This document shows positions 1 through 64,000 of a DNA stretch of 64,000 nucleotides, one piece after another. Both the position numbers and the translations under genes were made by a program. Numbering within the stretch: the stretch's first letter is position 1; each line of letters begins with the position of its first letter. The DNA is from a phage: the sequence record PZ495249.1; one strand, written 5' to 3'. The notes beneath the pieces were generated by a model, which had not been told where the DNA came from, did no database searches, and was given only the letters and a program-made list of their open reading frames with translations.

Positions 1-910
1 CGTAGGAGTCAGCAACGTAAGAGCAGAAACCTTTAGGAACCACTTTGGTAATAAAGTGCAGCAGGAATTCTTTCTCTGCAAGATAACGGAGGCCATCAAC
101 ATCACCTGCGAGGTGAGGGAAATGCTCTTCGAGATCTTTTACGATACGACTGATGTTTGTAGTTGCCACAGAGTGCTCAGACGCAGGGATACTACCAGCA
201 ACGAAATCATCTTCATCAATACCGTAGTATTCGTAAACCGCGTCGATTGCCAGAATGTTATCTGTACCAGTGAACGCTGCCAGGTGAGCGATACCGCTCT
301 TATAGCCGTCTTCAATACAAGATAAACCGCGCAAACTGAAATCGTGACACTGGAAATTAACGTGATCCACATTGTCACAAGTTGCCAGTGCATATGACAT
401 TGCCACACGCTTGTACTGGAACGCAGCAGTTGCGTTGGTGATCGCTTTCCAGCTTTCGGTTGACATTACGGTTTCAACGTAGTTAGTCACCCAGAAGAAT
501 TTCTCAATCGTATTGTGAATGGTATAAACCGGAACACCAATCGGAGACAGAATACCTTCTGGCAGAGCACGAATTTCCAGAGGCAGGTAGCCTAAATCGT
601 GCAGTTCACCCCAACATTCAGCGCTTGGCGCAGATTCACCGAGTGATTTTTTAGCCATGCGATCAAAACGCTTAACGGCTGCTTCTCGCTTCATCTTGAA
701 GAATTTCTTCCACATGCCTACCATTGAGTCCATCACCATACGGCGGAAGCCGATGACGATAACACCGCGAGCATTTTTATCTGCGTAATGCGCAAAGTTC
801 TTGTCATTACGTGGAGTCAGGTTAGAGAAGATCAGTTTAGTGTTTGGATTGTACATTGGCTTGTGACCAGGTTTGTACCAATCGGCAGCAGACGGTGCAT
901 AAATTTCCAT
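1..910 (-). CDS. nadV: nicotinamide phosphoribosyltransferase (NAMPT/NadV), N-terminal ~303 aa; 3' end lies beyond window start
   Basis: Manual minus-strand translation from ATG at 910-908 gives MEIYAPSAADWYKPGHKPMYNPN... and LPLEIRALPEGILSPIG, HDFSLRGLS, GSIPASEHS, matching NAMPT signature regions; not in ORF track because truncated. Confidence 0.85.
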   Translation of the reverse strand, partial: MEIYAPSAADWYKPGHKPMYNPNTKLIFSNLTPRNDKNFAHYADKNARGVIVIGFRRMVMDSMVGMWKKFFKMKREAAVKRFDRMAKKSLGESAPSAECWGELHDLGYLPLEIRALPEGILSPIGVPVYTIHNTIEKFFWVTNYVETVMSTESWKAITNATAAFQYKRVAMSYALATCDNVDHVNFQCHDFSLRGLSCIEDGYKSGIAHLAAFTGTDNILAIDAVYEYYGIDEDDFVAGSIPASEHSVATTNISRIVKDLEEHFPHLAGDVDGLRYLAEKEFLLHFITKVVPKGFCSYVADSY

Positions 911-979
911 TTGTTTCTCCTTTCTCTTGTTTGTTTCGATGAGGAGAAGATTAAGTTATCCTCTCCACAAAGTCAACAC

Positions 980-1879
980 TTATTTGTAATTTTTACGAAG
1001 ATTGCCGTTCAGAATGAAATTCTGGAGCGCTTGTTGGTTTAACACCAGTTTACCTGTCTCGTCAACATTATTCTCCCACACATTGAAAGAATGGATGCAA
1101 TCAAAGTGCTCATTTAGTTCTTTCATACCCTTAGAGAAGATACCGTGGGTAACGAACAGTTCAATCTTACCAGCGTTACGTTCACGCAATACTTTGGCAA
1201 GCTCAATGAAAGTACGACCACCATCGCAGATATCATCCACGATCATCAAATTCTTACCGCAGAAGTCCTCGACGTTGATGTTGGTCTTGACAATATCTCC
1301 GGTCTTCGTATCACGGATTTTCTCTGCACAGTGTACAATGAGTTGCATTGGTTTAGCCAGTTTGAAGATTTTCTTCAAGGCTCCACCGTCTGGACTAACC
1401 AGATCAAACTCTTCCATACGGAGTTTCCAGTTAATCGCGAACATTGCAATCTCTTCTTGTGGGATAACAAACAAGTTATGGATTACAGCCGGAGTTACAT
1501 CACTGTGCGGATCAGCAACAGTCACACGGTCAAAGTTAAGGTTGTTAAGTGCTTCTGCAAACGCACCGATACCATTGGCTTCACCTGGTTCACACACTCG
1601 GTCTTGTCGAGCATATGGCACATAGAGCATAACAAGCTCTGTTGTGTGAGGGATGAATTTAAGAATGTTATCAATTGCATTCTTAGTCATCAGCAACACC
1701 ATGAAGTCATTACCTGATCTTACTTCGTGATGGATAATCACACGAGAACCTGGTTCAGTTAATGCAATCATCGTGTCTGCATCAACACGTACATGTTCTT
1801 CTCCGCCAGAGAAGGTGAATGTTTTGATTGGTACAGGATAAACTTCACTGTTGTGTGGGTGCATGATATCAATCTTCAT
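980..1879 (-). CDS. prs: ribose-phosphate pyrophosphokinase (PRPP synthetase)
   Basis: Track ORF 980..1915; start moved to ATG at 1879 (MKIDIM...) just after upstream stop; VSPDGGA and MIVDDICDGGRT PRPP-binding motifs. Confidence 0.8.
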   Translation of the reverse strand: MKIDIMHPHNSEVYPVPIKTFTFSGGEEHVRVDADTMIALTEPGSRVIIHHEVRSGNDFMVLLMTKNAIDNILKFIPHTTELVMLYVPYARQDRVCEPGEANGIGAFAEALNNLNFDRVTVADPHSDVTPAVIHNLFVIPQEEIAMFAINWKLRMEEFDLVSPDGGALKKIFKLAKPMQLIVHCAEKIRDTKTGDIVKTNINVEDFCGKNLMIVDDICDGGRTFIELAKVLRERNAGKIELFVTHGIFSKGMKELNEHFDCIHSFNVWENNVDETGKLVLNQQALQNFILNGNLRKNYK

Positions 1880-2081
1880 TGTCTTCCTCCTCTTCTTCAA
1901 TTTCTTCAATTTCACTTAAACGATCAAGAATTGTCTGAGCCTGGTCCCAGAGAGCATCATAGGCTCTACGCTCACGAGGAGATAGCTGTGAAGGTCTGAA
2001 ATCATCTTGGTACATCTTATCAATAATATCTTGCATATCGTTCGATGTATTCTCGAACATACAATAACTCATGTTTGACAT
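1869..2081 (-). CDS. hypothetical acidic protein (C-terminal EIEEIEEEEEDNED)
   Basis: Track ORF; RBS AAGGAGAAAGAT upstream of ATG; first gene of minus-strand unit. Confidence 0.5.
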   Translation of the reverse strand: MSNMSYCMFENTSNDMQDIIDKMYQDDFRPSQLSPRERRAYDALWDQAQTILDRLSEIEEIEEEEEDNED

Positions 2082-2111
2082 ATCTTTCTCCTTGGTTAGT
2101 TGATGGACAGG

Positions 2112-2140
2112 AGTATAGATATGTAAGATCAGTAAGTCAA
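2112..2140 (-). promoter_or_regulatory. sigma70-like promoter for the acidic-protein/prs/nadV unit
   Basis: Minus strand reads TTGACT-17nt-TATACT about 30 nt upstream of the 2081 start. Confidence 0.45.
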
Positions 2141-2355
2141 CTACTTTCTTAGTATGAATTAATTAAGGAATAGATTGACTCAGGTATGTTAGATCTGATA
2201 CATTGACAGACATGAAAGATATCTATACAGACAACTCTACTGTCTAAGAGATCTAAGTGAAACAGAATGAGAGAATCTCCCCTCGCTTCGCTCGGCAAAC
2301 TTCGTGTTTAGGGTAGCATGTTTCAAAACAAAAGTCAATACCTCAAAGGAGAAAA

Positions 2356-2496
2356 ATGAAAATTAATTTAGAACAAGTAAAAGACCTCACACCTAAGTAT
2401 AAGAGAGGCGGTGCATCACGCCGTAGAACGCTGCGTGAGGGCATTGACAAGCCACGGTTAGTGGTTTATCATCCAGAGAAAGAAAACGGCTCATAA
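2356..2496 (+). CDS. small basic hypothetical protein (46 aa)
   Basis: Not in track (<60 aa); AAGGAGAAAA RBS then ATG; MKINLEQVKDLTPKYKRGGASRRRTLREG... Confidence 0.35.
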   Translation: MKINLEQVKDLTPKYKRGGASRRRTLREGIDKPRLVVYHPEKENGS

Positions 2497-2514
2497 CGCG
2501 ATACAGGAGGTCTG

Positions 2515-2817
2515 ATGGACTTTACGCACACAACTTTGATGGGAGAGCTTCACGGATTCTACAATGGTGAAGTTTTCTGTGCTGCTTACCACGACGATGA
2601 TATGTCAGTGGAATGGGAGCAACTTGAATTTATCTCGGAGAAAGCCAGTGTGATGGTTGACTTCGACCACATCGAGTGGTACATTGGCAACTCTGTTAAG
2701 GTGGTAGGTTTGGATCGTAACCAGATCATTGATCTTGATTGCAAATTAATCAACTTCCAATTTGGGAATAAGATTCCCTTGGAGCGACAATTACAACTCG
2801 TTTGTGAGGAGGAGTGA
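2515..2817 (+). CDS. hypothetical protein
   Basis: Track ORF, start/stop-coupled with downstream gene. Confidence 0.5.
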   Translation: MDFTHTTLMGELHGFYNGEVFCAAYHDDDMSVEWEQLEFISEKASVMVDFDHIEWYIGNSVKVVGLDRNQIIDLDCKLINFQFGNKIPLERQLQLVCEEE

Positions 2818-3041
2818 TGAGTAAATATCAAAAAGGTATCTGGTATCCTTGGGGAGAAAGCGGGGATAAGCGTAATGGTTTCCCGCCTGTCCCGCTTGGT
2901 ACAAAAGTAACTGTTCGTCATCGTGACGGTGACGTGATTCCTGATCAGTTTGTAGGGTATGGTGCTGCCGAAACATGGGTAGTAATCAATGACCGTTACT
3001 GGGACGGTGATATCATGGCTTTTATGGTTGAGGAGGAATGA
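2814..3041 (+). CDS. hypothetical protein
   Basis: Track ORF, ATGA overlap with neighbours. Confidence 0.5.
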   Translation: MMSKYQKGIWYPWGESGDKRNGFPPVPLGTKVTVRHRDGDVIPDQFVGYGAAETWVVINDRYWDGDIMAFMVEEE

Positions 3042-3253
3042 TGGAGACTATCTACCGTGTAACCCTGGGTGGTATTCATGATGTTAAATCGACGTACAAC
3101 TACGCAGAGGCGAAGGAACACTTCCTTATGTGGGTTCAAGAGGAGATTATGGATGAAAAGGTGGCTTATAAAAGTGTGACGCTAACTGCCGATCATGAGC
3201 CAATCCTGGAGTATATTCGTCAACCCTACCCAGAGGAGTTTGACAATGAGTAA
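3038..3253 (+). CDS. hypothetical protein
   Basis: Track ORF, ATGA coupling. Confidence 0.5.
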   Translation: MMETIYRVTLGGIHDVKSTYNYAEAKEHFLMWVQEEIMDEKVAYKSVTLTADHEPILEYIRQPYPEEFDNE

Positions 3254-3485
3254 ACATCCGATCACAGGTGTTACCTACTCTTGCGTTGGTAAGGGTGGAC
3301 TGTATTCAGTGCTAAGTTTCCCTACCCCTGCTGGTGTATCGAAGGTATTTGATCCTATTGTGATCTACGAAGACCTTCGTACTGGTGCGCAATATTGGCG
3401 TTTTCAGGGCGATTTCTTAGATCGTATGGAGGTGGTGAGTGGCGAAAACACCGAAGAAGCAATCCGCTCGAAAACCCGCTACTAA
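3246..3485 (+). CDS. hypothetical protein
   Basis: Track ORF 3195..3485 trimmed to ATG at 3246 overlapping upstream stop. Confidence 0.45.
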   Translation: MSKHPITGVTYSCVGKGGLYSVLSFPTPAGVSKVFDPIVIYEDLRTGAQYWRFQGDFLDRMEVVSGENTEEAIRSKTRY

Positions 3486-3777
3486 GCGTACAACGCCAGC
3501 TAAATCGCAAACTGCACCGAAACCTAAGTTTGACACGGAGGCATTTGTCTTTGACACACCGATTGAGAAGATTGAAGAGGCGCTCCAACGCCTTGAAGAG
3601 CAGGAGGCAGATCCTATGGCTGAACCTCTCACGCAGGATCAACTCTACTGGTGGGGATGGTGGACATTGCACATGCCTGATGCAAAAAGACGTGGCATGA
3701 CTACGGTTCCGATTTGTGCGAAAGAGTCTGCGGTGTTGGGGCTTTACGAGAAACCGAAAGGGAGGAAGAAGAAATGA
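3439..3777 (+). CDS. hypothetical lysine-rich basic protein, possible nucleic-acid binding
   Basis: Track ORF; GTG start 6 nt after GGAGG; N-terminal KTPKKQSARKPATKRTTPAK. Confidence 0.4.
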   Translation: MAKTPKKQSARKPATKRTTPAKSQTAPKPKFDTEAFVFDTPIEKIEEALQRLEEQEADPMAEPLTQDQLYWWGWWTLHMPDAKRRGMTTVPICAKESAVLGLYEKPKGRKKK

Positions 3778-3929
3778 AACTACGTATCACTGATATCCGA
3801 GCGTTTGACAACTATCACATAGCCTTGTCAATTCTTGGCGCACATAATGTAGGTGATGTGTTGGAGTATAACGAACATATGCCTATCTTCGATATCTTGA
3901 TCGAAAAAGGTTGGGTGCAAAAGGTATGA
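3774..3929 (+). CDS. hypothetical protein (51 aa)
   Basis: Track ORF 3714..3929 trimmed to ATG at 3774 after GGAGGAAG. Confidence 0.4.
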   Translation: MKLRITDIRAFDNYHIALSILGAHNVGDVLEYNEHMPIFDILIEKGWVQKV

Positions 3930-4270
3930 GAATCTGGCTTGATGATTTACGTGATCCAAGAGATTACGGATACCCTGATGCCATCTGGGTTAAAAACTCC
4001 ATTGATTTCAAGCTGCAACTTATTGATTGTCTGCTTATGGAAGATGATGGTGATAGCCTGGTAGCGATCCACTTTGACAACGATATTGGAGAAAAGACCG
4101 AAGGTTATCACCTCTTCTTAAAAGTGGAGGAGATCATTCATGCTGGAAAATTCAAGGGCTTGAAAGAAATCTTTGTCCATACGTCGAATTCAGGGGCGGC
4201 TCAGAAATTTATGCTTGCAAAAGACGGGTTAGCTCGTTATGATGTGAACATAATTCGTAAATACTATTGA
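3926..4270 (+). CDS. hypothetical protein
   Basis: Track ORF 3911..4270 trimmed to ATG at 3926 (ATGA coupling). Confidence 0.5.
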   Translation: MRIWLDDLRDPRDYGYPDAIWVKNSIDFKLQLIDCLLMEDDGDSLVAIHFDNDIGEKTEGYHLFLKVEEIIHAGKFKGLKEIFVHTSNSGAAQKFMLAKDGLARYDVNIIRKYY

Positions 4271-4281
4271 GGAGAGATAAC

Positions 4282-4449
4282 ATGTGGAGCACACCATCAA
4301 GAGGCCAACTGCCTAACCAAAACGAAGTTGTTGTGGCTGTCAGTCCAGAGGGTAAGGAATTGGAGATGTACCGAATTGGCAATCTGTGGTTCCCTGTCGG
4401 TGACACATGTTATGTCTACTGGACACCTGTAATGTGGAGGAATAAGTAA
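4282..4449 (+). CDS. hypothetical protein (55 aa)
   Basis: Track ORF 4267..4449 trimmed to ATG at 4282 after GAGGAGAG. Confidence 0.4.
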   Translation: MWSTPSRGQLPNQNEVVVAVSPEGKELEMYRIGNLWFPVGDTCYVYWTPVMWRNK

Positions 4450-5012
4450 TGTTTGTGACGAGTGATCGCCACTTCTGGCATGATAAAGTGCTGGATTTTC
4501 AGGCGCATACCCGCCCATTCTCTGATTTAGAAGAGATGCATGAGGCATATATTAAAGAGTGGAACGCCTGTGCAACCAAACCTGGGGTGAAAATGTTCCA
4601 CTTGGGAGATTTCAGTTTTGGTCTTCAAGACCAGACAGAAGAAATCTGCAAGCGTTTGCAGGGTGATATCACCTTCATCGTTGGCAACCATGACCGCAGC
4701 TATACCCGTTCCGTAATGGAAAAGTATGGGCGTGTCGTCTGGTATGATGAAGTGAAATATCAGAAACACTTCTTTGTATTGAGCCACTACCCTATGCTCA
4801 CCTGGAACAAATCCCACAAGGGGAGTATCATGTTACATGGTCACGAGCATGGCAACTTGGTGCATCTCGAAGAGGAGCGTGGTAAAACTATGGATGTGGG
4901 CGTAGACGTTCACGGTCGCTTCTTACATTTCGATGAAATCATTGAGATTATGAAAGACCGTCCTATGCGCATGGATCATCGTAAATTTAGAGGGGAGGAT
5001 ATTATCCGATGA
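4449..5012 (+). CDS. calcineurin-like metallophosphoesterase
   Basis: Track ORF; GDFSFG, GNHDRSY, GHEHG metal-binding motifs. Confidence 0.65.
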   Translation: MFVTSDRHFWHDKVLDFQAHTRPFSDLEEMHEAYIKEWNACATKPGVKMFHLGDFSFGLQDQTEEICKRLQGDITFIVGNHDRSYTRSVMEKYGRVVWYDEVKYQKHFFVLSHYPMLTWNKSHKGSIMLHGHEHGNLVHLEEERGKTMDVGVDVHGRFLHFDEIIEIMKDRPMRMDHRKFRGEDIIR

Positions 5013-5169
5013 GTACAATTTATATACTGTTTGCTCTGTTCACCTACGGTGAGAGTAACAGTTCTTTTGATAAGGAATTCAACTCACAAGGTGCTTGTAT
5101 CATGGCTATGAATGAAGGTGTCAGTAAGCGGATATTTACCCGCGCAATGTGCGTACCGAAGGGCTGATT

Positions 5170-5412
5170 ATGCGTATACCTGATGATTTTTATACCCACG
5201 AAGATACGTGGAGAAAGGCTCTTGAGCGTCTGATCGAACTGGAGCCAGTAACGGGTGAACCTGATGAAGATAACAGAGGGTTCTGGCAACATGAATTGAA
5301 TGCGTTCAACCGCGCCTATGCAGAACTTCATGAAGGTTGTCCTCATGATGGCGCTACCTACTATGATATGAGTGGGCGTGAACGCTGCGGAATGTGTGGA
5401 GGTGACATGTGA
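5170..5412 (+). CDS. hypothetical Cys-containing protein
   Basis: Track ORF 5149..5412 trimmed to ATG at 5170. Confidence 0.45.
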   Translation: MRIPDDFYTHEDTWRKALERLIELEPVTGEPDEDNRGFWQHELNAFNRAYAELHEGCPHDGATYYDMSGRERCGMCGGDM

Positions 5413-5600
5413 GTACACTGAAACGTGGAGACACTGTTATGTTGAAATTCCCATTAGGTGGTACTTGGAGAAAACTTCTTCTGGTAGAACAAACACCGTA
5501 CTTGGATAATAAAGTCGATGTAATCTACTTTGATACGCAAGAACGTATTTGTCGTGATCGCCTCCACATTGATCTTGTAGAGAAAGTAGGAGAAGATTAA
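5409..5600 (+). CDS. hypothetical protein
   Basis: Track ORF. Confidence 0.45.
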   Translation: MSTLKRGDTVMLKFPLGGTWRKLLLVEQTPYLDNKVDVIYFDTQERICRDRLHIDLVEKVGED

Positions 5601-5785
5601 TGAAAAGTTTTGTAGTTCCTTGGTTAGATTGTCCTTGCACATCTCATAATATTGAGGTAAGCTCGGAGAAAGGTGATGAACTCTATCTTTACTTTGGCGA
5701 TGAAGTGAAGTGTCTCGATTGTGGTCGAGAGGGTGTCATTGAAACAGATGATTGCTGCGCATACGCAGTGTGGGAGGATGATTGA
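5600..5785 (+). CDS. hypothetical Cys-rich (Zn-binding-like) protein
   Basis: Track ORF; CPC...CLDCG...CC. Confidence 0.45.
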   Translation: MKSFVVPWLDCPCTSHNIEVSSEKGDELYLYFGDEVKCLDCGREGVIETDDCCAYAVWEDD

Positions 5786-5961
5786 TGGCTGATTTCAGCT
5801 CGACAAAACGGAATGCTTCTCTTGAGGATTGGGGAGAAGCTCTTGAGTGTATGGTTGAACTTAACGGTAAATCGTTCGACATTACAGAAATGGAGATCGA
5901 GGCAGCTTATGAAGCATATAAGCGTGTAGACGATTTCTATTATGAAGAATGGGAGGACTGA
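5785..5961 (+). CDS. hypothetical protein (58 aa)
   Basis: Not in track; ATG overlaps upstream stop; fills gap before 5961. Confidence 0.35.
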   Translation: MADFSSTKRNASLEDWGEALECMVELNGKSFDITEMEIEAAYEAYKRVDDFYYEEWED

Positions 5962-6185
5962 TGAGTACAGCGATTTATGTGAAAGGTAACGATTTAAATC
6001 AAGAAATGCTATTCTCTTTCGGAGATGGTACAGACATTGATGTAATCTACGACGATGTGGTAGCGGGGCTGTTAAATCAAGGCTTCATCACTGTTACAGA
6101 CTTCATGGTAACTTCTTCTGAGTATCTCGATGTAGATCTATTAGAGATGATGGAAGCTGTGCAGAAAGAAGTGTACAACTGGTAA
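5961..6185 (+). CDS. hypothetical protein
   Basis: Track ORF 5949..6185 trimmed to ATG at 5961. Confidence 0.45.
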   Translation: MSTAIYVKGNDLNQEMLFSFGDGTDIDVIYDDVVAGLLNQGFITVTDFMVTSSEYLDVDLLEMMEAVQKEVYNW

Positions 6186-6194
6186 GGAGAAAGA

Positions 6195-7313
6195 ATGCAG
6201 CAAACAAATCCTACCCTATACGGGAAAGACTCGAAAGGTAATATCAAAGAGTGGTCTGTTTACACTGACGGCGCAACTGTGACGGTAGCTCACGGTCGTC
6301 TTGGTGGTAAGATCACCACTAAGTCCTATGAAGCGGAAGCTAAGAACGTTGGACGTTCCAATGAAACAACTCCGGCTGAACAAGCCGAATCAGAAGCCTT
6401 AGCCAAATGGACTAAGCAACTCAAACGTGGGTACTACCACACCATTGAAGAAGCGAAAGAGCATGAACCTTTCACGCCCATGAAATGCCAGGACTATAAA
6501 GACTTCTCACACAAAGTGAAGTTCCCTGGTTATGCACAATACAAGTTGAATGGCTTACGCTCCATGATCAACGATGATGGTGAATGCCTGTCCAAAGCTG
6601 GTGAAGTTTATAAGCTCCCTAACCACTGGTCGCCTATCCCTCAGTTTATTCAAGAAGATTTCGGATATCCGTTAGATGGTGAAGTGTTTGCTGGTCTTGG
6701 TGTTATGAGCCTACAGGTCATCAATGGTGCATGGAAGAAGTACAAACCAGGTATCACTGAGCAATTAAGTTACTACGTCTACGACATTCCAGTGCCAGAT
6801 TTGCCTTTCAAGAAACGTGTTGAATTCCTGAAAGACTTGGCAGAGATGATTGTGGATGCTGGTCTGGAAAACCTGATCCATGTTGTCCATTCCGAATACA
6901 TCGAAAACCAAGAGCAGTTAGACGCTTTCTATGAGAAAGCCCTGGCAGATGAGGCCGAAGGTATTGTATGGCGTAACGAAGACGGTACTTATGAGTTTGG
7001 TAAACGTTCCTATGATGTGATCAAACGTAAACCTCGTGCAACTATGGAAGTCAAGGTAACAGGTATGGTTATTGATAAAAATGGTGATGGGGTATTGACA
7101 GGGATTACAAAAGATGGTAAGATTGTCGAATTCCTGATGAGGAAAGATTCACATCCTACCATCAACTACCGCAAAGCAGAAAACGCCGTCAAACTTATCG
7201 ATCACTTTGTTGAAATTGAATACGAAGAGTTATCTGACGCTGGCGTACCTACAAAACCAGTTGGCATTCGTCTGAGACAAATGATCGAAGGTACATGGGA
7301 ACCTGCCGAATAA
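6195..7313 (+). CDS. ATP-dependent nucleic-acid ligase-like protein (putative DNA ligase)
   Basis: Track ORF; nucleotidyltransferase motifs KLNGLR (I, variant of KxDGxR), LDGEVF (III), EGIVWRNEDG (IV), VIKRKPR (V). Confidence 0.6.
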   Translation: MQQTNPTLYGKDSKGNIKEWSVYTDGATVTVAHGRLGGKITTKSYEAEAKNVGRSNETTPAEQAESEALAKWTKQLKRGYYHTIEEAKEHEPFTPMKCQDYKDFSHKVKFPGYAQYKLNGLRSMINDDGECLSKAGEVYKLPNHWSPIPQFIQEDFGYPLDGEVFAGLGVMSLQVINGAWKKYKPGITEQLSYYVYDIPVPDLPFKKRVEFLKDLAEMIVDAGLENLIHVVHSEYIENQEQLDAFYEKALADEAEGIVWRNEDGTYEFGKRSYDVIKRKPRATMEVKVTGMVIDKNGDGVLTGITKDGKIVEFLMRKDSHPTINYRKAENAVKLIDHFVEIEYEELSDAGVPTKPVGIRLRQMIEGTWEPAE

Positions 7314-7322
7314 GGAGAAAAC

Positions 7323-7505
7323 ATGTTTTACGCAATTTTATTTGTGTTGTTCCTGATTGTGTGCGCAATCTTCATTCTCGCTGAAAGCGAGAATAGAAGC
7401 CTCGTTACCGCAGTGGCACGAATCCTCGACTCCCTGTTTGCAGGGATCGGCGCGGCTGTCAGCACTTGGGCGCTGGCACAATACTTAACCAGTTTATTCA
7501 ACTAA
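7323..7505 (+). CDS. small hydrophobic membrane protein
   Basis: Track ORF; two hydrophobic segments. Confidence 0.5.
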   Translation: MFYAILFVLFLIVCAIFILAESENRSLVTAVARILDSLFAGIGAAVSTWALAQYLTSLFN

Positions 7506-7514
7506 GGAGAAAAA

Positions 7515-8243
7515 ATGATCGAAGGATTTTTCAAGGACATTAAAGTAGACAAGCAGTTTTTCATCGACGCAGCAAAGCATATCGTTGAGTGGAATGCGAA
7601 AGCTCGTGGTGGAGAAACTCCAGAGTTTACCCAAGAGATGTTCATTTCTCAGATCGGATTTGTCCGTGAAGAACTGAAAGAGTTCCAAGATGCAGCACAA
7701 CTTAACGATCATGTCGAAATGCTTGACGCAGCGGCTGATGTGTTTGTTGTGGCATCCTATCTGGCATTTATGTTCTGGGGAGAAGAGCGAGTTAATCTCA
7801 TGCTGTCTCAGAATGTAGGCGATGTTTTCCCGTCAAACATCTATGATGAGTTCAATCAGATCGATGCAACGTTCACTGAGGCTGCTCAGATGGCTATCAT
7901 GACTCTCGGTATTACCCGTATGGCTCGCGACACTCTGGTGAGATCTGTGTATAACGAGAAGAAAGTGGTGAAAGAAGTGCTGAAAAGCAATGACTCTAAG
8001 TATCCAACACGTAGACAAATTCTTGCAGTGTGGGAAACAAAGGACATTGATTTCGCACTGGAGCAAGAATGTGCAGCAATTGAAGATCGTAACAAAGACC
8101 GTCCAGAAGGTGCATATACCGGAGTTCATGCTGTCTATAATGAAAAGCAGAAGGTGTATGTATTCTTTGATGACAAAGGTAAAATTATGAAACCTTCCAC
8201 CTTCGTTAAACCTGATATTGGGGCTATCGTTGGAAAATCCTAA
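7515..8243 (+). CDS. hypothetical protein, possible MazG-like nucleotide pyrophosphohydrolase domain
   Basis: Track ORF; REELKEFQDA...EMLDAAADVF resembles MazG helices; weak. Confidence 0.4.
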   Translation: MIEGFFKDIKVDKQFFIDAAKHIVEWNAKARGGETPEFTQEMFISQIGFVREELKEFQDAAQLNDHVEMLDAAADVFVVASYLAFMFWGEERVNLMLSQNVGDVFPSNIYDEFNQIDATFTEAAQMAIMTLGITRMARDTLVRSVYNEKKVVKEVLKSNDSKYPTRRQILAVWETKDIDFALEQECAAIEDRNKDRPEGAYTGVHAVYNEKQKVYVFFDDKGKIMKPSTFVKPDIGAIVGKS

Positions 8244-8340
8244 TTCATTAGGGCTGGCTTGCCCCAACGCTGTGGGCGAGCCTGGAACTCTTGGAGGAAA
8301 GGGTGATACTGGGAGGTTGATTTTGACTAAGGAGGAAATC

Positions 8341-8625
8341 ATGTTTGAACAAAATCAAATCTTCCAACAAGGACTCGTTCAGATTATTCGCAATCTCAAG
8401 AATGCGGGTATTGAAGATATCACAACCGAGATCGTAGGATTACACAATGGTAACAAAGGTATGAAGTTCCGCTTCTATACCGAAGACCAATGGGTATCCA
8501 ATCCAGCTAATCGAGCAAACGAGGCGGTGAAGCTATTCGGTAAAACTTACAAGGGTGAGTTTAAGATGCCAGATCATATCGTTGCATATGATAAGGTGAA
8601 GTATTTTGTTGTTGAAGTAAAATAA
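8341..8625 (+). CDS. hypothetical protein
   Basis: Track ORF 8218..8625 trimmed to ATG at 8341 after GGAGGAAATC. Confidence 0.45.
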   Translation: MFEQNQIFQQGLVQIIRNLKNAGIEDITTEIVGLHNGNKGMKFRFYTEDQWVSNPANRANEAVKLFGKTYKGEFKMPDHIVAYDKVKYFVVEVK

Positions 8626-8634
8626 GGAGAAACT

Positions 8635-9519
8635 ATGTTTGCTAAAAATTTCAAATCTGTTCTGCCTCTGGCTGCTGGTGAAGGTTTATCTCTCTCTGCG
8701 CTGAATAGCATTACAGATCGTCCACTGGATTTCGTTATCGCAGAAGGACAGCAAGCCCACACCATTGGGCTGGTAAAGTTTGAGGACGACAACTCCTACG
8801 TGAAAGAGTTCTCTGGCCTCCAGATGATCAACGTTGGTCAGTCTGTGAAGAAAGTGAACAAGAAGAAAGTTAAACGTCTTCTGGCAGCAAAAATCAAAAC
8901 TATGGAAGAAGCTTTCCTGCTGGAAAATCCAGGTAAAGAGTTCTTCTTGGATAAAGAAAGTAAGAAAGCTGTAGAAGCGGATATCATTTTCTCCCTGCTC
9001 CCTGAGACAGAGGCAGATGATTTCTACAACTACGTAGTGGTTGATACGACTACCGATATTGTGTATGTTATCAATGGTAGCAAGAAAATCAGCGAAGAAA
9101 TCTCTATCTTCCTGCGTGATGTTCTGGGTAGCTTCCCTGTAATGGGCTTTGGTGTTCATGAAGAAGTAATCGTGAAAGGCTTCGGTGACATTCTGGAAAC
9201 TCACGAACATGAACGCCTGACTCTGGGTAACTACATCAAACTGGAAGATGATGAAGGTGTTGTAGTGTGGAGCAAAGAATCCCTGTACGAGTCTAAGGCT
9301 CTTGAACTGAAAGAAGATGGTAAGTCTGTTGTTGCTATCGGTTTGGAGTTTGACGGTGTAGTGAACTTTGTTGTTGATAAGGAGTTCCGCCTTAGTGGAG
9401 TGAAGTTCCCGAAATACTTCAACGATGAGGAAGGAAGTATCGAAGCGGCAGCACTGCTGTGCTTCAACGAGATTCGTGGTGTGCTTGCTGATCTGAAAAG
9501 CGCAACTTTCGATAAATAA
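8635..9519 (+). CDS. RdgC-like recombination-associated protein
   Basis: Track ORF; IIFSLLPETEADDFYNYVVVDTTTDIVYVINGS and VLGSFPV align with E. coli RdgC regions (recalled from memory). Confidence 0.5.
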   Translation: MFAKNFKSVLPLAAGEGLSLSALNSITDRPLDFVIAEGQQAHTIGLVKFEDDNSYVKEFSGLQMINVGQSVKKVNKKKVKRLLAAKIKTMEEAFLLENPGKEFFLDKESKKAVEADIIFSLLPETEADDFYNYVVVDTTTDIVYVINGSKKISEEISIFLRDVLGSFPVMGFGVHEEVIVKGFGDILETHEHERLTLGNYIKLEDDEGVVVWSKESLYESKALELKEDGKSVVAIGLEFDGVVNFVVDKEFRLSGVKFPKYFNDEEGSIEAAALLCFNEIRGVLADLKSATFDK

Positions 9520-9522
9520 ATC

Positions 9523-9552
9523 TTGACTTAGGTACTTCGTTTGTGTTAGTAT
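9523..9552 (+). promoter_or_regulatory. sigma70-like promoter
   Basis: TTGACT-18nt-TAGTAT upstream of 9594 gene. Confidence 0.5.
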
Positions 9553-9593
9553 GCCCTCCTACTTAGTTAGGTGGGCTTTTAAAGGAGAACATT

Positions 9594-9803
9594 ATGAATA
9601 AGATTCTGATGGCTTTACTGTTAGTGGCAAGTGCTCCTGCAACCGCAGGGCAGATTACTATTCCAAACTCTGGTGAGGCTGTGAATGGTGACACAAAAGT
9701 TTGCTTCTATTCCAACTCCAATTATGACTTCACCTACGAAGTATCCGCAAATCGTCAGTGTCCTGGGACACGCACGTTTAGTACAGACGAGGATGATGAA
9801 TAG
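9594..9803 (+). CDS. small secreted protein (signal peptide)
   Basis: Track ORF; MNKILMALLLVASAPATAG. Confidence 0.5.
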   Translation: MNKILMALLLVASAPATAGQITIPNSGEAVNGDTKVCFYSNSNYDFTYEVSANRQCPGTRTFSTDEDDE

Positions 9804-9812
9804 GAGGAGTAA

Positions 9813-10949
9813 ATCGGTTACATATTAATTGAGCCGGAAGACCTACACAAATACGTTGATGAAGATACGATTGCAGCAATTGACTACGATCAGATAGCAT
9901 TCCAAGCAGCATCTGCATTGGAAAAGCGCAGTATCCACGCCGTACACAAGGCTTCCGGTAACGTAAAAGAGTTTGCGAATAGAACAGAGTTTTGGGGAAA
10001 TAAGAAGCACGAAATTGAGGGCTGGCTCGGAGCACTAAATGCATCACGAGAACAAGAAGGTAAACGCCCATTCACCAAAGAAGATTTTGATATCTTAGAC
10101 GTGCAAGAAGTACCTGAGAAAATAGCTTTCACATTCCAAGCTGCAAAGACAAAAATCGCTGGTATCATGGAACATCTCAAACTGAGAAAATACTGTGGTG
10201 TTATCGGCGTAGGCAAGACCTTCCGGCATTCCTTCGCGATGCCAACAGAATACAAATCTGAACGATCTGAAATAAAACCTCTTCAACTATCTGACACGAA
10301 AGATTACCTTGTGGAACAACACAATGGTAACGTTGTTACGGGACTTGAAGCAGATGACGCTCTGGAAATCTTCGGTTACTCCGGCTGGAAAGCCTATAAA
10401 GAAACTGGAAAGTTCTCACACATCGTAGTGTCAATTGATAAAGATAGTCTCTCGACTCCAAGTTTGCTCTTCAACTTCTACAAAGAAGACGGCGTTTTCA
10501 AACAACCTTACATCATTCTTATCGACGATTCGATTGGTGAGATTTGGGTTGTCGAAAAGGGCAAGAAGAAAGAGATTAAGGGTTGGGGTAGTATGTGGTT
10601 GGCTTATCAGATGCTTATGGGCGACAAGACAGACAGTATTCGTCCTTACCAGGACTTCGGTATCAAGTTCGGAGATATGGCTTGCTTCAATCTGATCTCG
10701 GAGTGTAAGACACAAGCTGAATTATTCAACACAGTTAAAGCCCAATATCACAAGTGGTTCCCCGATGGTGTAAGTTTTACATCGTGGGATGGAACAGATA
10801 CTTGGATGGAAACTGATGCATGGATAGAAACAATCTTCCAACTGGTCTACATGAAGCGTTGGGAAAATGATGAAACAACATTTGAGAGTATGTTAAAAGC
10901 ATACGAAGCAGAACAGGACGAAGCACTGTCCATTCAGGAGGAAAATTGA
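9813..10949 (+). CDS. 5'-3' exonuclease / flap endonuclease (RNase H-like); start codon unresolved
   Basis: Frame open from 9813; IAAIDYDQIAF (T4 RNase H-like N-terminus), GLEADDALEIFGY, H3TH-like MGDKTDSIRPYQDFGIKFG; track start at 9918 (TTG) would remove conserved N-terminus. Confidence 0.75.
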   Translation: MGYILIEPEDLHKYVDEDTIAAIDYDQIAFQAASALEKRSIHAVHKASGNVKEFANRTEFWGNKKHEIEGWLGALNASREQEGKRPFTKEDFDILDVQEVPEKIAFTFQAAKTKIAGIMEHLKLRKYCGVIGVGKTFRHSFAMPTEYKSERSEIKPLQLSDTKDYLVEQHNGNVVTGLEADDALEIFGYSGWKAYKETGKFSHIVVSIDKDSLSTPSLLFNFYKEDGVFKQPYIILIDDSIGEIWVVEKGKKKEIKGWGSMWLAYQMLMGDKTDSIRPYQDFGIKFGDMACFNLISECKTQAELFNTVKAQYHKWFPDGVSFTSWDGTDTWMETDAWIETIFQLVYMKRWENDETTFESMLKAYEAEQDEALSIQEEN

Positions 10950-11911
10950 GTAAATTAACAAACGAGCAGAAAGTTGCAATCACGTCAATGAAAGCTGCTG
11001 GTTATTCTTCACGTCACATCGCCGCTACCGTACTTGGTAGCGCAACTCGTAAAAGTACAGTCAACGACTTCCTTGCACGAGAGAATTTTGACGAAGTGTT
11101 CGAAGTTGAAGATGCAGTTAAAAAGCCTGTAATAAAGATTATTGACGTTGAGACAGCGCCAGAAATCGTTTACAGCTTCCGCAGATTCAAGGCTTTCATT
11201 TCGCCAGATCAGGTGATCAAACGTGGCTACCTGCTTTCCTACTCCATCTCTGATCTGTACACCGGAGAAGTAGAAGGTAAGAACCTTAGCGATTATCCGC
11301 TGTTCGACATTGATCATACAGATGATTGGGAATTATGTCAAGACCTGTGGCGTATTCTGGACGAAGCCGATGTTGTTGTAGCACATAACGGTTATAAGTT
11401 TGACCGAGCTTACATCAACCAACGTTTCGCATTCCACGGTATGCAACCACCATCTACCTACGTAGTTGTGGACACATTGAAAGCTGCCAAGAAACAATTT
11501 GCATTACCATCCAACTCCCTGAAAGAGATGGGCGCATACTTCGAAACCGAAAGTGAAAAACTGGATAACGAAGGATTCCCACTCTGGAAAGCATGTTGCG
11601 AAGGTGATCGAGATGCGTTCGGACGTATGCAGACTTACAACGATGGTGATGTTGTGTCACTGCGTGATCTGTATATCAAAATCCTTGCGTGGATTCCTCA
11701 GCACCCTAACCTGGCAGCATACTACGAAGACGAGCTGCGTCGTTGCCCTCGTTGTGGTAAAGACCATCTCGTACCAGTGGCTGGTAAGTTCTATAACACC
11801 GCTGTCAGTACGTTCCAAGTGTTACGTTGTACTTCATGTCAGAGCCTGTCTCGTGGACGTGTTAACCTGCGCAGCAAAGAGAAACGTGCCTCAACCGTTA
11901 TCGGTATTTAA
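10946..11911 (+). CDS. DnaQ-like 3'-5' exonuclease with N-terminal HTH
   Basis: Track ORF; IIDVETAP (exo I), HNGYKFD (exo II), YNDGDV (exo III). Confidence 0.65.
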   Translation: MSKLTNEQKVAITSMKAAGYSSRHIAATVLGSATRKSTVNDFLARENFDEVFEVEDAVKKPVIKIIDVETAPEIVYSFRRFKAFISPDQVIKRGYLLSYSISDLYTGEVEGKNLSDYPLFDIDHTDDWELCQDLWRILDEADVVVAHNGYKFDRAYINQRFAFHGMQPPSTYVVVDTLKAAKKQFALPSNSLKEMGAYFETESEKLDNEGFPLWKACCEGDRDAFGRMQTYNDGDVVSLRDLYIKILAWIPQHPNLAAYYEDELRRCPRCGKDHLVPVAGKFYNTAVSTFQVLRCTSCQSLSRGRVNLRSKEKRASTVIGI

Positions 11912-11915
11912 TATA

Positions 11916-11940
11916 AACCCGCTTCGGCGGGTTTTTTATT
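11916..11940 (+). terminator. rho-independent terminator
   Basis: AAACCCGCTTCGGCGGGTTTTTTATT. Confidence 0.7.
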
Positions 11941-11949
11941 GTTAAAGGC

Positions 11950-11979
11950 TTGACACAGAACCACCGATTGTAGTAGAAT
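11950..11979 (+). promoter_or_regulatory. sigma70-like promoter
   Basis: TTGACA-18nt-TAGAAT just after terminator. Confidence 0.55.
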
Positions 11980-12013
11980 TCAATCACTGAGTGGACTATC
12001 CAAAGGAGGAAAC

Positions 12014-12442
12014 ATGAACCCAGTTGAATTTACAGATTACGAGTCATTTCGTGAATACTCTGCCGACTCCGGCAAGAACAACGCTGCGCGAGCACTGTAC
12101 CGTCAGTTTATTGACCTTAACGGACTTGAACGAAACACACATATCATTGATGACGATGGTGTGATTATCGGACGAGATAACCGCCAGCAGGTGATGATAA
12201 ACGGTAGTATGTACGCCGTATCTGTGGGCGACAATAAAGAATGTCGTCAATATGATGTAGAAGACTACAACGGTATTCTTCACATTGATCCTCGCAATGG
12301 TTTGGTTAGCATCAGTTACAAGGATGATCTCCAAATCAACACCAAGTCTCCTAACCTAATCAGGAGCAAAACCAAGACTCCAGCTTGCAATGCGAAGATG
12401 AAAAACCACCGCAAGGTGTTTGGTCTTAAAATCTGGCGTTAA
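12014..12442 (+). CDS. hypothetical protein
   Basis: Track ORF with AAGGAGGAAAC RBS. Confidence 0.5.
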   Translation: MNPVEFTDYESFREYSADSGKNNAARALYRQFIDLNGLERNTHIIDDDGVIIGRDNRQQVMINGSMYAVSVGDNKECRQYDVEDYNGILHIDPRNGLVSISYKDDLQINTKSPNLIRSKTKTPACNAKMKNHRKVFGLKIWR

Positions 12443-12464
12443 GCTGAAACACAACTTATCATTC

Positions 12465-12485
12465 AAGGGGCTTCTGCCCCTTTCT
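12465..12485 (+). terminator. GC hairpin, weak terminator/attenuator
   Basis: AAGGGGCTTCTGCCCCTT then T-rich. Confidence 0.4.
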
Positions 12486-12499
12486 GCATTGGAGAAAAT

Positions 12500-12901
12500 A
12501 TGTCTGACGCTCTAAAAACTCAGGTCGATGGCGACCATTACAAGAAACAAAAAATCCAACCTATTGAATTAGCTTACCTTATCGGTGCAACACCATGCTT
12601 CACTAAGCTGGCGAAGTACATGACACGAGACAAGGGTGATCGTAATATTAACCTTGACAAGGCTATTCACTGTGTTAATATCGAGAAAGAAATTCATGAA
12701 ACCGCTATGTACCACATTCTTGATAGCTACCCTTTACTGGCTAACCCTGCAAGGTTAGGTCAGGCTGAAATGCTCATCAACATCTTCTCAGAAGATCCGT
12801 TTGTGCAAGCCGCGCTGAAAGCAATGATCAGACAGGACTACGACGAGGCAATTGCCGAAGTTGAAGCCCTGAAAAGGTTATTAAATGTCAAGCACGAGTA
12901 A
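12500..12901 (+). CDS. DUF3310-like phage protein
   Basis: Track ORF; VDGDHYK...IQPIEL...KY..R...D..KA pattern. Confidence 0.5.
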   Translation: MSDALKTQVDGDHYKKQKIQPIELAYLIGATPCFTKLAKYMTRDKGDRNINLDKAIHCVNIEKEIHETAMYHILDSYPLLANPARLGQAEMLINIFSEDPFVQAALKAMIRQDYDEAIAEVEALKRLLNVKHE

Positions 12902-13088
12902 GCAATATGGAGAAGGTGAGGTTTATAAGATCTACAATCGCAAAGGCGACAAGCTCTTACAAACTATCACCATGCCGGAGAGTATGTGCAAAGCAGGTCT
13001 GGATAGAATGTTGTTCTTCAAGTACAACATTGCCCCAGGCGATTATGTAGCTAAGAAGGTGAGTAACATTGGCGAACAAGGAACCTAA
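12885..13088 (+). CDS. hypothetical protein
   Basis: Track ORF. Confidence 0.4.
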   Translation: MSSTSKQYGEGEVYKIYNRKGDKLLQTITMPESMCKAGLDRMLFFKYNIAPGDYVAKKVSNIGEQGT

Positions 13089-13647
13089 GATTGTATGGGG
13101 TGAGGGAACCCCCTGGAGAACCCAAGCAGAATTCTACACGTATTTGCGAGGTTGTCTAAGGAGAGCATGGATTCGACACCCCAACAAGATTAAACGTATT
13201 AACGCACTACGCTACCAAGTTGATCGACTTGACAAAGACGGTAACGTAATGCGAGATAAGAAAACAGGTAAACCAAAGAAAATCTGGAACTGCAAGTGTG
13301 AACTCTGTGGACACACAGGCGGAATGAAAGATTTCCAAGTAGACCACATCCACGCCGCAGGTGCGCTAACCTGCTATGAAGACCTTCCAGGTTTTGCTCT
13401 AAGACTCCTCTACGTAAACGAAGAAGACCTACGAGTAGTTTGCAAGAAATGCAACTCAATCCTCGCATATGCTGATAAGCACAACTTATCGTTCGTAGAA
13501 GCGTCGGCGGAGAAAGAAGCCATTGAAATCTGTCGTACTAAGAAGGACAAACAGTGGCTTGAGAAACGTGGAGTGAAGCCTGAAAGTACAATAATTAAGC
13601 GAAGAAAACAGATAGTGAAAATACTTCTTGATCTTGCGCAACAATAA
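13069..13647 (+). CDS. HNH-family endonuclease-like protein
   Basis: Track ORF (TTG start); CELCG...DFQVDHIH...CKKCN. Confidence 0.5.
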   Translation: MANKEPKIVWGEGTPWRTQAEFYTYLRGCLRRAWIRHPNKIKRINALRYQVDRLDKDGNVMRDKKTGKPKKIWNCKCELCGHTGGMKDFQVDHIHAAGALTCYEDLPGFALRLLYVNEEDLRVVCKKCNSILAYADKHNLSFVEASAEKEAIEICRTKKDKQWLEKRGVKPESTIIKRRKQIVKILLDLAQQ

Positions 13648-13656
13648 CGTAATATA

Positions 13657-13680
13657 AGCCCCATCAGACGGGGCTTTGAG
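13657..13680 (+). terminator. GC hairpin, weak terminator/attenuator
   Basis: AAGCCCCATCAGACGGGGCTT. Confidence 0.4.
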
Positions 13681-13687
13681 GAGAACC

Positions 13688-14287
13688 ATGAGAATCGTCT
13701 GTGACTGTGATTTAGTAATAGCTCCGGCTGATGTTCCCTGGCTTGCCTGGTTGAATGCTGTGAGTGGTGACAATGTTGTATTGCCAGCAACTGGCAAAGA
13801 TGCACATTACGACCTATCTGCATACTTCCCAGACTTCGAGAAGAGGTTTGGTATCGACCCGCATTCCTTCTGGGATAATCAGCATCTGTACGACACAATG
13901 GGTACAGTGCCAGGCAGCGTGAATACTCTTAACTATCTTGGTAAGGCTGGAGATACCCTTCTCATCGCAAGCCACACCAAAGGTGGACATTTTAGCTCCA
14001 AGTACCGCTATATAAAACGCAACCTCCCTGAATTTGATTTCGGACGAGGAACAGGTAATGGCTTCTTTGCGACGAAGGAGAAATACCTACTCCCCTGCGA
14101 TATAGCAATTGATGATCGGGCAGAGAATCTCGTCTTATTCCCAGATCATGTAGTGAAGGTGTACTTCAACACCATATATCAAGATCCATTCTTGGAAGAA
14201 TTAAAAACCATGCCGAACGTACTGATAACTTCCATCGAAGATCCTTGGAAGGATGTATTCAATGCGGTTGACATTTATCATAAATAG
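13688..14287 (+). CDS. HAD-superfamily 5'(3')-deoxyribonucleotidase-like
   Basis: Track ORF 13676..14287 trimmed to ATG at 13688; N-terminal DxD (CDCDLV). Confidence 0.55.
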   Translation: MRIVCDCDLVIAPADVPWLAWLNAVSGDNVVLPATGKDAHYDLSAYFPDFEKRFGIDPHSFWDNQHLYDTMGTVPGSVNTLNYLGKAGDTLLIASHTKGGHFSSKYRYIKRNLPEFDFGRGTGNGFFATKEKYLLPCDIAIDDRAENLVLFPDHVVKVYFNTIYQDPFLEELKTMPNVLITSIEDPWKDVFNAVDIYHK

Positions 14288-14295
14288 GAGGAGAC

Positions 14296-14601
14296 ATGGG
14301 TAAAGTAGTTATAAATACTTGTTACGGCGGTTTCGGCTTATCTGCTTTCGCCGTAGATAAGATGGAAGAAAGAGGTTATAAAGTTGATCGATACGAGTTC
14401 GGTAGTTTCCTGGATGACAATATTCCTCGACATAATCCAGATTTAATAGCAGTCGTAGAAGAATTAGGTGAAGATGCGAATGGATTCTGCGCTGAATTAA
14501 CTATCGTAGAATTTGATGGTAATGTTTATCGCATTGATGAATATGATGGTTATGAAAGTGTAGTTACACCAGAAGACCAGAAGTGGATTGTAATTGAGTA
14601 A
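14296..14601 (+). CDS. hypothetical protein
   Basis: Track ORF. Confidence 0.5.
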   Translation: MGKVVINTCYGGFGLSAFAVDKMEERGYKVDRYEFGSFLDDNIPRHNPDLIAVVEELGEDANGFCAELTIVEFDGNVYRIDEYDGYESVVTPEDQKWIVIE

Positions 14602-14607
14602 GGAGAA

Positions 14608-15579
14608 ATGATGGTAGATATTAGCGCAAAAGTAATTGCACACTCTCACAACGGATGTGGGAATGAAATTGTAACCTTCGAGTTGGAATATCCTCGAATT
14701 ATTCATAGTGAATTGATGACTCACCGTTTATTCAGTCGCAATGCTGCATCGAGTCGAGCTATTCCGGTGAAGACACTGATCGAAATGGTTCGTCAAGAGC
14801 CAGCAATGCCCTATCGCTTTGGTGCAAATCAACCAGGGATGCAAGATAAGGGTGTAGAACACGATGGGATCGTAGGTGCAGGATATACTGGTCGTGAGTG
14901 GTGGAATCTTGCTGCGCTTAGTGCTGCTCGCTTTGCAGAAGAACTGGCAGAGGCTGGTTATCATAAACAAGTTGTTAACCGTCTTCTGGAGCCGTTCCAA
15001 CGCATGAAGACCGTTCTGACTGCCACAGAGTATGAAAACTTCTGGTGGCTGCGTGTAGACGCTGACGCTGATCCAACTATCGAAGCCCTTGCGAAAGCGA
15101 TGCATAAAGAATATGAAGCATCTGAACCAGAACTCCTACAACCTGGTCAATGGCACACGCCATATGTTGATCACATCTATGTGCTTGCAGCAGGTAGTGG
15201 AGATTTAGATCCTCCTGTATTTGATGGTTATTGTGTCTATGATGAAGACAATCATCCGGTACGTTTAACTACCGAAGAGGCGAAATCTATTTCATCCTCG
15301 TGTTGTGCTCAGGTGAGTTATCGCCGTCTTAACTCGACTAAAGATAAAGCCCTTGATATTTATGGACGTTTACTTACAGGGCGTAAGGTACATGCTTCTC
15401 CATTCGAACATCAGGCAACACCAATGCAAGAAACGGATGGATATAAGAATATGGAACCGTATAAGTGTAATTGGGAAGAAGGTGTCACACACATGGATCG
15501 AGATGGTGATCTGTGGTCAGGCAACTTCAAAGGCTTCATTCAACATCGTCAGCTTTTGGACAATCACACCAAGTGGTGA
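14608..15579 (+). CDS. thyX: flavin-dependent thymidylate synthase ThyX-like
   Basis: Track ORF; EIVTFELEYPRIIHSELMTHRLFSRNAASSRAIP matches ThyX region (first Arg of RHR is Thr); long C-terminal extension. Confidence 0.6.
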   Translation: MMVDISAKVIAHSHNGCGNEIVTFELEYPRIIHSELMTHRLFSRNAASSRAIPVKTLIEMVRQEPAMPYRFGANQPGMQDKGVEHDGIVGAGYTGREWWNLAALSAARFAEELAEAGYHKQVVNRLLEPFQRMKTVLTATEYENFWWLRVDADADPTIEALAKAMHKEYEASEPELLQPGQWHTPYVDHIYVLAAGSGDLDPPVFDGYCVYDEDNHPVRLTTEEAKSISSSCCAQVSYRRLNSTKDKALDIYGRLLTGRKVHASPFEHQATPMQETDGYKNMEPYKCNWEEGVTHMDRDGDLWSGNFKGFIQHRQLLDNHTKW

Positions 15580-15596
15580 TTTAGTTCAAAATCCTA

Positions 15597-15625
15597 TTGA
15601 CTTTTAGTTGAGATTCATGTAAGAT
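15597..15625 (+). promoter_or_regulatory. sigma70-like promoter
   Basis: TTGACT-17nt-TAAGAT; 5' UTR hairpin GGGAGAGCTATGTCTCTCCC follows. Confidence 0.5.
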
Positions 15626-15677
15626 AGCATAACGTTGGGAGAGCTATGTCTCTCCCTTGAGAAGAGAAGGAGAATTT

Positions 15678-16088
15678 ATGTCATTAATCAATACAACCGT
15701 TTGGGCGACCGTAAGCATGTCTACCATTGAAGCAACCCCTATCTGGCAAGAAAAATTAGCACAACACAACGGCTATATCCCTAAACAAGAGTACGGTACT
15801 GTTCTTAAACAAGCACTCGTAACATTAGGCATGGCTAACGATGGTTCATACACCGTCGAACGAAACGTCAATATTCGAAGTAATAATGACCTTCGTACTG
15901 TATATGCAAATACCACCTTGTACACTTTCCCTGTACGATCTAATTATCCATACAAACGTGTATATCAGAATCGTGATATTCTACATTTCGGAGAAGAAGG
16001 TTTTACTGGTTGGGGCGTATCTCACATCAAAATGGAAGACTTCGGAAATGAACATGATCCATCAAGAGAAGATGGTTCAGATTTCTAA
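15678..16088 (+). CDS. hypothetical protein
   Basis: Track ORF 15657..16088 trimmed to ATG at 15678 after AAGGAGAA. Confidence 0.5.
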   Translation: MSLINTTVWATVSMSTIEATPIWQEKLAQHNGYIPKQEYGTVLKQALVTLGMANDGSYTVERNVNIRSNNDLRTVYANTTLYTFPVRSNYPYKRVYQNRDILHFGEEGFTGWGVSHIKMEDFGNEHDPSREDGSDF

Positions 16089-16100
16089 TTGAGAGGCCAA

Positions 16101-16349
16101 ATGACCGATAGCAATAAATATCAAGGCTGTGAAATTGAAGTCTATTACGATGAAACGGTAGGTTGCAATGTTACAGTTATTAAAGACACATCAAAACGAT
16201 TATCCCCGAAAAGACAAGAAGCAGACAGGAAAGCAAAAGAGAAAGGGTTTGAAGATATAAACCATTTCGAAGGATTCTTATATGCCAACGGCTTATTTAA
16301 TGAAATGCGCGGTGGATATGATGTTGATGTATTAAACATGCACAATTAA
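16101..16349 (+). CDS. hypothetical protein
   Basis: Track ORF 16089..16349 trimmed to ATG at 16101. Confidence 0.45.
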   Translation: MTDSNKYQGCEIEVYYDETVGCNVTVIKDTSKRLSPKRQEADRKAKEKGFEDINHFEGFLYANGLFNEMRGGYDVDVLNMHN

Positions 16350-16364
16350 GGTTAGGGAGTAGAA

Positions 16365-18614
16365 GTGATTCGATATGTAACTAAATCCAACGGCAAGAAA
16401 GAAGAGTTTAATCCAGAGAAACTTCGTAAATGGTCGGAGTTTGCTGCGGGTAAACTTAACTGGTCGGAAATTGAGTTAGAAGCTGTTAAACGTTGTTACG
16501 ATGGTGTGTCCACTCGTGATCTGCATAAAGCAATGATCTCTGCGTGTATTGACAAGAAAACCCAAGCGTACAGCGATATGGCTGGTCGATTACTTCTCGG
16601 TATGATTTACAAACAGGCGCATGGGGGATACCACAGTATCCCTTCCCTGAATGAGTTCTATAAAGATATGGTGAGCCGAGGCCACTGGATCAAGATGGAC
16701 TATACCGACGAAGAAATCAAAGAGATCGGCAAGATCGTTAAACACGATAAGAACCTTGGGTACGGTTATTCTGTACTTCGTCAAATGTCAGATAAATACC
16801 TGGTGAAAGATGCCGTGAACGATATTGTTCACGAATCTCCTCAGTTCCTGTTTATTGGTGTTGCGATGAAGGTAATGGAGATTCAGCCGAAGGAACGACG
16901 CATTGAAGATATTAAGCGACTGTATACCTATGTCAGTGATCTTAAAATCAACCTGCCGTCACCTTATCTGACGACACTGCGTACTCCGATCCCTGGTAGT
17001 GCTTCCTGCTGTCTGTTCCGCGCAGACGACACAGCAGAATCACTGGCAATTGCAAACTACTTGGCACACGAGTATACTCTGAATAACGCTGGTATTGGTG
17101 TTAACCTCCAGACTCGTGCAACGGGGCAGGGCGTTAAGAACAACCGTATTATCCACGGTGGACTACTTCCTTACCTGAAATGGATGGAAGATAGCGTAGG
17201 TGCATCGAAACAGGCAAGTCGTGGTGGTAGTGCTACCGTCACATACACAATCTTGGAACCAGACTTCGAAGACTTGATCCGAATCAAGAACCCGACAACT
17301 CCGGTTGACAAGCGTGTAGATAAATTAGATTATTCAGTCGTGGTTAACCGTTCCTTCTTACGCCGAGCAGCAAAAGGTGAAGAATGGATGCTGGTAAGCT
17401 GTGATGATGCTCCAGAACTCTACGAAGCACTCTACAAAAGTGAAGAAGAGTTTGATGAGGTTTATGATCGTGTTAGTCGTAAGCGTATCAAGAAAAAATT
17501 CGTTAAGGCGCGTGACCTGCTGACCGAGATTATTGTTCAACGTGCAGAGACAGGACGTATTTATATGTTCTTCGCTGATAACGTAAACAATCACACACCG
17601 TTTACTGATACTGTATATCAGTCAAATCTGTGTCAGGAAATCTTCCTGCCGACGAAAGCATTCCATAAGATGACGGATCTTTTCACTGGGGAAAATACCG
17701 AGGATCAGGAATTAGCTCTGTGCTTCCTATCTTCTATCGTGGCTGGTCGAGTTAAACCAGAAGAATACGAAGATGTAGCCTACTACACCGTATTGACAAT
17801 CGACAACGTTATTGAGACAATGGTTTACCCATTCAAACACAATGAGATCACAGCGAAAGCTCGTCGCTCCATCGGTGTTGGGATTACAAACCTCGCTCAT
17901 TACCTCGCAAGTAACTTCGCGACATACTCTGATCCTTATGGTAAGAAACTGATTCACGAGTTAGCTGAACGCCACTATTTCTGGTTGGCAAGTGCATCTC
18001 TTCGCCTGGCGAAAGAGAAAGGTAATGCTGAGTGGATTGACAAAACCAAATGGCCTCAAGGTTGGCTACCAATTGATACCTATTCAAAAGCGGTAGATGA
18101 TATTGGCAACTTCGAGTTGAAAAACGATTGGGAAGGATTACGCCAAGAGATTATCGCTCAGGGTGGTATCCGCAACAGCGTATTAACCGCTATTGCACCA
18201 AATGAATCAAGTAGCCTGGTGAGTAACACTACCAACTCTGTATATCCAGTACGTGACACAATCATGTACAAGCAGAGCCAGAAAGGTAACGTGTTGTTTA
18301 TTGTGCCGGATTACGAAAAGCTGAAAACCGTTTATCAGAGCGCATGGGATACCCCTGCGAAAGATATTGCTGAAATGTACGGATTGTTAACCAAATTCAT
18401 GGATCAGGGTATTTCCTGTGACGAATGGGCTGACTATTCTAAAATGGAGGGTGGTCGTCTGTCTATTAAAGCTCAGATGCAATTCATCTTCACGTTTGCC
18501 AAATTAGGCGGTAAGTCTCTGTACTACTTGAATAGTAGAACCAAATCAGCCGAATCTCTCGCCCAAGAGGATTCCGGTTTTGGTGAAGATGGTTGCGAAG
18601 CGTGTAAGATGTAA
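16365..18614 (+). CDS. nrdA: ribonucleoside-diphosphate reductase class Ia alpha subunit
   Basis: Track ORF 749 aa, GTG start; ATP-cone N-terminus and conserved RNR large-subunit regions. Confidence 0.9.
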   Translation: MIRYVTKSNGKKEEFNPEKLRKWSEFAAGKLNWSEIELEAVKRCYDGVSTRDLHKAMISACIDKKTQAYSDMAGRLLLGMIYKQAHGGYHSIPSLNEFYKDMVSRGHWIKMDYTDEEIKEIGKIVKHDKNLGYGYSVLRQMSDKYLVKDAVNDIVHESPQFLFIGVAMKVMEIQPKERRIEDIKRLYTYVSDLKINLPSPYLTTLRTPIPGSASCCLFRADDTAESLAIANYLAHEYTLNNAGIGVNLQTRATGQGVKNNRIIHGGLLPYLKWMEDSVGASKQASRGGSATVTYTILEPDFEDLIRIKNPTTPVDKRVDKLDYSVVVNRSFLRRAAKGEEWMLVSCDDAPELYEALYKSEEEFDEVYDRVSRKRIKKKFVKARDLLTEIIVQRAETGRIYMFFADNVNNHTPFTDTVYQSNLCQEIFLPTKAFHKMTDLFTGENTEDQELALCFLSSIVAGRVKPEEYEDVAYYTVLTIDNVIETMVYPFKHNEITAKARRSIGVGITNLAHYLASNFATYSDPYGKKLIHELAERHYFWLASASLRLAKEKGNAEWIDKTKWPQGWLPIDTYSKAVDDIGNFELKNDWEGLRQEIIAQGGIRNSVLTAIAPNESSSLVSNTTNSVYPVRDTIMYKQSQKGNVLFIVPDYEKLKTVYQSAWDTPAKDIAEMYGLLTKFMDQGISCDEWADYSKMEGGRLSIKAQMQFIFTFAKLGGKSLYYLNSRTKSAESLAQEDSGFGEDGCEACKM

Positions 18615-18618
18615 TATC

Positions 18619-18644
18619 AAGGGGCGAAAGCCCCTTTATTTTTC
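18619..18644 (+). terminator. rho-independent terminator
   Basis: AAGGGGCGAAAGCCCCTTTATTTTT. Confidence 0.6.
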
Positions 18645-18655
18645 TAAGGAGGATT

Positions 18656-18994
18656 ATGAATTCTATAATCGTATTGTCTGGAGTAACAAAGCTATTACCA
18701 CTCAAGAATTATGTCCTGGTTGATCCAAAAGATTTCACATTAGATTGGTGTTGTCAGTTTATCGGGGGAATGAATTTTACGAATGCGGAGATCTGGGAGT
18801 CTTCTGACTCTAAGGCAACTGCATATACACTCTCCAGAGTAAGAACTTATGGTTCAGAATTTAGTGTGCTACTGACACAAAGCGTGTGGAATGGTCTGGA
18901 AGAATACTATCGAGAACATGGTGTGGAAGAGAGTGAGATAGAAGTGTTAAAATCATGGTGTGATATTGTGGAGGATTTAAATGGCAGCAATTAA
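18656..18994 (+). CDS. hypothetical protein between nrdA and nrdB
   Basis: Track ORF with AAGGAGGATT RBS. Confidence 0.5.
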   Translation: MNSIIVLSGVTKLLPLKNYVLVDPKDFTLDWCCQFIGGMNFTNAEIWESSDSKATAYTLSRVRTYGSEFSVLLTQSVWNGLEEYYREHGVEESEIEVLKSWCDIVEDLNGSN

Positions 18995-20066
18995 TTTACA
19001 TAACGAAACTTACAAAGAGGGTAAATACCCTGTCTTCTTAGGTGAACAACTGGGGATCTTTGATTCTATTAACGTCACCTATCCTGAAATGCATCGTCTT
19101 TATAAGCTCCAGAAAGCCCAAGATTGGGATGAAAACGAGGTGAATCTGGATCAGACACGTAAAGACTTCGTAGCATGTTCTGCAAATAACTACGATGTGA
19201 TGATCAAAAACCTTTCGTTCCAGTGGGAGAATGATTCCCTGGCGAAATCTATTATCACGTTGTTCGCTCCTTTCCTGAGTAACAATGAAGCCTGTGCAAT
19301 GATGATGAAGCAGTCTGAAATTGAAGTGCTTCACGCTCTAACTTACTCTGAAATTATCCGTCAGTGTATTCCAAATCCGAACGAAGTGATCGAACAGATT
19401 ATGGAAAATGACCGTATCTTCCAGCGAATGGGTATTGTGGAAGAAGTCATGTCCGAACTGTACGAAGCTGGTCACAAGTATGCACTTGGTGAACTGGAAG
19501 CAAATGACGATCTGCGTCTACTGATCCTGAAAGGTATGATCGCTCTGATTGGTCTGGAAGGTATTCAGTTTATCTCTTCCTTCTCTGCAACATTCGCCCT
19601 GGCAGAACAGCAACTGTTCGTCGGTGCATGTAAGCTGATTCAGAAAATTATGTTGGATGAGATCTTGCATGTTAAGATGGATTATGCTATTATTGACGCA
19701 CTGATGAAGGAACCAGAGTGGAAGAAAGTTTACGATGAGAACATTGATGAACTGACTGCTATTCTGGATACCATTATCGCCCAAGAAGAAGATTGGTGCG
19801 ACTACCTGTTCAGTGAAGGTCGTGTAATTGTCGGTCTGAATGCTGAACTGTCCAAACAGTGGGTTTACTTCAACGCCGCCCCTATCTATCGTCGTCTGAA
19901 AATGAAACACAAATTCCGTTCTCCGAAACAAACGCCTCTGGCGTGGATGGATGTGTGGCTCAACCCAGACCAGATTCAAGCGGCTGCTCAGGAAATCCAA
20001 CGTACTGACTACAAACTCAACTCTGCCAATAAAGATGTGGCAGACGATGAAGAATTTGAGTGGTAA
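18981..20066 (+). CDS. nrdB: ribonucleoside-diphosphate reductase beta subunit
   Basis: Track ORF 361 aa; diiron/tyrosyl radical protein signature regions. Confidence 0.9.
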   Translation: MAAINLHNETYKEGKYPVFLGEQLGIFDSINVTYPEMHRLYKLQKAQDWDENEVNLDQTRKDFVACSANNYDVMIKNLSFQWENDSLAKSIITLFAPFLSNNEACAMMMKQSEIEVLHALTYSEIIRQCIPNPNEVIEQIMENDRIFQRMGIVEEVMSELYEAGHKYALGELEANDDLRLLILKGMIALIGLEGIQFISSFSATFALAEQQLFVGACKLIQKIMLDEILHVKMDYAIIDALMKEPEWKKVYDENIDELTAILDTIIAQEEDWCDYLFSEGRVIVGLNAELSKQWVYFNAAPIYRRLKMKHKFRSPKQTPLAWMDVWLNPDQIQAAAQEIQRTDYKLNSANKDVADDEEFEW

Positions 20067-20075
20067 GGAGCAATA

Positions 20076-20213
20076 ATGTTAGATGGTGATGTGTGCCAGG
20101 TTTGTGGTGGCACTGGTCAAGTTTATGTCGGCGGGGGCTTTAGCCCTTGCTGGACTTGTAACGGCTTCGGAGTAATTCCGAAACAAGAGGAGGAAGAAAA
20201 GGATGGGGATTGA
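20076..20213 (+). CDS. small Zn-ribbon-like protein (45 aa)
   Basis: Not in track; CQVCGG...CWTCNG. Confidence 0.35.
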   Translation: MLDGDVCQVCGGTGQVYVGGGFSPCWTCNGFGVIPKQEEEEKDGD

Positions 20214-20529
20214 TATTGGCTGGAGAATGGTACAGGGTGCTACACTGGATGTGTGGGAAGAGGCTTTCGGAGAAGATGAAACATTTCTGGAAGATTATGA
20301 CGGAGACATGGCAGGTTTCTTGGAAGATCACTTGAATGTTGTAAGGGTATCGCCGTGGTTTGATGCAGATAGCTCAGATTGTATCTTCGGTGTTAAACTT
20401 GCAGGTGGTGATTACTCCAAGGATATAGATCTTGCTGAACTTGCTGTTAAGGCAAAAGAAATAGCACACGATCTCAAGAGTAAGTATGGTATTGATACCA
20501 CTACCATTTGTAGTCAGAACGTCTACTAA
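20203..20529 (+). CDS. hypothetical acidic protein
   Basis: Track ORF. Confidence 0.5.
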   Translation: MGIDIGWRMVQGATLDVWEEAFGEDETFLEDYDGDMAGFLEDHLNVVRVSPWFDADSSDCIFGVKLAGGDYSKDIDLAELAVKAKEIAHDLKSKYGIDTTTICSQNVY

Positions 20530-20538
20530 GGAGAAAGA

Positions 20539-21534
20539 ATGCGATACCTGGTGACAGGTGGGCTTGGATTTATTGGGAGCGCGGTAGTGCGCTCTCTGCA
20601 TAAAAACCCACTTAACGAAATCTATGTTGTTGACAAATGGGGCTATGCCTCCGATCCACGTAATCTTACACTCACCCCAGATGTAAGATTCTGTAAGTTA
20701 GACTTGACAGACCTCGTGTTAACTGTTAAGATGCTGGCTGACATTAATCCAGATTACATTATCCACTTGGCGGCTGAAAGCCATGTTGACAATTCAATCT
20801 CTGCTCCAAAAGCATTCATTGAGTCAAATGTAATCGGTACGTTCAATCTGCTTGAAGCAGTGCGGTACATGGGTAACAGATCAAAGCTCAAGAAGTTCCT
20901 ACATGTCTCCACAGACGAAGTGTACGGCGATTTGAGCGTAGAAGATGTTCCGTTTACCGAAGACACACCTTATGCCCCAAGTAGCCCGTACAGCGCGTCT
21001 AAGGCAGCGAGTGACCATCTGGTACAAGCTTGGCATCGTACCTACGGAATTCCAACCGTAATTACCAATTGCTCGAACAACTTTGGTGCATATCAGCATC
21101 CAGAAAAGTTGATTCCCCGTGTAATTACGAGTATCATGATCGGTAAACAGATTCCTGTCTATGGGAACGGTTTACAAGTAAGGGATTGGTTGTTTGTCGA
21201 TGACCATGTAGATGCCTTGCTTCTGGCACTCACCGAAGGTAAGGTGGGAGAAACATATAATATCGGTAGTCGCAACCCTCGTACCAATATGGAAGTAATT
21301 TATATGATCTGTGATTATATGGATGCTGTCCATGCAGACAAGGGTTTCTATCCTGCATCAAATCTTATTAAATTCGTTAGTGATCGCCCTGGTCATGACA
21401 CTCGTTATGAGATTGATCCTACGAAGTTGGAGACAGAGTTAGGATGGGCTACTGAGGGTACATTCGAAGAGAAACTTTATCAAACCATTGAGTGGTATAT
21501 TGCTCACGACTTATGGTGGCAGAATAAAGTTTAA
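20539..21534 (+). CDS. rmlB: dTDP-glucose 4,6-dehydratase
   Basis: Track ORF; [33 protein letters not shown]; close to enterobacterial RmlB. Confidence 0.9.
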
Positions 21535-21542
21535 GGAGGAGC

Positions 21543-22469
21543 ATGAAAGGTATTATCCTTGCGGGTGGCAGTGGCACTCGTTTGTATCCGGTGACTAAAG
21601 GGGTAAGCAAGCAATTGCTCCCCATTTACGATAAACCGATGATCTACTATCCACTATCTGTATTAATGCTGGCAGGGATAAACGATATCTTAATTATCAC
21701 AACACCCGAAGATCAGCGTAATTTCCAACAGCTTCTTGATGACGGAGAAGACTTAGGAATCAGCATCACCTATGCAACTCAGGATCAACCAAGAGGGTTG
21801 GCAGAAGCCTTTATTATCGGTGAAGATTTCATTGGTGATGATTCTGTAGCCCTTGTCCTCGGAGATAATTTATTCTTTGGACAAAGTTTCGGTACTCTCT
21901 TACATTGTGCAAAAGAGCATGTGGAATTCTATGGCGGAGCCGGAGTATTTGGTTATCGAGTGAACGATCCTGAACGATTCGGTGTTGTAGAGTTCGATGA
22001 CTCAGGTAAGGTTGTGAGTATTGAAGAGAAACCTGTTAATCCTCGCAGCAATTATGCAGTTACTGGACTTTATTTCTACGACAATTCTGTGATTCAGAAA
22101 GCCAAAGAAGTGCAACCTTCTGCTCGTGGTGAATTGGAGATTACAGACATTAACGAAATGTACCTTAAAGAACGTGCGCTCCAAGTGTGGAAACTGGGAA
22201 GAGGTTTCACTTGGCTTGACACAGGTACACATGCAAGTTTAATGGAGGCATCTCAGTTTGTGCATACAATTGAGAAACAGCAAGGAATGAAACTCGCTTG
22301 CCTTGAAGAAATTGCATTTATGAATGGGTGGATTACAGCAGAGCAACTTATTCTGACAGGAACTGCCCTGGCTAAAACAGAATATGGACAATATCTGCTT
22401 TCATTAGGAGGGGTTAGATGGAAAGCACAATTAACGTCAGAGAAACCAGCATTGAAGGTCTTGTCGTAA
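21543..22469 (+). CDS. rmlA: glucose-1-phosphate thymidylyltransferase
   Basis: Track ORF; [16 protein letters not shown]...[17 protein letters not shown]. Confidence 0.9.
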
Positions 22470-22987
22470 TAACACCGAGGGTGTTCGGTGATGACCGAGG
22501 ATTTTTCCTTGAGTCTTTCAACCAAGCCCGATATGATAACCTTATTGGTGAACACACGTTTGTTCAAGATAACCACTCCCGTTCTACGAAAGGAGTCCTC
22601 CGTGGACTCCACTACCAAGAAACAAATCCCCAGGGGAAATTAGTGAGATGCACAAGCGGCATGGTATTTGATGTGGCTGTGGACTTACGTGAAGGTAGTC
22701 CGACCTTCGGAGAATGGGAAGGTGTTGTACTTAGTGAACAAAACAAAACGCAATTCTGGATTCCACCAGGATTCGCTCATGGCTTTGTCGTTATCTCAGA
22801 CGTAGCCGATTTCGAATACAAATGCACTGAATATTACGATCCAACCTCGGAACGCAGTTTACTCTGGAATGATCCTGATGTAGCTGTCGATTGGGGATTT
22901 GACTTAATCTTTGGTGATGAAAATTATCAGCCTATTCTATCTCAGAAAGATCGAGAGGCCAAAACCCTACGGGAGATTTTTGGATGA
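22418..22987 (+). CDS. rmlC: dTDP-4-dehydrorhamnose 3,5-epimerase
   Basis: Track ORF; cupin RmlC-like sequence; overlaps rmlA 3' end by 52 nt. Confidence 0.85.
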
Positions 22988-23820
22988 AACGATATTTAGT
23001 ATTGGGTGGTAATGGTCAATTAGGCCAAGCACTCAATAAAGTGAAGCCGGAAGATGTAGATTTAATTTATCCTGAACGTTGTGATATTACCGATTTCAAA
23101 CAGGTGAAGGATCTAATCGTACAAACTATGCCGGAAGCAGTTATCAACTGCGCAGCATATACAGCCGTCGATAAAGCCGAAGAGGATATGCAGACTGCAA
23201 TTAGTGTTAATGCATACGGTGCTGCAAATATTGCGAAAATCTGTGGTGAACTTTACATTGACTTAATTCACATTTCGACGGATTATGTCTTTGATGGTTC
23301 ATTCCCTGGTATTGAGGGTGCTGAAACAAATCCGTTAAATGTCTACGGTTACTCCAAGCGTTTCGGTGAAGAATTAGTTCACGCGGTTCATCCTGGGGCA
23401 TTAATTATCCGTACAGCTTCTGTGTATAGCGAATTCGGTAACAACTTCCTGAAAACTATGTTAAGCCGCTACAACGGCGGTCAACGTGAGTTTGATGTTG
23501 TCTGCGATCATTACTCCTGTCCAACATATGCTCCAGATCTTGCTGAAATGATTTTCACAATGTTGGAATATGGTGTTGGTGGTCGTATTCTTCATTACGC
23601 AGGTAAAGAATATTTAAGCTGGTATGACTTTGCGACACGTATCTTCTGGGAAATAGATATGACGGTTAAAGTAAACCCAGTATCTGCTGCTCAGTATAAC
23701 TCCAAGGCAGTACGACCTGCCAAATCCTATCTTGAAACCAAAGGGTTCCTGACTCCAAAACCAGTAGCCCACGGTATTAACGAATCACTGAAAGTTCTAT
23801 TAAATAAGGAGAGAGAATGA
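22984..23820 (+). CDS. rmlD: dTDP-4-dehydrorhamnose reductase
   Basis: Track ORF; GGNGQLG, STDYVFDG, YGYSK. Confidence 0.85.
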   Translation: MKRYLVLGGNGQLGQALNKVKPEDVDLIYPERCDITDFKQVKDLIVQTMPEAVINCAAYTAVDKAEEDMQTAISVNAYGAANIAKICGELYIDLIHISTDYVFDGSFPGIEGAETNPLNVYGYSKRFGEELVHAVHPGALIIRTASVYSEFGNNFLKTMLSRYNGGQREFDVVCDHYSCPTYAPDLAEMIFTMLEYGVGGRILHYAGKEYLSWYDFATRIFWEIDMTVKVNPVSAAQYNSKAVRPAKSYLETKGFLTPKPVAHGINESLKVLLNKERE

Positions 23821-24083
23821 ATTTTGTAATCTATGGTAAACCTGACTGTCAATTCTGCACTATGGCTAAGCAGCTATTAGAGATGCGAGGTCAGGAGTTT
23901 AATTACCTCACCCTGGATGTAGATTACACTCTTGATCACATGCAAGCAGTGGTCGTAGAGAAAACAGGAATTCCACCACGTACATTCCCACAAATTTTAG
24001 TGCAGGAATCGGACGTTGCGGAGTACAAGCACGTAGGAGGTTTCACCGAACTACGTGATTTCATGGCTCAGATTGCGGAGTAA
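23817..24083 (+). CDS. glutaredoxin/NrdH-like redoxin
   Basis: Track ORF; CQFC active site in thioredoxin-fold-sized protein. Confidence 0.65.
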   Translation: MNFVIYGKPDCQFCTMAKQLLEMRGQEFNYLTLDVDYTLDHMQAVVVEKTGIPPRTFPQILVQESDVAEYKHVGGFTELRDFMAQIAE

Positions 24084-24087
24084 CAAT

Positions 24088-24234
24088 ATGAAAGGTAAAC
24101 AGAAACGTAAGATCTTTTCTCGTGCTTTGGCAGCGGAGCTAAAGTCCAACATCAAGAAAACGAAACCAAAACGTGAACCATCTCCAGAACACGCAATGTT
24201 CGACGAACTGGATCACGGCGAGGTTGACGCATAA
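24088..24234 (+). CDS. small basic hypothetical protein (48 aa)
   Basis: Not in track. Confidence 0.3.
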   Translation: MKGKQKRKIFSRALAAELKSNIKKTKPKREPSPEHAMFDELDHGEVDA

Positions 24235-24241
24235 GGAAAAC

Positions 24242-24742
24242 ATGGCTAAAGTAGTAGATGAGTTTGATATGCTACGCCTTGACGAGGGACTAAAGCTCAC
24301 CGTCTATACAGATACCGAAGGGTATTGGACAGTGGGTATTGGTCATCTCTTAACGAAAGTCAAAGATAAAGCGGTTGCTATCGCTGAACTGGATAAGCTG
24401 GTAGGTCGTAAGACCAATGGTGTTATCACAGAAGACGAAGCACGTACAATCTTCAAGAAAGACGTTGAAAAGGCTATCAAGCAGGTTAAACAGAGTAAGA
24501 TTCTATCTCCGATTTACGATAAGGTGAGTCCTACTCGTAAAATGGCAATTGTCAATATGGTATTCCAAATGGGGATTGCCGGAGCAGAATCTTTCCAAAA
24601 TAGCTTGACATTAGTGAGCAATTCGTACTATACTCAGGCTGGTATCAATTTACGTAAAAGTAAGTGGTACAAACAAACGCCTAATCGTGCAGAGCGAGTT
24701 ATCAAGGTTCTTACATCTGGAACACTTGATGCTTATAACTAA
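24242..24742 (+). CDS. endolysin, T4-type lysozyme (GH24 muramidase)
   Basis: Track ORF 24173..24742 trimmed to ATG at 24242; MLRLDEGLKLTVYTDTEGYWTVGIGHLL and WYKQTPNRAERVI nearly colinear with T4 lysozyme (recalled). Confidence 0.85.
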   Translation: MAKVVDEFDMLRLDEGLKLTVYTDTEGYWTVGIGHLLTKVKDKAVAIAELDKLVGRKTNGVITEDEARTIFKKDVEKAIKQVKQSKILSPIYDKVSPTRKMAIVNMVFQMGIAGAESFQNSLTLVSNSYYTQAGINLRKSKWYKQTPNRAERVIKVLTSGTLDAYN

Positions 24743-24745
24743 CAG

Positions 24746-24765
24746 AGGGGCGTAAGCCCCTTATT
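24746..24765 (+). terminator. GC hairpin, weak terminator
   Basis: AGGGGCGTAAGCCCCT; identical core at 38425. Confidence 0.45.
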
Positions 24766-24779
24766 CAAGGAGTGCTACT

Positions 24780-25532
24780 ATGGGAAATAAACCAGCAAAG
24801 TCTCCACGTCAGAAGCTGGCTGCTAATGACCAGAGACAAAGCCGTTATGCGGCGAAAGCTGTGGGGAACGATGACTACCGTCTTGACGAATTCTATCCAA
24901 CCGAGGCTCAGGAAGAGATTGTGCATAGCATGGTCTGGAATGACCTTACGATTGTGAATGGACGTGCAGGTACTGGTAAGACAACAACCGCTCTGTGGAA
25001 AGCGTTACAAATGCTGAAAGCAGGTGATGTACGAAAACTGCTCTTCCTGAAAAACCCAACTGAGGTGGGTGACGATCAGATTGGTTTCTTATCTGGTGAC
25101 AAGTCAGAAAAACTGACTGCGCACTACGAGTCTACCAAACGAATTTTCCAGCAATTCATGACCGCAAACAAACTGGAAACAGATATTGCTAACGGTAAAA
25201 TCGAACTAAACATTCCTAACTACGCACTGGGCGCTACCTGGGATAACACAATCATCCTGATTGACGAATCTCAGTTAATGTCTCCCGATACCATCAAGCT
25301 CCTTCTGGAACGTACTGGTATCAACTCTCGTGTTGTCGTTATCGGTGACGTGAAACAAACTTATGCTATCAAACATCGTAAAAACGGACTCGCAGATCTT
25401 GTAGATCGTGTAGCTCCGGCTGATGAAGACGGCTATCACACACCTGTAACCGACTTTATCGGATACGTTGAACTGTCAAGCGATGAGAACCAGCGTTCAC
25501 GTCTGTCTCAGTTCATCACGGAAATTTATTAA
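24780..25532 (+). CDS. phoH: PhoH-like ATPase
   Basis: Track ORF; Walker A GRAGTGKTTTAL. Confidence 0.85.
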   Translation: MGNKPAKSPRQKLAANDQRQSRYAAKAVGNDDYRLDEFYPTEAQEEIVHSMVWNDLTIVNGRAGTGKTTTALWKALQMLKAGDVRKLLFLKNPTEVGDDQIGFLSGDKSEKLTAHYESTKRIFQQFMTANKLETDIANGKIELNIPNYALGATWDNTIILIDESQLMSPDTIKLLLERTGINSRVVVIGDVKQTYAIKHRKNGLADLVDRVAPADEDGYHTPVTDFIGYVELSSDENQRSRLSQFITEIY

Positions 25533-25569
25533 TTTAACAAGGCAGGGAAGCCACTTTTATGGAGGATAA

Positions 25570-26061
25570 ATGGCATTTGTTGAAATAGGTAGAAGCGGTA
25601 TTGACGAGTGTTACCAAGCGGGTTTAGTAAAGCCGAACGAGTTCCGGCAGATTTATGTAAACAAGATTGAACAAGAGATCGCTCTCTTACTTGAAAACCT
25701 AACACTTAAACAAAAGTGGGGAATGTTCAAATCTTGGTTAAAGAATGAGGATTGGATTTTATCCCATTACCAGGAACTTTCTGATAGTAAAGACGGACTG
25801 TTTGAGTGTATAATAGAGATAGCCGCCTCAAATCCACAACTTCTTCATATTGATGAAGAAGATTCCAAACTACTTTTCCTAAGCAGTATTTTCCACAAGA
25901 AATCCTTACTCGTTCGAGAGTGCAGTGATTTATTTAATCACCCGCTCACCCGTACCGAGAAGATTCTGGTGGACAAAGAAACGTTACGCGCAATTGACTA
26001 TCTACGAAAATACGTGAACGGTGGAAAAGCAGTTCTTAAAACATTGCAGGAGGAAGAATAA
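25570..26061 (+). CDS. hypothetical protein
   Basis: Track ORF. Confidence 0.5.
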   Translation: MAFVEIGRSGIDECYQAGLVKPNEFRQIYVNKIEQEIALLLENLTLKQKWGMFKSWLKNEDWILSHYQELSDSKDGLFECIIEIAASNPQLLHIDEEDSKLLFLSSIFHKKSLLVRECSDLFNHPLTRTEKILVDKETLRAIDYLRKYVNGGKAVLKTLQEEE

Positions 26062-26750
26062 TGACAACGATTATTGCAACAAAGACTAAGATTCTAAGCG
26101 ACGGTAAAACTACCGTAGGCAATCGTGTAGACGATTACGACTTTAAGAAAGTACGTAAGATTGGGGATTATCTGGTCGGTGGCGCTGGTCGTCTAACCTC
26201 CATCCTCACATTCTTCGCCTGGTTTGAGCAGAATCTGCAATGTCAAGCGGCACAAGAATCTATCCCAGGGTTGATGATTCAATCAGATCCTGACAAGGAC
26301 GACGAAGACTTCATTGCGTTAGTTGTCCATCCTGACGGTAAAATTTTCATCCACGAAGGTGCTGATCCTCGTCGAGCATTCCCAATCGAGCGTGAATACT
26401 ACGCTGTTGGTAGTGGTGCAGACTTCGCATTAGCGGCGCTTGATGCCGGAGCCACTCCAGAACAAGCAATGGAAGTTGCAAAACTCCGTGATGCTTTCTC
26501 GGGTGGTGAAACTTTCGTAGAAGAACGCGAAGAAATTGTTGACATTACTGATGAAGATCTGAGAAACTTCTCAAGAGAGCAGCTTCTGAATCTGCTTCTT
26601 ACTGGTTCTCCAGAAGGTGATGCAGCACAACAGTTGCTGGCTACGCCGGAAGAAGAACATCCTAAAGGTGATACTGGTGAAATGGGAGTTTCTTGTGGTA
26701 TTCCTGGTGTTGCAGGTGCTACTTTTACAACTCCTTCACTGGGCGCTTAA
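26061..26750 (+). CDS. HslV/ClpQ-like Ntn-hydrolase peptidase with C-terminal extension
   Basis: Track ORF; MTTIIATK...DG.TTVGN...KKVRKIG...GGAG and AVGSGADFALAA match HslV (recalled). Confidence 0.7.
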   Translation: MTTIIATKTKILSDGKTTVGNRVDDYDFKKVRKIGDYLVGGAGRLTSILTFFAWFEQNLQCQAAQESIPGLMIQSDPDKDDEDFIALVVHPDGKIFIHEGADPRRAFPIEREYYAVGSGADFALAALDAGATPEQAMEVAKLRDAFSGGETFVEEREEIVDITDEDLRNFSREQLLNLLLTGSPEGDAAQQLLATPEEEHPKGDTGEMGVSCGIPGVAGATFTTPSLGA

Positions 26751-26756
26751 TACTAT

Positions 26757-26775
26757 GCCCCTTCGGGGGCTTTTA
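26757..26775 (+). terminator. GC hairpin, weak terminator
   Basis: GCCCCTTCGGGGGCTTTT. Confidence 0.45.
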
Positions 26776-26785
26776 AGGAGGAGAT

Positions 26786-27226
26786 ATGTTAGAAATTCCA
26801 GCTTCATTCATGGATAAGAACGTCCATGCATACCAGCAAATCTGTAAGCGAGCAAAGAATACACTGGATGCTATTGTCAGCAAACGTTATGTCATTTCTG
26901 AAAAGAAATGGTTCCGTACTATTCACTACGAAGTGAACGTTTTCGGTGAATGCAAACACAGAACAGGATCTACCGAGAGAATTCTGGAATGGATGCTTGA
27001 AAACGACCATATTTCCTCTCAAGACTATCAACTGCTCAAGTTCTACGACATGTCCAACATGGTAGATATTGTCATCGACAATCTCCAGGAACGCCGTAAC
27101 GAGAGCGATAAGGTGTCTGTGAATATGGATGAAATGCAACTCCTGTATTACATTGGAACGTTCACAGAAGACCCCACTTTAACGAAAGAGGAACTTCTTT
27201 TTGGCGAACAAGTACGACCGACCTGA
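26786..27226 (+). CDS. hypothetical protein
   Basis: Track ORF with AAGGAGGAG RBS. Confidence 0.5.
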   Translation: MLEIPASFMDKNVHAYQQICKRAKNTLDAIVSKRYVISEKKWFRTIHYEVNVFGECKHRTGSTERILEWMLENDHISSQDYQLLKFYDMSNMVDIVIDNLQERRNESDKVSVNMDEMQLLYYIGTFTEDPTLTKEELLFGEQVRPT

Positions 27227-27710
27227 GTCGGATTATTACCCAACACCACAAAAGTGTATTGAAGCACTGTTCAGTGTTATTGATTTTAAAAATTTGAGAG
27301 AAGAGGGTTGGCACTTTGCCGAGCCATGCCGAGGGGAAGCATCTGCGATTTATCAGCACTTCCCCGAAGGTTCAGAATATTGCGAGTTAGAAGAGGGTAA
27401 AGATTACTTTGCCAGTGTATGGGAAACCAAACCGGACATTATAATCACAAACCCTCCATTCAAACTGGCATTAGAGTTCTTGCAAAAGAGCTTACAAGAA
27501 GCAGACGTATCTATCTACCTGTTACGTTTGGGATTTCTGGAATCTAAGAAACGTCGAGATTTCCATAAAGCCAACCCTCCAACCAACTTGATTATTCTCT
27601 CTGAGCGACCATCGTTTGTTGCGGGTGGCACAGACAAGACAGCGTATGCCTGGTACGTCTATGATCCAAAACAAAGGCTTGGGCTTACCCAACCTTTCTA
27701 TTTTGTATAA
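27201..27710 (+). CDS. phage-type DNA N6-adenine methyltransferase-like
   Basis: Track ORF (TTG start); SDYYPTP and NPPF motifs. Confidence 0.55.
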   Translation: MANKYDRPESDYYPTPQKCIEALFSVIDFKNLREEGWHFAEPCRGEASAIYQHFPEGSEYCELEEGKDYFASVWETKPDIIITNPPFKLALEFLQKSLQEADVSIYLLRLGFLESKKRRDFHKANPPTNLIILSERPSFVAGGTDKTAYAWYVYDPKQRLGLTQPFYFV

Positions 27711-27719
27711 GGATGATTA

Positions 27720-27923
27720 ATGGCCTACAACTACTATCTTGTGTATGTTCACGAGAACACGAAAGAAGACACTGGAACGAACGTCTACGCTGAGTCGGAA
27801 GACCATGCAAAGGCTATCGGGGCAGTTCTTCTTACACGCATGACAGGGGAAGAATTTACATCGGCTGATGTTTACGCAGAAGTAGATCCTGATATGCAAG
27901 AAGATGATATCACAACCACTTGA
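27720..27923 (+). CDS. hypothetical acidic protein
   Basis: Track ORF. Confidence 0.45.
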   Translation: MAYNYYLVYVHENTKEDTGTNVYAESEDHAKAIGAVLLTRMTGEEFTSADVYAEVDPDMQEDDITTT

Positions 27924-27948
27924 CAATAGTTTTGTGTTAGTGCATACT
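27920..27948 (+). promoter_or_regulatory. sigma70-like promoter
   Basis: TTGACA-17nt-CATACT upstream of recombinase gene. Confidence 0.5.
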
Positions 27949-27973
27949 CATTGAAACAGCATAGGAGGGTGTC

Positions 27974-28636
27974 ATGAAATTCGTACTTTACCATCGTCTT
28001 TCCAAAAAGAAACAGCAAGGCAACCAATACGGTATTGAATCACAGGAAGTTGATATTCAACGTTTCCTGGACTCGCAAGAGAACTATACCGTGATCGGGA
28101 CTTTCGCTGAATACTACTCTGGTAAAGGTGACTGGAAGCAACGTAGAGAACTGGTGAAAGCCGTGGAACTCTGCAAAGCAACTGGTGCAACACTTGTGGT
28201 TGCAAAGGTTGACCGTTTAGGTCGTAACACTGCCTCAGTTGCAACGCTTCTCGAAATGGTGAATGTTCGTATTGCTACGATGCCCTCCGCTGAGAATATG
28301 GTGATTAATATCCTCGCCGTTCTCGCAGAAGAAGAAGCACGAGCGATCTCTGATCGTGTGAGAAAAAGTTTGAAAGTTGCCAAAGAGAAAGGTATACTCC
28401 TTGGTGCTGCAAATGAAAAATACAATCGTACAGATTACTCTAAGAGAGAGGAATCAAAGCGCTCTATGGAATTTGCCATGAGCATGAAAGATTCCCTTGT
28501 TGCTTTCCGTTCAATGAACACACCGTTCATGACAATTGCAAAGCATCTTAACGAAAGCGGTAAAACTACTATCCGAGGCAGCAAGTTTGATGCGAAAGCT
28601 GTCCAGCGCTTATGTTCTAAGTTAGAAATCAACTGA
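27974..28636 (+). CDS. serine recombinase (resolvase/invertase family)
   Basis: Track ORF; YHRLSKKKQ...GIESQ catalytic-Ser region, VAKVDRLGRN, C-terminal HTH-like segment. Confidence 0.7.
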   Translation: MKFVLYHRLSKKKQQGNQYGIESQEVDIQRFLDSQENYTVIGTFAEYYSGKGDWKQRRELVKAVELCKATGATLVVAKVDRLGRNTASVATLLEMVNVRIATMPSAENMVINILAVLAEEEARAISDRVRKSLKVAKEKGILLGAANEKYNRTDYSKREESKRSMEFAMSMKDSLVAFRSMNTPFMTIAKHLNESGKTTIRGSKFDAKAVQRLCSKLEIN

Positions 28637-28647
28637 GGAGGTTTGGT

Positions 28648-28842
28648 GTGATTACCCATGAGGAGACAATCGTCAAGAATTTTCCGTCAAAACGTCAGAT
28701 GGTGGAGTTTGTCCATTTTCTGGAGGCTGACGAAATACTTATCCAACGTCAAGGGGAAACCTGGAACGTTTTATACAATGCCAACAAAACCACTGTAACT
28801 CTGTCCGAAGATGATTTCTCCGAGGTAGACGTTATGAGTTGA
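28648..28842 (+). CDS. hypothetical protein
   Basis: Track ORF. Confidence 0.4.
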   Translation: MITHEETIVKNFPSKRQMVEFVHFLEADEILIQRQGETWNVLYNANKTTVTLSEDDFSEVDVMS

Positions 28843-28860
28843 GTTTTAAGGAGTACAACT

Positions 28861-29433
28861 ATGCGTTTAGCTTCAACAGGTAAAATCAACACGACCAATG
28901 TCCTAACGGCTGTTGGTCTATTAAGCAAACATTTTGTACCCGCAAATTTACCAGTTTGCGTAGACTTCGATCATGTCTTTGATATTGCAAGTCCTTCACG
29001 CTGCTTTGCCCGTAGTAACATCGAGAATCCCAGTGAGAATCTATTTTACATCGTTAAACCATCTCAGGCGATCCTGAATCAAGTGGAAGCGGGTATTATT
29101 CTCCCAGGTAAATACTTCTCACTACTTCCGTGTAAATCAATTGCTATCGAAGATAGCGTAAATTATGCCAACAACTTAGTTGTTGCTGCCTACATTGTGT
29201 CAGAACAAGAATCTACCGCAGAATTAGCGAACGTAGTCAAAAGTGTTTACGATGCAATGGGTGTTGCTTACACAACCTTTATCTGTGAGGATAAACCTCA
29301 TTGCGTAGAGTTTGTGGTTAACGGTGTAACAGTGTGTAGAGTAGAAACATTCTTAGTATATGATTATTATGTTTCAGTAGCCAGTGTAGTATCTGAACCT
29401 GTGTTCAGTATTGCATGTTCACTAACTTATTGA
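28861..29433 (+). CDS. hypothetical protein
   Basis: Track ORF. Confidence 0.5.
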   Translation: MRLASTGKINTTNVLTAVGLLSKHFVPANLPVCVDFDHVFDIASPSRCFARSNIENPSENLFYIVKPSQAILNQVEAGIILPGKYFSLLPCKSIAIEDSVNYANNLVVAAYIVSEQESTAELANVVKSVYDAMGVAYTTFICEDKPHCVEFVVNGVTVCRVETFLVYDYYVSVASVVSEPVFSIACSLTY

Positions 29434-29443
29434 GGAGGAGGGA

Positions 29444-29755
29444 ATGAGAATCACAACAGAAGGTGCTTTAGTCAACAAAGGTAGGGAGATCTTGGAAAGC
29501 CATTTCCCAGACATTGAGAAAACTCCTGGTTATCTTGGCTGGCGTATGCAAGAAACTGTGGATTTTCTCCCTCATCAAACTTCAATATTTCTTCTCGTCA
29601 AAGTAGAAGGTGACACGCCATACAAAGATGTAGCGGAGCACATCGAAAGAGTAGAAGACGTGGCTTACGCCGAATTTGCCTACCTGGATATCGCACCAGA
29701 ATTAGAAGGGAAGGTGAATATATTTATTCTAATGGATTTTGAGGAGGAGACATGA
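29444..29755 (+). CDS. hypothetical protein
   Basis: Track ORF. Confidence 0.5.
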   Translation: MRITTEGALVNKGREILESHFPDIEKTPGYLGWRMQETVDFLPHQTSIFLLVKVEGDTPYKDVAEHIERVEDVAYAEFAYLDIAPELEGKVNIFILMDFEEET

Positions 29756-30489
29756 TCTTATATAAACACATCGATCTGAATGATGATCAAGAGTTGTTCA
29801 TTGTTGGTGATTTGCATGGTTCATATGACCTGTACACCAAGGGTGCTCACATACTTGGTATTCGTGAAGAAGATGTGGTGATTTCCCTTGGTGATTTAAC
29901 AGATCGTGGGGAACAGAACTTGCGTTGTGTACTGGAGTTCACCAGAAAGAAAAACCACTATGCTATTCGTGGTAATCACGAGGACATGATGATCCGTGGT
30001 ATGCTGGAAGGTAGCAGAGACTACTACCAGTGCTGGTATCAAAATGGTGGCTGGACTGTCTGGAACGAAATGGGTGAAGAAGGTGTAACTCTTCTTGCCA
30101 CAATGGTAGAAGAACTGCCTGTGGTGTTGACAGCCTCACATCGTGGGAAAACATATGGCTTCATTCATGGTGGATATCCTTCTGTTTTTGAACACTTACC
30201 ACTTACCGATATTCCAAAACTTAATCTTGAAGGTGAGCGCCTCCAGGCTTTTGCTGAAAGTTTAATGTGGGATCGCGATATGGTAACTTGTGCTCAGGAA
30301 GGTCTAAGTCTGCCGAAAGTTCTTGGTGTGGATTATGTCTTTCATGGACATTCTTACGTACCGGAGCCGTTGATCAACGCCAACCGTGTTTATATGGACA
30401 CTGGCGGTGTATTTAACAACAATCTCACCTTTGCATACTTTGATGTGGATGGTGAACTTAAATTTTATTCAACTCTTGAGGAGGATTGA
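29752..30489 (+). CDS. PPP-family Ser/Thr protein phosphatase (lambda-phosphatase-like)
   Basis: Track ORF; GDLHG, GDLTDRG, GNHE. Confidence 0.75.
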   Translation: MILYKHIDLNDDQELFIVGDLHGSYDLYTKGAHILGIREEDVVISLGDLTDRGEQNLRCVLEFTRKKNHYAIRGNHEDMMIRGMLEGSRDYYQCWYQNGGWTVWNEMGEEGVTLLATMVEELPVVLTASHRGKTYGFIHGGYPSVFEHLPLTDIPKLNLEGERLQAFAESLMWDRDMVTCAQEGLSLPKVLGVDYVFHGHSYVPEPLINANRVYMDTGGVFNNNLTFAYFDVDGELKFYSTLEED

Positions 30490-30755
30490 TGTATAAAATT
30501 ACAATCAAGCGAACTGTTGGAGATATCGTTACAGAAACGACTATTGAGACAGATGACCTTGAATTAGCCAAAGAAATTTTGGTGTCAGAAGAGATTATCA
30601 AAGTTGAAACTGATGTTCCGAATGAGAGTATTGATCCTGGTATGGAATCTCTGAAAGAACTATGGAGAAAACATCTGGACGATATATGGAAAAACCCGCG
30701 CACAGGCGTTCCATATGAAACAGGAACTCCCTGGCCTTTCACAGTAACTTGTTAA
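30486..30755 (+). CDS. hypothetical protein
   Basis: Track ORF. Confidence 0.45.
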   Translation: MMYKITIKRTVGDIVTETTIETDDLELAKEILVSEEIIKVETDVPNESIDPGMESLKELWRKHLDDIWKNPRTGVPYETGTPWPFTVTC

Positions 30756-30764
30756 GGTGACGAT

Positions 30765-31337
30765 ATGAGCGACTTATTTTATACGGGCGTTGGAAGTCGT
30801 GATATCACAGATGAAGAATGGGATGTAATGGTAGCTGTTGCCAAATGGTTGGCACAGTGGTGTAAACTTCGATCAGGTAAAGCCGGAGGTTCGGACTCTG
30901 CATTTGAATATGGGGTGTCCTTATCGGACTTCCCTGACAACAAGGAGATCTATATTCCTTGGCCTAAATTTGAAGGGAATGAAATTCCAGGTGAAAAGAT
31001 TTCTCTTGATCGTCCAGACAGCGTAAACTATGCTCTGACTTTGCAGTATGCGAAAGAGATTCATCCGGCTTGGGATAAACTTTCTCAGGGTGCTAAGAAA
31101 TTACATCAGAGAAACATACACCAAGTGTTGGGACGAGATCTGGAAAACCCTGCACCATCCATATTCTTGCTGGCGTGTTCAGACGAGGATAAGAACGGAG
31201 ATGTGAAAGGCGGTACTCGAACTGCTTGGCTGCTGGCTAAGAAGTTTAATGTTCCGTGTTTCAATATTCGAGGAAAAACGAAAAGAGAGATCTTCGAATT
31301 TATTCAACCTATCTTGAAGGAGAAACTTAATGCTTGA
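30765..31337 (+). CDS. hypothetical protein, possible SLOG/DprA-like Rossmann domain
   Basis: Track ORF; GVGSRDIT and RSGKAGGSD motifs; tentative. Confidence 0.4.
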   Translation: MSDLFYTGVGSRDITDEEWDVMVAVAKWLAQWCKLRSGKAGGSDSAFEYGVSLSDFPDNKEIYIPWPKFEGNEIPGEKISLDRPDSVNYALTLQYAKEIHPAWDKLSQGAKKLHQRNIHQVLGRDLENPAPSIFLLACSDEDKNGDVKGGTRTAWLLAKKFNVPCFNIRGKTKREIFEFIQPILKEKLNA

Positions 31338-31866
31338 TGCATATCAAAGGGGCGGTGCTCGCCCCAATATCAGTGAGATGTATAGTCCGGTTGTCGATTT
31401 AACACCAATGATCACTAAACGTGTTATGGATACTATCGAGAAAGGTACATGGGTGGTGAGTGATAAGATTGAGTTTCGTTATCACAAGACGATTGTTGCT
31501 GTTAGTGACAATGGCGCGGCAATGAATGTTCCATTCTATCCCTTGGATAAGACTCTCACTCAAGAAGAGATTGAGGAAATTAACCTCCACGTCCTGGGTT
31601 ATGTCCCATTTGAGAATACGGTCATCCAGACCTACACCACTCTAATGGTAAATGAGATCCTACGCGCAATTACCCGTGTCTTGGATGAGGGTGTAAGAAA
31701 AATCATCGTACATTTCTGTCCCGCTGATACACCGGAATATGCTAACACTGTGGCTTATCCGCTGTATGGTTTTATTGCTAATGGTGTTCTTCAAATGGAA
31801 ACTTCTTTCCTGATTGAAGAAATAAAAAATGACTTTTCTGTTGACATAGATCAAGGTGGTTGGTAA
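31330..31866 (+). CDS. hypothetical protein
   Basis: Track ORF. Confidence 0.5.
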   Translation: MLDAYQRGGARPNISEMYSPVVDLTPMITKRVMDTIEKGTWVVSDKIEFRYHKTIVAVSDNGAAMNVPFYPLDKTLTQEEIEEINLHVLGYVPFENTVIQTYTTLMVNEILRAITRVLDEGVRKIIVHFCPADTPEYANTVAYPLYGFIANGVLQMETSFLIEEIKNDFSVDIDQGGW

Positions 31867-32052
31867 ACTCTTCGGAAATTGTCAATAACAACTGGAGGTA
31901 AGAGATGAAAACGACAGAACAACTGATCGCGCAGAAACTGGAAGAAGCAATTGTGATGGCTCGTGCTGAGGGCTTAGGTCAAAACTATTTCAACATCACC
32001 CTCGAAGATGGTGAAAATGTTGAAGTGAACGTTCAATGGCGATCTTCTTCCT

Positions 32053-32346
32053 ATGACTGCTAATGTGGGATTAGAACACTCCTTCCTTGCCTCTTGGCAA
32101 GGATGGGATGAAGTGGGAAGTGCAGGTGATCTTTGCTTCTATGGTTGCACTTTAGCGAACCACCTGAAAGGGATGGAGCCAGAGGGAACCAAGGAGATTA
32201 TTACAATCTTCCTGATGAGTGAGTCAACTGTGCAATTTGACTTCTACGGTGAGAGCGCGTTTTCTGACCCTCGTGATGCTTACTTGGGAAGCAAAGCATT
32301 TAAAATTAAAGCAGTATTAGAAGAGGAGATTCCTTGCGATGAGTAA
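32053..32346 (+). CDS. hypothetical protein
   Basis: Track ORF. Confidence 0.45.
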   Translation: MTANVGLEHSFLASWQGWDEVGSAGDLCFYGCTLANHLKGMEPEGTKEIITIFLMSESTVQFDFYGESAFSDPRDAYLGSKAFKIKAVLEEEIPCDE

Positions 32347-32758
32347 ATATGTAACTGGTCAAATTTTTGAAGACAACTGGGATGACGAAGTGGGGCGTAT
32401 TGTATACGCTAACGGCATCTGGTCTAACGATGAAGACCGCGCTGCCTTTGAAGATTCGTATGGCGGAATGCCGGACGATATGCCAGAGGTGATCCTGTAC
32501 GAATTCATGTACCATGATGAATTTGTCGAGGGCGAAGCAGCGATCAAAGATTTTGTTCGTGAGCATGGCCTTATCGACGTTGCAGAGCGTGAGTGTAAAG
32601 ATCGAGAACGCCAAGTGATTGTTGATACCCTGAATGCAATGGGCGTAGATACCGCCGATCTGATTGTTTCAGAAGGTCGTGTTTACATGGGGAGCGACGA
32701 GTGTGAAGCCTATATTCAAGGCAGTCATGCTTGGTGTTCAAGTAGCATGATTTGCTAA
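32339..32758 (+). CDS. hypothetical acidic protein, paralog family with C-terminal W-x-SSS-x-C motif
   Basis: Track ORF; ends HAWCSSSMIC. Confidence 0.5.
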   Translation: MSKYVTGQIFEDNWDDEVGRIVYANGIWSNDEDRAAFEDSYGGMPDDMPEVILYEFMYHDEFVEGEAAIKDFVREHGLIDVAERECKDRERQVIVDTLNAMGVDTADLIVSEGRVYMGSDECEAYIQGSHAWCSSSMIC

Positions 32759-32767
32759 GGAGAGTGG

Positions 32768-33202
32768 ATGTATAATAACACTGATAATCTCGAAGTCGGA
32801 AAAGACTTCTACGATCTGAATACTGGTGAGTATGTCTTTACCGTTATTTATGATGGTGACGACGACACCCGCATCCTGGTAGAAGGTATCCCAACAAAGG
32901 TGCAGAGTCAGTATAGTGATTACATGTATGATATCGTGGCATACAATAAGGACACTATGCACCCTTTAGACGAAGATGATGTGAACGATATTTGTTACAA
33001 CAATTTGATTGTCACAAAGGAATATCTGGACGCCATCAATGCCACGAAACAAGTATTGATTAATATCTGGGAACAATCTGGTATTCAAGAACCATTCGTG
33101 TATGAAGATGGGAATTTCTATGTTGGTAAAGAACAAGTTCTTTCAGCCCACATTAATTCCGGCTACGAACACGGTTGGATTTCGAGTAGTATCTGCTGGT
33201 GA
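32768..33202 (+). CDS. hypothetical acidic protein, same paralog family
   Basis: Track ORF; ends HGWISSSICW. Confidence 0.5.
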   Translation: MYNNTDNLEVGKDFYDLNTGEYVFTVIYDGDDDTRILVEGIPTKVQSQYSDYMYDIVAYNKDTMHPLDEDDVNDICYNNLIVTKEYLDAINATKQVLINIWEQSGIQEPFVYEDGNFYVGKEQVLSAHINSGYEHGWISSSICW

Positions 33203-33426
33203 GTGTTGGAACTGTAGCGGTATGGATAAAGTCTGAATCTGGTGATGATTATCTGTACTGCTTTGAGAACCAATCCTTAGAGCAAATTTCCAACAATCTG
33301 ACAGAGAACCTGGAAATGTTTTGCCCTATTTGTGATTGGAAAACTACCGGAGACAATAAAGACTTCGTTAGTGATGTTAAGATGTTTATGTCGGATTTAT
33401 ATGATAAATCATGGGAGAGAGAATGA
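33199..33426 (+). CDS. hypothetical protein
   Basis: Track ORF. Confidence 0.45.
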   Translation: MSVGTVAVWIKSESGDDYLYCFENQSLEQISNNLTENLEMFCPICDWKTTGDNKDFVSDVKMFMSDLYDKSWERE

Positions 33427-33617
33427 GTGAATTTAAAACAGTAAGTGAAGCAGTGGCAGCGGCAAATGCTGCCCTCGCTGAGGCAGAACGCCTATCTCTG
33501 GAAACAGGTGAAGGGTTTGGTTTCCATCCGTGTTATGGTATGGGCGGTTACTTCGATCCAGAAGAAGAAAACGAGTACACTGGGGATCACTGGTTCCCAT
33601 CTTCACTGGGTTGCTAA
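33411..33617 (+). CDS. hypothetical protein, same paralog family (short)
   Basis: Track ORF; ends HWFPSSLGC. Confidence 0.45.
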   Translation: MGERMSEFKTVSEAVAAANAALAEAERLSLETGEGFGFHPCYGMGGYFDPEEENEYTGDHWFPSSLGC

Positions 33618-33973
33618 TGCAGCCATTTGAGTGTAAAGTGTTTATTGCAGGGCATGAAGTTATGCCCTTTGATGAAAACGTGAGTATTGAGATAAGGAGA
33701 ACACCTGTGGACAAGAAAGAAATTGAAAACCTGATCCGTGAAAAAACTGCTGCTGCCGAAGCCTACATGCAGTCTGTGAAAGACGAAGTGGCTGAACTGG
33801 CAGATAAAGCTGGCGTTCAGGCTTATTGGGGCGAATATGGTAGCGGTGAAACCTACTACCCTGTTGGTACAGATGTAAATGCCGAATACATCGGTTGGGA
33901 AGCGAGTGAGTATGCAGATGAGAACGGTATCCTGACTCAAGGTATGTGGATCTCTTCAAGCTCTATGTGCTAA
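33617..33973 (+). CDS. hypothetical acidic protein, same paralog family
   Basis: Track ORF 33530..33973 trimmed to ATG at 33617; ends GMWISSSSMC. Confidence 0.5.
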   Translation: MQPFECKVFIAGHEVMPFDENVSIEIRRTPVDKKEIENLIREKTAAAEAYMQSVKDEVAELADKAGVQAYWGEYGSGETYYPVGTDVNAEYIGWEASEYADENGILTQGMWISSSSMC

Positions 33974-33986
33974 GAGTGTAACTATT

Positions 33987-34010
33987 AACCCGCTTCGGCG
34001 GGTTTTTTAT
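33987..34010 (+). terminator. rho-independent terminator (same hairpin as 11916)
   Basis: AACCCGCTTCGGCGGGTTTTTTATTG. Confidence 0.7.
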
Positions 34011-34020
34011 TGCCTGAGTA

Positions 34021-34049
34021 TTGACACGTTAATCAAAACCTGGTAAACT
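34021..34049 (+). promoter_or_regulatory. sigma70-like promoter
   Basis: TTGACA-17nt-TAAACT. Confidence 0.55.
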
Positions 34050-34079
34050 CTGGGAATCATTTAAGAGAGGAGAAACATT

Positions 34080-35009
34080 ATGATTATGGTTGGTAGCCGT
34101 GGTTTAGAGATTCAATTAGAACGGGAGGCTAAGAAATTTTATCGCCCTTGTCTTGATCTTGACTTTCTTTGCACAGAGAAGGAGTGGAGTATAGCATTCA
34201 TCCGTTACACCCACGAAGAAGGCGTTGAGCTTGTGGAACGTACTGGCAACAAAGGTCATGTCAAACTGACAGATGGGACACATATCGAGTTTGATATTGC
34301 TCAACCTGGCGATAGCACAGATATTCTGATCCAATATTGCAAGGCAAACCCACAGAGTATGTTCCTTAACAACGGTGATTTCGTGGCTCCGGTGGATGTT
34401 CTGTATCTGCTGAAAATGAGTCATCGTTATAAGAAGAATAGCCCTCATTTCTTCAAGACCATGAATGATATCCATTTCATGCGTTCTCTTGGGGCTAAGA
34501 TCCCAGTGGAATTAGAAGAAGTGTTTAAGCTGCGTGAGAAAGAGACTTACGATTACTCACACCCAAATCTGGATGTGAAGAGCAAAGACTTCTTCAAAGG
34601 TGATGAAGTGCCGTATGTTTACGATCACGACACGATTCATGAAGCAGTGGCGGTGTTGGGTGTACCTGCATACAAATCTTACATGAAAGATGACAGCGAA
34701 GTGATGACTTCCAAAGAGAAGTTCTTTGAACAGGAAAATCATATCCGTCTTCTCGGTGTGTACGAAGAGAGCTGCGTACTGGCACTGGAACGTTCGCAGA
34801 TTCCGTTCAATTTCGAGGTTCCGGCTCGTCAGAGTTTTGTTATGGCACTTAGTAAAGTTTGCACATCGATCACTTCCGGCTGGTTCCGTGAGTACGCCTG
34901 GGAGAACTTCGGGGTTGTCATGAAGTTCTATGAAAGCATGGGTGAAACTGATTACATTGAGCGATTCAAAGCTAATCAACACCTGGTTAAACCATTCGAG
35001 GGGGAATAA
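34080..35009 (+). CDS. hypothetical protein (309 aa)
   Basis: Track ORF with GAGAGGAGAAAC RBS; no confident domain. Confidence 0.5.
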   Translation: MIMVGSRGLEIQLEREAKKFYRPCLDLDFLCTEKEWSIAFIRYTHEEGVELVERTGNKGHVKLTDGTHIEFDIAQPGDSTDILIQYCKANPQSMFLNNGDFVAPVDVLYLLKMSHRYKKNSPHFFKTMNDIHFMRSLGAKIPVELEEVFKLREKETYDYSHPNLDVKSKDFFKGDEVPYVYDHDTIHEAVAVLGVPAYKSYMKDDSEVMTSKEKFFEQENHIRLLGVYEESCVLALERSQIPFNFEVPARQSFVMALSKVCTSITSGWFREYAWENFGVVMKFYESMGETDYIERFKANQHLVKPFEGE

Positions 35010-35399
35010 ATGGGTTATTTAAATGATACATACATCACACCTACTAAGGATCAATTAAGTATGGCTCTTATTAAGGTGAAACGTGTGCGCGAACTCTACA
35101 AACCAATTAATGAGCGTTTGGAGAAGGAGACAGTAGAGGTTAAAAGTTGGTGGGGTTTACGCCGTAAGGTGATGACTAAAGATCAGCACATCCGTAAAGC
35201 TAACGAAAATTCTTTCATGCCGTTTTATGGTCGTGCATTTCTGCTCGGATACATAACAGCAGAAGAATACCAAATCTGCCGTTTCCTGATGGAGGCTCCA
35301 GGAGTGAAGACACTCCAAAAATGGGAAACAGCGGAGAGAGTATATCTTTGTGAAGATGACCACAGACAGTTGATGTTTGCTTTAACTGAGGAGATTTAA
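35010..35399 (+). CDS. hypothetical protein
   Basis: Track ORF. Confidence 0.5.
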   Translation: MGYLNDTYITPTKDQLSMALIKVKRVRELYKPINERLEKETVEVKSWWGLRRKVMTKDQHIRKANENSFMPFYGRAFLLGYITAEEYQICRFLMEAPGVKTLQKWETAERVYLCEDDHRQLMFALTEEI

Positions 35400-36076
35400 T
35401 GTCGAAAGTAGTATGGTGTTTATTTGATGGTAGTGGTATTATGGGATTACCCTGGGCTGAGGCTGGATACCAAGTTTATTGCTTTAATGCCAGTAGCGGA
35501 GATCACGGAGAGTATGAAATTAAAGTGGATCACCCTTTGATCACTTACGTCGATACTTGGATTGACTCTACCTTTGATCCAACAGGTATGGGTGACAACG
35601 GCGGTGATGCTCCTACGTTTATTATCGGCTTCCCGCCTTGTACAATGCTCGCTGGTAGTGGAGAGCAACACGAGCGTACTGCGGAAGAGATCGAAGAGGC
35701 GCTTCAAAACGTCCGTATCGTCGAAACTTTGGGTAATAAGTATGGTGTGCCGTGGATGATTGAGAATCCAGTGGGTAAATTGTCCACACTCTGGCGTAAG
35801 CCGGACTACTACTTCGATCCGTATGAGTTTGGTGGTTATCTCCGAAAAGAGGAAGGTAGTTATCACCCTAAAATGCCAGTACAGGATGCCTATACGAAGA
35901 AAACCTGCCTATGGGTAGGCAATGGTTTCGTATTCCCTGATAAAAAACCCGTAGAACATATTGGTTTCTTCTGGGGATGGCGTTATCTCGGTGGTAAGAG
36001 TAATCGAACAAAACAGTTGCGATCTCTCACCCCTCGTGGGTTTGCTCGCGCAGTGTTTAAGGCTAATAGGAGGTAG
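35399..36076 (+). CDS. compact C5-cytosine methyltransferase-like protein
   Basis: Track ORF; LFDGSGIMG (motif I-like), GFPPC (Pro-Cys motif IV), ENPVG (motif VI); only 225 aa. Confidence 0.5.
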   Translation: MSKVVWCLFDGSGIMGLPWAEAGYQVYCFNASSGDHGEYEIKVDHPLITYVDTWIDSTFDPTGMGDNGGDAPTFIIGFPPCTMLAGSGEQHERTAEEIEEALQNVRIVETLGNKYGVPWMIENPVGKLSTLWRKPDYYFDPYEFGGYLRKEEGSYHPKMPVQDAYTKKTCLWVGNGFVFPDKKPVEHIGFFWGWRYLGGKSNRTKQLRSLTPRGFARAVFKANRR

Positions 36077-36077
36077 T

Positions 36078-36191
36078 ATGTGGAGAGGGTGGCAGGGCGC
36101 ACTGATTCTTGTGTGCATACCAATTAGTTTTCTTGGTTGGGCTTTTTGGGAATTTGTATTCTGGTTGTTCCACAACTTACATTGGGGGTGA
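36078..36191 (+). CDS. small hydrophobic membrane protein (37 aa)
   Basis: Track ORF 35961..36191 trimmed to ATG at 36078 after AGGAGG. Confidence 0.35.
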   Translation: MWRGWQGALILVCIPISFLGWAFWEFVFWLFHNLHWG

Positions 36192-36193
36192 AA

Positions 36194-36835
36194 ATGACAA
36201 AGAAACTGGTGGCGTATCAAGTTGATCGGGACGATTACGAAGGTAGTGTAATTGTTTTTGACTCTCACGGCTTGGCTGCTCGCCGCCGTGGGGCTTCGAT
36301 GTTAGACCTTGGCGGAGAAGATGAGTATTGCCAGGTAAGACGTGTAAAAGATTTCGATCAATATGCGGAAAAGGGCTACGTTCCTTATAAGGCTTTGCTG
36401 GAACATGGTTGGTGGTTACACTCGGCTCATGATGGTCGAAAAATCACAGAGGACTACTGCTACGATGAATACGAGGACGAGGAGGTAGAAACACCTGAAC
36501 TTGTCTTCTTCCAGAACGAGCAGGGTGTGTGGTTTGATTGGGATGAAATGGAACGCCATGCCTATTCTATTAACGAAGCAAAAGATCGCTTTGATTGGTG
36601 GATTGAAACGGTTATGCGTTGCTACCCACATCTTACCTTCACTAAGTTTGAAGGTGGACCTGGACGTATTACTCACACAGCCAACTTCACCTTCCCTGGT
36701 GCTCAGTATGGCGGTGGTCACATCCGTTGGGATTGGGAGGAAGGTGTAACACCAGATCCTAAAGAACATTTCTCCAGTTGGGTTGCCACAGGAGATAAAG
36801 AAGCATTTGACAAGTACCTCGAAAGTGTGGTATAG
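36194..36835 (+). CDS. hypothetical protein
   Basis: Track ORF 36137..36835 trimmed to ATG at 36194. Confidence 0.5.
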   Translation: MTKKLVAYQVDRDDYEGSVIVFDSHGLAARRRGASMLDLGGEDEYCQVRRVKDFDQYAEKGYVPYKALLEHGWWLHSAHDGRKITEDYCYDEYEDEEVETPELVFFQNEQGVWFDWDEMERHAYSINEAKDRFDWWIETVMRCYPHLTFTKFEGGPGRITHTANFTFPGAQYGGGHIRWDWEEGVTPDPKEHFSSWVATGDKEAFDKYLESVV

Positions 36836-36851
36836 TGCTTGAAATTAATCT

Positions 36852-36875
36852 AAGCCCCTTGATTGGGGCTTTATT
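36852..36875 (+). terminator. GC hairpin, weak terminator
   Basis: AAGCCCCTTGATTGGGGCTTTATT. Confidence 0.45.
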
Positions 36876-36889
36876 CGTATGGAGGATTT

Positions 36890-37450
36890 ATGGGATTTGA
36901 TGACATGTTGGACTATGAGGGAAACTGCGTTAAAGAAGCTCTGGCCTTACCAGAACTGGAGATCACCATCACAGTGTATGACACTTATTCCGATTGTGAA
37001 ACTTGCGGTGCATACTGGAGCAGAGTTCTTGAAGTAGATGGAGACTTAGGGGAATTCCAGAGTGGTGATCGTGCAAGTTGTTTGGGTAGTAATGATGACG
37101 GTACTTATCACGAAGTTGCTCAATGGATTAACGCGCGACTTGAAGAGCATGGTCGTCCTGTTCCTGTACTATTGACACCGGATGCAATGCTGCAAGCTGA
37201 TAACGAGTATTACGCTCAAGCGGCTTTGGTGAACTATGATTATAATCATCCTTCGCTTGAGGCATTAGGACATAAAGCAGGTTGTCTGTCAGATGCTTTT
37301 GATGCATACTATACGTTAGACAGTCTGAAACGATTGTATTCTGCATTCGGTGTGACCATTTATGATGATCACAAGGCAGATGAGGTTTACGATGCCAGCG
37401 ATTGGGGCGATTATGAAGATAATGAGGAAGAAGAATGCCAAGACGACTGA
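36890..37450 (+). CDS. hypothetical acidic protein
   Basis: Track ORF 36863..37450 trimmed to ATG at 36890 after GGAGGA. Confidence 0.5.
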   Translation: MGFDDMLDYEGNCVKEALALPELEITITVYDTYSDCETCGAYWSRVLEVDGDLGEFQSGDRASCLGSNDDGTYHEVAQWINARLEEHGRPVPVLLTPDAMLQADNEYYAQAALVNYDYNHPSLEALGHKAGCLSDAFDAYYTLDSLKRLYSAFGVTIYDDHKADEVYDASDWGDYEDNEEEECQDD

Positions 37451-38250
37451 TTGTAATTTCTGGTGCAGGACTTAGCGCCGATAGTGGTGTACGTACATTC
37501 CGTACCGACACCGAAAGTGGAAAAGCACTTTGGGACGAATACGATCTTGCAGAGGTTTGTGATATTGGAGCATTCCAAGCTGGCTATCGTCGCCGTACAT
37601 CACCAGATGTTCCGGTTGTTGGTGGTATCGACGATGAAGGGATGGATCTGTACGAGAAGACAAACAACTTCTACAACAAACGCCGTGTGGAACTTGCAAC
37701 TGTAGAGCCTAACGCTGCACACCTTCAAATCGCTAAGTGGTTTGCAATGGCTCCTGAGCGTGTCTACAACATCACGACTAACGTTGATGACCTGTTGGAA
37801 CGTGCTGGCGTTGCTCGTGAATCTGTACTTCACGTCCACGGCTACTTACCAGAAATCCGTTATCGCTTAGAACCTGGTTCACAGGAACAACTTGTGGATG
37901 TAGGGTACGCTCATGTCGATATTGACGCATTCCATTGGACAAAACCTAACGTTGTGTTCTTTGGTGAGGCTGCACCACTCTATAATGACATGTACGCACT
38001 GTTCGACACGCTAACATCTCAGGATATGGTGATTGTGGTTGGCTGCTCTAACCAAGTGATCAACTTCAACTGGGAACTCTTCCCGATGCTTAACATCGGA
38101 ACTAAGATGGTTGTGGTGAACCCTGGGGTTAACTACCTGGAGACAGAAATGTATCAAGAACGGGGCGTGTTTGTTTATCGCGCCGGAGCCGCAGAAGCGT
38201 TCAGCAATGAGCACTTCATTAAGATGGTAGAGGATCACCTGAATGGTTAG
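37435..38250 (+). CDS. SIR2-family (sirtuin/CobB-like) NAD+-dependent protein lacking the Zn-ribbon cysteines
   Basis: Track ORF; GAGLSADSGVRTFR, PNAAHLQIAKW, TTNVDDLLERAG, HVHGY, VVFFGE align with CobB (recalled); no CxxC pairs. Confidence 0.75.
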   Translation: MPRRLIVISGAGLSADSGVRTFRTDTESGKALWDEYDLAEVCDIGAFQAGYRRRTSPDVPVVGGIDDEGMDLYEKTNNFYNKRRVELATVEPNAAHLQIAKWFAMAPERVYNITTNVDDLLERAGVARESVLHVHGYLPEIRYRLEPGSQEQLVDVGYAHVDIDAFHWTKPNVVFFGEAAPLYNDMYALFDTLTSQDMVIVVGCSNQVINFNWELFPMLNIGTKMVVVNPGVNYLETEMYQERGVFVYRAGAAEAFSNEHFIKMVEDHLNG

Positions 38251-38424
38251 TTGCTGTGAAGACAGTGATTTACATCCTTCGGATTGTTTCGACGATCCAA
38301 ACGAAGGATACGCCCACAACGTATCAATGTGCTATAATTGTGGGGCTATTGTAATAGATAGAGTTTGGTTGAACAGTGGGAGAACTATTGTGAAGTCAAA
38401 CGGGGAAGTTTTACAATCTTAAAC

Positions 38425-38446
38425 AAGGGGCGTAAGCCCCTTTCTT
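38425..38446 (+). terminator. GC hairpin, weak terminator
   Basis: AAGGGGCGTAAGCCCCTTTCTT. Confidence 0.45.
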
Positions 38447-38460
38447 ATTGGAGAAATAAT

Positions 38461-38718
38461 ATGACTGACAAATTAGTGAAAGACTTTTATATGATGCACT
38501 ACGTGTACTACTGGAATGATGGTACTAATCGTGGAGAAGGAAACCTCTACCTGGAAACACAAACGGGTACAGGTGTTAGAAAAGAACATATTGATGGGGC
38601 AATTGATCACGTCACCGTGGGATTGGTTAACAACTTGGGCGCTAACAGCGTTGTTGTCGTTCCTACCGGAATATTCTATCTCACCTCTTGCACACCAGAA
38701 GAATTTAACCACTCCTAA
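38461..38718 (+). CDS. hypothetical protein (85 aa)
   Basis: Track ORF 38365..38718 trimmed to ATG at 38461. Confidence 0.45.
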   Translation: MTDKLVKDFYMMHYVYYWNDGTNRGEGNLYLETQTGTGVRKEHIDGAIDHVTVGLVNNLGANSVVVVPTGIFYLTSCTPEEFNHS

Positions 38719-38786
38719 AACTCTCTAAAACGCTCTGTGGGCGTTTTTAATCGTAACTGGTACATCGGTTCATCTTATATATAGAA

Positions 38787-38820
38787 AAGCCCTCAGAAAC
38801 GCTCTGAGGGCTTTATTTTT
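38787..38820 (+). terminator. bidirectional terminator at convergent junction
   Basis: AAGCCCTCAGAAACGCTCTGAGGGCTTTATTTTT; weaker hairpin at 38728-38750; T/A runs on both sides. Confidence 0.65.
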
Positions 38821-38892
38821 ACTCATCTATGAACACACCTATGATTAACATGACCAAGATGATCATTGTAATCACTCCATCCCAGTACCCCA

Positions 38893-39123
38893 TCAATCTA
38901 AACCTTTCGCATAGAGTTCTACAACCAGTTCATCTTCATGCGTGATCCTGGCTATCTGTCGATCACGAAGGAACACTGTCTGGTAATGATGAATTTCGCT
39001 ACACAGGATACATTCCCACAATCCATCTTTCATTTGCTGGTTTACATGTACCTTTACCGGAAACGGGTGAGGGTTGTCCACCAGAAACGCCATACACCCT
39101 TCTTTAATCTCTGACATAATCAC
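38893..39123 (-). CDS. hypothetical protein
   Basis: Track ORF. Confidence 0.45.
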   Translation of the reverse strand: MIMSEIKEGCMAFLVDNPHPFPVKVHVNQQMKDGLWECILCSEIHHYQTVFLRDRQIARITHEDELVVELYAKGLD

Positions 39124-39328
39124 TCCTCAGTTTATCCAACACATCTTCGAACTCATCCGGCTCGTAGTTATATAGACGAGATGATAGCTCTTGGATTAGT
39201 TCCTCCGTAGAAACATCTTCCATATCACTCTTCTCCTCCTTGAGGTAACGATTTCGCCAACCGCAGCCACAATCACCTCCACCAACATAGTTATCACACA
39301 CTTGGCAGTATAAGTAAAGTCCATCCAT
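39104..39328 (-). CDS. hypothetical Cys-rich protein
   Basis: Track ORF. Confidence 0.45.
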   Translation of the reverse strand: MDGLYLYCQVCDNYVGGGDCGCGWRNRYLKEEKSDMEDVSTEELIQELSSRLYNYEPDEFEDVLDKLRSDYVRD

Positions 39329-39342
39329 ATTTTCCTCCTACG

Positions 39343-39365
39343 AAAAAAACCCGCCGAAGCGGGTT
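39343..39365 (-). terminator. rho-independent terminator (same hairpin as 11916/33987, minus strand)
   Basis: Plus strand AAAAAAACCCGCCGAAGCGGGTT. Confidence 0.65.
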
Positions 39366-39382
39366 ACATTTGATATTGACCC

Positions 39383-40375
39383 TTAGTGAGTCTGCGTTTT
39401 GAACGGAAGACGCTCATTGAATTCACGAGCACTACCTGTCAACTTGCCATCAGTGAAATAATAGCAGAATTCACCGTCTGGTGTGGACACACGTACAGCA
39501 TCAATCAGGTTGAACGGAACAGAAATGTTGTTACGAATCTCAATTCCACCAATATTTCTGCTGGTATCCACATGAAGTGCCTGATGTTCTGCACTCACTA
39601 CAACGTACTCAGCACGACGAATCTGATAGTCTTTACCATCTTTGTACAAGATGTACACGATGGTTTGCTTACGCTTTTCAGGCGCTTTACGCTGACGGCG
39701 CGGTGCATTCTTACTTGGTTTAACTGCAATCAGATCTTCGGCATCGTAGTGGTTAATCATGCCATTCTTCCAACGCACAGAGTACACATACATGTTATCT
39801 GGTGTTAATCCAGCCTTTTCGACAATCCCTTTCATGTTAATCGGATTCCAGCCGTACTCACCTAAGCCCACAAATTTTGATTTAGGATTGAGTACCACCA
39901 CATTTCCGTAGTTGAATACAGGCAGTGGCTTATTATCAGATAAAGGTGTGCTTGCATCCACCTCTTTCACCATACGAGGAACAAACATCCATGCACGAGG
40001 TACGAACTGATCGCCACCTTCGCCGTGAGGGAAGTGGATAAATACATTGTACCCTGCCAGATCACCTGAACGATACACACGTTCAGCATCGAACACTTTG
40101 CCTACAAGCTGATCTTTAAATGAATAACTACCATCTAAAATCTGTACTTTAACTTTGTTCATATCTGACATAGGTTTCTCCTCAATAATTTCAATGTTGT
40201 GTAAGTCGAAAATCCACGTAGTTCCTGGTGGGTATTTAAGGATACTATCATGTTCATGATCGATAATCAACCATGCACAACCAAGTTCCTCGTTTATTTC
40301 CGCCACTGAATAAGTGTTACCTACGACTTCTTCTTTGAAGCTGTAGCTTCTTGAGCGCAACACCTTAGCTCTCAT
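39383..40375 (-). CDS. hypothetical protein with internal duplicated segment
   Basis: Track ORF 330 aa; SYSFKEEVVGNTYSV and SYSFKDQLVGKVF repeats. Confidence 0.55.
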   Translation of the reverse strand: MRAKVLRSRSYSFKEEVVGNTYSVAEINEELGCAWLIIDHEHDSILKYPPGTTWIFDLHNIEIIEEKPMSDMNKVKVQILDGSYSFKDQLVGKVFDAERVYRSGDLAGYNVFIHFPHGEGGDQFVPRAWMFVPRMVKEVDASTPLSDNKPLPVFNYGNVVVLNPKSKFVGLGEYGWNPINMKGIVEKAGLTPDNMYVYSVRWKNGMINHYDAEDLIAVKPSKNAPRRQRKAPEKRKQTIVYILYKDGKDYQIRRAEYVVVSAEHQALHVDTSRNIGGIEIRNNISVPFNLIDAVRVSTPDGEFCYYFTDGKLTGSAREFNERLPFKTQTH

Positions 40376-40670
40376 TGCCCTTCTCCACTAAGCCAAGAGA
40401 CTGTGAATACTCTCTGTAAAACTTCACCTTCTCTTTCTTGAAAGCTATCTTATCAGGATCTGGCACAAAGTCAAACCCTTCTTCCTCATTTAGAAGTTGA
40501 ATAATAGCCAGAAGATCATTAATCTCCTGGTGGAGGCGTTCGCGATTAGTTTCGTCACGCCCTGTTTGCATTTCTTCTGTCCCGAAGTGCATGTTTTTTG
40601 AGGCCATTTGACCGACCTCATTACATTCCTCGGATAGTTTGAGAAGAAGATACTGCCAATTCTTCATCAT
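40365..40670 (-). CDS. hypothetical protein, possible MazG-like pyrophosphohydrolase
   Basis: Track ORF; LLKLSEECNEVGQ resembles MazG helix; tentative. Confidence 0.4.
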   Translation of the reverse strand: MMKNWQYLLLKLSEECNEVGQMASKNMHFGTEEMQTGRDETNRERLHQEINDLLAIIQLLNEEEGFDFVPDPDKIAFKKEKVKFYREYSQSLGLVEKGNES

Positions 40671-40954
40671 ACACTTTCCCTCGTAAAGTAGTAAGATTCG
40701 TACTCTGAACGAGTGACGATCTCAGGGTGTTCAGGTTCACCCAAGCCAATGCGGATATCTTTAACAATGTTATTGTTAAACATGCAGTGTTCTCCACGCA
40801 TGTAGATACCGTTTACTGTTGGAGCGATATCATATTTACCGATGCTGCTGAATTTAATTTCGCCATCAAAATCTTTGACGACTACAACTGCGTACTCAGG
40901 CCACACCATATCCCGTTCTTTCAGTTTTTCGTACACTTCTTGCACCAGTTCCAT
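40667..40954 (-). CDS. hypothetical protein
   Basis: Track ORF. Confidence 0.45.
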   Translation of the reverse strand: MELVQEVYEKLKERDMVWPEYAVVVVKDFDGEIKFSSIGKYDIAPTVNGIYMRGEHCMFNNNIVKDIRIGLGEPEHPEIVTRSEYESYYFTRESV

Positions 40955-40955
40955 A

Positions 40956-41339
40956 CTACCTCCTCAGTTTATACTTTTCTAACTTGACCACTTCAACAAG
41001 CTCTGCTTTCTTCCGGTGGAAACACACCTGCTTACGTCCCTTCTTTACATGACGTTCGTCTACTTCCCATATCTCAAGTAGTGCGCCTTGCTTGCAACTT
41101 GCGATAAACATATCCCTGTCAAACCAAGCATGTAATTGTTCAAGGGAAGAAAACGCAAAGTGGTCGGTTTTACGCACATTTAATATCCCATCATCATCAG
41201 GTCGAGGATGTTGATCGGTCATAGAAGAAATATCTCGACCAATCATCTCACTAACAGCCGAACTCATTACAGTTCCTGGTTTTACCTCTGTGAAATAGAA
41301 ACCTTTACCGTCCTTCCCTGCTACACGCCATACTCTCAT
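40956..41339 (-). CDS. hypothetical protein
   Basis: Track ORF. Confidence 0.45.
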   Translation of the reverse strand: MRVWRVAGKDGKGFYFTEVKPGTVMSSAVSEMIGRDISSMTDQHPRPDDDGILNVRKTDHFAFSSLEQLHAWFDRDMFIASCKQGALLEIWEVDERHVKKGRKQVCFHRKKAELVEVVKLEKYKLRR

Positions 41340-41467
41340 TTCATCAGCCTCGGTAAGATTAGACCGAGAACCATTCCTGCAATAAGAGCAGCGATCAGAC
41401 TGTACTTAGCAGCCCCAAAGATGATCAGCACTGCAATGATAATCACAACTGTTGACATACAACCTCC

Positions 41468-41677
41468 TTAGATGGTGAATTTTTCCTCTTCCGGCTTATC
41501 ACGGTTAGGTGAGTATACATGCGATGGGTTGAAACCTTTAAAATTACCGCGACCTTTACGAGGACAGTTAAAAGTCTTCGCCTGGTGATCGCCAAATGAC
41601 TTACCACAATGAATACATTTGAAATTGGTTTCGTTGAACATGCAATTCTCCTTATTATGATAGGCTGTACCTATCAA
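41468..41677 (-). CDS. hypothetical Zn-ribbon protein
   Basis: Track ORF; CIHCG...CPRKG. Confidence 0.45.
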   Translation of the reverse strand: MIGTAYHNKENCMFNETNFKCIHCGKSFGDHQAKTFNCPRKGRGNFKGFNPSHVYSPNRDKPEEEKFTI

Positions 41678-41829
41678 AGTACAGCCTTTAATAGATATTA
41701 ACGTTTAGAGTCGAGGAAAGCCTGAATCTTAGCAGTAGCCTTGTTCAGTTCTACAACAATAACGTCTTTATACTTATGGGTAAGATAACCCAGTACAAAC
41801 ATTACGATTCCAGTTAACATTTTATCTCC

Positions 41830-42429
41830 TTAATAGGTTGCTTCATGTGGGTAGAAAAAGTACAGATCCGATTCTCGGAAGCCGAATGGTTTATTTACAC
41901 CAGGGATCATGTTCAAAATACTCCCTTTGATGTTAATTCCATTGTCTTCTTTCTGGTACTCGCCTGGGTATAAACGGAGTGTGACAGGAAAATTTACATC
42001 TCCCAGTTCCGCGAAATCCCCATCGTTGAGCAAAGTTACTTCTAAGGCTTCAACGGTTAATGGCTTAACTGCATCTTCACGTTTTCCGAGGAGAAAGTCA
42101 ATCGCTTTTTCAAGAGCGCGATTGTTGAGAACCTCTCCTGTCTCTTCAAAATATGCATCAGCCACACGTAGTGTGCGCGGATCAAGTGGTTCCTCTGCAC
42201 GTTTGAACGTCGCAGGGAGGAGAGGGCAAAGATTGATCCGCTTCTCTTCATCATACCAATGACAGATCCACACTTTGTTATACTCCATCTGGTAATCTTC
42301 CGCGATCAGAGTTACCAGTGTCCCAGTGGCTGGAACACGGTAGTAGTCACTGATAGGTGCGCCTGTAAACTTAACCACCAGACCTGGGCGGAGCGGTGAT
42401 AAACCGTCCCAGTAATCATCTCTTGTCAT
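41830..42429 (-). CDS. hypothetical protein
   Basis: Track ORF. Confidence 0.5.
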   Translation of the reverse strand: MTRDDYWDGLSPLRPGLVVKFTGAPISDYYRVPATGTLVTLIAEDYQMEYNKVWICHWYDEEKRINLCPLLPATFKRAEEPLDPRTLRVADAYFEETGEVLNNRALEKAIDFLLGKREDAVKPLTVEALEVTLLNDGDFAELGDVNFPVTLRLYPGEYQKEDNGINIKGSILNMIPGVNKPFGFRESDLYFFYPHEATY

Positions 42430-42872
42430 AGATACCCCTTATCCTCAACACCATCCATTGAAGATTCCCAACCATGAGAATAATAGCCATTATGGGAATT
42501 GTAGAGATGCAGGTAGGCAACACCTCCTGTTGCACTATACATACGAAACACAACAGTTTCATCAAAGTCGTAGTTATCAACAAAAGTGGTATCAAAACGA
42601 TAACCTACCAGTTCTGCTTCTTGAACTTCCGGCACATTTTCGTGATCTTCATAGCCTACAGCTTCACGAGTAATGTACCAACCGAACTGCTCACAGCACT
42701 GACCATCCATATCATAACCTACAAAGTTATCAAGATCATCAATGAAGTTAATGCTGCTGGTGTAATTTTTGTAATTCTCTTTGATTAGCATATCAAAGCC
42801 CCATTTCTTCGATATATGCTTCCAGTTCAGGGTGTTCAGCCAAGAACTGTTCCCAAGCTGCATTTGCTTCAA
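42426..42872 (-). CDS. hypothetical protein
   Basis: Track ORF. Confidence 0.5.
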   Translation of the reverse strand: MKQMQLGNSSWLNTLNWKHISKKWGFDMLIKENYKNYTSSINFIDDLDNFVGYDMDGQCCEQFGWYITREAVGYEDHENVPEVQEAELVGYRFDTTFVDNYDFDETVVFRMYSATGGVAYLHLYNSHNGYYSHGWESSMDGVEDKGYL

Positions 42873-42995
42873 AAGCGGTCTGAATTTCTTCTACCGTGGG
42901 GCTTGGATTGAACACAACAGCCATATCTGCCTGACAGGAGGTGGCGAGCAGGACAACAGCACGTTCGAGGATATCTTGATTTGGAATATTCATTG
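42793..42995 (-). CDS. hypothetical protein (67 aa)
   Basis: Track ORF 42793..43128 trimmed to ATG at 42995 after AAGGAGAAACC. Confidence 0.4.
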
Positions 42996-43003
42996 GTTTC
43001 TCC

Positions 43004-43636
43004 TTATTTGTATGGATAAAACAGATTGTTACCTTCAATCTCTTTGTGGTAGATCGGTTTATTCTTGGCAATATATGCCAGCTTTTCAGCAGTTTGGATG
43101 TTTGGTGCAGGGTTTTCACCGAACACATCCTCAGAGTGGATGTAGCTCAACCCACGGATAGGGAATCCCCAACCAGCATCAGACCCAGTAAGACCTGCCT
43201 TTATTGCACGATGTGATCGTGCGGCATCTTCGTAACCGTAACGGTTATATTCAAGATTATACCCGCCAATCGTTTCCATTGCAAGTTTATCTTGATAAAC
43301 GAAACAACCAAGAGCACTGAACCAGTAAGTGATATCACTCTCAGCATACAAGAACTCACCACCGAAGATATCTGGCAGAACCATGTAGTGAATACCATTT
43401 GCTTGCGCTTCCTGGATGAAATAATCTTCCCAACCCAGACGAGTTGGATAACAGTCGTCATCAAAGATGAATACGTGATCGTAGCCATCAAAGTGAGCAA
43501 GCACCTGATTACGTGCATGACCAGGACCAAGCCGCTCTATATCTGTGTAGATAAAGGTTTCGTGCGTAGTTTTCTCAAAGAACTTCGGATTAATCTCACG
43601 AAGTCCCATAGTGATTACGCCAACGCCAATTTTCAT
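43004..43636 (-). CDS. GT-A fold (family-2-like) glycosyltransferase
   Basis: Track ORF; DDD (DxD) motif and GGYNLEYNRYGYEDAARSHR. Confidence 0.6.
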   Translation of the reverse strand: MKIGVGVITMGLREINPKFFEKTTHETFIYTDIERLGPGHARNQVLAHFDGYDHVFIFDDDCYPTRLGWEDYFIQEAQANGIHYMVLPDIFGGEFLYAESDITYWFSALGCFVYQDKLAMETIGGYNLEYNRYGYEDAARSHRAIKAGLTGSDAGWGFPIRGLSYIHSEDVFGENPAPNIQTAEKLAYIAKNKPIYHKEIEGNNLFYPYK

Positions 43637-43649
43637 ACTACCTCCATTC

Positions 43650-43919
43650 TCAATTAGTGAAATGGTATTTCACATCAATATTCATATATTCCAGTTCGCG
43701 ACCTTCTTCAAACTCCGTGTAGGTGAAGGTGATGTAGGCAATACCATACCGATCAAAGTTGAAGGTTGGTACTTTTTCACGAATCTGCTGCACAGCGAGA
43801 AGAATATCTTCCTCCTTCTCCCAGTAAGAATAAGTGCCATCTTCTTCCATGACAAGCTGCTTCTCCTGAATATCAACGAAGACATAACAATTTTGCGGCT
43901 TATCTCGTTTAGTGGACAA
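43650..43919 (-). CDS. hypothetical protein
   Basis: Track ORF (non-ATG start as reported). Confidence 0.4.
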   Translation of the reverse strand: MSTKRDKPQNCYVFVDIQEKQLVMEEDGTYSYWEKEEDILLAVQQIREKVPTFNFDRYGIAYITFTYTEFEEGRELEYMNIDVKYHFTN

Positions 43920-44298
43920 AATCCTCTCCTTCGCTTTCGCTTATAAGTTGGCCTTTCCAGTATAATTTAGTGCGAACACAAATGTACTGGGTATCACTAC
44001 CAGGATCGTTAGTGTACCTGGTTTCCACTATCGTTTCAACAGATAAGTCCTGGAGGAAGTCCATTGGATCAATATTAGTCATCTTAAACCTCCTTCCGAA
44101 TTATCCAAGCGTTGATTAGCTCTCTTCATCAGTTATTCGCCGCAATAAGTGCAGTTACAACAGCAACGGCAAAACTACCTACAAACACAGCCACACCATC
44201 AATACCGTAATGAAACAGGAGGCTACCACCGCAGATTGTGAGGAAAGATACTACAAAACTCAGAATAAATACGATTGCAACTTGCATCGCTCACCTCC

Positions 44299-44496
44299 TC
44301 AGTATTCAGGTGTATCTCGCCAATCGTCTTCTTGTCCTTCATAGTCAAGAAAACGATCAGTGTCATTCATCAGATAGCCAAACTCAGATGCCATCATGAG
44401 TTCAACTTCACGGTCTAAATTTACAGGAGGATCACCCGCCCGAACTTTTCTTATCTCCATTAGCGCTCCCCTATGCTTTCTGGTGTACCATCCCAC
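44299..44496 (-). CDS. hypothetical protein
   Basis: Track ORF. Confidence 0.4.
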   Translation of the reverse strand: MGWYTRKHRGALMEIRKVRAGDPPVNLDREVELMMASEFGYLMNDTDRFLDYEGQEDDWRDTPEY

Positions 44497-44648
44497 GCGC
44501 CAAGTATCTCTTTCAAGTGCTCGCGTGGCTCTTTAAACATCTCTTCCATCTTATCTAAGATATCGTCAGTGCTTGGGCTATACCCTGGAACACCACGGAG
44601 GGTGTTTTTCTCCTGGATGGCTAACCATCTGTGATAACTTCGTACCAT
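44460..44648 (-). CDS. hypothetical protein
   Basis: Track ORF. Confidence 0.4.
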   Translation of the reverse strand: MVRSYHRWLAIQEKNTLRGVPGYSPSTDDILDKMEEMFKEPREHLKEILGAWDGTPESIGER

Positions 44649-44740
44649 AATCCCTCCGCTTAGGATTTATCCGAGCGCCGAAGGCGCGATCTAATATCTA
44701 TCGCGATTTACTTCTGTCCGGTAGCCGGACATTGTAAACG

Positions 44741-44962
44741 CTATTCTACTATTTCCGTTTCAACAACCGCTGTTGTAAATATCCCGCAGAGTAAGACAAG
44801 CAACAGGAAACCGAACCGCTGCATATTACTCCACTCTGTAATGTCCAAAGTAGGCAGGTAGAGGAAAATGAAAGCAATTAGGGCGTAACCTACGCTAAAA
44901 ATGCTAATCAACATTATCCAGAAAACGGTAATCCAGATCATAGATTTACGCATATTACTCAT
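44741..44962 (-). CDS. hypothetical membrane protein
   Basis: Track ORF 44741..45007 trimmed to internal ATG with GAGGAAGAG upstream. Confidence 0.4.
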   Translation of the reverse strand: MSNMRKSMIWITVFWIMLISIFSVGYALIAFIFLYLPTLDITEWSNMQRFGFLLLVLLCGIFTTAVVETEIVE

Positions 44963-45488
44963 TCCACTCTTCCTCAATTTTCTGGAGTGCTTCCCACACC
45001 CCTTCAATTACACGTTGGCTAACAGCGTCAGGATGTTCTTCTGACATGTCCACACCCTCCACGATTTCAGGATACCATGTATACTGCCACAGATTGAAGC
45101 TGTTACGGATATCTTGTCCAAGCGTGTGGTGATATTCGATCAGGTCTTCACGTTTGCATTCACGCAAACCCGATTGCTTGCGAACCTCTTCTGGTAGTTC
45201 ATTCCACCAGGTGAGCACTCGTGCAACCATCAGCTTAATACCTGGGCGTGATCGGTAGAGTTTCCAGCCGTCAGACCAGAACACTTGTTCGATGGCTTCG
45301 AGAAAATCTCGATCAACGTCATCAGATTGCACCTCGACAGAACCTTCTCGCAGATATGTACCTACGCCAACATCGATCCGGTAGCCTTTCAGTTGCAGGG
45401 CATTACGCAGGGTTTCTGGGATGATATTATCCTCCACTTCTTTCACTGCTTCCACGGATGGAACCCAAATACTGATAAGTTTGAACAT
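44955..45488 (-). CDS. hypothetical protein
   Basis: Track ORF. Confidence 0.5.
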   Translation of the reverse strand: MFKLISIWVPSVEAVKEVEDNIIPETLRNALQLKGYRIDVGVGTYLREGSVEVQSDDVDRDFLEAIEQVFWSDGWKLYRSRPGIKLMVARVLTWWNELPEEVRKQSGLRECKREDLIEYHHTLGQDIRNSFNLWQYTWYPEIVEGVDMSEEHPDAVSQRVIEGVWEALQKIEEEWNE

Positions 45489-45518
45489 GATTTTCTCCTT
45501 TTGGTTAGTATGTGCGTA

Positions 45519-45830
45519 TTATTGCACAAATCCAGTTTGATTGCAAGGCATACATTCAAATATTTGCCCTACATCTGCTTCTCGCCAGCCTAAACCTCCG
45601 CAATAAGGGCAAACAACCTTACCCTTAGATGCAGCCAACTCTTTATATCTTAATTCCAGATCGGCTACATGGCAACGGGCATCAATTTCGTTGTTTTCTG
45701 CTGCGGATAACTTAGCTTCAAGTGCTGCGTAATCTGCATACAGGACATAACCTCCGTTCTCGGAGAGTTCCATATCACACTGACCAGCAGCACCTTCACT
45801 GTAAATCTGTAGATCGTATCTGTCAACCAT
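45519..45830 (-). CDS. hypothetical Zn-ribbon protein
   Basis: Track ORF; CPYCGG...CMPCN. Confidence 0.45.
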   Translation of the reverse strand: MVDRYDLQIYSEGAAGQCDMELSENGGYVLYADYAALEAKLSAAENNEIDARCHVADLELRYKELAASKGKVVCPYCGGLGWREADVGQIFECMPCNQTGFVQ

Positions 45831-46053
45831 CTATCCACTCTCCTTCATGATATTTCACTGCATAGTGATAGTAATCAACCATGTTCCACGTTGTAACACC
45901 AGCCATACTATCACAGAAGCCGTAATCAGGGTAGTTGTAATAATCTGCTACCCTCTTACCAGCGGCGTGTGCCGCCTCTTCACTATCACAGGCACACACC
46001 ACTCTTGACCATGCACAATCGAAACCTTTATATTGTAGCTGAACGAGCCACAT
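45823..46053 (-). CDS. hypothetical protein
   Basis: Track ORF. Confidence 0.45.
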   Translation of the reverse strand: MWLVQLQYKGFDCAWSRVVCACDSEEAAHAAGKRVADYYNYPDYGFCDSMAGVTTWNMVDYYHYAVKYHEGEWIDG

Positions 46054-46054
46054 A

Positions 46055-46285
46055 TTACCATTCCGAAATTTTCAGAGGTTTAGTGGCACGAGCATGATAC
46101 TGGGTGATATCCTCATAGGACAGCCCTTTCTCGCTTTCAGCACGAGCCTTTACCACCTGAGCAAAGGTTGCGTCGGATAGGTTGCTATCCCACTCACCCA
46201 CTGCAACACCGTCAGGTGTCACCAAGAAGAATTTCAGGGATTCGTCCAGTTTGTCTACTGCTTTATACAGAGTATTTGTTTTCAT
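46055..46285 (-). CDS. hypothetical protein, tandem paralog A
   Basis: Track ORF; LYKAVD...GVAVGEW...SEW shared with next gene. Confidence 0.5.
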   Translation of the reverse strand: MKTNTLYKAVDKLDESLKFFLVTPDGVAVGEWDSNLSDATFAQVVKARAESEKGLSYEDITQYHARATKPLKISEW

Positions 46286-46294
46286 CTGTTCTCC

Positions 46295-46507
46295 TTACCA
46301 CTCTGCGATCAGAGTTGGGTTGATTGCATCATCAAAGGCACTCTTACCTGCGTAGGCATAAGTGGCTTCGTTATCCTGCGTCGTGCGGATCTGTTCACCT
46401 TCATCCATATCATAGAACCAGGCTCCACGAGCCACCCCTTTATCGCTCACGATCCAACGCTTCAATACACCATCACGGCGGTCTACCGCTTTGTAAAGTT
46501 GAGTCAT
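46295..46507 (-). CDS. hypothetical protein, tandem paralog A
   Basis: Track ORF; LYKAVD...GVARGAW...AEW; AGGAGGA RBS. Confidence 0.5.
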   Translation of the reverse strand: MTQLYKAVDRRDGVLKRWIVSDKGVARGAWFYDMDEGEQIRTTQDNEATYAYAGKSAFDDAINPTLIAEW

Positions 46508-46690
46508 TTATCCTCCTAATAGGAAAAATCTATCAATCATTTCTGATTAATCGGGATTATCCATTTTACTTTTGCCGAAAAACATGCTACCCTAATCTTA
46601 GATGCCGAGCGATAGCGAGGTAGCTAAAAGATAGTTTTCATGAGTATCATGAAAGAAGTATACCGTAGGTACTCCTGGTATGTTACTCAC

Positions 46691-47092
46691 TTATCTCTCA
46701 CTTATCTCCATAGTCTCAGATAGTTTCTTCATCTCTAAGGTAGAAAGTAAGTTATCAGAAGCTAAGAGCATAGCATCTACCTCAGAGTAAGATAATGCCT
46801 TTCTCTTTAATACATCTCTTTCATGTTCAGAGATAAAGCCTAAAGCTAATGCTGTATCCCAGGCTGCTGACACATGTCCTCTTATCCGGTTAACAACTAT
46901 CTCCATCTGGGAAGTCTTCCACTTGAAGATCCACCAACCACTCTCCACTTTCGTAGAAAGCAGACGTTGATTAACCTCCTTCACTAATCGATCACGATAA
47001 CCAGCTTTCCTGCGAGCAGTGATTAACAAATCACGAGGCACACGGTGTACACCACCTTCTGGTTCAACATAGTTTGTGTAGAACATAATCAC
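46691..47092 (-). CDS. hypothetical protein
   Basis: Track ORF. Confidence 0.45.
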   Translation of the reverse strand: MIMFYTNYVEPEGGVHRVPRDLLITARRKAGYRDRLVKEVNQRLLSTKVESGWWIFKWKTSQMEIVVNRIRGHVSAAWDTALALGFISEHERDVLKRKALSYSEVDAMLLASDNLLSTLEMKKLSETMEISER

Positions 47093-47379
47093 CTCATAAG
47101 TGTAAGATGGATTTCATGGTTTTGTGATAATTCACGAGTTCGCGTGTAAGCGTACCAACGACTACCAGATCCTTTATTACTAAAGTTTTGACCATTGAGA
47201 GGTATACGATTAAAGAATGTCACCTCACCATGCTCAAAGAGTCGCTCCGATTCTACCATGATTTTCAACTGCTGGTAGTAATATTCGAAAGCTTTCCCTC
47301 TTTCACAAATCTCTTTGGCAAGGACGTTGTGTTTCACTCGATCAGCTAAAGTCATAAGCCCTCCTCTGGGTGTTCGCAA
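47089..47379 (-). CDS. hypothetical protein
   Basis: Track ORF. Confidence 0.45.
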   Translation of the reverse strand: MRTPRGGLMTLADRVKHNVLAKEICERGKAFEYYYQQLKIMVESERLFEHGEVTFFNRIPLNGQNFSNKGSGSRWYAYTRTRELSQNHEIHLTLMR

Positions 47380-47412
47380 AATTTTAGGGAGGGAGGTTCA
47401 CCTTCCCATCCC

Positions 47413-47667
47413 TCAATATTCTGTCACTATACCCTTTACCAACGTTTGACGCAACATATTTGTATCGTGATCCAGGCAAATAATCACTAAGTCTCGATCC
47501 CAACCTCCCATCAATTCGATGTTAGCTGCGATTTCCTGTGCAATCCACTCTTCATCGTGATAAAGGGCTTCCATCTCTTTGAGTTCAGCGTAGATTGCTG
47601 CTCGCTCTTCGTCGGTGATTGGTGTCCCATACCGAGAAGGAGTAAACACACTCCATCCGTCCATCAC
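47413..47667 (-). CDS. hypothetical protein
   Basis: Track ORF. Confidence 0.45.
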   Translation of the reverse strand: MMDGWSVFTPSRYGTPITDEERAAIYAELKEMEALYHDEEWIAQEIAANIELMGGWDRDLVIICLDHDTNMLRQTLVKGIVTEY

Positions 47668-47906
47668 TTATCCTCCACGTCACGCTGCTTGATCGTGCAG
47701 CTTATGGCTGGTGAGTAGTCTATCAAAGTACCATCTTTCAAATACACTCGTGTGCCACTCTCCAAAGTCATTGCTGAAATAACCTGATCCTCTGACCAAG
47801 TTACAACTTTGTTTTCGGTGGGATCATCACATTTGACAGCATACACTGTTGATGCATCACAACCTGCGGTGAGAAGGACACACACTGCCAGCAGAATCTT
47901 TTTCAT
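47664..47906 (-). CDS. small lipoprotein
   Basis: Track ORF; MKKILLAVCVLLTAGC lipobox. Confidence 0.55.
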   Translation of the reverse strand: MKKILLAVCVLLTAGCDASTVYAVKCDDPTENKVVTWSEDQVISAMTLESGTRVYLKDGTLIDYSPAISCTIKQRDVEDK

Positions 47907-48019
47907 TTATTTCCCCTTATTGCCTAACCAATACACCAGAGCAATATCCTGGAAAGCTGTGAGCCACAGCATCCAGTGATACATCCCATCCCCGAAGAAA
48001 TGCCAGATAATTGCGCTAA

Positions 48020-48274
48020 TCATTTCTTCTTATACTCATCAAAGCAACCGAGAGGCTCTACTTCATAGCCATCGTATTTAAGCACCATATACTGGCAACC
48101 TGACTTGCGATCAGTGATAATCGCATCAATGAATCCAGACATCCCAACTACTTCGAAACGATCACGCACCACTGCGTCAGATGTGGTGAGTGGTTGAGAA
48201 ATCTGTGCTCCGGCTTGTGCTTGATCACAACCAGCGAGGAGCAGCAGTGCTGCCCCAATAAGAATCTTACGCAT
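48020..48274 (-). CDS. small lipoprotein
   Basis: Track ORF; MRKILIGAALLLLAGC lipobox. Confidence 0.55.
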   Translation of the reverse strand: MRKILIGAALLLLAGCDQAQAGAQISQPLTTSDAVVRDRFEVVGMSGFIDAIITDRKSGCQYMVLKYDGYEVEPLGCFDEYKKK

Positions 48275-48761
48275 CTTGTTCTCCTGTTACAAAGAAGGTG
48301 GCTCCTACTTTCTCGAAGAAAGCTGGAGTGTAGCCGTGATCACATTCAGGGACAAACTCATCCAGACAATGATCGTAGGTGTAATACTGGTCTTCTTCCT
48401 CATTGTAATGGAAAGAAGCCGTGAAGAGCGCCTGGCCTGGTCTACCCCACCAGGTGGCAACAAAGTTTTGCTTGTGTGGGAATCCTTCATGGATTGCCAA
48501 CTTAGGTGCGATTAGCGTACTACCGAGTTGTGTCACCTCATAATCATCAGTCCACGTATAGTGGAAGCCGCCGCTGTCAGCGACATACACTCGTTCACTA
48601 TCTTTGGTGATCATCACCTTGTAAGCCTTGAGATCTTCGTTATCCTCATACCCTTCAAGGATTAAATACTGATCGCCCATCTTGCGCATCACAATCGTGC
48701 CAGTGTGCTCATAGCCAGCGTCATGAATGCGCTGACCAAGAGCCATAGTGTGTTTACCCAT
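48267..48761 (-). CDS. hypothetical protein, tandem paralog B
   Basis: Track ORF; LILEGYEDNEDLK and YTWTDD shared with next gene. Confidence 0.5.
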   Translation of the reverse strand: MGKHTMALGQRIHDAGYEHTGTIVMRKMGDQYLILEGYEDNEDLKAYKVMITKDSERVYVADSGGFHYTWTDDYEVTQLGSTLIAPKLAIHEGFPHKQNFVATWWGRPGQALFTASFHYNEEEDQYYTYDHCLDEFVPECDHGYTPAFFEKVGATFFVTGEQDA

Positions 48762-49036
48762 TATTTCAGCTCCTCTGTCAGACTTGGATCTTCGGTCCAG
48801 GTATAATATCCATCACCAACCTCCTGTAAGAATGCCTTGGGACCGTTCTCAAGGATGATCACTACACGACCTTCCGGCTCTTCAATTAGCGGAAACACAC
48901 GTTTAACCTCTGAGTTGTTTTCATAACCCTCCAGGATTAGCGGTTCACCATTATCACTGGCTTTAGCCACTACGATAACAGTGTGATCAAATGCCTCGTC
49001 ACGGACGATATCGCCCAAGTTTAATTTTAAACTCAT
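48761..49036 (-). CDS. hypothetical protein, tandem paralog B
   Basis: Track ORF; LILEGYENNSEVK, YYTWTEDP. Confidence 0.5.
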   Translation of the reverse strand: MSLKLNLGDIVRDEAFDHTVIVVAKASDNGEPLILEGYENNSEVKRVFPLIEEPEGRVVIILENGPKAFLQEVGDGYYTWTEDPSLTEELK

Positions 49037-49045
49037 AAACCCTCC

Positions 49046-49309
49046 TCAATAAAGATGAAACATAATTTTATAGTGGTGAATAGTGCTTGTCAACAAGGTT
49101 TGAGAAAGTGGCGGCAATTCTCCCAATGCTTTAATCATGTTTTTACAGTTGATATATCTTTCCTGATCAAACCCGCGACGGATCATATGGGTTGTAGCCA
49201 AGTAGTGGGCTGCACTCATAATGTCGTTTGCCAACTCTTGGGCTTTTTGAACATCAGCAGCCTCTTTTCGTGCTCTCAACAAGGCTCTTGTTTTCCAGAC
49301 CGTGATCAT
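49046..49309 (-). CDS. hypothetical protein
   Basis: Track ORF. Confidence 0.45.
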   Translation of the reverse strand: MITVWKTRALLRARKEAADVQKAQELANDIMSAAHYLATTHMIRRGFDQERYINCKNMIKALGELPPLSQTLLTSTIHHYKIMFHLY

Positions 49310-49803
49310 CTCACTGCTCTACTATTCTGGTGGTCTTCGACTCGCGCCTCTACTTTAGCCAGCGTAACACCGCAGTCGATAGCTGATTCCATCAGTTCTT
49401 TCATGGCAATAGGATTGACACCATCACGGATCGCCTGGCGAATCACTTCATTAGCCATTTTACGGATGTTGTCCCAGTGAGGTTGGCTGTACTTACGGAA
49501 TTCATCCGTCATCTCGCCGTATTGATCATGACAAATCATCGGCTCGGCTTCAACAAGCCGCGCAAATATCTTTGCCCGATTAATCCAGGTGGTGGAGAAG
49601 AAGTCTTTATTGATCACAGACCAGTGATCGTTAAAGCCGGAGTAGCCACGGAGATATTTATACTTTGTGTTATCTTCGTCTACCCACGCCCGTACAAGAA
49701 CATCTCCGTCAATGCTCTTACAAATACGCCACGCAACTTTCGTCGCCCATTCTGGGGCATCCTCATTAAGAATAAAACCTTCATCCACTTGCCAAACTTT
49801 CAT
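49306..49803 (-). CDS. hypothetical protein
   Basis: Track ORF. Confidence 0.5.
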   Translation of the reverse strand: MKVWQVDEGFILNEDAPEWATKVAWRICKSIDGDVLVRAWVDEDNTKYKYLRGYSGFNDHWSVINKDFFSTTWINRAKIFARLVEAEPMICHDQYGEMTDEFRKYSQPHWDNIRKMANEVIRQAIRDGVNPIAMKELMESAIDCGVTLAKVEARVEDHQNSRAVR

Positions 49804-50129
49804 TATTGTCCCTCCACATCAGAAATACGTTCTTTAACCCAAGCCAAACGCATTGGATTGAAAATTGCTACGCCAGCGACTGCGTCCGTGACGTAGCGGT
49901 CTTCACCACCGAACGGATAATCTGAATCAAAACCAGCCTGGAAAAACTGTTGATTCATCTCCTGCCGAATGATAAGACACATGTCATGTTCCTCTTCCCA
50001 CCACAATGCATTCGCACACAACCCGCAACTTACTTCGAAGATATCGTGATCGTATGGGTTTTCGCTCTGCGCGAAAGCGAGCCATTCTTTGTAAAACTGT
50101 AACAGTGCTGATGATGACTTGGCAATCAT
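49803..50129 (-). CDS. hypothetical protein
   Basis: Track ORF. Confidence 0.45.
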   Translation of the reverse strand: MIAKSSSALLQFYKEWLAFAQSENPYDHDIFEVSCGLCANALWWEEEHDMCLIIRQEMNQQFFQAGFDSDYPFGGEDRYVTDAVAGVAIFNPMRLAWVKERISDVEGQ

Positions 50130-50329
50130 TGCATATCCTCCTTAGTGATAGTTTCGCCGCAACGCTGGCAGTAGAGCGCTTCTAAACTTTCGTCACGGAG
50201 GGTTTCCATAAACTCCACCGCACCTTCGCCACTAATGTTACGAAGTCCCGCTGGCATGTTTGCCGCGCTGCGCGTTACCACAGGTTTGAATTTATGACCA
50301 AACAACATTCCTGCTACACCTTTACACAT
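50126..50329 (-). CDS. hypothetical Zn-ribbon-like protein
   Basis: Track ORF. Confidence 0.45.
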   Translation of the reverse strand: MCKGVAGMLFGHKFKPVVTRSAANMPAGLRNISGEGAVEFMETLRDESLEALYCQRCGETITKEDMQ

Positions 50330-50514
50330 GATCTGTCTCCTCAGTGGAATTTACAGTAAGCTACAACAATGACTGCGAGAATGAAAGGATACATCGCCAT
50401 GAAACGACCATAGGCCGTGTCCTTCTCTTTGACATTACCCATGCAGATAGCAAGTACAGCCGCCAGTGTCAGTAGTGCGATAATCGTATCACTTGTGCTC
50501 ATTCTCGTTTCTCC

Positions 50515-50733
50515 TCATTTGTTGTCTTGCTTGTATCTTACATACCTCTGGCAGTCCATGTCAAGAAATTTTTCTGCTTCTTTTTGATGTTTTAGCACGA
50601 TGCACAATTCTTTCTCTTGCTCCCCTTTTCGATCAGCTTCATCGAGGATAGCACCAAGCTCTACAACACCCCAAATTAGAGCAGCAATGAAGACTGCGTA
50701 AACAACAACGACACCCAAATCAAGATATTTCAT
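50515..50733 (-). CDS. small membrane protein
   Basis: Track ORF; hydrophobic N-terminus. Confidence 0.45.
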   Translation of the reverse strand: MKYLDLGVVVVYAVFIAALIWGVVELGAILDEADRKGEQEKELCIVLKHQKEAEKFLDMDCQRYVRYKQDNK

Positions 50734-50933
50734 ACTTCCTCCACATCAAGAAGATTAATTGTCACACGTAAACGCACGTCTGACTTAGGGAAGAACCTCA
50801 ACACATGGTTGAAGATATATTCTCGTGCGAGGTTGTAGTTTGGAAGCTTCACCTTCACCAGATCGTAAGTTTCTGAACCACTCAACCAGAATGACTTCAC
50901 TGTCCAGATGTACGTAGGGTATTTATTCTCCAT
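50730..50933 (-). CDS. hypothetical protein
   Basis: Track ORF. Confidence 0.45.
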   Translation of the reverse strand: MENKYPTYIWTVKSFWLSGSETYDLVKVKLPNYNLAREYIFNHVLRFFPKSDVRLRVTINLLDVEEV

Positions 50934-51162
50934 AAGGCCACCCTGATACGTTTTCCAGTGGTTTGTAGAAGTCTCTGAGCCTACGCTTCACTGTTTCATA
51001 GCTCTCACTCACTTCAATCTCTTCATAACCACCGTCACCATTCTTCCAGTTCATCTGGATCATGGCGTTGTCTCCCCATTTAGAGACACGGCGAATATCG
51101 TTTGGGTTTACAATAAAGGGATCATCGCTATGTTCGTAGTGAAACTCAATCTGGTCTTTCAT
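50923..51162 (-). CDS. hypothetical protein
   Basis: Track ORF 50923..51189 trimmed to ATG with GAGGTG RBS. Confidence 0.45.
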   Translation of the reverse strand: MKDQIEFHYEHSDDPFIVNPNDIRRVSKWGDNAMIQMNWKNGDGGYEEIEVSESYETVKRRLRDFYKPLENVSGWPYGE

Positions 51163-51368
51163 GTTTTCACCTCGAAAGTTATACCCCAAAGCCTTTCAAT
51201 ATCATAATCGGGAATAGCATCGCCATCTCCATCAATTATTACCAACCCGTAAGAAGATAGCCTATTGCTGTCCGGCTCGCACTTGAACAGTTCAAACGCC
51301 TGGTAAGTTTCCCCATCTTTGAAACACGCACAATTCGTGTTGGGCTTACATTTTGCAATCACTTTCAT
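51159..51368 (-). CDS. hypothetical Cys-containing protein
   Basis: Track ORF 51159..51419 trimmed to ATG with AGAGGAGG RBS. Confidence 0.45.
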   Translation of the reverse strand: MKVIAKCKPNTNCACFKDGETYQAFELFKCEPDSNRLSSYGLVIIDGDGDAIPDYDIERLWGITFEVKT

Positions 51369-52329
51369 TTGAAACCTCCTCTGTAAGGGTGTCCACACGT
51401 ACACCACCAAATCTTTCATAGATACTAACCACTTTATCGTAGTCTGTCAAGGCTACCGTTTCTGTCCATCCATCAGGCATGTCAAATTTGGATACAACAC
51501 AACACTGCAAAGTATCTTTACATGTTTTTTCTGCTGCTTTGCACAGTTTAGTGGTTTCAAACCTGTACAATCCAATACGTTCCATCTTAACTTTGTTGTT
51601 ATAATTTTGTTCTCTTATACGAAGATCACTATTTGTTGCTACCCCAAACTTAATAGCCATAACCACACCATTATCGCGTATGATATTGATATAACATTCA
51701 AATTGATTATGTCCTGCACACTCAGGGCAACCTGATCCGCGTAAAAGAGAACCCGTGGTTTTCACCTGTTCACCATGTACTGGACATATGTACTTAAACT
51801 TAGTAGTGTTCCCAATACGTTCAGGACTAATTTCTAACCACCCGTTAAAAATTAATCCTGTTTTTTCAAGTTCTTTTTCTATCCTGTACTGCCATTGCTC
51901 ATTGTTAAATCTGAAATTATGTGCGCACCTACACGGAACGGAACCTCTTGTCAAAGATTGTGTTGTGGATAAAAATACCCCAGAACAGTTACCGCTGCTC
52001 ACGTAGCCATCTACCGAACACTTAGGACAGAACACTTGCCATTGCGAGGCATGACCATCCAAATCATTATCATTAACTGGCGTGAAAACCGTCCCCTCTG
52101 TAAACTTACCTGTTTTGTAAAAATTTTCAATGTGCTCAGTAACGGTTAATGGCTTGGGTAATAAAGCTGATAGAGCCTCACTTGGACTATCTCCTCGGTG
52201 TAATCTTGCACGATATGATCCATTCTTGATACCCAACCAATCGCAAATTTGCGTCATGTTAAGTAAATTAACATCTGAACTCTCAAATACTTTACCATCC
52301 AGTGTTAGTTTTATCTCTAATTCCACCAC
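51346..52329 (-). CDS. hypothetical Cys-rich protein, possibly nuclease/Zn-finger-like
   Basis: Track ORF 327 aa; several CxxC/CPxC pairs. Confidence 0.5.
   Translation of the reverse strand: MVELEIKLTLDGKVFESSDVNLLNMTQICDWLGIKNGSYRARLHRGDSPSEALSALLPKPLTVTEHIENFYKTGKFTEGTVFTPVNDNDLDGHASQWQVFCPKCSVDGYVSSGNCSGVFLSTTQSLTRGSVPCRCAHNFRFNNEQWQYRIEKELEKTGLIFNGWLEISPERIGNTTKFKYICPVHGEQVKTTGSLLRGSGCPECAGHNQFECYINIIRDNGVVMAIKFGVATNSDLRIREQNYNNKVKMERIGLYRFETTKLCKAAEKTCKDTLQCCVVSKFDMPDGWTETVALTDYDKVVSIYERFGGVRVDTLTEEVSNESDCKM
51422..51450 (-). promoter_or_regulatory. sigma70-like promoter inside 3' end of upstream CDS
   Basis: Minus strand TTGACA-17nt-TAGTAT about 54 nt upstream of 51368 start. Confidence 0.45.
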
Positions 52330-52440
52330 TTCGCTCCGAAATATTTACAAACCCGATTGGCAAGCCACAAGGTGACGCTTGTCACTGCCCCGAAGATAAG
52401 TAGCAGGGACACTCCTAAGAGTAGCCCCGCAGCGGTAGTG

Positions 52441-52884
52441 CTATCCATTCGAATCACCATCTTTTAAAAATTCGTCAAGGATGTGACGAACAGGATCTAT
52501 TTTAGCATTTACATCGTCAATCTCAACTTGTAATGCCCTCTGAATGTAAGCGCAGCGTTTTGCACCAGAATAAGTGGAGAAATCGAACGCTTGTGCTACG
52601 ACAGGAGCAATGAAGTTGATTGCCATGATCTCTGCGGCATCGTTGAAACTCCGCTTACTGGCAGGAACGGTTAATGCTCTTTCTCTCACATCACGTTCAT
52701 GTTCGCGTAGAGAATTACGTATCTCGAAAGCCTGACCCACTTTTGTACGTTGTTCATCAAACACCATGCCGATATATGTTTTCCAGATTCCCAACACCTC
52801 TTGATAGCGGTCTTGAGCACCAAGTTGCATAATCATTTGTACAAGTTCTGCTGTTTCTTCTTCGGTGATATGTTCTTCTTGCAT
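52441..52884 (-). CDS. hypothetical protein
   Basis: Track ORF. Confidence 0.5.
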   Translation of the reverse strand: MQEEHITEEETAELVQMIMQLGAQDRYQEVLGIWKTYIGMVFDEQRTKVGQAFEIRNSLREHERDVRERALTVPASKRSFNDAAEIMAINFIAPVVAQAFDFSTYSGAKRCAYIQRALQVEIDDVNAKIDPVRHILDEFLKDGDSNG

Positions 52885-53009
52885 TGTCCCTCCTTAATCG
52901 AATACGTCACAGAGTCCATCAATAATCTCTGCGAAAACTTTGTATAGCTTAAACCGAATCATCAGCCAAAGCAAGAGAATAATTCCTGCACCAATCAAAA
53001 GAATAGTGG

Positions 53010-53294
53010 TTAGTGACATTCAATATACCCCCTTTCCTTAGCCACCTGGATGTAGCTGTTAATCAGCAAAATAATGTTTGCAAATTGGTCTTGCATATCA
53101 TCCGGCAAGGTGAAGAAAATCGCTGCACCGAAATGACCGTTATACTCGATAAGCTGTGCGCCAGCAGCCGAAAGAAGATCGCAGAGCGTTGCTGCATTCT
53201 TTTCTTCATTCACTTCATCAAGCGCCTCAATAGCAACGAATTGCTCCACTGTTATTTCTGCACAGTAACTTCTGGCAACGACTGTAACTTCCAT
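53010..53294 (-). CDS. hypothetical acidic protein
   Basis: Track ORF. Confidence 0.45.
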   Translation of the reverse strand: MEVTVVARSYCAEITVEQFVAIEALDEVNEEKNAATLCDLLSAAGAQLIEYNGHFGAAIFFTLPDDMQDQFANIILLINSYIQVAKERGYIECH

Positions 53295-53494
53295 TATTCC
53301 CCCTTACTGAATTTGGCTCTCACCCAATCAAGCGCTGCATCGACAGCATTCATGATCGCAAAGCTTACGAAGAAGTAGGCAAACGCTTTCCAGCCATCAA
53401 AATAGTAGGTGGCAATGCCGATAGAGATAGCCACATTCAGAATCTGGTTAACCACCAACACTGCTTTATCACTCAGTCCTTCAACTTTCATTGG
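53294..53494 (-). CDS. small membrane protein
   Basis: Track ORF 53294..53554 trimmed to ATG with AAAGGAGA RBS. Confidence 0.4.
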   Translation of the reverse strand, partial: PMKVEGLSDKAVLVVNQILNVAISIGIATYYFDGWKAFAYFFVSFAIMNAVDAALDWVRAKFSKGE

Positions 53495-53513
53495 ATCTCC
53501 TTTCGTTTTGATT

Positions 53514-53810
53514 TTATGCAAGCATAAGATAGGTTTGACGTTTACCCGTTCCACCTATCTTCTTCATTACGACTTTCCCTTTCTTAATCAATCGTTTAAG
53601 ATCAGGATCGTAATGTGTATTGGCTTGCCATTTATTGTTAACAGGAATACTACCGTGTTCTTCCAAATAACGCAAGATCATTTTACGACGTTCTGCACCC
53701 TGTGTCATGTAGCGCCAGTTATTTGGTTTTACAAAGCTGCTCTCAGGGTGCATCACCTTGTACAGATTGAATAAGGCTTGCCGCTCTCTACGGGTTTTCA
53801 TCTTAGCCAT
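53514..53810 (-). CDS. hypothetical basic protein, possible DNA-binding
   Basis: Track ORF; Lys/Arg-rich. Confidence 0.45.
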   Translation of the reverse strand: MAKMKTRRERQALFNLYKVMHPESSFVKPNNWRYMTQGAERRKMILRYLEEHGSIPVNNKWQANTHYDPDLKRLIKKGKVVMKKIGGTGKRQTYLMLA

Positions 53811-54079
53811 CAGTCATCCTCCAACGGAGCATCGAGATCAACCTCAACGCCCTTAGTTAATTCTTTGACAGCATCCCAGATCGGTACGCCTGTTTGCACA
53901 AGCTCAAGCTCACTCTCTCCGATGAAGAGCCACCCGAAGCGGTCAACAGAGTACGCCCACTCCGCTTTGTTATGCTCGTTTCCCTCACTCCAGAAGATAG
54001 CTGTGACATGACCTTCTTTGCCGTGATAAGTGTCACGGACGAGATCACCAATCTTAAATTTCTGTTCAGGATTCACCAC
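53810..54079 (-). CDS. hypothetical protein
   Basis: Track ORF. Confidence 0.45.
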   Translation of the reverse strand: MVNPEQKFKIGDLVRDTYHGKEGHVTAIFWSEGNEHNKAEWAYSVDRFGWLFIGESELELVQTGVPIWDAVKELTKGVEVDLDAPLEDD

Positions 54080-54146
54080 AGTTCACCTCCAGTTAATATC
54101 ACCCAAAGTAGTAAGACGAGGAACCAGCATATCAATATATCATCCA

Positions 54147-54344
54147 TCATTTACCACCTGGTTCACACAGTTGAACATCTTGCTCACGCTCAAAGAGCCA
54201 AGCCATTTCGTTTAGGGGACCGAAAGTGGCTCTACCTTTACGCATAACACGCTTCGTGATCCTACCACCCTGACTCAAGTAGCGTTCCATCCAGACATAG
54301 CATGGATAATCGTCGAAGGGAATATGTTTCTTATTACCTTTCAT
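54147..54344 (-). CDS. hypothetical protein
   Basis: Track ORF. Confidence 0.4.
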   Translation of the reverse strand: MKGNKKHIPFDDYPCYVWMERYLSQGGRITKRVMRKGRATFGPLNEMAWLFEREQDVQLCEPGGK

Positions 54345-54538
54345 TGTACATGTTCCTCCACCATTTTCAAGATTTCTTTCATGAGCAACTCCCTACGGTA
54401 GACGCCTGTGAAAGGGTTGCCATAGTCTTCAATCAGGGAGAGTAGCTTCTCCTGTACCACCTTACGTTGTTCAAATTCTTCCTCCAGCATTTTTGGTTTG
54501 TGTTGAAGGTTTTCACACATGGCATCTACAAGATTCAT
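54341..54538 (-). CDS. hypothetical protein, paralog family C (short)
   Basis: Track ORF; LLSLIEDYGNPFTGVYRRELL. Confidence 0.45.
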   Translation of the reverse strand: MNLVDAMCENLQHKPKMLEEEFEQRKVVQEKLLSLIEDYGNPFTGVYRRELLMKEILKMVEEHVQ

Positions 54539-55056
54539 TACACACCCTCCTCAATCATCTTAATGATCTCTTTGAGCAGACGCTTCTCTTCTTCGTGATA
54601 AGCAAGCATAGCCTGAACAGAGCCACATTCACTTTCATAATACACCCCGCTAATAGCTTCGCCGTACTCTTGCACGAGGGAGATCAGCTTATCTTTACGC
54701 CCTGCGTCTGCGACATTTTGCACGAAAGTGCCAGAGACAGTGATCATATCCTGCATGGAAAGGTCAGCAGCCCTTTGGTTAGCAGCTAAGGCTTCTTCCG
54801 CAGGATTGGGATTGAAGCAATCGTACAGAGTACGAGGAGCTTCTTCTTCCATAACCTGCACTTCATAGCTATAGAAAGCGTATTCACATCCTTCGTAAAC
54901 GTCATCTGGGCTGTAGAACCATCCTGGCAAAGCAGAAATTACATCATATGAGATGTAATAGAGAGAATAACCCTTACGCTCAACTTCCACTTCGACAGGG
55001 AATTGCACCTCAGCCAACCCGTCATAACCACCGCTATGTAACAATTTCACTCTCAT
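54538..55056 (-). CDS. hypothetical protein, paralog family C
   Basis: Track ORF 54538..55107 trimmed to ATG with GGGAGG RBS; MRVKLLHSGGYDGLAEVQFPVEVEV. Confidence 0.5.
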   Translation of the reverse strand: MRVKLLHSGGYDGLAEVQFPVEVEVERKGYSLYYISYDVISALPGWFYSPDDVYEGCEYAFYSYEVQVMEEEAPRTLYDCFNPNPAEEALAANQRAADLSMQDMITVSGTFVQNVADAGRKDKLISLVQEYGEAISGVYYESECGSVQAMLAYHEEEKRLLKEIIKMIEEGV

Positions 55057-55295
55057 GATTCTACCTCCCAAGGTGTATTTGTTATGAATATACCCATATT
55101 CAAACATGTTTGCAACTGTTGTTTCTTCGCTTCAAGACAGCGCTGCATATGGAAGAGTACATGTTGATCAACAGGCTCTACACGTTCCAGGGCTTCTTGC
55201 ACATTACCTAAGTGGGTTTGCAAATCCTCAATACGATCCAGAATATCTCTACGATCATATACACTAATCACTCTGCCTAAGTATAGCTCGCTCAT
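55053..55295 (-). CDS. hypothetical protein
   Basis: Track ORF. Confidence 0.45.
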   Translation of the reverse strand: MSELYLGRVISVYDRRDILDRIEDLQTHLGNVQEALERVEPVDQHVLFHMQRCLEAKKQQLQTCLNMGIFITNTPWEVES

Positions 55296-55708
55296 ATCAG
55301 TTGCTCCTTAACGATTTTCTCAATCGTCTTGTACAGACGTTCCGCACGATCTACTCCTGTCTGAGGATTACCATAATCACGGATCAGAGAGAGCAATCGT
55401 TCCTGACGTTCGTTGGAAGCTTCCACCATCTCTGCATAGAGAGCATCCAGATCAATCTCTTGTGACTTACACACATAAGGTGTCTCTTGAGGAGCGTGAG
55501 CGACGATTTCAAACTCACCATTCCAGAACAGGTAGTAACCCTCGTTGAGACATTCCGAGGTGATCCACTCATACCCTGGAACACGCTTAAATTCTTCGCG
55601 TGGAACAAAGACACGATTCTCATTACAATCTTCTGCCTCCACCTCCACAGGGAAATCAATTGCACTCAGACCAACAAACCCACCATCATTTAACAGTCTT
55701 ACTTTCAT
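55292..55708 (-). CDS. hypothetical protein, paralog family C
   Basis: Track ORF 55292..55717 trimmed to ATG; MKVRLLNDGGFVGLSAIDFPVEVEA and LLSLIRDYGNPQTGV. Confidence 0.5.
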   Translation of the reverse strand: MKVRLLNDGGFVGLSAIDFPVEVEAEDCNENRVFVPREEFKRVPGYEWITSECLNEGYYLFWNGEFEIVAHAPQETPYVCKSQEIDLDALYAEMVEASNERQERLLSLIRDYGNPQTGVDRAERLYKTIEKIVKEQLI

Positions 55709-55871
55709 GATATCCACCCCTTATCCGCAGCAACAAACACAAGGAACAACATAGCCCAACACACCAAGAAGGTTGCTACAAGTTCCCACATTAAACGTTT
55801 CATACTCACCTCTCATTGGCTTTCTTTCATGACAATCAGCCTACACCCTTCCCCGAAAGAAAGCAAGCAGT

Positions 55872-56057
55872 TTAAGATAGATACCACTTAAAGCCACAAG
55901 ATGGACAACAAGGCTCTTTGATACGGAGTTGTTCAGGAGCTTTCACCGGAGCATCTTTCAGGTTGTATGAAGTGAAGCATCTTGCACAAGTCACATCCTT
56001 ATCTGGAATCTCCATCTCAAACCAAGGAAGACCATTACCCCTCTTTGTCACTTTCAT
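55872..56057 (-). CDS. hypothetical Zn-ribbon protein
   Basis: Track ORF 55872..56069 trimmed to ATG with GGGAGGG RBS; CARC...CCPSCG. Confidence 0.45.
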   Translation of the reverse strand: MKVTKRGNGLPWFEMEIPDKDVTCARCFTSYNLKDAPVKAPEQLRIKEPCCPSCGFKWYLS

Positions 56058-56375
56058 ATACCCTCCCAATGGAAATCTTTCACGACCTTCATAGTAGACT
56101 TAATTACCCAACATTTCTAATAGCTTTTCCCTATCAATTATCCCCGAATAATCGTCTATTTTCCCCGAAAGATTAGACTAAAATTTCATCAGAGAAATCC
56201 GAATTCTATCCCCGTATACCCAGTTTATTTTGACACCCCCTGTTTTGCTATGAGCAGACCGAAAATATCCTTATAGGTCAGATGGTTAGGCCAAAACACT
56301 GCGCCATTGCGTGAGGTGCTTAACGCGATTTTTCGTGCCACCCCATTTCTCGACCGCACAATCCCCAAATATCAA

Positions 56376-56390
56376 TGAGAATCATTCTCA
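56376..56390. promoter_or_regulatory. perfect 7-1-7 palindrome TGAGAATCATTCTCA, operator-like
   Basis: Identical copy at 58172-58186; related AAATGAGA-N5-TCTCATTT at 56568-56590. Confidence 0.5.
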
Positions 56391-56567
56391 ATATCATTAG
56401 CATTCAATAACTTAGCTCACATTGTATATAGTTTCATGAGTGAACAATTACTTTTCTATCTAACAAGCAATAACTCTTTATGAATCAATGAGTTGGCAAG
56501 TCTAAACATCTGTTTGAGTGTTGCCAAATGGCTCGACCGTGGGCGCTCCCTCCTCGCTCATGCAAAT

Positions 56568-56590
56568 CAAATGAGAATGACTCTCATTTG
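56568..56590. promoter_or_regulatory. inverted repeat CAAATGAGA-N5-TCTCATTTG
   Basis: Shares TGAGA/TCTCA arms with the 15-bp palindromes. Confidence 0.4.
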
Positions 56591-56710
56591 TATATATTCT
56601 GTACCACAAAAGCCCGAATAAATCAAGAAAAGTCTCAAAGTTTCTCTTTTACGAGAAGTGGCTCAACATCTCACGATGTTTCTGCCCCCAAATTATATGC
56701 TTTTGAATGA

Positions 56711-57145
56711 TTAGGGTGCTAACAGTTGCCCTACTCGGTCGCCTGTCATTGCCCCCAAAATGATTAGCAATCGAATAGTTTCACAATGAAACAATCGCTG
56801 ATGATCATACCTGCATTTGTTAGTGTGCTAACAATGCCACCCTGTTATCGTTAGTGTGCTAACGATGATACATGCTAATAATAACGCACGTAATGGTTGA
56901 CAGCGTAAGCTATTACGCTTGCAAACATTGCAAGCTACATAATAACATGAGTGACTATTAGGAATAGTCATGAAATGGTGTGGTGTAGTTGCGTTATTAT
57001 TAGCTGCCTACGTTTCCGGCGTAGGCGCTAATGATACGCTTGCTAATAATTTTCCCCGAAATAATGTACTACGTGATAGTACCCCTCCGTGATGAATAGC
57101 TTTTTGAATAGATTATTCATAAGTTAATAGTTAGAATGCTAACAA
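56711..57145. repeat. four copies of TTAG-N3-GCTAAC inverted-repeat motif (iteron/operator-like)
   Basis: TTGTTAGTGTGCTAACAA at 56817, TCGTTAGTGTGCTAACGA at 56848, TTAGGGTGCTAAC at 56711, TTAGAATGCTAAC at 57131. Confidence 0.5.
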
Positions 57146-57639
57146 TAACAGACAGGAAAAGATAGGGTTTTAAGGGTTAGGGTTAATATAGATAGGCTGA
57201 TAACGGTTTCAGATAGTTATTGTTTCCGGTGTCAGATATGGCGGGGCTTATGGTTAGGATGATAATCATTAAAGGTGAGATAATAACAGTGATTTACTGT
57301 TAGTTGAGTAAGTAAAAGGGAGGTTTCAGGGTGTTAAATACGAATAGTTCCTATTCTCACATTATGCAATGAAAGTGAATAAATAAGCATAGAAAAGTAG
57401 TCAAATGAGAGGCATTATCAATAATGCCGATATTTCCCCGAAAAGGTGGCTTTGTGCTATGCGCGTGATGCTTCGCATCCATTTTAAGCGGTCTAAAACG
57501 CTCTCTGTGAGGCGCAAGACTCACCCCTGGCACTTGATCAAAGGTGCTTAGAAAACGCCATAACGCGATTTATGCACTTTTCGGCTGTGAGTGATTTCGA
57601 TAGGCAGAATCTATGATTCCAGCTATCACGGATCAGGAG

Positions 57640-57670
57640 GCAAAAAGAAAGGGCGCTTTGTGCGCCCTGG
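57640..57670 (-). terminator. rho-independent terminator for right-hand minus-strand block
   Basis: Hairpin GGGCGC-TTTGT-GCGCCC followed on minus strand by TTTCTTTTT. Confidence 0.55.
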
Positions 57671-57689
57671 TGTGATTAGATGGTTTCTG

Positions 57690-58049
57690 TTAGATTGTGC
57701 CTGTAACGTCGATCCAATAGGATAAATCAATTGTTCCTTTCTCTTTGATTTTTTCCATCAGGCGCTCGGCGCGGTTGGTGCTGTTGATATAATAATCAAA
57801 CATTTCTCCGGTTTCTTCGTCCTCTAATGTTTCGATTCGACCGATGATCACATGGTCCAGGGCGTAAACCTTGCCAGTGTACCAGTTAGTGAGATGAATC
57901 TCGCACTTATAATCATCTGATCCGCTGTCAATGGTTACAACGTCGATTAAATCACCTTTAAACACTGACAGGCTCCACATTGGATCGTTATCCACTACAC
58001 CGCCAAAATCTTTGCCTTTGATAGTAGTTGCCAGGTTAATGATAGTCAT
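57690..58049 (-). CDS. hypothetical protein
   Basis: Track ORF. Confidence 0.5.
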   Translation of the reverse strand: MTIINLATTIKGKDFGGVVDNDPMWSLSVFKGDLIDVVTIDSGSDDYKCEIHLTNWYTGKVYALDHVIIGRIETLEDEETGEMFDYYINSTNRAERLMEKIKEKGTIDLSYWIDVTGTI

Positions 58050-58171
58050 GGTGATTTCCTCGTTTACCGTTTTTCGTTTGGGCTGTTCTGCCCCTCTGAA
58101 AGTAATATTAAGCTATCTTGATTCATCCGTCAATAGTTAATTGTGTAAAGATGCAAAATAAATTTTGTGAA

Positions 58172-58186
58172 TGAGAATCATTCTCA
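58172..58186. promoter_or_regulatory. second copy of TGAGAATCATTCTCA palindrome
   Basis: Identical to 56376-56390; upstream (minus sense) of 57690..58049. Confidence 0.5.
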
Positions 58187-58443
58187 AATTATATTTCACG
58201 TAGCTCCCGTGTGTTTCCTTCGGTTTCATCGTTGCCGCCTCTATAAACATCATAACAAAACCAGGACAAAAAGCAAGCCCTGGAATTGTAAAGATTTAGT
58301 TAATCCACAAATTGATAATGGATATTGCTTCCTTTTCATCCTGTGCGTTCAAGTACAGATCTCGCACTATGATCAGCCTGTTACGGTCATCAAGATCTTT
58401 AACCTTCTCCCATTGCAGGGCATAAACCAGGGCTTCACGCATA

Positions 58444-58776
58444 TCATTGAACATAGTTACCTCTTTTTATTTCGCCTTCTTTCGGTAAAAGTAGCAGGTC
58501 TTTTGCGTTGTGTCCAGTGTAGCGGATCTGCTCCAGGGCCTCATCTATAGCGAAAATCTTCGCTTGTAGTTCACGCTGTCTTTCAATCAAGGCAAGTTGT
58601 AAGTTGTTTACGGCTTCGCCTGGTGTGGCTCCTGTGCTTTCGATCTCACCGTTGCCAGCGCCTGGCATAGCTCCCGCCTTGCTGCTGGCTGTATAATGTC
58701 CACGTTTAGACCAATACACCCTAAACCCTGGCATGTTGAAAACATACTTTTTCAGGATATTGCAAAAGATAATCAT
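58444..58776 (-). CDS. hypothetical protein
   Basis: Track ORF 58444..58797 trimmed to ATG with GAGGAA RBS. Confidence 0.45.
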   Translation of the reverse strand: MIIFCNILKKYVFNMPGFRVYWSKRGHYTASSKAGAMPGAGNGEIESTGATPGEAVNNLQLALIERQRELQAKIFAIDEALEQIRYTGHNAKDLLLLPKEGEIKRGNYVQ

Positions 58777-58781
58777 TCTCG

Positions 58782-59045
58782 TTATTCCTCGATCCAATCT
58801 AACGTTTCACAATATAACTTCGCTGTCAAGTGCTGCACGTAAAATTCATCTTTCGCCCACTCCCTAACAGCCTGATCGAAAGTAGGGTAATCGTAGGCGC
58901 TTGCCTCTTCGGTATTGTGCCACGGGTAAAGCGCGTTATATACCGTTTCAAGCGCTGCGCGTTGCTGCTCAAAGGTCATTGACTCAGGATCATAACATAC
59001 GGGCAAATTGTGCATTGTAAAGCCCTCAAAAATAGTAAATGTCAT
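58782..59045 (-). CDS. hypothetical protein
   Basis: Track ORF. Confidence 0.45.
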   Translation of the reverse strand: MTFTIFEGFTMHNLPVCYDPESMTFEQQRAALETVYNALYPWHNTEEASAYDYPTFDQAVREWAKDEFYVQHLTAKLYCETLDWIEE

Positions 59046-59211
59046 CAGTTACGTGGATCACAATCTGATTAGATTTAAAGTCCACAGAAAATTCACTGGT
59101 GTAATAGTTTGCTGTTTTCGTTGATATAGTTTGCGCCCCTATTGGATTGATCGGGGATGTGATTTCCTCTAACGTGTTACCCGTTGCACTTACTATCAGA
59201 ATGTTGAACAT
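59026..59211 (-). CDS. hypothetical protein
   Basis: Track ORF. Confidence 0.4.
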   Translation of the reverse strand: MFNILIVSATGNTLEEITSPINPIGAQTISTKTANYYTSEFSVDFKSNQIVIHVTDDIYYF

Positions 59212-59256
59212 GTTATCACCTCAAAGGCGGGGAACCGTAGCGGCTCCCCTTATTGG

Positions 59257-59613
59257 TTAGATGGCTGTTTCCAGGAGTTTAGCCAAATCGTTAATTAAAA
59301 AGTAAGGCTTGACAATTTCGAATTTACCGGATTTAAGGATCTCCGCTTTCATTTCGTCATGTTCTGCCTTTGTCAACGTGAAACGCCCCGCGCTATGGTG
59401 CGCCCAATATTTACCGCTTACGCGCTCAAAAGATACGCTTTCAATGGTAATGATAGTCATCATTTCAGCCGCTCCGCTCTCTACGCGAACCATCAGATCA
59501 GCCAGGGAAGATACGCACACCGCGCCGCTTTCGTATGTGCCATTGTTGGCATCAGTGAAAGTGATCAGGGATTTACCTTCTTTGATGGTTACTGGAAAAG
59601 TTACGTTTTTCAT
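59257..59613 (-). CDS. hypothetical protein
   Basis: Track ORF. Confidence 0.5.
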   Translation of the reverse strand: MKNVTFPVTIKEGKSLITFTDANNGTYESGAVCVSSLADLMVRVESGAAEMMTIITIESVSFERVSGKYWAHHSAGRFTLTKAEHDEMKAEILKSGKFEIVKPYFLINDLAKLLETAI

Positions 59614-59698
59614 GATGTTATCCTTTGAGGATGGACGGGGAACCGCTCCCCGCCCTACGCATTAACTATAACAAACGGTGATCAGCGTTGCAAGCGAT

Positions 59699-60082
59699 TT
59701 ATAAATAAATTTTGCCATCGTCGCCAACATAGGGATCGGCTTCGCCGTATGTCTGCGCTAACGTGGTGAGGCGCTCCCCTAAATCACCCAATCCACGATC
59801 CCAGAATCCCGCGCCGTGATGGTTGCGAGTTAACCAGAAGTCATGCCCCGCATACGCGTATGCGCCGCCGTCGCCTTTCCCGTACCATTCAGGCAGATCA
59901 GCCAGGAGGTTAGCCCCTGCAAATAAGAATGATTCGCAATCCTCTTTAACTTTGCGCATCGCTTCGGTGGAAAGTTCGAACCCTTCCAGGCTCTCCAGAT
60001 CTTCGCCGTCCTGGTCTGTCCCGCTGCTACTCCATAACATGCAAACGATATAAGCATTGATGAAAATTTCTTTGTTGGTCAT
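59699..60082 (-). CDS. hypothetical protein
   Basis: Track ORF 59699..60100 trimmed to ATG (MTNKEIF...). Confidence 0.5.
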   Translation of the reverse strand: MTNKEIFINAYIVCMLWSSSGTDQDGEDLESLEGFELSTEAMRKVKEDCESFLFAGANLLADLPEWYGKGDGGAYAYAGHDFWLTRNHHGAGFWDRGLGDLGERLTTLAQTYGEADPYVGDDGKIYL

Positions 60083-60083
60083 G

Positions 60084-60311
60084 TTACACCCCAAAATCAA
60101 AACTATTGAATAAACTTTCAGCTTTTGTCAATGCCAGATCATCCCACTCAGTAAAAAACGCTTTACAGGTGGCTTTACCGTTAACGAAACTTGAAACCTC
60201 ATACACAATGAAACCATTTTCAAGTATAGATGATAATGTAACTTTATTACCGTTTTTCTCGTTTACCTTGATTGTGCTTTCCATCTTATCACCTGTTTTA
60301 TTCTGTATCAT
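60084..60311 (-). CDS. hypothetical protein
   Basis: Track ORF. Confidence 0.45.
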   Translation of the reverse strand: MIQNKTGDKMESTIKVNEKNGNKVTLSSILENGFIVYEVSSFVNGKATCKAFFTEWDDLALTKAESLFNSFDFGV

Positions 60312-60366
60312 GTTTCGATGAATTTATAATACTTGCACCCCACTCGAAACGCAAGCATTATTTTAA

Positions 60367-60651
60367 CTAATTTGAAGATCCGCAACGGTCGCAATAATGA
60401 TCATCATCCTCATCATCTGCCACCTGTCCAACAAAATGATCTACTTTCGCTTTGAGGCTGTTATAATTGTTTTGCACTTCCTGGAACCGCTCCTGGTAGT
60501 ATTCCAGGGCCTCAAAGAGCGCCGCTTCGCTGCTCTTCGCTCTCATTGACAGATTCATCCCGCGCGTTTCGTCATACAGCCAGAACCCGTCTGTGCATTC
60601 AGCAATTGAGATTGTAGCAGACAATTTTTTACTATTCAATACTTTACTCAT
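60367..60651 (-). CDS. hypothetical protein with C-terminal Cys motif
   Basis: Track ORF. Confidence 0.45.
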   Translation of the reverse strand: MSKVLNSKKLSATISIAECTDGFWLYDETRGMNLSMRAKSSEAALFEALEYYQERFQEVQNNYNSLKAKVDHFVGQVADDEDDDHYCDRCGSSN

Positions 60652-60652
60652 C

Positions 60653-60946
60653 TTATTTTGCCTCGGTTGGTAAATGTTTTCTTTCTGGTTCTAATAGTAC
60701 ACGGGTATTATAAGAGAGTAAATAGGTGATCGCGCTTTTCTTCGTGTTGTACTTCTCCGCGATCTGCGCTGGTTTCATCCCGCCGAACTTATGCAGGGCG
60801 CGAATCTCTAATACCTGCTGATCTGTCCAGGTGATTTTACGCCCTCGCATATCTTGCTTAGGCTCCTTTCTTTTGTACGGCTCAACACTGATCGCCATAT
60901 TAACGAGGGATTGACGCAATTTTAAATTTTTGTTAGATGTTAACAT
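60653..60946 (-). CDS. hypothetical protein, possible HTH DNA-binding
   Basis: Track ORF; basic, helix-turn-helix-like segment. Confidence 0.45.
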   Translation of the reverse strand: MLTSNKNLKLRQSLVNMAISVEPYKRKEPKQDMRGRKITWTDQQVLEIRALHKFGGMKPAQIAEKYNTKKSAITYLLSYNTRVLLEPERKHLPTEAK

Positions 60947-60991
60947 GTTTCACCCTTTCAATGTTGGCGGCATTGCTGCCGCCTTTGCTGC

Positions 60992-61291
60992 TTATCGTTT
61001 CATAAAATCAATGGCGCTGGTCAGTTGGCTTACGCCGCCTTTCACCTGCTCAGTGATAAGATAGTAGCTCTTTTCCTTCATTGGTGCAAGCGTTATTTTC
61101 CTGATCTCCGCTTTATATTTCGCGGTCACTTTTGCCCCTAACTGATACCCCTTGATCGCGCCCTCAATTGTTGCTAACTGCTGGTTATGAGTTTTATAGA
61201 TAAACTCCGGTTTAAACTCCTGGCGCTGGCAAGCGATCAGAGTGTTGTTAGCAATAGCGCGTAAAGTTGAAAGGAGTTGTAAAGGTTGCAT
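60992..61291 (-). CDS. hypothetical protein
   Basis: Track ORF 60992..61348 trimmed to ATG with GAGGAA RBS. Confidence 0.45.
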   Translation of the reverse strand: MQPLQLLSTLRAIANNTLIACQRQEFKPEFIYKTHNQQLATIEGAIKGYQLGAKVTAKYKAEIRKITLAPMKEKSYYLITEQVKGGVSQLTSAIDFMKR

Positions 61292-61390
61292 ATTGTTTTC
61301 CTCGTTAGTGGTCGGCATCATTGCCGCCCCACAAAATAAGGATAGCAAAACGCCCCAGGGAGATCAAGCCCCAGGGCGAAATAATTCGAT

Positions 61391-61627
61391 TTATTTTTGT
61401 TGCTGGTGTACCAGCTTTAAACCGCGTAAGGCTTGCGCCTTTGTTGGGTGATAACTGGCGCTCTCACGGTTCAAGCCTGAATGAGTCCAGATAAAACCGC
61501 TTTTTGTTTCGCGAATATATCCGATCAGGCGGTTGTATTCCTCTACCGTTCCAGCGTGGATCACTTCGCTGATCTCCCACATACGATCAGGGAATTTTTT
61601 CTTAATGAGAATGCTTTTCGTTTTCAT
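61391..61627 (-). CDS. hypothetical protein
   Basis: Track ORF. Confidence 0.45.
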   Translation of the reverse strand: MKTKSILIKKKFPDRMWEISEVIHAGTVEEYNRLIGYIRETKSGFIWTHSGLNRESASYHPTKAQALRGLKLVHQQQK

Positions 61628-61866
61628 TTGTGGCCTCGTTTCATCACTTTAATAGCTTTAATGCCTTTACTTTCGAACCATTCCGGCGTGCGCATTTGCG
61701 CGGCGCTGCTACGGCTTTTCACCTTGTTAGACAATACACCGTAATAAGTGCCATCAGGATATTGACCGATGAAATAGTGATCTTTAACGCCATATTTCGC
61801 ATCACCTGCTTTCTCAATCGCTGCTGCCAGTTGGTCTAAGTTAAACATGATGATAATCTCTCTCAT
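61624..61866 (-). CDS. hypothetical protein
   Basis: Track ORF. Confidence 0.45.
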   Translation of the reverse strand: MREIIIMFNLDQLAAAIEKAGDAKYGVKDHYFIGQYPDGTYYGVLSNKVKSRSSAAQMRTPEWFESKGIKAIKVMKRGHK

Positions 61867-61940
61867 TTAGGCGGGAACCATTCCCGCCGCCCTATGTGAT
61901 GAATTATGCGCCCTTTCCCTCGGCGCGTCAACTATTATTT

Positions 61941-62396
61941 TTAGTAGTCTGTCAGATTTTCAGGGTTAAGGAATGGGAAGTGATGATCAAGCGTCAACCG
62001 ATCCCATTGCGCTAAATTGTGCTCTGCTGTACGCTTCACCGCTAACCCGCGCTCAATTTTCGCGGCGGCTTCGTCGATCCAGGTTTGGCACATGGTACGC
62101 GCTCGCATCATGAAAACGGATTCACCAGGATAAGTCTGTAAGTGATCCATTTCCTCAAGCGCAGCCATATAATCCCGAAAGGCTTCACGCGCTACGTGTT
62201 GACCTTCACCGAATTTTGAATGATGGTAAAAATAGTTGGTCTTATCCATAAATTCAGGTTCAATCTGGTAGGCGCTTTCCACGTCCTCAATTTTGCCATC
62301 CAGGACGATCACGCCCTCGCCACGTAAGGCGGTTACAACGTGGATCTTACGCTCGTTTAAACTGATAACCTTTTGACCTACGCAGAATTTATTCAT
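61941..62396 (-). CDS. hypothetical protein
   Basis: Track ORF 61941..62492 trimmed to ATG with GAAGGA RBS. Confidence 0.5.
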   Translation of the reverse strand: MNKFCVGQKVISLNERKIHVVTALRGEGVIVLDGKIEDVESAYQIEPEFMDKTNYFYHHSKFGEGQHVAREAFRDYMAALEEMDHLQTYPGESVFMMRARTMCQTWIDEAAAKIERGLAVKRTAEHNLAQWDRLTLDHHFPFLNPENLTDY

Positions 62397-62751
62397 GGTG
62401 CAATCCTTCGGATTTTCTGGCGTTGCACTATTGCCCCGCCCTATGTGATAAATAATAGCACGTAGCCGAAAGGATGCAACCCTTTTCTGCAATCTTTACA
62501 ATATTCACTTTATTGCATAGAAATGCACCCGTATGCAAATAATCACACGGTGAAACTAAATTTAAGACGCTTTGAGCGTTTTGGGAAAAGTCAATACCCC
62601 GTAAAACGCTCTAAAACGCCCCCTAAGAGGCTCTAACCGTTTCCCGTACCCTTGATCATTCTCTCCCTGATCTCGCTAAATTCACTTTTTTGCATAACGC
62701 AAAAATGAAAAATAATTGCGGGAACTCTTGACAAGCTCCCGCTCTTGTGAA

Positions 62752-62985
62752 TCAATCGAGGCGTGAAACGATGTAGTATAGATCTTGCTCTTTGTCGAAC
62801 AATTGAGAATCTTTCTCATCTATCAAATTACGGATCGCCATCAAGTGATCATTGGCTGGAATTTGTGCTGTACCTAATTGAGAAGCAATCTCATTAAGTA
62901 AACGCTGCGCGGTGTCGATAGCGTGGCGCTGCTGTCTTACGGTCGCATAGTCAAGTGCTGATTTTTTGATTGACACGTTAGCCAT
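62752..62985 (-). CDS. hypothetical protein
   Basis: Track ORF. Confidence 0.45.
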   Translation of the reverse strand: MANVSIKKSALDYATVRQQRHAIDTAQRLLNEIASQLGTAQIPANDHLMAIRNLIDEKDSQLFDKEQDLYYIVSRLD

Positions 62986-63219
62986 TTTCTGATCTCCAGG
63001 TTAAACGATGTTTCAGGATAGTAAAGAAAATAATACAATGAGCGCTAAAAAGTAAGATGCAATTTTGCACATTTTCGCCCCTTCCTCATAGGCAGGGTTT
63101 ACTGTGCTGTATTCCACTTGATAACGTTTCATTGGTTTACCCTCTCATGATAACCACCGCAAAAACCATTATCCATAACACGGCGGCAAAAGCAAGTTTT
63201 ATTTTAGTGTCACGTTCCA

Positions 63220-63510
63220 TCATGCCACCACCTGGAAAACATCATTGACAATTGCAGCCACGAAAGACGGCGCACAATTTGCCGGAAAAGGCAAGGAAAA
63301 ATCCTGGCTTGTTTCGTTATCAGTAGTTATCAAATGATAAGCTAATGAATAATAACCTTTCTTCACTTCTTTCAGACTGAGGATCAAAAGCGCCCCGTTG
63401 TTACCATCGCGTAACATTGCGATCAGCGTGTCGCCGTCCTGGTGTCTCTCCACCGTCACCGCATCACTGCTTACACCGCTAAACATAAGTAAAGATTTTG
63501 CCTGTTCCAT
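63220..63510 (-). CDS. hypothetical protein
   Basis: Track ORF. Confidence 0.45.
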   Translation of the reverse strand: MEQAKSLLMFSGVSSDAVTVERHQDGDTLIAMLRDGNNGALLILSLKEVKKGYYSLAYHLITTDNETSQDFSLPFPANCAPSFVAAIVNDVFQVVA

Positions 63511-63563
63511 TTTCTGCCCCTGTTGTTACTGTCATTACAGCTTAACCGTGATCGGCTCGTTTG

Positions 63564-63950
63564 TCAACTCTTTAAGTAATAACATTGCGCCATCGTGTAA
63601 ACGGTCATTTTGCCGATCATATCTTCAATCGCTCTTGTCATCAGGGGATTAACCTGATAAGGGGCATAATTGCCCCGCGCATTCTGTGCCACCCGCGCCG
63701 CTATAAGCTCGCATGATGCATCAGGATTATTATTGAGAACGGGTATCATTTGAGAATTTAATGCATTCTCAAAAGTTTTAGATAGATTGTAAGATCGTAA
63801 CGTTGCGTTAGTGTCGCCCGAAACTATCAGCATCTTTTCAATGCTGGCTCTGAGATCACGGCTTGCGCTCATTGCGTCGATCTCGGTGTCTGCTGCTGTT
63901 GCATTTAGGCTTACTGCCGCCAGGATAGCGGCGATGATAATCTTTTTCAT
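63564..63950 (-). CDS. secreted/periplasmic hypothetical protein (signal peptide)
   Basis: Track ORF; MKKIIIAAILAAVSLNATAADT; GGAGGAGGG RBS. Confidence 0.5.
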   Translation of the reverse strand: MKKIIIAAILAAVSLNATAADTEIDAMSASRDLRASIEKMLIVSGDTNATLRSYNLSKTFENALNSQMIPVLNNNPDASCELIAARVAQNARGNYAPYQVNPLMTRAIEDMIGKMTVYTMAQCYYLKS

Positions 63951-64000
63951 TTATCCCTCCTCCGGCGGTTATCGCCTCATGTGATCACTATGCGCCAACC

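Follow-up and report, generated by a model that had tools for sequence, protein, structure and literature searches.

What proteasome homologues encoded by viruses do, and how they function in the absence of an unfoldase, is a question raised by a gene in a 64,000-nt stretch of phage DNA (record PZ495249.1), which we analysed as a whole and refer to as the window. A sequence-only reading had described the gene product as an orphan relative of HslV with an extra acidic C-terminal region, which could act alone or recruit the HslU of the host. We asked whether the product is an HslV that has lost its partner and, if not, what it is likely to be. On the evidence of sequence comparison and a structure model, it is a Ntn hydrolase of the proteasome-beta/HslV fold with an intact active site.

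The gene and its product

The gene occupies 26061..26750 on the plus strand and encodes 229 aa plus stop, beginning MTTII. That this reading frame is real, as first proposed, is supported by the ORF listing, by matches to PHROG 1040 and PF00227 and by AlphaFold and Foldseek. In a profile search residues 1-194 matched PHROG 1040, 'peptidase HslV family' (E = 9.4e-55, 187 bits). The Pfam Proteasome model PF00227 scored 23.4 bits, marginally above its gathering cut-off of 22.4, and 28 of the first 40 homologues listed carry a precomputed match to it. The top PDB sequence matches are all HslV (E = 2e-4 to 1e-3), and an hhalign comparison of the family profile with E. coli HslV reaches a probability of 97.4 % (E = 1.4e-11); the alignment has 144 columns and spans query residues 1-148. 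The HslV-like character of the N-terminal part is confirmed, with a homology to HslV and proteasome beta that is far beyond chance.

The catalytic core, delimited by pLDDT, conservation and the hhalign alignment, spans residues 1-157 (26061..26531, plus strand). In the AlphaFold model it is a beta-sandwich Ntn fold flanked by helices, with pLDDT mostly >90. Foldseek matches it to HslV, BPH and archaeal beta subunits at E-values of about 1e-9 to 3e-10; the probability is 1.00 for HslV, BPH and 20S beta, and 594 PDB chains are found at E<=0.001.

The proteasome catalytic set consists of an N-terminal Thr or Ser, Asp17, Lys33, an oxyanion Gly and the equivalent of Ser129. Thr2, Asp14, Lys30, Gly43 and Ser118 of the phage protein align to the HslV residues, and the core carries GGAG at 40-43, Asp144 and, near-invariant among 118 subfamily members, GSG at 117-119. 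Thr2 (codon 26064..26066, plus strand), which the sequence-only reading had picked out as the catalytic nucleophile, aligns to Thr1 of E. coli HslV and is Thr in 113 of 118 subfamily members, the remaining five being alignment gaps; it is the predicted nucleophile after removal of Met1. Across the same 118 members Asp14 is conserved in 113, Lys30 in 116, Gly43 in 117, Ser118 in 117 and Asp144 in 116, and Trp54 and Asp144 are strictly conserved in the subfamily. Alignment of these 118 members and 75 more distant relatives indicates that the active site is under purifying selection. The profile search returned 8,749 relatives at E<=0.001, many of them from phage contigs.

The ATG is the earliest possible start downstream of an in-frame stop, so that an N-terminal propeptide is impossible. 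It lies 7 nt downstream of a Shine-Dalgarno sequence read from the DNA, AGGAGG (26048..26053, plus strand), and overlaps the TAA stop of the upstream ORF of 163 aa (26059-26061) as TAATG. This overlap suggests translational coupling of the two genes; in phi92 the corresponding start/stop arrangement is annotated, there with an ATGA overlap. The N-terminus MTTII compares with (V)TTIV in E. coli HslV, and nearly all relatives start with MTTI or MTTV.

One peptidase copy is present in the window and at each locus, and the core profile detected no second proteasome-like paralogue in the window that could make up an alpha/beta-like pair. Such a pair was rejected after the profile had been run on 89 loci, where two copies were seen in a single distant contig. 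A single-copy gene makes a homo-oligomeric ring or double ring the most likely assembly.

A known family of phage proteasome homologues

The family is already known. Annotations of it exist in over 100 genomes of phi92/phAPEC8-type phages, and in phi92 gp058, phAPEC8 and many other records it bears the name 'peptidase HslV family' or 'putative 20S proteasome'. Although real, the finding is an ordinary one; taken alone it is one more diverged member of a family described bioinformatically in 2021. The subfamily is carried on phage genomes of ~150 kb. The best GenBank phage match to our protein is 79 %, and matches of 99 % are found in metagenomic viral contigs. The phi92 gp058 and phAPEC8 proteins, at 73-79 % identity, share the architecture of a core, a conserved helical segment and an acidic tail that varies, and have the same neighbours (lysozyme, PhoH, 163-aa ORF, peptidase, 146-aa ORF, methyltransferase); they differ only by sequence divergence and by another hypervariable tail. 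In the literature we found no functional data on phage proteasome homologues, phi92 gp058 or Phapecoctavirus HslV, and no biochemical or genetic evidence for any family member.

Fuchs et al. (2021, PMC8665760) reported no co-occurring AAA+ partner for any new proteasome homologue, described BPH, which has a long acidic pore loop, as apparently unfoldase-independent, and gave a missing helix H2 as a trait of PPH and RPC. Likened by such described traits, the nearest relatives of the phage peptidase are small uncharacterised phage proteasome homologues of the PPH/RPC type. It has in common with PPH and RPC that it belongs to group I and has no propeptide, no H2 and no AAA+ partner. PPH is phage-borne and RPC has a C-terminal extension, and the phage peptidase shows both traits: it is encoded by tailed phages or prophages as PPH is, and as in RPC a PPH-related core is followed by a C-terminal region (158-229) without a match of known structure. 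However, PPH is described as having ~140 residues, compared to a 157-aa core plus 72 aa here, and Table 1 of Fuchs et al. gives Proteobacteria only for RPC, with no phage entry; this subfamily is phage-borne, and the RPC set could be the same lineage in prophage form. Small Caulobacter-phage proteins are the best structural fits. BPH of Thiobacillus denitrificans (PDB 5ovs) is alike in that no unfoldase is known for it and that an acidic loop sits at the pore, and its Foldseek E-value of 3e-9 is in the range found for HslV. In contrast to the phage protein, BPH keeps both apical helices and has no C-terminal extension, and its TM-scores to the phage model (0.51-0.55) are lower than those of HslV (0.63-0.70).

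Relation to HslV and to host HslU

The description as an orphan HslV-like protein holds in part: the product is a Ntn hydrolase with Thr2 and without an HslU gene, but it is not an HslV orthologue bereft of its partner. It fails both HslV equivalog models (NF003964, 29.9 bits against 137; TIGR03692, 27.9 against 157.75), and the subfamily core profile gives E. coli HslV 48 bits compared to a median of 78 for uncharacterised relatives of ~140 aa. No AAA+ partner has ever been found for phage-borne proteasome-like families, so that being an orphan is the normal state of the family. The phage protein and HslV (ClpQ) share the fold, the Thr-Thr-Ile start, the Asp and Lys, G-x-A-G and G-S-G, with ~30 % identity over 144 columns. 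Unlike HslV, the phage protein comes without an hslU gene, lacks H2 and most residues of the HslU pocket, has a first beta-hairpin 4 residues shorter and has gained a C-terminal extension.

That no HslU-like AAA+ gene lies nearby was confirmed by tblastn and by a Walker A scan of the window. Queried with E. coli HslV and HslU, the window returned only the peptidase ORF for HslV (E = 0.015) and nothing better than E = 1.1 for HslU, and a Walker A motif is found in three window ORFs only, namely PhoH, an exonuclease-family protein and a 135-aa ORF. The complete genome of the relative W22 holds no Clp, Lon or HslU unfoldase. Among Escherichia phage records at most 4 have an HslU/ClpX-like match, compared to 107 records carrying the peptidase.

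The pocket of HslV that receives the HslU tail is formed by Phe54 and Phe57 from helix 1, Ala79 and Lys80 from helix 2, and Gln114 (PMC6429459). These residues align to Leu49, Phe52, Asp76, Pro77 and Pro108, respectively, and in the monomer prediction the H1/H2 helix pair of the pocket is replaced by a single helix followed by a loop. The proposed recruitment of host HslU is disfavoured by this result, since helix H2 has given way to an acidic loop and only Phe57 of the pocket is kept, as Phe52. A hybrid ATP-dependent protease, in which the phage peptidase docks on host HslU (ClpY) and redirects the unfolding activity of the host, is unlikely in our judgement. In its favour, PDB searches rank HslV first by both sequence and fold, the N-terminus and catalytic residues line up with those of E. 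coli HslV, the change of Phe54 to Leu49 is conservative and E. coli hosts encode hslU. Against it, the source of Ala79 and Lys80 is gone and Gln114 has become Pro108, the HslV equivalog models are missed by >100 bits, the nearest relatives are small phage proteins and not HslV, and the family extends to Vibrio, Aeromonas and Shewanella phages in which the apical region has drifted much. We also count against docking that Lys28 of HslV, which we take to bind the C-terminal carboxylate of HslU, aligns to Asp25. HslV alone is nearly inactive without HslU, and for this reason ATP-independent activity of the phage peptidase cannot be assumed.

The acidic loop and the C-terminal extension

An acidic loop at residues 68-84 (IPGLMIQSDPDKDDEDF; 26262..26312, plus strand) stands in for helix H2 and the pore loop of HslV. 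DSSP of the model assigns a helix to residues 45-67 and none between it and the strand at 85-89, with a block-mean pLDDT of about 72-89 for the loop in this monomer prediction. Position 81 is Asp or Glu in 106 of the 118 members and position 82 in 109.

The acidic C-terminal region, put at about 70 aa by the sequence-only reading, is real and consists of residues 158-229 (72 aa), with 13 Asp+Glu against 3 Lys+Arg and a pI of about 4. The 118 subfamily tails, with a median of 63 aa, contain 24.5 % Asp+Glu compared to 8.6 % Lys+Arg when pooled. The extension is a hallmark of the subfamily, in which a conserved two-helix element is followed by a hypervariable disordered tail. The conserved part, residues 158-197 (26532..26651, plus strand), is an acidic linker with two or three short helices, modelled at 164-169, 172-181 and 188-193; the block-mean pLDDT is about 79-86 for residues 151-190 and 59 for 191-200. 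Searched as a strict regular expression, the motif T-x-E...[ST]-[KR]-E-[EQ]-L-L occurs in 89 of 118 subfamily members compared to 3 of 59 more distant relatives. The tail, residues 198-229 (26652..26747, plus strand), has a pLDDT <50 and is not alignable across the family, and in a relative genome of 97.6 % overall identity the last ~60 nt of the gene are swapped for unrelated sequence. No PDB sequence match extends past residue 182, and none reaching past about residue 141 is significant. The stretch DEDLRNF within the extension resembles the HslU tail DEDLSRFIL. We set aside mimicry of that tail in cis as a coincidence, the stretch being unconserved in the family and lying 50 residues before the C-terminus.

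Genomic neighbourhood and apparent dispensability

The gene is set among genes for RNR, glutaredoxin, lysozyme, PhoH and a methyltransferase. The PhoH-like P-loop ATPase (24780..25532, plus strand; Pfam PhoH, E = 3e-37), at most a putative partner, precedes the peptidase at all 23 subfamily loci, among them those of Vibrio, Aeromonas, Shewanella and Klebsiella phages. Its C-terminus LSQFITEIY recalls an HslU-like tail (LSRFIL); the Pfam PhoH match extends to the last residue of the protein, and the likeness, lying within the conserved PhoH domain, was rejected as a coincidence. The 163-aa ORF between the two (25570..26061, plus strand) matches phrog_14834, has no assigned function and is present in 20 of the 23 loci. 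Its model is all-helical and confident (pLDDT 92). Neither a PDB fold at E<=0.001 nor a Pfam family matched it, and in the phages of Vibrio, Aeromonas and Shewanella no homologue was detected ahead of the peptidase. On these grounds we rejected it as a recognisable adaptor, inhibitor or cap. PADLOC gave no match for the peptidase or the 146-aa ORF and generic helicase-type P-loop matches only for PhoH, a result on which a role as a component of a known defence system was rejected.

In phage VEcB a natural microhomology deletion has removed the C-terminal half of PhoH, the intervening ORF and the catalytic half of the peptidase. As VEcB is viable, this block of genes appears dispensable and the peptidase gene appears, from this genome, to be accessory and not essential. 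Its function would thus be conditional or redundant, and any claim to a central role is weakened. The natural deletion mutant and the phages of the subfamily that infect E. coli K-12 (phi92, BASEL) make the subfamily a convenient entry point to the wider question.

The constant PhoH neighbour provides a concrete hypothesis, namely that PhoH, the 163-aa ORF and the peptidase are one module in which PhoH, and not an AAA+ protein, gives ATP-dependent substrate handling; ribonucleoprotein substrates are one possibility. The adjacency holds on the same strand at 23 of 23 loci, down to 34-37 % peptidase identity and with other genes between or downstream varying, PhoH directly adjoins the peptidase in Shewanella phage 1/4, the start of the peptidase gene and the stop of the ORF before it overlap, the trio is flanked by hairpins and a strong promoter-like site, and the single VEcB deletion strikes all three genes. 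Yet the 23 loci are one collinear lineage (RNR, lysozyme, PhoH, peptidase) whose adjacency may be inherited order, and at 63 loci of more distant viral homologues PhoH was in no case found in the surrounding 4-8 kb. Moreover, PhoH ATPases are SF1-helicase-like RNA helicases and not protein unfoldases (PMC7824862), conservation of the 163-aa ORF does not extend to the Vibrio, Aeromonas and Shewanella members, and the promoter and terminator evidence is at consensus level only. We regard such a module as improbable, since the 23/23 adjacency, the start/stop overlap and the joint loss in VEcB are equally well explained by inherited gene order. Still more doubtful is the stronger form, in which the trio would be a new type of phage ATP-dependent machine where an SF1-helicase-like PhoH ring, not an AAA+ unfoldase, feeds or positions substrates for the peptidase. 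The substrates of such a machine would possibly be ribonucleoprotein complexes and the acidic extension would mediate docking. Were PhoH indeed needed, it would amount to a new protease architecture.

Proposed mode of action and alternatives

We lean towards an accessory, unfoldase-independent Ntn peptidase from a phage-specific branch, PHROG 1040, similar to PPH and RPC, and consider this reading moderately probable. The peptidase would be made without a propeptide, and the host methionine aminopeptidase, from whose known specificity we infer the removal of Met1, would expose Thr2 as the nucleophile. Catalysis by Thr2 would be helped by Asp14, Lys30, the backbone of Gly43, Ser118 and Asp144. 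The predicted homo-oligomeric ring or double ring would need no dedicated AAA+ unfoldase and would, presumably independently of ATP, cleave peptides or unfolded or disordered proteins in the early-to-middle, nucleotide-metabolism phase of infection. Analogous to the acidic pore loop of BPH, the acidic loop in place of H2 would line or guard the entrance, while the extension would project from the outer surface and may recruit substrates or partners or act as a gate. If it is true that host factors, such as defence or nucleoid proteins, are degraded, the peptidase would represent a new class of phage counter-measure. The constant PhoH neighbour, or an AAA ATPase encoded elsewhere in relatives, might still be a non-canonical partner.

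Connectase shows that an enzyme of the proteasome fold can be a ligase, so that even the word peptidase is something we infer. It is conceivable, though unlikely, that the protein is a Ntn hydrolase of non-proteolytic or highly specific chemistry, for example a connectase-like transpeptidase or ligase, or an amidase with a single defined target in host or phage. The proteasome-like family includes connectase and the Ntn clan many non-protease amidohydrolases (PMC8665760), an enzyme without need of processive degradation would fit the lack of an unfoldase, and the strict conservation of Trp54 and Asp144 together with the conserved C-terminal helical element suggests a defined binding surface. 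However, the model has no connectase-type insertion between strands S3 and S4, the nearest solved folds are the bona fide proteases HslV, BPH and 20S beta, and no candidate target is known.

A partnership with a classical AAA-domain ATPase (phrog_2376), encoded about 35 kb away in relatives, is very unlikely. The W22 protein W22000222 does match Pfam AAA PF00004 (38.9 bits against a cut-off of 21.2), and homologues occur in 107 Escherichia phage records, a number equal to that of the peptidase carriers. But the ATPase gene is unlinked to the peptidase gene and is not found in the 64-kb window, although its neighbour in W22, a CapR/T5orf172 gene, is present there. It is widespread in phages of Enterococcus, Bacillus, Staphylococcus and Lactococcus, hosts absent from the organism tally of the peptidase, and Vibrio, with 12 peptidase-bearing records, is outside the ten commonest organisms that carry it. 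Its PHROG neighbours are clamp-loader and DnaC-like proteins. One record labels the phrog_2376 ATPase 'FtsH-like'.

Least probable of all, and strongly disfavoured, is a role of the peptidase as the prohead (head-maturation) protease of these phages. In one group of about 24 distant viral contigs a proteasome-like gene follows directly on weak terminase and portal matches, the usual slot of such a protease, and no W22 gene is annotated as a head protease. In the lineage studied here, in contrast, the gene is placed in the region of nucleotide metabolism, and in W22 some 36 kb separate it from the head genes. The W22 gene just after the portal, mis-annotated as a methyltransferase, scores 44 bits with Peptidase_S78_2 (XkdF), for which the cut-off is 24, and has further matches among head-maturation-protease PHROGs. 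Neither the gene nor any protease is named in the paper on the phi92 virion structure. We rejected the prohead role because W22 has an XkdF/S78-type protease after the portal and VEcB is viable despite the loss of the catalytic half of the peptidase.

Signals flanking the genes

A consensus scan found its best sigma-70-like match of the region, TTGACA-18-TATACT (11/12), at 24605..24634 on the plus strand, ~145 nt upstream of PhoH. It is a possible start of a transcript of PhoH, the 163-aa ORF and the peptidase; in the same scan the region as a whole yields no more promoter matches than expected from shuffled sequence. Between the lysozyme and PhoH genes lies a GC hairpin without a T-run, GAGGGGC-GUAA-GCCCCUU (24745..24762, plus strand), with a fold of -13.9 kcal/mol and z = -1.96. 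We rejected an operon defined by terminator and promoter, the evidence being at the level of consensus and not significant against shuffles. A second GC hairpin, GCCCC-UUCG-GGGGC followed by UUUU (26757..26774, plus strand), lies 6 nt past the peptidase stop. Its centroid fold of -10.8 kcal/mol is not significant against shuffles (z = -0.59) and its T-run is under the threshold of the terminator scan. This hairpin is a possible terminator or stabiliser of the mRNA end, and it is identical in the closest relative although the neighbouring gene end diverges.

A proteasome-like peptidase distinct from HslV

The peptidase ORF was located by ORF listing at 26061-26750 on the plus strand of the window and encodes 229 aa beginning MTTIIATK. 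A Shine-Dalgarno sequence (AGGAGG, 26048-26053) precedes its ATG, which overlaps the TAA that ends the upstream 163-aa ORF (TAATG). Between an in-frame stop and this ATG no other start is possible, so there can be no propeptide.

The sequence-only reading had described an HslV-like peptidase with a threonine at position 2, and both points are borne out. The protein matches PHROG 1040 'peptidase HslV family' (E=9.4e-55), only just passes the Pfam Proteasome cut-off (23.4 bits against 22.4) and has HslV as all of its top PDB sequence matches, while the family profile aligns with E. coli HslV at 97.4 % probability over 144 columns. Conservation was followed in alignments of 24 and 61 homologues, and residues were counted over 118 full-length members of its subfamily. 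Thr2 is kept in 113/118 (the remainder being gaps), Asp14 in 113/118, Lys30 in 116/118, Gly43 in 117/118, Trp54 in 114/118, Asp144 in 116/118 and Gly117-Ser118-Gly119 in 118/118, 117/118 and 118/118 respectively. The peptidase is thus under selection to remain active.

The AlphaFold model (mean pLDDT 82, core >90) shows a proteasome beta-sandwich whose catalytic core stops near residue 157. A Foldseek search of the PDB placed HslV on top (6kui, E=3e-10), while BPH, the bacterial proteasome homologue, and beta subunits from archaea and eukaryotes fall in a similar range. Among viral models 46 phage proteins were found at E<=0.001, the closest structural fits being Caulobacter phage proteins of 131-146 aa.

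The window protein is not an HslV orthologue; it fails the curated HslV equivalog models (29.9 bits against a cut-off of 137 and 27.9 against 157.75). The model contains a single long helix (residues 45-67), and an acidic loop at 68-84 (IPGLMIQSDPDKDDEDF) replaces the second apical helix of HslV. Fuchs et al. (2021, PMC8665760) describe the PPH and RPC families of proteasome homologues as lacking helix H2; propeptides are absent throughout, and no AAA+ partner was found to co-occur with them. The window protein likewise lacks H2 in its model and has no propeptide. In a profile search of 1.84 billion representatives, 58 clusters, corresponding to the subfamily, reached E<=1e-30; relaxing the limit to E<=1e-10 gave 2,341 and to E<=0.001 gave 8,749. 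Proteins of <=160 aa score a median of 78 bits with the subfamily core profile compared to 48 bits for E. coli HslV, and nearly all of these short relatives start with MTTI or MTTV.

At the DNA level, the 3 kb at 25000-28000 match only five E. coli phages of the phiWec179 group, with 72 % identity. At the protein level, homologues of the peptidase are present in 167 phage records, the bulk of them phi92/phAPEC8-type Stephanstirmvirinae (73-79 % identity; the phi92 counterpart is gp058), with Klebsiella, Vibrio, Aeromonas and Shewanella phages at 34-46 %. Copies 99 % identical occur in metagenomic viral contigs. Many records already carry labels such as 'peptidase HslV family', 'HslV family peptidase', 'putative 20S proteasome' or 'putative proteasome component'. 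The family itself is thus already annotated in phages and the window protein adds one more member. We are highly confident in the identification as a whole, namely the family, the fold, an active enzyme that is not HslV, and its earlier annotation.

Two records, MG065656.1 (Campylobacter phage C3) and OP562383.1 (Acinetobacter phage vB_AbaM_ABPW7), encode peptidases 75.2 % and 73.1 % identical to the window protein, like those of E. coli phi92/phAPEC8-type phages, and C3 and E. coli phage W22 have a 100 % identical AAA ATPase. Their non-Escherichia host labels look doubtful.

The C-terminal extension

The acidic region of about 70 aa described earlier corresponds to residues 158-229, with 13 Asp+Glu and 3 Lys+Arg. 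The structure prediction suggested for it was run and gives three short helices (164-169, 172-181 and 188-193) followed by a disordered tail (198-229, pLDDT <50); block-mean pLDDT is 79-86 up to residue 190 and about 59 over 191-200. Over the 118 subfamily members the post-core region measures 12-222 aa (median 63) and contains 24.5 % Asp+Glu against 8.6 % Lys+Arg. It opens with a conserved element, T-x-E-...-[ST]-[KR]-E-[EQ]-L-[LI], found by strict pattern in 89/118 members compared to 3/59 more distant relatives, whose median tail is 8 aa. Across the family nothing is alignable past about residue 197, and some members have an extra domain appended.

A hotspot of very local replacement marks the end of the tail. 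In a genome 97.6 % identical overall (locus L007), unrelated sequence takes the place of the final ~60 nt of the gene (window 26680-26745 against L007 8620-8675), and the stop codon, downstream hairpin and next gene are identical.

Two stretches resemble the HslU tail DEDLSRFIL: DEDLRNF in the extension (residues 172-178, 26574-26594) and LSQFITEIY at the extreme C-terminus of PhoH (25497-25529). Neither is conserved or placed as a free C-terminal tail in the manner of HslU, and both resemblances are probably coincidence.

Gene neighborhood and a natural deletion

The locus comprises, in order, glutaredoxin, lysozyme, PhoH-like ATPase (24780..25532), 163-aa ORF (phrog_14834, 25570-26061), peptidase, 146-aa ORF, DNA methyltransferase, resolvase and Ser/Thr phosphatase-type protein. 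The block from PhoH to the peptidase is flanked, at the consensus level only, by a strong promoter-like site at 24605-24634 and by two GC hairpins, at 24745-24762 and at 26757-26774. The 163-aa ORF yields a confident all-alpha model (pLDDT 92, pTM 0.83) that matches no PDB fold at E<=0.001 and may represent a new fold.

Phage VEcB (MT932211.1) is a natural triple knockout of this block, equivalent to window 24780-26750. Its peptidase homologue (L090 2165-2968, the VEcB locus) is a 267-aa fusion in which PhoH residues 1 to ~115 continue in frame into the peptidase at about residue 62. Relative to phi92 it lacks a ~1.13-kb segment bounded exactly by two copies of the 9-bp repeat AGCAGCACA, with flanks 98-99 % identical; this pattern is the hallmark of a true deletion mediated by microhomology and not of a faulty assembly. 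The loss removes the C-terminal half of PhoH, the whole intervening ORF and the catalytic half of the peptidase with its Thr, Asp and Lys. VEcB is a viable phage isolate in the databases, so growth on its laboratory host does not require the block.

Proposed role and alternatives

The most likely reading, which we put forward tentatively at somewhat under an even chance, is that of an accessory, unfoldase-independent, self-assembling Ntn peptidase. Its substrates in the metabolic phase of infection would be peptides or unfolded or disordered proteins; the acidic loop would lie at the entrance, and the acidic C-terminal appendage would serve recruitment or gating. A non-proteolytic or highly specific chemistry seems rather unlikely.

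The earlier observation that no HslU-like AAA+ partner is nearby extends to the whole window, which is without any HslU-like sequence; Walker A motifs are confined to three ORFs (PhoH, an exonuclease-family protein and one of 135 aa). Nor does the complete genome of the related phage W22 encode a Clp, Lon or HslU unfoldase. Across all phage records HslU/ClpX-like genes are found chiefly in Erwinia and other jumbo phages, and among Escherichia phage records in at most 4, against 107 with the peptidase. Recruitment of host HslU, raised in the sequence-only reading, we consider unlikely. The pocket of HslV that accepts the HslU tail consists of Phe54, Phe57, Ala79, Lys80 and Gln114 (PMC6429459), positions that align with Leu49, Phe52, Asp76, Pro77 and Pro108 here, and the helix bearing Ala79 and Lys80 is missing from the model, so canonical docking is improbable. 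Partnership with the classical AAA-domain ATPase encoded by W22 (W22000222; PF00004, phrog_2376) is very unlikely: its gene is ~35 kb from the peptidase gene and has no counterpart in the window, and phrog_2376 ATPases are common in phages of Enterococcus, Bacillus, Staphylococcus and Lactococcus, none of which figures in the organism tally of the peptidase family.

A module linking the peptidase to PhoH, whose relatives are SF1-helicase-like RNA helicases (PMC7824862), has a small chance of being correct. PhoH lies upstream on the same strand in 23/23 subfamily loci, including Vibrio, Aeromonas, Klebsiella and Shewanella phages with differing flanks, and directly adjoins the peptidase in Shewanella phage 1/4. 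However, it is near none of 63 more distant viral homologues, and the order RNR, lysozyme, PhoH, peptidase is common to all 23 loci, so that inherited collinearity accounts for the linkage as well as function does. We reject a head-maturation protease role as extremely improbable. In W22 the peptidase is ~36 kb from the head genes, where W22000118 (L088 9489-9980), directly after the portal and annotated 'DNA methyltransferase', matches Peptidase_S78_2, the XkdF-type phage serine protease (44 bits, cut-off 24), and head-maturation-protease PHROGs. By these matches W22000118 probably serves phi92-type phages as prohead protease. In the paper on the phi92 virion structure, the peptidase goes unmentioned.

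Other phage genes and distant homologues

The top PHROG match of W22000118 (phrog_1530) bears the same doubtful 'methyltransferase' label. A CapR-homology/T5orf172 (endonuclease-family) gene of the window (51346-52329, minus strand) is 43 % identical to W22000223, whose upstream neighbor in W22 is W22000222. HslU/ClpX-like ATPases occur in many jumbo phages, including the Erwinia Ea35-70 group (e.g. NC_023557.1 85889-87433), Prevotella Lak phages and Pseudomonas PA5oct; phage unfoldases therefore exist, but outside the lineage carrying the window peptidase.

About 24 IMG/VR contigs have a distant proteasome-like gene (~180 aa) in the usual slot of a prohead protease: a weak terminase match and then a weak portal match precede it, and a ~150-aa ORF and then a ~1600-aa ORF follow, all on one strand (for example L070 1533-3906, L077 6018-7051, L033 6190-12118 and L038 753-4947; the terminase and portal Pfam matches are below threshold). 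A proteasome-fold head protease would be unusual. At locus L041 (2856-3380) and ~16 similar loci, an Hsp20/alpha-crystallin gene lies directly 3' of a distant viral proteasome-like gene, which hints at a link of these genes to protein quality control.

Follow-up and report, generated by a model that had tools for sequence, protein, structure and literature searches.

Two compact orphan DNA methyltransferase-like genes in a Stephanstirmvirinae-type myovirus

The two methyltransferase-like genes in the 64,000-nt stretch of phage DNA analysed here (the window) are conserved genes that have no nuclease partner among the flanking ORFs (Table 1). On balance, we consider it probable that both encode genuine orphan phage enzymes with short or loose DNA targets, and that these enzymes serve in narrow protection or in another role at the DNA level rather than in blanket anti-restriction. 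Each protein would amount to a DNA methyltransferase reduced almost to its catalytic, cofactor-binding core, one of the gamma-class N6-adenine type (motifs X, I, and IV with NPPF) and the other of the C5-cytosine type (motif I, the motif IV cysteine, and the motif VI glutamate). Both genes would be expressed from early or middle operons. Replicating phage DNA would most likely be methylated by both enzymes, at sites that are short or loosely defined because little of a recognition domain is present. For the most part the finding is an ordinary one, since relatives already carry both genes, annotated as orphan DNA methyltransferases.

Table 1. Coordinates of the two methyltransferase-like genes, their motifs, and neighbouring features in the window.
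Feature	Position	Strand	Remark
Promoter-like site TTGACA-18-TATACT	24605-24634	+	Consensus match only
146-aa ORF, phrog_15078	26786-27226	+	Function unknown; upstream of N6-like gene
N6-adenine-methyltransferase-like gene	27201-27710	+	169 aa; gamma-class catalytic core, without target-recognition domain
Motif X-like DYYPTP	27231-27248	+	N6-like residues 11-16
Motif I EPCRG	27321-27335	+	N6-like residues 41-45; cofactor-binding loop
Motif IV NPPF	27450-27461	+	N6-like residues 84-87; predicted catalytic; found by regex
Terminator-like hairpin	33987-34004	+	Consensus match only
Promoter-like site	34021-34049	+	Consensus match only; would start transcription unit with C5-like gene
DUF7277/DUF7275 protein gene	34080-35009	+	Upstream of C5-like gene
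129-aa protein gene, phrog_16551	35010-35399	+	Abuts C5-like gene
C5-cytosine-methyltransferase-like gene	35399-36076	+	225 aa; catalytic core
Motif I FDGSG	35423-35437	+	C5-like residues 9-13
Motif IV P79-P80-C81-T82	35633-35644	+	C5-like protein; predicted catalytic cysteine
Motif VI ENPVG	35762-35776	+	C5-like residues 122-126
Degenerate motif X, K205-Q-L-R208-S209-L-T-P212	36011-36034	+	C5-like protein

Results

Families and conservation

The window comes from a Stephanstirmvirinae-type myovirus. An earlier note had read both ORFs as methyltransferase-like genes, and this was borne out: both are real, conserved genes on the + strand, and both fold and catalytic motifs place their products among methyltransferases. 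The N6-like protein matched PHROG 799 ('DNA methyltransferase') over residues 2-162 (E 7.5e-56), and the C5-like protein matched PHROG 757, which has the same annotation, over its full length (residues 1-224; E 5e-82). Among 50,697 phage records, 542 had homologues of the N6-like protein and approximately 1,510 had homologues of the C5-like protein. Members of the two families are normally 165-180 and 215-240 aa long, respectively. The 225 aa of the C5-like protein had been called unusually small, which holds against canonical C5 enzymes (~310 aa or more) but not against the norm of its own family.

In relatives, the N6-like protein is 85-87% identical and the C5-like protein 70-80% identical, whereas at the nucleotide level the 9.2-kb region is similar in patches, mostly at 75-80%. 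These data point to purifying selection. Close N6-like homologues occur in BASEL phages of the rV5-like/phi92-like group, and the C5-like gene is present in rV5-like and phAPEC8-like genomes. The annotated orphan methyltransferases of Stephanstirmvirinae, Vequintavirinae, and Drexlerviridae (phi92, phAPEC8, rV5, T1-like) are directly homologous to the window genes and keep their order. The window does not differ in kind from these systems; it adds a divergent new genome to the group. Published genome papers on the relatives term these genes predicted orphan methyltransferases, and literature searches for biochemical or methylome data on either family returned only such predictions.

In other phages the genes adjoin helicase, primase, DNA polymerase, RusA, NinB, and SSB genes; others have them in the early operon, ahead of a replication gene. 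Because the homologues are usually found within replication or early-gene modules, DNA is favoured as the substrate. A non-DNA substrate had been suggested for the C5-like protein; we found nothing in support of this, and its kin adjoin replication-type genes in unrelated phages.

The N6-adenine methyltransferase-like gene

The N6-like ORF has a TTG start codon with GAGGAA 5' of it, and the start overlaps 26 nt of the upstream ORF. DYYPTP and NPPF, both named in the earlier note, are present in its translation. In an alignment of the family (A2), Y13, T15, and P16 of DYYPTP are invariant or nearly so, and the stretch pairs with 'YFTP' of the StySJI type I M subunit. Motif I has invariant E41, P42, and C43 and a nearly invariant G45 in the same alignment. 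In motif IV, N84, P85, and P86 are invariant, and most members have Phe at position 87, a few having Tyr; R136-P137 is invariant as well. Among window ORFs of at least 100 aa, NPPF is the sole match to [DNS]PP[YFWH]. The motif order X, I, IV with (N/D)PP(F/Y) is that of gamma-class N6-adenine enzymes.

After motif VIII the protein has only a short beta-hairpin; in some homologues a four-cysteine zinc ribbon is inserted at this point. The protein stays below Pfam and NCBIfam thresholds (N6_Mtase, Eco57I, EcoRI_methylase, Dam), with a best score of 12.6 bits against cut-offs of 23-26. As a comparison, M.TaqI, MmeI, and type I HsdM have a large recognition domain or an HsdS subunit, whereas for the 169-aa protein we found no recognition domain, no HsdS-like neighbour, and no partner conserved across phage groups. 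Of the two window proteins it is the one pared down further, and as DNA methyltransferases both would be about as small as can be conceived.

The C5-cytosine methyltransferase-like gene

The C5-like ORF starts with ATG, has GAGGAG 5' of the start, and is joined to the upstream ORF by a TAATG overlap. In an alignment of its family (A1), D10, G11, S12, and G13 of motif I, P79, C81, and T82 of motif IV, and the whole of ENPVG are invariant; most members have P-x-C in place of PC. The D10-G-S-G13, C81, and E122-N-P residues persist in members from Arthrobacter phages, Vibrio phages, and cyanophages at 31-39% identity. When the family alignment was compared with M.HhaI alone, hhalign covered motifs I-IV only and paired FDGSG with the FAGLG stretch of M.HhaI, whereas motifs VI and X were placed by MAFFT with M.HhaI and CmoX. 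C81 aligns to C81 of M.HhaI and C98 of CmoX, T82 to Q82 and S99, respectively, and ENPVG to E119-N120-V121 of M.HhaI. Motif X aligns to KQFG303N304SVV of M.HhaI and ERVG349R350MVP of CmoX in two MAFFT modes, and its 'RSxT' is retained even in the Arthrobacter, Vibrio, and cyanophage homologues.

The catalytic Cys of motif IV and the Glu-Asn of motif VI are those of PF00145-type enzymes. By contrast, the family has [TP]-K-x-T, in an uncertain register, instead of the motif VIII Q-x-R-x-R, and R-S instead of the motif X G-N. Relative to M.HhaI, the window protein has Gln82 changed to Thr, R-x-R to K-x-T, and Gly303-Asn304 to Arg-Ser. It is also ~100 residues shorter than canonical C5 enzymes (PF00145, M.HhaI) and has neither a recognition domain nor motif IX, with only ~35 residues between motifs VIII and X. 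The window protein reached no Pfam or NCBIfam threshold and PF00145 gave no match to it at E up to 1, but PF00145 did match weakly in five of 32 homologues (best 3.1e-6).

Genomic surroundings

Both genes had been described as orphans, and this is what we found with the libraries used. No restriction endonuclease was matched in the 20 flanking ORFs (24.8-38.3 kb) by PHROGs (all 20 ORFs), Pfam (eight), or PADLOC (five). In Klebsiella phage FKP3 the annotation of the syntenic region likewise shows no restriction endonuclease; it does include an HNH homing endonuclease that the window lacks.

The first promoter-like site in Table 1 precedes a run of PhoH, a 163-aa ORF, an HslV-like gene, the 146-aa ORF, and the N6-like gene. 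An equivalent of the 146-aa ORF is arranged identically beside the N6-like gene in FKP3, but in rV5, K139, and phiCDIF1296T this ORF is not linked to the methyltransferase. The order DUF7277/DUF7275, phrog_16551, C5-like gene is repeated in a 99%-identical metagenomic phage contig, and in FKP3 too the DUF7275 gene abuts the C5-like methyltransferase, whereas Webervirus and Vequintavirus have no DUF7275 gene next to it. We considered the upstream ORFs as conserved methyltransferase partners and rejected this, since they are not conserved outside the phage subfamily. A hypermodification cluster was also considered, and none was found in the window. The ORF at 39383-40375 has no Pfam match and shares just 30% identity with an FKP3 gene annotated as a 'COOH.NH2 ligase'.

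Restriction sensitivity and site avoidance

Self-protective methylation against host restriction, as proposed in the earlier note, remains the default reading, but it is weakened by two observations. The rV5-like and phi92-like phages were described in the BASEL study as 'exceptionally susceptible' to restriction-modification systems (PMC8594841), and the window itself shows extreme avoidance of restriction sites. CTAG is absent from it, against about 100-174 expected occurrences, and 31 of the 64 hexamer palindromes are missing. Broad protection by either enzyme is doubtful because such extreme avoidance would then be unnecessary. Together, the sensitivity of the relatives and the site avoidance indicate that any protection by the two enzymes must be narrow. 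The one systematic phenotypic study saw no link between methyltransferase genes of this kind and restriction resistance. Of the G+C-rich 4-mer palindromes, GCGC alone escapes depletion in the window, and we considered it as a candidate target but rejected it as too indirect for assigning a specificity.

Structural matches

In a structure search, the N6-like fold matched N6-adenine methyltransferases and the C5-like fold matched C5-cytosine methyltransferases. DNMT3B in complex with CpG DNA ranked first for the C5-like protein and CmoX third. Among the C5 enzymes cited, these two high-ranking matches are the ones whose stated targets span only two bases (CpG and GC, respectively), which is consistent with short target motifs. 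The C5-like protein has only 15% identity to the catalytic domain of DNMT3A/DNMT3B, which is eukaryotic, ~280 aa long, keeps the canonical motifs, and requires partner domains. CmoX (PDB 8YF3; PMC12783734) is a phage cytosine C5-carboxymethyltransferase whose 372 aa include a full recognition domain. A viral fold library returned only other small phage methyltransferases. Sequence searches of the PDB, run with single sequences and with profiles, had no hit for the C5-like protein; for the N6-like protein they yielded marginal matches to HsdM and DpnA and nothing else.

Discussion

The rRNA m6A enzymes PH1948 and METTL5 matched the N6-like fold as well as DNA enzymes did, which speaks against our preferred reading. 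One alternative is that one or both enzymes, with the 169-aa N6-like protein as the likelier candidate, act on a non-DNA substrate such as rRNA, tRNA, or protein glutamine and tune host or phage translation instead of marking DNA. We consider this unlikely. Although METTL5 and PH1948 are also small, METTL5 was solved in complex with TRMT112, and we found neither a TRMT112-like partner nor an RNA link for the N6-like gene. A tRNA link was rejected since the window has no tRNA genes.

The near absence of a recognition domain, on which our preferred reading of short DNA targets draws, would also fit proteins that act by binding. One or both could be weak or inactive cores that soak up S-adenosylmethionine, bind DNA, or serve as subunits that require a partner. 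In the C5-like family the canonical R-x-R and GN are missing, and one homologue carries the annotation 'putative methyltransferase subunit'. In addition, both genes overlap the ends of upstream ORFs of unknown function, which suggests coupled translation. However, strict conservation of the catalytic Cys and Glu, the NPPF motif, and the cofactor loops extends to phylogenetically distant members, which would be unexpected if the proteins did nothing but bind. In other phage groups the upstream ORFs do not accompany the methyltransferases as conserved partners, and no separate recognition partner was identified for either protein. This explanation seems quite improbable to us.

If the C5-like protein acts on DNA, as we favour, the group transferred is presumably methyl. 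The residues around the active site nevertheless allow another reading, in which the phrog_757 family transfers a larger or charged group instead of methyl to cytosine C5; carboxymethyl would be one example, with carboxy-S-adenosylmethionine (Cx-SAM) from host CmoA as its donor. Judged from the alignments, the pocket beside the transferred group may be naturally enlarged by small residues and have an adjacent invariant arginine: Gln82, Gly303, and Asn304 of M.HhaI correspond to T82, R208, and S209, all of which are conserved across the family. When Gln82 and Asn304 of M.HhaI were shrunk, methylation went down and transfer of larger groups went up (PMC3526304). In CmoX, the arginine at the Asn304 position binds the Cx-SAM carboxyl group and the cofactor can come from E. 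coli CmoA (PMC12783734); this natural Asn304-to-Arg enzyme is the third-best structural match noted above. By contrast, the CmoX signature is SPPC with Arg350 at the Asn304 position (PMC12783734), whereas the window protein has FPPC and Ser209, with R208 one residue before that position. CmoX also has cmoA and cmoY as neighbours, but tblastn with CmoA, CmoY, and CmoX of S-B43 gave no cmoA, cmoX, or cmoY homologue in the window. The occurrence of the family in Arthrobacter phages would count against carboxymethyl if that host made no Cx-SAM, and a bulky, widespread modification is disfavoured by the restriction sensitivity of the relatives and the site avoidance. We regard non-methyl transfer as very improbable; if true, it would mean an unrecognised DNA modification in T1-like, rV5-like, and phi92-like coliphages.

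The two families are found extremely often in therapeutic-candidate coliphages and Klebsiella phages, and we found no report of a recognition site, product, or role for either. Identifying the targets would close a real gap in annotation. If active alone, the two proteins would reveal the minimum protein needed for base flipping and site choice and could become compact tools.

Two compact methyltransferase-like families

The window holds early and middle phage genes in a co-directional block. In GenBank it is closest to Klebsiella phages FKP3 and KP13-26 and to coliphages of the phi92 and phAPEC8 types (Stephanstirmvirinae); a 9.2-kb query matched these only in part, with coverage of at most 41% and identity of 75–85%, mostly 75–80%. 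An earlier note described an N6-adenine- and a C5-cytosine-methyltransferase-like gene here (N6-like and C5-like), and both ORFs are present with unchanged coordinates (table below). The N6-like homologues align from the same start residue as the window protein.

Coordinates of the two genes and of other features in the window
Feature	Position	Strand	Length	Remarks
N6-like gene	27201-27710	+	169 aa	TTG start, seven bases 3' of GAGGAA; 26-nt overlap with upstream ORF
Serine recombinase or invertase-like protein	27974-28636			Same early block; conserved in FKP3
Protein of PHROG labelled 'histidyl tRNA synthetase'	28861-29433			Same early block; conserved in FKP3
DprA-like protein	30765-31337			Same early block; conserved in FKP3
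DUF7277 + DUF7275 protein (E 4e-76)	34080-35009		309 aa	Directly abuts operon with C5-like gene
C5-like gene	35399-36076	+	225 aa	ATG start in TAATG overlap with upstream ORF; GAGGAG before
Sir2-family protein (PF02146, E 4e-21)	37435-38250			Same early block; conserved in FKP3
ORF with 30% identity to FKP3 'COOH.NH2 ligase' gene	39383-40375	-	330 aa	No Pfam match
Glycosyltransferase	43004-43636	-		68% identical to FKP3 counterpart

The N6-like and C5-like proteins matched PHROG 799 (E 7.5e-56) and PHROG 757 (E 5e-82), both labelled DNA methyltransferase. Neither exceeded any Pfam or NCBIfam threshold; weak sub-threshold matches occurred to PF00145 in 5 of 32 C5-like homologues and to EcoRI_methylase, MTS, Dam and Eco57I among family members. 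AlphaFold models built from alignments of homologues were confident for both proteins (pLDDT 81.7 and 90.5), and the folds nearest to the N6-like model were PH1948 (13.4), METTL5 (13.1), MmeI (13.1), M.TaqI (12.9), M.BseCI and type I HsdM subunits. Together, the PHROG E-values, models and structural matches place both proteins as methyltransferase-like well beyond chance.

The description of the C5-like protein as unusually small holds against canonical enzymes only, and not within its own family, where nearly all of the best 120 homologues have 215–240 aa. Full-length N6-like homologues mostly have 165–180 aa. Neither gene is a truncation; both belong to compact families of putative enzymes. 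Of 50,697 phage records, 542 contain a member of the N6-like family and 1,510 one of the C5-like family.

We scanned 20 flanking ORFs from 24.8 to 38.3 kb (all with PHROGs, eight with Pfam and five with PADLOC) and matched no restriction endonuclease; the annotated syntenic region of FKP3 is also without one. Within these ORFs, that region and the libraries used, the orphan status proposed earlier is upheld. The original observation is correct, and each gene adds a new member to a very common, already annotated phage family of putative minimal orphan methyltransferases.

Motifs and candidate specificity elements

The motifs of the N6-like protein follow the gamma-class order: DYYPTP (motif X), EPCRG (motif I), acidic Glu62, Asp68-Tyr69, NPPF (motif IV) and Arg136-Pro137-x-Phe139, all invariant or nearly so in 35 homologues. 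In the alignment, only a 30-residue hairpin follows, with no stretch resembling a recognition domain. Some homologues carry a four-cysteine zinc ribbon in this hairpin; in six (P0177, P0207, P0218, P0228, P0237 and P0240) it is inserted downstream of motif VIII and spans ~25 residues, at the attachment point of the recognition domain in gamma-class enzymes. This insertion is absent from the aligned window protein.

We aligned the C5-like protein and seven family members with the model C5-cytosine DNA methyltransferase M.HhaI (100% identical to PDB 10MH) and the cytosine C5-carboxymethyltransferase CmoX of phage S-B43 (GenBank MN018232; SPPC motif and Arg350 checked). The residue correspondences agreed between two MAFFT modes. 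C81 corresponds to C81 of M.HhaI and C98 of CmoX, T82 to Q82 and S99, and E122-N123-P124 to E119-N120-V121 and E-N-V. K205-Q-L-R208-S209-L-T-P aligns with K-Q-F-G303-N304-S-V-V and E-R-V-G349-R350-M-V-P. The signatures 'CT', 'ENP', 'K-x-T' and 'RSxT' are kept at 31–39% identity in Arthrobacter, Vibrio, cyanophage and Sortsnevirus members. With only ~35 residues between a motif VIII-like strand (Y-T-K-K-T-C-L-W) and motif X, the protein lacks both a recognition domain and motif IX. The only candidate for specificity is the short loop before motif X, which is invariant in the closest 32 homologues and different in distant ones.

Restriction-site avoidance and possible protection

Avoidance of restriction sites in the window is extreme. 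CTAG is absent, whereas a maximal-order Markov model predicts ~100 sites and dinucleotide-preserving shuffles give 174 ± 12. GGCC is depleted five-fold (24 observed, 109–125 expected) and GGWCC (GGACC/GGTCC) occurs at ~0.2 of expectation; GACCC/GGGTC is also down to ~0.2. GCGC (ratio 1.10), TGCA and GATC are undepleted. Of the 64 hexamer palindromes, 31 are absent, including GGATCC, CTGCAG, CCATGG, GTCGAC, CTCGAG, GGTACC, GAGCTC and CCCGGG, as compared with 2.6% of non-palindromic hexamers; each 16-kb quarter lacks 32–36. Nearly all palindromes with at least four G/C are missing, except TGCGCA (13), AGCGCT (10) and TCGCGA (9), while EcoRI (20) and EcoRV (30) sites occur. The syntenic 18.5 kb of FKP3 keeps 31 CTAG sites (57 expected), so the absence of CTAG is specific to the window's phage lineage.

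The interpretation in the earlier note is the standard one and has partial support, with self-protection against host restriction as its weakest part. Most of this avoidance would be unnecessary if adenine or cytosine methylation were non-specific or dinucleotide-level, and any protection by the putative enzymes must therefore be narrow. Protection at the undepleted GCGC, TGCA and GATC sites would be compatible with these counts. We found no methylome or enzymology for either family in the literature, where genome papers just predict function. In the BASEL study, rV5-like phages and phi92-like relatives were 'exceptionally susceptible' to restriction-modification systems, and methyltransferase genes of T1-like phages had no simple link with restriction resistance (PMC8594841). 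Close homologues of the N6-like gene occur in BASEL phages of the rV5-like/phi92-like group; for the C5-like gene they occur in rV5-like and phAPEC8-like genomes.

Possible transfer of groups other than methyl

Gln82 and Asn304 of M.HhaI line a pocket beside the transferable group, and smaller residues there lower methylation and raise transfer of larger groups (PMC3526304). CmoX, a natural enzyme, has Arg instead of Asn304 and uses carboxy-S-adenosylmethionine, a cofactor that E. coli CmoA can supply (PMC12783734). In the C5-like family, unlike M.HhaI, these two positions are occupied by Thr and Ser, and the residue just before that of Asn304 is an invariant Arg. These residues would fit transfer of a non-methyl group, yet we consider this very unlikely: the C5-like protein departs from the published features of CmoX, no homologue of cmoA or cmoY is present in the window, and a bulky, widespread mark sits poorly with the restriction phenotypes of relatives. 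The two minus-strand genes in the table were considered as candidate DNA-hypermodification genes, with no support found.

Genomic context

Consensus scans, which yield consensus matches only, suggest two operons. The first would comprise PhoH, a 163-aa ORF, an HslV-like peptidase, a 146-aa ORF and the N6-like gene; the second, located after a terminator-like hairpin and promoter-like site, the DUF7277/DUF7275 protein, a 129-aa protein and the C5-like gene.

The C5-like gene is flanked by helicase, primase-helicase and DNA polymerase genes in Vequintavirus, lies near a helicase in Webervirus, adjoins RusA, NinB, SSB and exonuclease genes in Sortsnevirus and in Vibrio and Arthrobacter phages, and occurs within a prophage in Salmonella chromosomes. 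The N6-like gene is in an early operon of K139, immediately upstream of a replication gene, and upstream of DNA polymerase III alpha in phiCDIF1296T. Such replication or early contexts in other phage groups favor DNA as the substrate. Across the phage groups compared, no partner protein is conserved; adjacency to the DUF7277/DUF7275 gene is kept in FKP3 and a metagenomic relative, and not in Webervirus or Vequintavirus.

The C5-like protein is 99% identical to its copy in 152-kb metagenomic contigs, where local gene order is the same. It ends in ...KANRR (region 36011-36194), whereas that copy is 12 residues longer (...KANRGVKNDKETGGVSS) and overlapped there by the next gene. In the window, the next gene probably begins at MTKKL near 36194, which leaves a gap of ~117 nt before it. 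These differences suggest an indel at the 3' end of the C5-like gene.

Follow-up and report, generated by a model that had tools for sequence, protein, structure and literature searches.

The 64,000 nucleotides of phage DNA analysed here (sequence record PZ495249.1; the whole stretch is called the window) come from a relative of coliphage phi92 (Stephanstirmvirinae) and carry, at 27974..28636 on the + strand, a gene for a 220-residue small serine recombinase that is predicted to be catalytically competent from its identity and its intact active site. An earlier note on the sequence had suggested that such an enzyme might drive an inversion switch or resolve dimers through sites located elsewhere in the genome. 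We found no two-site (inverted-repeat) substrate in the phage genomes. The reading that we favour, tentatively, is that the locus forms an early unit whose recombinase would act on a single-copy phage site in a resolvase- or cyclisation-like reaction.

The assignment to the small serine recombinases, made in the earlier note, is borne out by profile searches at levels far above chance. The Pfam Resolvase family (PF00239) matches residues 4–140 (E=1.3e-20, 74.4 bits against a cutoff of 23.3 bits) and PHROG 125, named 'DNA invertase', matches at 1.3e-29. An AF2 model (pLDDT 87) shows a beta-alpha-beta resolvase core followed by a long helix E and, after a linker, by a C-terminal domain of four helices. 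Alignments, the model, Foldseek and the family profile together define a catalytic domain with helix E at residues 1–138 (27974..28387, + strand) with S10 as the nucleophile; helix E itself (residues 108–138, pLDDT about 87–90) superposes on the Sin and gamma-delta structures. When searched with Foldseek, the catalytic domain matched those of Sin, gamma-delta and TP901-1, and the family profile matched Tn3 resolvase, Sin and Gin about equally (~1e-13), over the catalytic part only.

Is the active site intact? The earlier note had let its reading depend on the presence of the catalytic serine. In an alignment with gamma-delta resolvase, Gin and 16–40 family members, S10, R8, D80, R81 and R84 fall on S10, R8, D67, R68 and R71 (Tn3 numbering), Q24, S49, R57, E121 and R128 correspond to Q19, S39, R45, E118 and R125, and Y6 and Q14 are also kept. 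All catalytic residues known from Tn3/gamma-delta resolvase align, and because 40 family members show little or no variation at S10 and its catalytic partners, the objection that the serine might be missing fails.

The C-terminal part is of a different kind. A 23-residue linker sets off from helix E a putative four-helix DNA-binding domain (residues 162–216; 28457..28621, + strand) with the motif IAxxLNxxGxxTxRG...VxRL, in which A189, N193, G196 and R212 are nearly invariant across the family. Pfam gave no match to PF02796 (HTH_7), PF07508 (Recombinase) or PF13408 (zinc ribbon), and none to PF02796 even at E<=1. The best Foldseek match of the whole chain (250 columns) was Bxb1 integrase (9iu2_A), and residues 4–214 align to positions 10–227 of the 542 positions of the NCBIfam CcrB model. 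No NCBIfam model scored above its cutoff; the Mpi invertase model reached 28.7 bits against a cutoff of 272, and that of Bacillus subtilis YneB, a recombinase-like protein, matched weakly. As modelled, the C-terminal domain is similar to the beginning of the recombinase domain found in large serine integrases rather than to the HTH_7 of resolvases and invertases, and the DNA-binding module looks like a truncated integrase 'recombinase domain'. Since HTH_7, Recombinase and zinc-ribbon matches are all absent and every NCBIfam score lies below its cutoff, the protein belongs to a clade of its own among the small serine recombinases.

Comparison with the known systems leads to the same mixed picture. 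Tn3/gamma-delta resolvase and Sin share the catalytic fold, helix E, all catalytic residues and a size of ~200 residues, and their use of one site per replicon would account for the missing repeats. However, identity to them is only ~25%, and the phage protein has a 5-residue insertion after Q14, is 10 residues shorter between beta4 and helix E and carries another C-terminal DNA-binding domain, the four-helix unit, in place of HTH_7; nor does its gene have a multi-subsite res upstream, where the intergenic gap measures 50 bp. The invertases Hin, Gin, Cin and Pin (Mu, P1, e14, Salmonella) are phage-borne members of the same superfamily, and Gin structures were matched at ~1e-13; yet the phage protein is 24% identical to Gin, lacks HTH_7, and is encoded neither next to a segment flanked by inverted repeats nor beside tail-fibre genes. 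As to the sites that go with a small resolvase or invertase, we found none flanking the gene and no partner of its upstream region. Large serine integrases (Bxb1, phiC31, TP901-1, CcrB), of which Bxb1 is the best structural match over the whole chain, share the IA..LN..G..T..G....V..L signature of the recombinase domain in the C-terminal helices, whereas the phage protein has 220 residues, no zinc-ribbon or coiled-coil domain and a recombinase-domain counterpart limited to the first helices, and its gene lies in a lytic phage without att context. IS607-type serine transposases carry a MerR-like HTH at the N-terminus, where the phage protein begins its catalytic strand at residue 2 in both the alignment and the AF2 model; ISC1926 TnpA matched weakly and over the catalytic domain only. 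The protein does fit throughout into the group of Phi92_gp053, with 87% identity, the same length, similarity over the full length, the same gene order from gp060 to gp046 and the same promoter layout.

The gene starts with ATG, 5 nt downstream of a Shine-Dalgarno sequence AGGAGG (27963..27968, + strand) that is kept as AGGAGGG in phi92 and FKP3 in an alignment of the promoter regions. A predicted sigma-70-type promoter lies at 27920..27948 on the + strand, with a -35 element TTGACA (27920–27925), a 17-nt spacer and a -10 element CATACT (27943–27948) that together agree with the consensus at 10 of 12 positions. The -35 element overlaps the TGA stop (27921–27923) of an upstream 67-residue ORF, and the 50-bp gap between this ORF and the recombinase gene contains nothing other than promoter and ribosome-binding site. 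The coordinates given earlier were exact. By itself the promoter match is not above chance, as a scan of 24–32 kb found 14 promoter-like sites where 14.9 were expected. The same -35/17-nt/-10 layout stands 5' of the ortholog in six of six divergent relatives, with a spacing of exactly 17 nt in each: TTGACT-17-CATACT in phi92 and VEcB, TTGACA-17-CATACT in FKP3, TTGACA-17-CAAACT in FBKp34, TTGACA-17-TAAAGT in Phapecoctavirus (phAPEC8) and TTGACA-17-TAAGAT in Vibrio phage P1. The spacer sequences differ, and so in one case does the genomic position, while the 17-nt spacing is constant. Because the layout recurs despite differing spacers and locations, we take the promoter claimed in the earlier note to be real, and infer its function and early timing. 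The promoter of phi92 gp053 and its orthologs also keeps the conserved motif 'TAGTGCATACT'. The gene has a GC content of 43.4% and a GC3 of 41.2%, both of which match its neighbours.

The surrounding genes, all on the same strand, encode PhoH-like, HslV/proteasome-like, methyltransferase, Metallophos phosphatase and DprA-like proteins. The methyltransferase is annotated as an N6-adenine methyltransferase in GenBank records of relatives and the DprA-like protein as such in phage FKP3; in the window neither has a Pfam match. We found no integrase among the ten flanking ORFs scanned against Pfam and no tRNA gene across the whole window, in line with the description of a lytic-looking region devoid of integrase or att context; the phage is of an obligately lytic type. 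The gene order around the recombinase is that of phi92 gp060 to gp046, and in the window, in phi92-type phages and in FKP3 the promoter and gene form a cassette between the homologs of gp054 and gp052. In the deep-branching FBKp34 the recombinase again comes after the methyltransferase and a single small gene (its seeming location at a genome end was dismissed, the start of that record being arbitrary). In Phapecoctavirus, checked in phAPEC8 and DIJ07P2, the gp054 and gp052 homologs are adjacent across a 64-bp gap that holds a terminator, and the recombinase lies ~17 kb from this pair on the opposite strand, with its TTGACA-17-TAAAGT promoter, in the first early block and ~3 kb from the terminal-repeat homolog. 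Because FBKp34 uses the same methyltransferase-adjacent locus, the gene and its promoter were relocated once in the history of the subfamily and are not subject to ongoing mobility.

How widely is the gene distributed? The window gave no megablast match among deposited phages and its DNA can be aligned only by blastn, which marks the phage as a distinct lineage. At the protein level, tblastn returned 161 matches: 56 at 80–90% identity (phi92, VEcB, alia and other Justusliebigvirus), ~68 records at 54–59% that represent phAPEC8-type Phapecoctavirus, Klebsiella relatives at 50–79%, and Vibrio and Shewanella phages of 134–140 kb at 33–48%. The orthologs in 56 records are 87% identical over 219 of 220 residues. 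An identical protein is encoded on IMG/VR contigs and one that is 99% identical on a 152.7-kb metagenome scaffold. The organism counts for the recombinase (Escherichia 107, Campylobacter 5, Justusliebigvirus 3, Phapecoctavirus 3) are the same as those for subfamily-specific DNA queries (n=3); the adjacent methyltransferase, used as a query, also matches rV5-like phages (Escherichia 220). Because its counts equal those of the subfamily queries, the recombinase appears to be universal in Stephanstirmvirinae, where it is a fixed, near-core gene, and absent from Vequintavirinae. Comparison with VEcB gave a pN of 0.10 and a pS of 0.83, with synonymous sites saturated, and a pN of 0.054 in the catalytic against 0.185 in the C-terminal domain. 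These values point to strong purifying selection, and at 87% between window and VEcB the recombinase equals the adjacent methyltransferase in conservation and exceeds its other neighbours. In more than 100 deposited phi92-like genomes the gene carries the GenBank label "recombinase/DNA invertase"; literature searches found no functional study of it or of its orthologs.

Do the phage genomes hold a substrate? For this question we used the complete genomes of two relatives, taken from unannotated records (VEcB, OZ035773.1, 148.9 kb; Phapecoctavirus DIJ07P2, OZ035771.1, 144.8 kb), and about 130 database genomes; orientation was screened at the population level over ~30 kb, and the remaining ~120 kb were covered by the comparison of three genomes. 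Self-comparison and mismatch-tolerant mining (26-nt windows with at least 21 matches) detected no recombinase-type inverted-repeat pair in the window, VEcB or DIJ07P2, and the mining yielded only terminator hairpins, Fur-box-like palindromes or operators, ribosome-binding-site motifs and chance coding matches. The longest inverted repeat of the window (27752–27785 and 41929–41962; 34 nt, 79%) was attributed to chance because it is not conserved in VEcB, and perfect inverted repeats of 22–23 nt (33986/39344 and 11916/39344) proved to be shared terminator hairpins. Near the recombinase gene there is no local inverted repeat of at least 14 nt; its upstream region has no repeat partner in the window, VEcB or DIJ07P2, and the 50 bp upstream contain no dyad conserved across genera.

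Gene orientation agrees with this result. Window and VEcB have 118 of 119 ORF pairs on the same strand, and between the two genera the figure is 341 of 351; apart from one paralog and the recombinase gene itself, the exceptions lie in one small segment. Across all 56 Justusliebigvirus genomes the surrounding 25 kb are collinear, and every extra 'place' of this region is a break at a record end. Thus, the invertible segment that the earlier note had expected elsewhere in the genome did not appear, the search for flanking inverted repeats that it had recommended came back empty in the two complete relatives and the window, and a paired res site found no more support. A res-type site present once per genome is compatible with these tests. 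PADLOC gave no match, and Rfam returned nothing for the window.

The only inversion that we found in the subfamily lies outside the window and concerns phi92 gp214–gp217, a four-gene segment with a divergent promoter. Phi92-type phages have it in one orientation, VEcB/ECGD1-type phages and Phapecoctavirus in the other, and the inversion in phi92 fused a 66-residue domain to a 112-residue protein to give gp217. The junctions contain no inverted repeat of at least 10 nt and are non-conservative, with about 70–90 bp of intergenic DNA lost. Within the segment, genomes of the B orientation make up a 99.7–100% clade, while the flanks are mosaic across orientation classes, which argues for an old allele spread by homologous recombination. 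We therefore discarded the segment as a product of the recombinase: inverted repeats are absent, the junctions are non-conservative, and orientation follows the phylogeny of the segment. It is an old rearrangement, non-conservative and kept as a stable allele, and not a switch.

Two further elements lie near the genome end. A search for short-range inverted repeats detected a 15-bp repeat around a ~100-bp element beside the terminal repeat (56874–57004). Three genera conserve the repeat, both arms of which carry a compensatory CG-to-GC change in Phapecoctavirus, and the element folds far better than shuffled sequences (z -5.7 and -6.5). It was rejected as an invertible segment, as its orientation never changes: the three genomes examined, from three genera, agree in orientation, and alignment gives one unbroken piece in the ~56 Justusliebigvirus genomes whose records do not end in the region. 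A structured RNA or DNA element by the genome end is the likelier reading. A homolog of the 343-bp terminal repeat occupies 56.3–56.7 kb of the window and contains a unique 35-bp dyad (56493–56527) that is common to the window and VEcB and absent from Phapecoctavirus; the odd length of this dyad fits a 2-bp crossover poorly.

A survey of 80 IMG/VR loci from the wider family brought up one homolog with evident sites. At locus L091 a recombinase of the same architecture (34% identity) is accompanied by three copies of TTTTGAACACATGTGCGAGCCT in mixed orientation, with a site of 17–22 bp and the last copy about 60 bp upstream of the recombinase gene. These copies indicate that enzymes of this architecture act on short specific sites. 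In temperate phages, an Sf6-type small terminase gene lies directly beside the homolog at four loci: two of these have the homolog between terS and terL (L057, L073) and two have it next to terS (L083, L099). At three more loci the homolog abuts a probable large terminase. Marine relatives have it beside the counterpart of the DprA-like protein of the window (no Pfam match). The only bacterial relative found, from Aeromonas (40%), belongs to a small satellite-like integrative element, where a large serine integrase is its neighbour; no sites were evident there.

What does the recombinase act on? In the mechanism that we favour, the locus is a self-contained early unit of a promoter for host RNA polymerase, a ribosome-binding site and one gene. 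The protein would be made early after infection and bind DNA through its recombinase-domain-like C-terminal helices. With Ser10 as the nucleophile it would cut both strands at a site that each genome unit contains once, and religate them after subunit rotation. It would join copies of this site on replicating phage DNA that is multimeric or terminally repeated, in the manner of a resolvase or a cyclisation enzyme, and would not switch tail fibres by inversion. For inversion, one genome must contain a pair of sites, and no such pair was found; among site-specific schemes on phage DNA, only that of one site per genome fits the lack of repeated sites. The promoter kept in six of six relatives and the location of the Phapecoctavirus gene ~3 kb from the terminal-repeat region are consistent with the early unit, and the sites at L091 count for action at a single site. 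Several points argue against it: (i) no candidate single-copy site was pinned down, there being no upstream dyad across genera and the 35-bp dyad being absent from Phapecoctavirus; (ii) a phage that packages from concatemers would not obviously need multimer resolution; and (iii) the gene moved between genera without a recognisable cis element. A classical DNA invertase, which would flip a segment between inverted sites in the phage genome, for example to exchange receptor-binding proteins or a promoter, is a reading to which we give little weight. The name of PHROG 125, the three nearby sites of mixed orientation at L091 and the true inversion polymorphism at gp214–gp217 speak for it, and the genera differ by no rearrangement other than this inversion and the relocation of the recombinase gene. 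These points are outweighed by the lack of an inverted-repeat pair in the three genomes, the repeat-free and lossy junctions of gp214–gp217, which behaves as an allele, the constant orientation of the 56874–57004 element, the 25 kb of collinearity and the low identity to Gin; moreover, phi92 carries all its fibres at once.

If the phage genome holds no substrate, the early recombinase may instead be a trans-acting weapon that cuts, excises or rearranges host, prophage, satellite, plasmid or defence-island DNA. The early host-type promoter, the host-manipulation or anti-defence type of its neighbours (methyltransferase, phosphatase, HslV-like, PhoH-like) and the satellite-like setting of the Aeromonas homolog are in keeping with this idea, which comes second for us but which we consider unlikely. 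Across the family, hosts include E. coli, Klebsiella, Vibrio and Shewanella, a breadth that makes a conserved host site unlikely; PADLOC offers no support, no link to any target emerged, and rearranging the DNA of a doomed host has no obvious benefit. A somewhat poorer chance is given to the view that the enzyme either performs a Cre-like reaction on a once-per-genome site or serves as an early weapon on host or satellite DNA. Cre of phage P1 is an early tyrosine recombinase with a single-copy loxP site per genome in the terminal redundancy; it cyclises incoming P1 DNA and resolves multimers. As a functional analogy only, the Cre-loxP logic would fit an enzyme without an intragenomic pair of sites whose homologs stand beside terS: the site might be located within the 343-bp terminal repeat or next to it and serve to cyclise incoming linear DNA or to reshape replicative multimers. 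Unlike in P1, no site was identified in that repeat. We also doubt strongly that promoter and recombinase are a selfish, moron-like cassette that propagates itself with little or no benefit to the phage. Its two locations, between gp054 and gp052 in phi92-type phages and ~17 kb away in opposite orientation in Phapecoctavirus, would suit such a cassette, as would the homologs between terS and terL, a classic slot for mobile genes, and those that abut terS in two more temperate relatives. However, the gene is fixed at one locus in 56 of 56 Justusliebigvirus genomes and carried by the ~68 Phapecoctavirus-type records, FBKp34 reduces the movement to a single relocation, selection is strong and purifying, the composition is fully ameliorated, and terminal repeats or target duplications are lacking. 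Least credible of all is a domesticated DNA-binding protein, a regulator or architectural factor that has lost recombination. The failure to find a substrate pair and the weak YneB match would agree with it, but homologs of about 35–100% identity all retain the nucleophile and each catalytic Arg, Asp and Glu, and constraint on the protein is strongest in the catalytic domain.

An ortholog of the gene had been annotated in phages before, and the annotation itself is ordinary. The negative result matters in its own right, as phi92-like phages do not match the usual explanation by an inversion switch of tail fibres or host range. Our best guess, held with low confidence, is an early enzyme whose target is a single-copy site on replicating phage DNA or else foreign DNA, not a host-range switch. 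A fixed orphan recombinase in lytic coliphages of the therapeutic type is a small question of its own, and it is relevant to how safety is judged, since "invertase/integrase-like" genes frequently raise a flag when phages are considered for therapy. The compact two-domain layout of the enzyme, a catalytic core with a minimal integrase-type DNA-binding module, could appeal to genome engineers, provided that it works on a short, defined site. If true, a Cre-like function or one as a weapon would be new for small serine recombinases of virulent phages.

The cassette formed by the serine recombinase gene and its promoter does not hold a fixed place among relatives, and both its locus and its strand vary by genus (compare window 27924–28647 with 113768–113831 and 96204–96945 in the complete Phapecoctavirus genome DIJ07P2, OZ035771.1). 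At the Phapecoctavirus empty site, an intrinsic terminator is found instead. Where do homologous recombinases reside? In IMG/VR locus UViG_641736179_000004, a homolog that is 34% identical and has the same architecture adjoins three short site copies of 17–22 bp in mixed orientation (2428–2449, 3996–4015 and 5914–5930). The genes that they flank encode HNH-like and CoiA-like proteins, as judged by eye from translations, and the island appears to carry a tyrosine integrase. The arrangement resembles an inversion/deletion system with several sites and unrelated to tail fibres. In temperate-phage relatives (loci L057, L073, L083 and L099, as well as L033, L035 and L037), the homologous gene adjoins terminase genes, and two of these loci, L057 and L073, have it between them. 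The small subunit belongs to the Sf6 type, and large subunits of the Terminase_3/6 kind are present in L057, L073 and L083. The recombinase gene in these phages is recurrently associated with the packaging module.

Inversion polymorphism among relatives was found outside the window, in a segment that contains four genes and a divergent promoter (phi92 131.0–132.5 kb, positions 1866–3247 of our phi92 extract; 75.1–76.3 kb in the complete Justusliebigvirus genome VEcB, OZ035773; and positions 1866–2994 of the NC_052663 extract). The orientation seen in phi92, which created the fusion gene gp217, occurs in at least 32 records. The VEcB/ECGD1 orientation is apparent in the remaining ~24 Justusliebigvirus records, three of which were verified, and is also that of DIJ07P2, the only Phapecoctavirus genome examined in detail. 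The flanks of the inverted segment are mosaic between the two orientation classes, and its junctions are without inverted repeats.

Within the window, a 31-nt inverted repeat (81%, core TTAGGGTAGCATGTTT) has its arms 44 kb apart, at 2308–2338 and 46565–46595. The window also re-uses terminator hairpins (11912–11956, 33983–34027 and 39344–39366, also 12466, 18620, 24746 and 38426), which include two families, AACCCGCTTCGGCGGGTTTTTT and AGGGGCGTAAGCCCCTT. In two copies of AACCCGCTTCGGCGGGTTTTTT a TTGACAC promoter comes next, and a third copy is inverted, near the strand-switch region (38.7–39.4 kb). A 28-bp dyad, CACGTAG-N14-CTACGTG, at 24030–24057 has AGGAGG within it, is conserved in VEcB at the corresponding syntenic position (116829) and may be an RBS-sequestering hairpin.

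Where is the end of the genome? Phi92 is annotated with a direct terminal repeat of 343 bp, and window 56250–56720 (best 56292–56668) is its homolog, at 74–76% identity in DNA that is otherwise unalignable. The physical end of the genome probably lies inside the window, with the assembly running through it. The homolog contains a unique 35-bp dyad, TTGGCAA-N21-TTGCCAA (56493–56527), whose arms and spacing are common to VEcB (91988–92022) and of which Phapecoctavirus keeps the right arm only; possible roles are as a terminase site or in end processing.

A perfect inverted repeat of 15 bp (GCTAATAATAACGCA / TGCGTTATTATTAGC), one arm of which overlaps a possible signal-peptide ORF (MKWCGVVALLLAAY...), closes a ~130-nt multi-hairpin element at 56865–57015. 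Folded as RNA, the element has z scores of −5.7 (minus strand) and −6.5 (plus strand). VEcB and Phapecoctavirus both retain it, and its two arms show a compensatory change. In non-Justusliebigvirus relatives, ~125 bp of the element is the only part of the window's terminal region that aligns. The 801-bp query from this region, taken as a whole, matched 133 records; the element is unannotated in every record and has no Rfam match.

Finally, a 7-1-7 palindrome, AATGAGAATCATTCTCATT, counted with up to 3 mismatches, occurs in eight copies (56374, 56570, 58170, 58765, 59922, 61604, 62802 and 62877) restricted to 56.3–62.9 kb of the window, against a chance expectation of 0.09. Two copies lie inside the phi92 terminal repeat with the sequence AATGATAATCATTATC, which corresponds to the core of an E. 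coli Fur box without mismatch, suggesting iron or repressor control of early promoters at the genome end.
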